In this document: positions 1-7,897 of the stretch, one piece after another
Position numbering within the stretch: position 1 is the first letter of the stretch
How the letters are laid out: each line of letters starts with the position of its first letter
From: Promethearchaeia archaeon
GTDB taxonomy: Archaea > Asgardarchaeota > Lokiarchaeia > Sigyniarchaeales > SOKP01
Assembly: GCA_046497275.1 (NCBI GenBank)
Contig: JAWOFX010000046.1
Location: 1 to 7,897 of the forward strand
DNA length: 7,897 bases
Direction: 5' to 3'
Notes under the pieces: generated by a model
Told to the model about the DNA's origin: nothing
The model's database searches: none
The model's input: the letters and a program-made list of their open reading frames with translations, nothing else
Position numbers and translations under genes: made by a program

Positions 1-549
1 GACGATGCAAATTTAATTGATATCGATCTCATTTCTATGTATTTCTCTTCTTTTAAAATGTTTGCAGGAGAGACAAATATTAAAAATTTATCACATTTGG
101 AAATCCATGGCTCCAATATTAAAGTTCAGATATATTTCAAATTTGAAGATTTTATCATAATTATATTTCTAAATTCTAACACGATTTTAGACTCAAATGA
201 AAAGTCGATGATTATTAATTATTTTGAAGATACGTTTTCCGCATTCGGAGAATCCTTGAAAAATTATAATTCATTAGAATCGAAAGAAACCATTCATAAG
301 TTAACTAAAAAAGGAACTGTTTTCCTCAAAACTCTTAATAAAAAATTTCTACAAAGGCACAATCAAATGTATCTCAATAACTATGAACAAGTTGAGAATC
401 TTAGTAAAAAAATACTTCCCGTAATTCATAATGAAATTAATGAATATTTTAAAAATATAGAAGAGGAGTTATTATATAATTTAAATCGTGAAATTGATAG
501 TAAAATCCAAGATATTATTTTTCAATCACTATCTAAATTAGAGCACTAA
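1..549 (+). CDS. 5'-truncated longin/roadblock-like domain protein with a helical C-terminal extension (Asgard-type)
   Basis: Frame 1 is open from base 1 (DDANLIDIDLIS precedes the ATG at 37), so the gene probably starts upstream of the window; TAA ends at 549. IDIDLISMYFSSFKMFAGETNIKNLSHLEIHG aligns almost without gaps to IDQALLSGLISTIGTLGRQLFKKEIANITFG of the 3729..4142 protein. A hydrophobic beta-strand (FIIIIFLN) follows. The fold call is from pattern recognition. Confidence 0.55.
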   Translation, partial: DDANLIDIDLISMYFSSFKMFAGETNIKNLSHLEIHGSNIKVQIYFKFEDFIIIIFLNSNTILDSNEKSMIINYFEDTFSAFGESLKNYNSLESKETIHKLTKKGTVFLKTLNKKFLQRHNQMYLNNYEQVENLSKKILPVIHNEINEYFKNIEEELLYNLNREIDSKIQDIIFQSLSKLEH

Positions 550-605
550 TATTTTTTCTCTAAGATCAAGTAATAATTTATACCATAGAGAATATGATTG
601 TAAAG

Positions 606-1010
606 TTAGTCCAATAATCGCTTCTCTCCTTTTAAACCCTGTATGCCTGTCACATCTTGAGAAGCTTCTACTACACCAACGTAAGTACCTTGTGGATCGC
701 GTAAAGCATAGTATTCGATAAGAATTTTTCTTGGCTGCTCTTCATAGCCTAACTGAAAGTCGATCCAAAATTGAGCCTTATTTCTTATTCCCTCTTTCAT
801 TTCATTTATGATTTTTTCTACTTTATCTAAACTTTTTTCCGGATGACAATTTCTTACATCCTTACCTAATACGGTTTCTGTTCTCTTGAATATCCTGGTT
901 TCATGATGATTCCAACTAATTACCTTGTCATTTGCATCTAATATGGAAATATCCATTGGAATTGTCTCTAAAATTCCTTCTAACATTTCTTTTGAAATTG
1001 AACCTATCAT
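606..1010 (-). CDS. Stand-alone PAS domain protein (PAS_10 type, like the C-terminal domain of DUF438/hemerythrin-PAS proteins)
   Basis: Recognisable family motifs: ILETIPMDISILDANDKV, RIFKRT..VLGKDVRNCHPEKS, FWIDF, IEYYALRDPQGTYVGVVEASQDVT, LKGEKRLLD. ATG start with an AAGGAAGG Shine-Dalgarno-like sequence upstream. Confidence 0.85.
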   Translation of the reverse strand: MIGSISKEMLEGILETIPMDISILDANDKVISWNHHETRIFKRTETVLGKDVRNCHPEKSLDKVEKIINEMKEGIRNKAQFWIDFQLGYEEQPRKILIEYYALRDPQGTYVGVVEASQDVTGIQGLKGEKRLLD

Positions 1011-1020
1011 ATTCTATATT

Positions 1021-1030
1021 TTCCTTCCTT
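1021..1030 (-). promoter_or_regulatory. Shine-Dalgarno-like sequence for the PAS gene
   Basis: The minus strand reads AAGGAAGGAA, ending 10 nt before the ATG at 1010. Confidence 0.5.
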
Positions 1031-1047
1031 GATGTTTAAAATTTTCA

Positions 1048-1055
1048 TTTATAAT
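1048..1055 (-). promoter_or_regulatory. Putative archaeal TATA box for the PAS gene
   Basis: The minus strand reads ATTATAAA about 40 nt upstream of the start codon. The same ATTATAA core sits upstream of msrA and the HEAT gene. The AT-rich background limits specificity. Confidence 0.35.
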
Positions 1056-1211
1056 CTATATATTAAAATTACAAAAAGCGTACAAATGAAATTTAGAATA
1101 AAAAATATTGAGAATTTCTTTCTCTTTTTTTAAAATTACATAAATTTAATCGATTTTACGAAAAAAACCCAATTTTTATTCCTTTATTCATAAATTGTTT
1201 TTAAGCGACTA

Positions 1212-1219
1212 TTTATAAA
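1212..1219 (+). promoter_or_regulatory. Putative archaeal TATA box for the tocopherol-cyclase-like gene
   Basis: TTTATAAA lies about 70 nt upstream of the TTG start and follows TTAAGCGACT. Confidence 0.35.
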
Positions 1220-1279
1220 TTAAAGAATGAAAATATTAATCTTATTGCTTCATTTCTCAAATTAGAAATTATATTTGTA

Positions 1280-1285
1280 GAGGAG
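1280..1285 (+). promoter_or_regulatory. Shine-Dalgarno sequence
   Basis: GAGGAG ends 5 nt before TTG at 1291. An in-frame TAA at 1237..1239 with no ATG in between supports the TTG start. Confidence 0.65.
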
Positions 1286-1290
1286 AAATC

Positions 1291-2280
1291 TTGAGAAGCT
1301 ATCGGAAAATAAGAAATCCTGCTATTTTTCAGGGATCCTTAACTAAACGATCTTATTATGAAGGATGGTATTTTAAATGTGTAAACCACAAATTAAATAG
1401 CGTTTTAGCCTTTATCCCAACAGTGGCATTAAATAAAGATAAATATCAAAAGACTTGTTTCATCCAAATTTTGGATGGTATAAGTTCAAAAGTTTATTAT
1501 ATTGAGTATCCGATAAAAGAGTTTTGGGGTTCAAATTCCCAGTTCCTTATTAAAATTGGAAATAGTTATTTTTCCAAAGACAGAATCAAATTAGATATAG
1601 ATCATAATAACACAACAATAAAAGGTGAAATCACATTTATGGAGCAAACTCCCATTCCTAATTCTTTAATATCTCCAGGAGCGATGGGACCATTCTCATA
1701 TTTACCATTTATGCAAACTTATCATGGAATCATCAGCATGAATCACCAAATAAGAGGTAATTTGAACTTAAATAATCAAGAAATCATATATGAACAAGGA
1801 TCTAAAGGCTATATAGAAAAAGATTGGGGTTCATCTTTTCCAGATGCTTGGATATGGATGCAAACAAATCATTTCAAAGAGAAACCTAAGTCTTTTATGT
1901 TATCAATTGCGGAGATACCATGGATGGGTTTAAAATTTATAGGATTTTTATCATTTCTTTTAGATGGAAAAAAAATATATCGCTTTGCTACCTATACGGG
2001 AGCAAAAATTCGAATAATTGAATTTGGAAAAGATTACGTAGATCTGATAATCGAAGATAAAAAAAATATTCTTGTTGTTAAAGCCAAAAGAGGACGTTCG
2101 GCTAGCCTAAAGGCACCGAATCTTGGTTCAATGACCTCAAGATCTATTGAAAGTATAGATTCCACCATTTTAGTTCAGCTTTATAAAAAAGATTCTAAAA
2201 ATTTTAAGAATGAACTAGTATTTGAGGATAAAGGTAAATTTGCTGGACTAGAATTAATGAAGGTCGAGAATTTGATATAG
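1291..2280 (+). CDS. Tocopherol cyclase family protein (AttH/CrtC-like beta fold); substrate unknown
   Basis: Family motifs YYEGWYFK, AFIPTVA, FIQI, GPFSYLPFMQTYHGIISM, GYIEKDWGSSFPDAWIWMQTNHF, SIAEIPW and YRFATYTGA. Beta-rich, no transmembrane segment. TTG start with a Shine-Dalgarno sequence. Confidence 0.8.
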   Translation: MRSYRKIRNPAIFQGSLTKRSYYEGWYFKCVNHKLNSVLAFIPTVALNKDKYQKTCFIQILDGISSKVYYIEYPIKEFWGSNSQFLIKIGNSYFSKDRIKLDIDHNNTTIKGEITFMEQTPIPNSLISPGAMGPFSYLPFMQTYHGIISMNHQIRGNLNLNNQEIIYEQGSKGYIEKDWGSSFPDAWIWMQTNHFKEKPKSFMLSIAEIPWMGLKFIGFLSFLLDGKKIYRFATYTGAKIRIIEFGKDYVDLIIEDKKNILVVKAKRGRSASLKAPNLGSMTSRSIESIDSTILVQLYKKDSKNFKNELVFEDKGKFAGLELMKVENLI

Positions 2281-2326
2281 TTTATTAAAATTATAAATAA
2301 ATTATTATGAGGAGCCTAAGTTTCTT

Positions 2327-2767
2327 TTATTTTCTTTTAATCTCTCCTGCTTTTTCAGTTTCTCTATTATCAATCCTCGGGATAAAAGGTTTAATATCAA
2401 GTATTGGTGTTTGATCAATCAAATCCAGATTTTTAACCTTTAAAATGTTATTTTTCCTTTCAAGAAGTTTCAGGACAGAAAATCCTATTGGATTTGGTCT
2501 TCTAGGCGTACGAATGGTAAATATGCCATGCATTTTATTATCCCTTGACGAGGAGGAGAGTAATGAAATGGGACCTTTTATGAGGTGTAAGTAAGAAATG
2601 CAAATAATATATTCATATTCTTCCAAATCTTTCAATCCTTCACTGTATTTTTCATAGATCTCAATTGAACCCTCAACATCGGAATATTTTGTTTGATGGG
2701 GAACATTATGATCTTTTTTCAGAGGAGAATGGAGAATTCCTATTCTTACAAATTCTATTTTATCCAT
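2327..2767 (-). CDS. trmO: tRNA (N6-threonylcarbamoyladenosine(37)-N6)-methyltransferase TrmO family (TsaA/YaeB, UPF0066), single-domain archaeal-size form
   Basis: IGILHSP...VPHQ, GLKDLEEY, YLH, GIFTIRTPRRPNPIGFS and DLIDQTPILDIKPF match the family signature. At 146 aa it lacks the C-terminal domain of E. coli YaeB. Confidence 0.85.
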   Translation of the reverse strand: MDKIEFVRIGILHSPLKKDHNVPHQTKYSDVEGSIEIYEKYSEGLKDLEEYEYIICISYLHLIKGPISLLSSSSRDNKMHGIFTIRTPRRPNPIGFSVLKLLERKNNILKVKNLDLIDQTPILDIKPFIPRIDNRETEKAGEIKRK

Positions 2768-2894
2768 ATTATTATTAGAAATTTAAATCCTAAAAATATG
2801 TATTTTCTAAAGAAACTCGTAATATAATTCGTAAAATAATCTTCTATAGATTATAAAAGTCTAAAAATTTTTCCTATTTTGGATTTTCATTGAA

Positions 2895-3551
2895 TTAGAT
2901 AATTTTTTCATCTTTTAGTGCTTTTTTAACAAAAGGATATTCAATTAAAGATTCAAATTCAAGATTCGGGATTTTTAGTTTGCTTATATCTTTTTTTTCA
3001 AATAAATCAGGTATAATTGCAGCTCTAAGGTTAATATTATATTTTTCTAGAAGCCTTAAGGCTTTTAGTTGTTTTTGAAAGAATTCTCCTTTAGCGCCTG
3101 TTATTTTTTGGAATGAATCCTCGTTTACTCCTTTTAATGAAACTCTAACATATAAATTCTTATATTTACTTAATTGCTCCACATAAAATTCATCTAAAAG
3201 AATACCATTTGTTTCTAAAATAAACAAAATTTCTTTTGGGATAAGCTCAATAACTTTAAATAGATGAGATTTACATAGTGTAGGCTCTCCACCACTAATA
3301 CGGATAGATGATTGATTAAATTGTAGTAGTTTTTGACAGACTTTTTTTGGCTGATAAAATTCACCAAATAGTTTTGGATTCCATACTTTTTTTTGAGCCC
3401 AACAATGGATACATCGTAAATTACATCCCAGGCAGTCTGCTGTTGCGCAACCTCCATAAAATCTCGTTTTTCTGAAACGATAATATTTTCTTAAGTGATC
3501 TTTACACACATATCTCTCAACTTTTTCAGTTAGATCTAGAGGATCAATCAT
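2895..3551 (-). CDS. Radical SAM superfamily protein, archaeal-type, function unknown (resembles COG5014 predicted Fe-S oxidoreductases)
   Basis: CxxxCxxC motif (CNLRCIHC) follows KYYRFRKTRFYGGCATAD. The RISGGEP, ETNG and VRVSLKG motifs of the partial TIM barrel are present. Confidence 0.85.
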   Translation of the reverse strand: MIDPLDLTEKVERYVCKDHLRKYYRFRKTRFYGGCATADCLGCNLRCIHCWAQKKVWNPKLFGEFYQPKKVCQKLLQFNQSSIRISGGEPTLCKSHLFKVIELIPKEILFILETNGILLDEFYVEQLSKYKNLYVRVSLKGVNEDSFQKITGAKGEFFQKQLKALRLLEKYNINLRAAIIPDLFEKKDISKLKIPNLEFESLIEYPFVKKALKDEKII

Positions 3552-3728
3552 AAATACCCATTTAAATGGCTTAAATTTTTATACAACTAATTTTATCTTT
3601 TTATAAAATAGTATTTATCTAAACTTAAATACAGCGTTAAATATTAATGTGTTAATCTTAAGGAGCTAAACATAAGATTTATTATTTTTAATAACTGAGA
3701 AATAGTTAAGACAAATCGAGAGATCTAA

Positions 3729-4142
3729 ATGATTCAAAAATTATTAATATGCGACAGCCAAGGATATCCATTTTATACCAAAGATTTTGATTCTGAAATC
3801 CCTTCTATTGATCAAGCATTATTGAGTGGATTAATATCCACTATTGGTACACTTGGTAGACAACTCTTTAAAAAAGAAATTGCAAACATTACTTTTGGTA
3901 CAGGGATAACTCAATCTCATATATTTATTGTTACGAAAGAATTATTAACTGAGGGTAAATCTATTTATTTCGTGTTTTTTATGAAGGGTGAATGTGATCA
4001 AAAATTAGTTAAAGATATTTCAACCACAATTTTCATTGAAAATAAAAACATTTTGAAGAGTTCAAATAAATTTGGCGGACAAATCAAATATCGAGTAGAT
4101 TCTGTACTCCAAAATAGATATTCTAATGTTGGTGCTAAATAA
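3729..4142 (+). CDS. Small longin/roadblock-like (profilin-like fold) protein, Asgard eukaryotic-signature type
   Basis: N-terminus MIQKLLICDSQGYPFYTKDF (beta1-beta2 hairpin with a G-x-P turn), helix IDQALLSGLISTIGTLGRQLF, strands HIFIV and IYFVFFM, and a C-terminal helix. This is the typical longin/sigma-adaptin-like layout at 137 aa. Confidence 0.65.
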   Translation: MIQKLLICDSQGYPFYTKDFDSEIPSIDQALLSGLISTIGTLGRQLFKKEIANITFGTGITQSHIFIVTKELLTEGKSIYFVFFMKGECDQKLVKDISTTIFIENKNILKSSNKFGGQIKYRVDSVLQNRYSNVGAK

Positions 4143-4212
4143 TTTAATTCACCTTGAATTTTTTAGTCAAAATTTCTTTTCCTCTTTAAATAACATTCAG
4201 CTTAATATAGAC

Positions 4213-4220
4213 TTATAAAT
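4213..4220 (+). promoter_or_regulatory. Putative archaeal TATA box for the SDR gene
   Basis: TTATAAAT lies about 43-50 nt upstream of the ATG at 4263 and has a context similar to the box at 1212. Confidence 0.4.
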
Positions 4221-4262
4221 TGGATAATTTATTTTACATCAAAAGGGATATTTTTTGACAAT

Positions 4263-5234
4263 ATGGAAAAAAAGAAGATTTTATTAACAGGAGCATCTGG
4301 TACGGTTGGATTTGCCATTTTAAAAAAATTAATGACCGAATTAGATAAATATAAAATCAGAGTATTTGCTAGAGGTTCTAAAAAAAACAGAAAACTCTTC
4401 AAACCATTTCTCAATGAGATAGAGCTTGTTTGGGGTAATATTTTAGATTTTGAAAAATGTAAAGAAGCATTAGTAAATCAAGATTTCATAATACACGCTG
4501 CAGCATTAATACCACCTCAAGCCTATAAAGATGAGGATTATACTTATGAAGTAAATGTTAACGGAACAAGAAATATTATAAGTGCAGTAAAAGAATTAAA
4601 CACAAATCCAAAGATCATTTACACTTCATCTATTGTGGTATATGGAGATAGAGTAGATAGTCCAATGATTAGTAAAAAGGATGAACTGAAACCTAATGAT
4701 ATTTATGGTAAAACTAAAGTACAAGCGGAAAAAATAATAAAAGATTCTGGATTAAAATATATCATTTTTAGATTATCTTATGTTGCAACAGTTAATACTT
4801 TAAGATTTGATCCCGTCCTATTTAGAATGCCTTTAGAATCCTCTATTGAAATAATACACCCAAAAGATATTCCTTTGGCAATAGTAAAGTCCATTAAAGA
4901 AGAGAGTTTATGGAATAATGTATATAATCTTGGAGGGGGGGAAGACTGTAGAATTCTTTTTCGAGATTATTTAAATGATATTTTAGAGATTTTGGGAATA
5001 GGGAGAAATTACTTGCCAGAGAAATATTTTGCAGAGGGAGGTTTTAATTGCGGATATATTTCAAATAATGAATATCTTCAAAACTTATTAGATTGTCAAA
5101 AACATTCTTTAGAAGATTTTTATCAAGAAGTAAGAGAATGGATTGGAATTAAGCGATATTTCGCGAGAGTGTTTAGATGGTTTATTAAGAAATATTTATT
5201 GAGTCTAAGAGGCTCAGAATCTAAAAGAGGATAG
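4263..5234 (+). CDS. Extended short-chain dehydrogenase/reductase (NAD-dependent epimerase/dehydratase superfamily; 3-beta-hydroxysteroid dehydrogenase-like)
   Basis: TGASGTVG (GxxGxxG), HAAALIPP, VNVNGT (Asn), YTSS (Ser), YGKTK (YxxxK), FRLS and YNLGGG. Basic residues after beta2 (ARGSKKNRK) suggest NADP(H). The SDR call is firm; the steroid substrate is inference. Confidence 0.85.
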   Translation: MEKKKILLTGASGTVGFAILKKLMTELDKYKIRVFARGSKKNRKLFKPFLNEIELVWGNILDFEKCKEALVNQDFIIHAAALIPPQAYKDEDYTYEVNVNGTRNIISAVKELNTNPKIIYTSSIVVYGDRVDSPMISKKDELKPNDIYGKTKVQAEKIIKDSGLKYIIFRLSYVATVNTLRFDPVLFRMPLESSIEIIHPKDIPLAIVKSIKEESLWNNVYNLGGGEDCRILFRDYLNDILEILGIGRNYLPEKYFAEGGFNCGYISNNEYLQNLLDCQKHSLEDFYQEVREWIGIKRYFARVFRWFIKKYLLSLRGSESKRG

Positions 5235-5259
5235 GAAAAATTGAAAAAAGGTAAAAAAT
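5235..5259 (-). terminator. Oligo-T archaeal-type terminator downstream of the 5-alpha-reductase-like gene
   Basis: The minus strand reads AATTTTTTACCTTTTTTCAATTTTTC, three T-runs directly after the stop codon, filling the 25-bp convergent gap. Confidence 0.5.
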
Positions 5260-6027
5260 TTAGAAAACATATGGAATTAATGCTTTTCTCCCATCAGGAT
5301 AATTGGGGAATTTTTCTTGATACCATATGTGATTTGCATGAGCTCTAGGAGCTAAGTTTGCGAAGGTCCAACAAAAAAATATTAATCCTGGTAAGGACCA
5401 AGTCATTATAGCCCACCCGCCCCACTCTATTATCTCACCTAAATAATTAGGGGAACTTACCCATTTAAATAATCCTCCCCGAGGAATCTTATGAGCATTA
5501 TCTCCACGTTCTCTTAAATTACGAATAATATAATCGGAATGCAAATTGATTCCATACCCAAATAAAAATACAATAACCCCTGAAATAAAAGCTATATTAA
5601 ATATCCAATTGATTGAATAATTTTCTGAAAAGTAATATATCCAGCGAGATTGCAGATAAGAATTTATTTTATTGAAAGTCAAACCAAACGTCATAATTAC
5701 TATTGGCATCTTGTTTTTTCCCCTTATTAAGAAAGGAAATATTAACGCCCTTTGCATATAATGAACCATCCATAGAATTAAAAAGATAATCGGTACTAAC
5801 ATTAAAATTTTATTTCCAATAATAAAATAATAAAAATAGATAATTACAGTAGGGAATTCCATGAGAAACCAACCTAATTTATTATCTATCTCTGGACCCC
5901 AATTGTCTCTTCTATGGCGACCATAAGGTGCGGATACAAAAAATAAAATAATAAATAATATTATACTTATTAATCCAAATCCCCATATCAAGAGATTATA
6001 GAGTAAATATTCATTCAATATTCTCAA
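5260..6027 (-). CDS. 3-oxo-5-alpha-steroid 4-dehydrogenase (steroid 5-alpha-reductase, SRD5A1/2-DET2 type), integral membrane protein
   Basis: Motifs APYGRH, GWFLMEFP, HYMQRALIFPFL, GINLHSDYIIRNLR, IPRGGLFKWVSSPNYLGEIIEW, NLAPRAHANHIWY and YPDGRKALIPYVF, with 6-7 hydrophobic segments. TTG start at 6027; an in-frame TAG lies just upstream at 6043..6045. Confidence 0.9.
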   Translation of the reverse strand: MRILNEYLLYNLLIWGFGLISIILFIILFFVSAPYGRHRRDNWGPEIDNKLGWFLMEFPTVIIYFYYFIIGNKILMLVPIIFLILWMVHYMQRALIFPFLIRGKNKMPIVIMTFGLTFNKINSYLQSRWIYYFSENYSINWIFNIAFISGVIVFLFGYGINLHSDYIIRNLRERGDNAHKIPRGGLFKWVSSPNYLGEIIEWGGWAIMTWSLPGLIFFCWTFANLAPRAHANHIWYQEKFPNYPDGRKALIPYVF

Positions 6028-6113
6028 AATATGAAAAATAGTCTATAAATTTATATTTTTTTTGTGTGGGGTAATATATTGAAATATCAGATGTTTTTTC
6101 TCAAAATAATTTT

Positions 6114-6590
6114 TTAGATTCTAAAGCGTGTTTGACACTGCTTCTGAATATATTTTTGATGATAATCTTCAGCTCTATAGAATTCTTTTACAGGTTCAAT
6201 TTTAGTTGCAATCGGTTTTTTAAATCTTTTAGATTTCTCCAGTTTTTCTTTCGATTCCAGAGCCTTTTCTTTTTGCTCTTCTGAATGATAGAAGATTATA
6301 GATCGATATTGCTCCCCAATATCAAATCCTTGTCTATTAAGTTGTGTTGGATCATGTATACTCCAATAAACATCAAGTAAATCCTCGTAAGTTATTATAA
6401 ATGGATCAAATTCAACTCTTACAACCTCAGCATGACCTGTTTTGCCGCTACAAACATCCTTGTAAGTAGGGTTTTCAAAGTCTCCACCACTATATCCGAC
6501 GGTTGTTGATATAACACCCTTTAATTTTCTAAAATTTTCTTCCACACCCCAAAAACAACCGGCTCCAAAAGTAGCTTTTTCAGTTTCCAT
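6114..6590 (-). CDS. msrA: Peptide-methionine (S)-S-oxide reductase MsrA
   Basis: Catalytic GCFWG motif (Cys12 encoded by TGT), [39 protein letters not shown] and AEDYHQKY. Confidence 0.96.
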
Positions 6591-6624
6591 ATTAACTTAA
6601 AGACCTTCTATTGTATTAAATCTA

Positions 6625-6636
6625 CTTATAATGTAA
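6625..6636 (-). promoter_or_regulatory. Putative TATA-containing promoter element for msrA (TTACATTATAAG)
   Basis: The 12-mer lies 35-46 nt upstream of the msrA ATG. An identical copy lies upstream of the HEAT gene at 7713..7724. Confidence 0.45.
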
Positions 6637-6774
6637 TAAAAGGAAAGAACTAGATTTTAGAATAAAATGTAATTGTCTTTAGTATGTTTTTAATTTCTTA
6701 TTAAATACCTTTTTAAAAAGCAGATAAAAAAAATTTCTTGACCCACTTTAAACATTTTTTGTAAAATTAAGATA

Positions 6775-7650
6775 TTACCGAATATATTTTTTATATTTTT
6801 CACGCCATTTTGGATCAATTTTATCAAGTGCTTGTTTAGCCTCGTTACTAAGCCAATAATAATCACTATTCAAAAATTTTAATATTAATTCCGAATTTTG
6901 TTTATCTCCTATTTCACCCAATACTTTGATCAACCCTTTCTCTAAAAGTGCTTTTTGATAAGTATCTTCTTTTTGTTTTATATGTTCTAATTTATTAATA
7001 ATCAATTTCAGTAGCTCATTTCCAAGAGTTTTTTTTAATGCGTTAAATGAATAAAACCATATATCATAACTTTCAGTTCTTAAATTTTCAATAAGAAAAG
7101 GAACTGCTTTCACACTTTCTAATTTGCCAATAGTTTGGATAGCTCTAATTTTTACTAATTTTTTATCTGATTGAAGTAAGGTTAATAATTCTTCGGTGGC
7201 TGTTTTGATTTTAAGAATACCAATAGATTGTATTACTTCCATCTTTAATTTTGGCTCTTTAGATTTTAATAAATCCAGTAGTGTCTCTTCGATTTTATTC
7301 TTAAATTCCTCACGATGCCATAAGGCAACTAATAATCGTAATGCAGCTAATCGAACATCAAGATCCATTTCATTCTCTATAACCCAAATAAGAGGTTTAA
7401 TGGCTTTTTTTCCATTGTAATTAAATGCTAATAATTTAGCAGCTTCTATTCTAACTTCTGGATCCTCATCCGAAATAAAATAATTTTCAACTTTTTCAAA
7501 ATGAGAATTATCACGTAATTTATTTAGGAGAGTAAGAAATTTTATCCTAGTTTCTTTATCGGTGGTAGGATAAATTTTGTGAAGGCGCTCAATTAACTCT
7601 GGTCGACCGATATTATTCAATTCATTTAAAAGTGAGTCAGGATCAATCAA
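6775..7650 (-). CDS. HEAT-repeat (PBS-lyase/EZ-HEAT-like) alpha-solenoid protein
   Basis: Repeated ~30-33 aa units: SDEDPEVRIEAAKLLA, NEMDLDVRLAALRLL, SKEPKLKMEVIQSIG, SDKKLVKIRAIQTIG, TESYDIWFYSFNAL, SDYYWLSNEAKQAL. TTG start. Confidence 0.85.
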   Translation of the reverse strand: MIDPDSLLNELNNIGRPELIERLHKIYPTTDKETRIKFLTLLNKLRDNSHFEKVENYFISDEDPEVRIEAAKLLAFNYNGKKAIKPLIWVIENEMDLDVRLAALRLLVALWHREEFKNKIEETLLDLLKSKEPKLKMEVIQSIGILKIKTATEELLTLLQSDKKLVKIRAIQTIGKLESVKAVPFLIENLRTESYDIWFYSFNALKKTLGNELLKLIINKLEHIKQKEDTYQKALLEKGLIKVLGEIGDKQNSELILKFLNSDYYWLSNEAKQALDKIDPKWREKYKKYIR

Positions 7651-7712
7651 GACTTAATTTGAAAAAATATTATTTTTTGTTAATTATTGACATTTCAATA
7701 TATTCTACTATT

Positions 7713-7724
7713 CTTATAATGTAA
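7713..7724 (-). promoter_or_regulatory. Putative TATA-containing promoter element for the HEAT gene (TTACATTATAAG)
   Basis: Identical to 6625..6636, in the same orientation, 63-74 nt upstream of the TTG at 7650. Confidence 0.4.
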
Positions 7725-7798
7725 AATGTAGATATTAAAAATTCCTCTTATAAAATATATATTAAAAACTCTTGATTTTTATTCGAACGTCTATTTTT

Positions 7799-7897
7799 TC
7801 ATCTTTTTCTTATTAATTCTCCAATATTTCCTTGAATTTTTTGGATGGATTTTCCTTCAGATGCTTCTAAGGCTCCACTCGCAATTAATTTATTTAT
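7799..7897 (-). CDS. 3' end of an unidentified CDS entering from the right edge
   Basis: The minus-strand frame from base 7897 reads INKLIASGALEASEGKSIQKIQGNIGELIRKR and ends in TGA at 7799..7801. It is richer in G/C than the flanking spacer. It is absent from the ORF track because it has no start in the window. Confidence 0.6.
   Translation of the reverse strand: MNKLIASGALEASEGKSIQKIQGNIGELIRKR

Follow-up and report, generated by a model that had tools for sequence, protein, structure and literature searches.

Recurrent pairing of an extended SDR with an SRD5A-type reductase in Asgard archaea suggests a candidate two-enzyme module for the reduction of enone lipids

In a 7,897-nucleotide stretch of a Promethearchaeia archaeon genome (contig JAWOFX010000046.1, hereafter the window), we identified an extended SDR gene lying tail-to-tail with the gene for an SRD5A1/2-type membrane reductase. 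We propose that the two products may form a module that reduces an enone lipid, most likely an exogenous 3-oxo-delta-4 steroid-like compound, a reading to which we assign a probability of about 45%. Family membership, the conservation of catalytic residues and the conservation of linkage between the two genes are directly supported. The assignment of the host to the Asgard archaea was borne out by homologues named Promethearchaeota, Loki-, Hod-, Hermod- and Heimdallarchaeota. Asgard SRD5A is itself already known from the literature, and a literature search combining Asgard with 5-alpha-reductase returned no paper on SDR-SRD5A pairing.

The SDR (P0001, 323 aa), a member of an Asgard-wide subfamily, is encoded by an intact ORF on the plus strand at positions 4263-5234, and the reductase (P0002), a membrane NADPH enone reductase of the 3-oxo-5-alpha-steroid 4-dehydrogenase family, by an intact 255-aa ORF on the minus strand at 5260-6027. 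Read directly from the sequence, the stop codons lie at 5232-5234 and 5260-5262, in agreement with the first-pass annotation that the genes converge with 25 bp between them (spacer, 5235-5259). As relatives of the SRD5A protein begin with MNE(Y/W), its translation probably starts at a TTG at 6018 (252 aa) rather than at 6027. The convergent orientation means that the two genes are not co-transcribed here. The spacer is A-rich on the plus strand and thus presents three oligo-T tracts directly 3' of the minus-strand SRD5A gene; oligo-T tracts are a terminator type of archaea, and we regard these as a putative SRD5A terminator. No oligo-T tract was present within the 25-bp spacer for the plus-strand SDR gene, and a promoter and terminator scan with bacterial patterns, which are not applicable to archaea, gave counts at shuffle level.

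Alignment and profile searches place P0002 as a true SRD5A1/2-type enzyme, upholding its initial identification as a steroid 5-alpha-reductase. It matched PF02544 (Steroid_dh) in Pfam with 163.5 bits (cut-off 22.6), aligned with PbSRD5A (7c83) over residues 8-254 against 10-257 (240 bits, E 2.5e-70) and end-to-end with human SRD5A2 (7bw1; 160 bits, E 8.5e-46), scored much lower against TECR (61 bits) and has the 7-TM, ~255-aa architecture of SRD5A1/2. PbSRD5A is a bacterial progesterone 5-alpha-reductase that carries out NADPH-dependent progesterone reduction in vitro, and the catalytic Glu and Tyr roles correspond to E57 and Y91 in human SRD5A2 (PMC7815742). The bacterial enzyme and P0002 are both ~255 aa long, align over their full length and have the catalytic Glu/Tyr pair and NADPH-contact residues in common; they differ in two residue positions detailed below and in the archaeal host of P0002, a protein known from its sequence. 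The catalytic E57 and Y90 of P0002 were invariant among 121 Asgard homologues, in which N161, D165, R172, E198, R228, H233 and Y236 were likewise invariant or nearly so. Seven of the eight NADPH-contact residues (human numbering N160, D164, R171, N193, E197, R227, H231 and Y235) were kept, the H231 equivalent being Asn in P0002 and either Asn or His across homologues; at the N193 equivalent P0002 has Asn and most homologues have Ser.

The earlier claim that both genes keep full catalytic motifs therefore stood for the SDR motifs, for E57 and Y90 and for seven of the NADPH contacts, but not for the Gln in the Q-E-Y signature published for SRD5A (PMC7815742), which is Q56 in human SRD5A2, where Q56A/L variants are inactive. 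In P0002 this residue is Met (M56), as it is in 121/121 Asgard homologues, 70/75 prokaryote homologues and 17/17 sampled Bacteroidales homologues (40-47% identical). Because the exchange is shared by prokaryote homologues and by Bacteroidales homologues, eight of which lie in 5AR-type clusters, it reads as a subfamily variant rather than a loss of function and is no argument against steroid activity.

The partner SDR has an intact N-S-Y-K tetrad, retaining TGxxGxxG, N98, S122/S123 and Y148-x3-K152, with T9, G10, G13 and G16 also listed as invariant (59 homologues). Its designation as '3-beta-HSD-like' was not specifically supported. Pfam returned a near-tie between Epimerase (PF01370, 82.2 bits) and 3Beta_HSD (PF01073, 81.3 bits), both limited to the N-terminal 160-170 residues (positions 2-160 of 280 in the 3Beta_HSD profile), whilst NCBIfam matches mixed sugar (GalE, LegB) with lipid (HpnA, OleD-type, SdmB) enzymes, all far below cut-off. 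The best PDB sequence matches were NDP-sugar enzymes, with NSDHL (6jkg) weak at E 8e-6, and the top fold matches of the structure model (pLDDT 93) were RmlB/GalE-type nucleotide-sugar enzymes at TM 0.70-0.76 and 15-23% identity. As these matches are only generic to extended SDRs, fold, PDB sequence and Atlas searches cannot separate a 3-beta-HSD from sugar enzymes, and the protein would not be classed specifically as a 3-beta-HSD. Glycosyltransferase and sugar-activation genes were absent from every gene context examined.

The stretch that follows strand beta-2 (residues 30-36) of the SDR is R-G-S-K-K-N-R-K, a basic segment free of Asp and Glu that includes R37, K41, N42 and K44, the last three of which are >=90% conserved. 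The acidic residue that ends beta-2 and goes with NAD+ preference in dehydrogenating 3-beta-HSDs is missing from the SDR. By sequence rules the enzyme is probably NADP(H)-dependent, which suggests a ketoreductase in place of an NAD+-dependent delta-5-3-beta-ol dehydrogenase/isomerase. Its C-terminus carries a basic amphipathic helix at about residues 290-315, with a hydrophobic moment of 0.70 and a net charge of +4 to +6 at 290-310, and we infer that the SDR is a peripheral-membrane protein. Prediction of a complex between the SDR and SRD5A scored 0.01, a value that counts neither for nor against binding.

Across 38 Asgard SRD5A loci, an SDR gene adjoined SRD5A or was separated from it by one gene in 21, which answers the concern that the pair might never be linked in other genomes. 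At least six arrangements were represented, including convergent, tandem and divergent pairs and pairs with an inserted DUF1295 or HTH_10 gene (DUF1295 paralogues lay between the pair in six genomes), whilst the other flanking genes were unrelated from locus to locus. The adjacent SDRs belong to at least 3-4 SDR lineages. In genus g5 a clade-A SDR was detected in 18/18 SRD5A-positive genomes and was lacking in 9/10 SRD5A-negative genomes. SRD5A without an adjacent SDR was found in Heimdall-type families, in family f29, in most of genus g2 and in G183, a genome of the same genus as the window. With 14 Epimerase-family genes in 3.85 Mb (genome G000), the odds of finding one as an immediate neighbour are <1% per locus, and SDR-SRD5A adjacency is far beyond chance.

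The same reductase subfamily was flanked by an extended SDR in 20/44 bacterial loci, often with translational coupling, and the SDR of these cassettes usually lies 5' of SRD5A on the same strand. The cassettes, which are uncharacterised, occur in Chloroflexota, Actinomycetota, Poribacteria, Bacillota and others, and many bacteria with this SRD5A subfamily, such as Dehalococcoidia and Spirochaetota, have to our knowledge no known steroid metabolism. Given this spread, the module is not peculiar to the Asgard archaea, and pairing across Asgard archaea and many bacteria indicates a real two-enzyme unit. The bacterial cassettes resemble the Asgard pair in the reductase (44-51% identical, M-E-Y) and in having an adjacent extended SDR, but their SDR is of a different subfamily, since its alignment with P0001 is confined to the Rossmann half (23-29% identity). 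In the Asgard and bacterial contexts, SRD5A had no consistent neighbour encoding a transporter, a sterol-binding protein or another protein specific to steroids. Genes that did recur, namely those for Cdc6, integrase, Pyr_redox_2, DUF362, CheR, Ras-like GTPase and HAD in Asgard archaea and for YchF, an amino-acid permease and nitroreductase in bacteria, were set aside as lineage-specific synteny.

A functional precedent cited in the first-pass annotation, the Bacteroidota 5AR and 3-beta-HSDH, is real (PMC12345280, PMC10382948). The Bacteroidota 5AR - 5BR - 3-beta-HSDH cluster produces isoalloLCA (Sato et al. 2021, as presented in PMC12345280 and PMC10382948), and 5AR knockout in this locus abolishes allo-bile-acid formation (PMC10382948). 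Amongst 17 sampled Bacteroidales homologues, eight lay within SRD5A - Oxidored_FMN - adh_short clusters matching the published locus. As in the Asgard pair, a 5AR homologue of the same M-E-Y variant (40-47% identical) adjoins a ketoreductase, the logic being enone reduction followed by 3-keto reduction. However, the Bacteroidota partner is a classical adh_short SDR rather than an extended SDR of the Epimerase/3Beta_HSD type, and the gut cluster forms one operon that includes an OYE-type 5-beta-reductase, whereas the Asgard genes are convergent, archaeal and from anoxic sediment. A Pfam search found no Oxidored_FMN gene in the window, so that the 5AR homologue is all that the two systems have in common.

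Within the Asgard archaea, SRD5A was detected in 70/301 genomes (26/90 of those of high quality), in 0/76 genomes of family f9 and in about half of the near-complete genomes of the window's own family. The SDR family was present in 203/301 genomes, far more widely than SRD5A, and is therefore not a dedicated partner. In the host genome (98.9% complete), no match to squalene/oxidosqualene cyclase or ERG4/24 exceeded the cut-off, and any polycyclic substrate would thus have to be acquired from outside.

In the mechanism that we favour, the SRD5A1/2-type membrane enzyme would transfer a hydride from NADPH to the beta-carbon of an alpha,beta-unsaturated ketone, with Glu57 and Tyr90 polarising and protonating the substrate. 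The extended SDR, probably also using NADPH and sitting at the membrane periphery, would then reduce the saturated ketone to an alcohol; less likely, it would oxidise an alcohol and so provide the ketone. The closest characterised relatives point to 3-oxo-delta-4 steroids taken up from sediment as the most likely substrate class, yielding 5-alpha-3-hydroxy (stanol-type) products. In this scheme the substrate above all, but also cofactor preference, membrane association and the order of the two reactions, is a matter of inference. Should steroids prove to be the substrate, archaea of the Lokiarchaeia type would themselves carry out the anaerobic conversion of stenones to stanols in sediments and would be the first archaea linked with steroid transformation; an electron-sink role, as proposed in the first-pass annotation, would then be conceivable.

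The foremost alternative, although rather doubtful, is that the pair acts on another alpha,beta-unsaturated carbonyl lipid that is neither steroid nor polyprenoid, for example a fatty-acid derivative bearing an enone, the side chain of a quinone, or an enone of xenobiotic or plant/algal origin, for detoxification or membrane-lipid tailoring. The chemistry of the family is general, with SRD5A, SRD5A3 and TECR all reducing a C=C conjugated to C=O (PMC11250103). The DUF1295 paralogues inserted in six pairs and the esterase, beta-lactamase-fold and MFS genes that neighbour the pair on a single contig (L085) are compatible with such a substrate, as is the wide occurrence of the subfamily in anaerobes outside known steroid biology. 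No conserved neighbour points to a candidate substrate, however, and all characterised enzymes at least 40% identical act on 3-oxo-delta-4 steroids, an argument that is biased because these relatives were assayed on steroids only.

We consider it unlikely that the substrate is an endogenous isoprenoid, with the SDR oxidising an allylic prenol to the enal and/or reducing a saturated aldehyde and SRD5A saturating the alpha-isoprene unit, as a prokaryotic counterpart of the three-step polyprenol-polyprenal-dolichal-dolichol route of eukaryotes. That dolichol 'detour' (DHRSX + SRD5A3) also couples an SDR with an SRD5A-family NADPH enal reductase in alternating steps on one lipid (PMC11250103), the alpha-saturating enzyme for archaeal dolichol is not known (PMC5088576) and the eukaryotic SRD5A family is reportedly of archaeal origin (PMC12872463); the lack of sterol-synthesis cyclases in the host and the apparent membrane-peripheral nature of the SDR also fit. 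Against this, the patchy spread of SRD5A (from none of the f9 genomes to about half of the window's own family) is unlike that of an essential carrier-lipid step, and differs from the eukaryotic pathway, which is universal in eukaryotes. The subfamily is moreover frequent among bacteria, whose undecaprenol is unsaturated, and P0002 has the SRD5A1/2 architecture, SRD5A3 being longer and of a different subfamily. The partner is an extended SDR, unlike the classical SDR DHRSX, and no glycosylation genes lie nearby. An endogenous isoprenoid substrate would illuminate the archaeal alpha-saturation step and the question of how the eukaryotic SRD5A family arose. Decidedly unlikely is the further proposal that the Asgard pair is a prokaryotic forerunner of the eukaryotic SDR/SRD5A logic, converting polyprenols of the cell itself from alcohol through enal and saturated aldehyde back to alcohol, and ancestral to both eukaryotic steroid 5-alpha-reductases and SRD5A3, or, in a variant, that Lokiarchaeia turn environmental stenones into 5-alpha-stanols that feed the sedimentary stanol record.

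That the adjacency is meaningless, an accident placing a nucleotide-sugar epimerase/dehydratase-type or unrelated oxidoreductase beside SRD5A, is highly improbable: the convergent, not co-transcribed genes, the NDP-sugar enzymes at the top of the fold and PDB sequence searches and the unlinked pairs of G183 and many other Asgard genomes would suit it, but the recurrence of the pair in varied arrangements, SDR lineages and unrelated flanks across Asgard families and bacteria, the low chance expectation per locus, the co-occurrence in genus g5, the lack of nearby glycosyltransferases and the basic amphipathic helix of the SDR all speak against it. Whether the substrate is a steroid or an isoprenoid, the conservation in both domains of a pair made up of an SRD5A of the M-E-Y type and an extended SDR offers a compact two-gene target for expression and assay.

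Amongst the remaining genes of the window, those of tocopherol-cyclase-like, radical-SAM, TrmO, MsrA, HEAT and PAS type were ruled out as module members, since only contigs from very near relatives (L083, L084 and L087) retain them, and they are absent around SRD5A elsewhere. It is uncertain whether a Roadblock/longin-like protein (137 aa), encoded at 3729-4142 on the same strand as the SDR gene and 120 bp 5' of it, is part of the module. This protein had no Pfam match, and its nearest Atlas cluster was Roadblock/LAMTOR2-like (score 0.95). Copies 72-98% identical to it lie directly 5' of the SDR gene in L083, L084, L087 and L071 (G183), and within the window's genus the gene accompanies the SDR even where SRD5A sits elsewhere.

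The window, which makes up the whole of contig C153 (7,897 bp) of a 3.85 Mb, 98.9% complete genome (G000), carries intact, convergent ORFs for an SDR (P0001; 4263-5234, + strand, 323 aa) and an SRD5A-family reductase (P0002; 5260-6027, - strand, 255 aa), with exactly 25 bp between their stop codons (5235-5259), as the first-pass annotation had described. Because its relatives begin MNE(Y/W), P0002 probably initiates at the TTG at 6018 and is then 252 aa long. With the + strand of the spacer being rich in A, three oligo-T tracts follow the minus-strand P0002 gene, and none follows that of the SDR.

P0002 scored 163.5 bits against Pfam Steroid_dh and aligned end to end with bacterial PbSRD5A (7c83; 240 bits, E 2.5e-70) and human SRD5A2 (7bw1; 160 bits), compared with only 61 bits for a TECR enoyl-CoA reductase. 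PbSRD5A reduces progesterone using NADPH, and the SRD5A catalytic signature in human numbering is Q56-E57-Y91, with NADPH contacts at N160, D164, R171, N193, E197, R227, H231 and Y235 (PMC7815742). Across P0002 and 120 Asgard homologues, the catalytic Glu and Tyr were invariant, the equivalents of N160, D164, R171, E197, R227 and Y235 were invariant or nearly so, and that of H231 was Asn or His. The signature Gln was Met in 121/121 sequences (M56-E57 codons at 5857-5862, - strand), so the earlier claim of full catalytic motifs holds for the SDR and for the reductase Glu and Tyr, but not for this position.

The M-E variant was found in 70 of 75 prokaryote homologues, bacteria among them; PbSRD5A and the human enzymes are Q-E-Y, whilst the Asgard and most bacterial SRD5A1/2-type enzymes are M-E-Y. 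As Q56A/L mutants of human SRD5A2 are inactive, local catalytic geometry must differ in M-E-Y enzymes. SRD5A homologues occurred in 35 of 201 Bacteroidales genomes (38-51% identity over the aligned part, mostly 40-47%), and all 17 loci examined encoded M-E. Eight of these had the gene order SRD5A, Oxidored_FMN, adh_short, matching the published cluster of 5AR, NADH:flavin oxidoreductase and 3-beta-HSDH, a gut precedent cited in the first-pass annotation and borne out by the literature, in which allo-bile acids are no longer formed once 5AR is disrupted in Parabacteroides merdae (PMC10382948; PMC12345280). We infer that the sampled clusters are orthologous to the published one. The presence of M-E in these 5AR-type clusters makes Met a subfamily trait that does not count against steroid activity.

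P0001 is an extended SDR, with TGxxGxxG, N98, S122/S123 and Y148-x3-K152 invariant across 59 homologues; its close homologues are nearly all from Asgard archaea. The original label of 3-beta-HSD-like was not sustained, as Pfam Epimerase and 3Beta_HSD tied (82.2 vs 81.3 bits, both spanning the Rossmann half only) and the predicted structure (pLDDT 93) matched nucleotide-sugar enzymes generically (TM 0.70-0.76, 15-23% identity). NCBIfam matches comprised sugar enzymes (GalE, LegB, RmlD) and lipid enzymes (HpnA, OleD-type, SdmB), all far under cut-offs. A conserved basic stretch (R37, K41, N42, K44) containing no acidic residue comes directly after strand beta-2 (residues 30-36), as in SDRs that bind NADP(H), and the C-terminal segment 290-315 has the highest amphipathic moment of the protein (0.70), a net charge of +4 to +6 and many aromatics. 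On sequence grounds, these two features would favour a membrane-acting reductase over a soluble sugar enzyme.

SRD5A was patchily distributed in Asgard archaea (70/301 genomes), occurring in 30/68, 5/7, 21/28 and 9/11 genomes of families f1, f2, f7 and f29, and in 0/76 and 0/19 of f9 and f14. A synteny survey, as proposed in the first-pass annotation, found the pair linked in other genomes: of 38 fetched Asgard SRD5A loci, whose neighbouring ORFs were all clustered, 21 had an SDR from the same broad family next to the reductase gene or one gene off, and the remaining genes of the window did not recur past its closest relatives. The genes were convergent in G000 and 13 genomes of genus g5 (six with a DUF1295 gene between them), divergent in G210, G089 and G237, and split by an HTH_10 regulator in G162, with a second SDR alongside; a 516-aa SDR-like protein accompanied SRD5A in same-strand tandem in G168 and G008 and convergently in G294. 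On metagenome contigs the pair persisted at reductase identities of 90%, 69% and 63%, the last (L085) with entirely different genes on both flanks. SRD5A-adjacent copies fell in at least 3-4 lineages of the SDR tree, indicating repeated origin or maintenance of the linkage. In g5, a clade-A SDR was present in 18/18 SRD5A-positive genomes and lacking in 9/10 SRD5A-negative ones. Weighing against a strict partnership, the two genes lie on separate contigs in G183 (same genus as the window), SRD5A lacks an adjacent SDR in Heimdall-type f7, f24, f29 and most g2 genomes, and the SDR family is far commoner (203/301 Asgard genomes).

A scan of species-representative genomes recovered the P0002 subfamily in bacteria at 43-51% identity (Spirochaetota, Chloroflexota, Actinomycetota, Myxococcota, Aminicenantes, Poribacteria, Bacteroidota and other phyla). 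An extended SDR of Epimerase/3Beta_HSD type flanked the reductase in 20 of 44 bacterial loci, mostly as the upstream gene of a same-strand pair whose stop and start codons overlap; no other neighbour was shared between phyla. Alignment to P0001 was confined to the Rossmann half, placing the bacterial SDRs in other subfamilies. The reductase tree set the window within a well-supported Promethearchaeota clade (22 rows), and other Asgard sequences intermixed with those of Spirochaetota where the tree was poorly resolved. Contig L105 (CAZVNH010000122.1), labelled 'uncultured Thermoplasmatales archaeon', is probably mis-binned or mislabelled; its SRD5A nested in the Promethearchaeota clade beside CheR and HAD genes, as in g2.

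Two consecutive NADPH-dependent reductions are the best-supported mechanism for the pair, in which the membrane SRD5A-type enzyme would first reduce an enone and the peripheral SDR would then reduce the ketone. SRD5A chemistry needs a C=C bond in conjugation with a carbonyl, and to our knowledge all characterised enzymes of comparable similarity act on 3-oxo-delta-4 steroids; by this analogy, an exogenous steroid-like enone would be the leading candidate substrate, at a probability of roughly 0.45. No squalene-hopene or oxidosqualene cyclase was matched in G000 (98.9% complete) and nothing exceeded the ERG4/24 cut-off, so any polycyclic substrate must come from outside the cell. The main alternative would be an endogenous isoprenoid route resembling the eukaryotic polyprenol-polyprenal-dolichal-dolichol detour (PMC11250103), given that no enzyme is known for the alpha-saturation step in archaea (PMC5088576) and the eukaryotic SRD5A family is reported as archaeal in origin (PMC12872463), although the patchy distribution and many bacterial carriers fit it poorly. 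Some non-steroid enone is also a possible substrate. Mere chance adjacency is unlikely, the 14 Epimerase-family genes of G000 implying <1% per locus.

The 5AR-plus-HSDH logic is already known from gut Bacteroidota, and Asgard SRD5A homologues have been annotated and used in published phylogenomics (PMC12872463). Our literature search found no paper on Asgard SRD5A/SDR pairing; the novel elements are an extended-SDR partner specific to Asgard archaea, M-E-Y as a trait of the subfamily, and linkage across a broad range of rearrangements.

Several further genes were observed around these loci. The inserted DUF1295 membrane protein (L047:8789-9697, 176.7 bits; also G113, G121, G171, G297 and G219) shares a superfamily with SRD5A and ICMT; two further DUF1295 paralogues lie on other contigs of G000 (C100, C109). 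HTH_10 (bacterio-opsin-activator-type) genes lie between or beside SRD5A and SDR in G162 and G237 (L058:7234-7980, L060:8743-9414) and adjoin the second SDR paralogue of G000 (L079:6544-7221, C96), making HTH_10 a possible dedicated regulator. SDR relatives of 499-516 aa adjoin SRD5A in some Lokiarchaeia, family f4 and one Acidobacteriota genome (L056:8814-10364, L057:8814-10364, L075:5907-6719, L148:4717-6216; BLAST against P0001, E 1e-38 to 1e-53), and may have been transferred whole with SRD5A as a unit; the Pfam Rossmann part was undetected in the scanned 516-aa Asgard copy (L056) and weakly detected in the Acidobacteriota copy (L148). On the Lokiarchaeia contig L085, the pair is preceded (157-7314) by aldehyde:ferredoxin oxidoreductase, classical SDR, MFS transporter, esterase and beta-lactamase-fold hydrolase genes, a single occurrence that could represent an uptake and de-esterification context. 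A tocopherol-cyclase-like gene (1291-2280, + strand; PF14249, 72.8 bits) was rejected as a module member, being kept near the pair only on very-close-relative contigs (L083, L084, L087). The 137-aa protein at 3729-4142 (+ strand) had no match in a Pfam scan; its nearest Atlas cluster was Roadblock/LAMTOR2-like (score 0.95), with longin/Sybindin-type clusters ranking lower, and its gene lies directly 5' of the SDR throughout the window's genus, even in G183, whose SRD5A lies on a separate contig.
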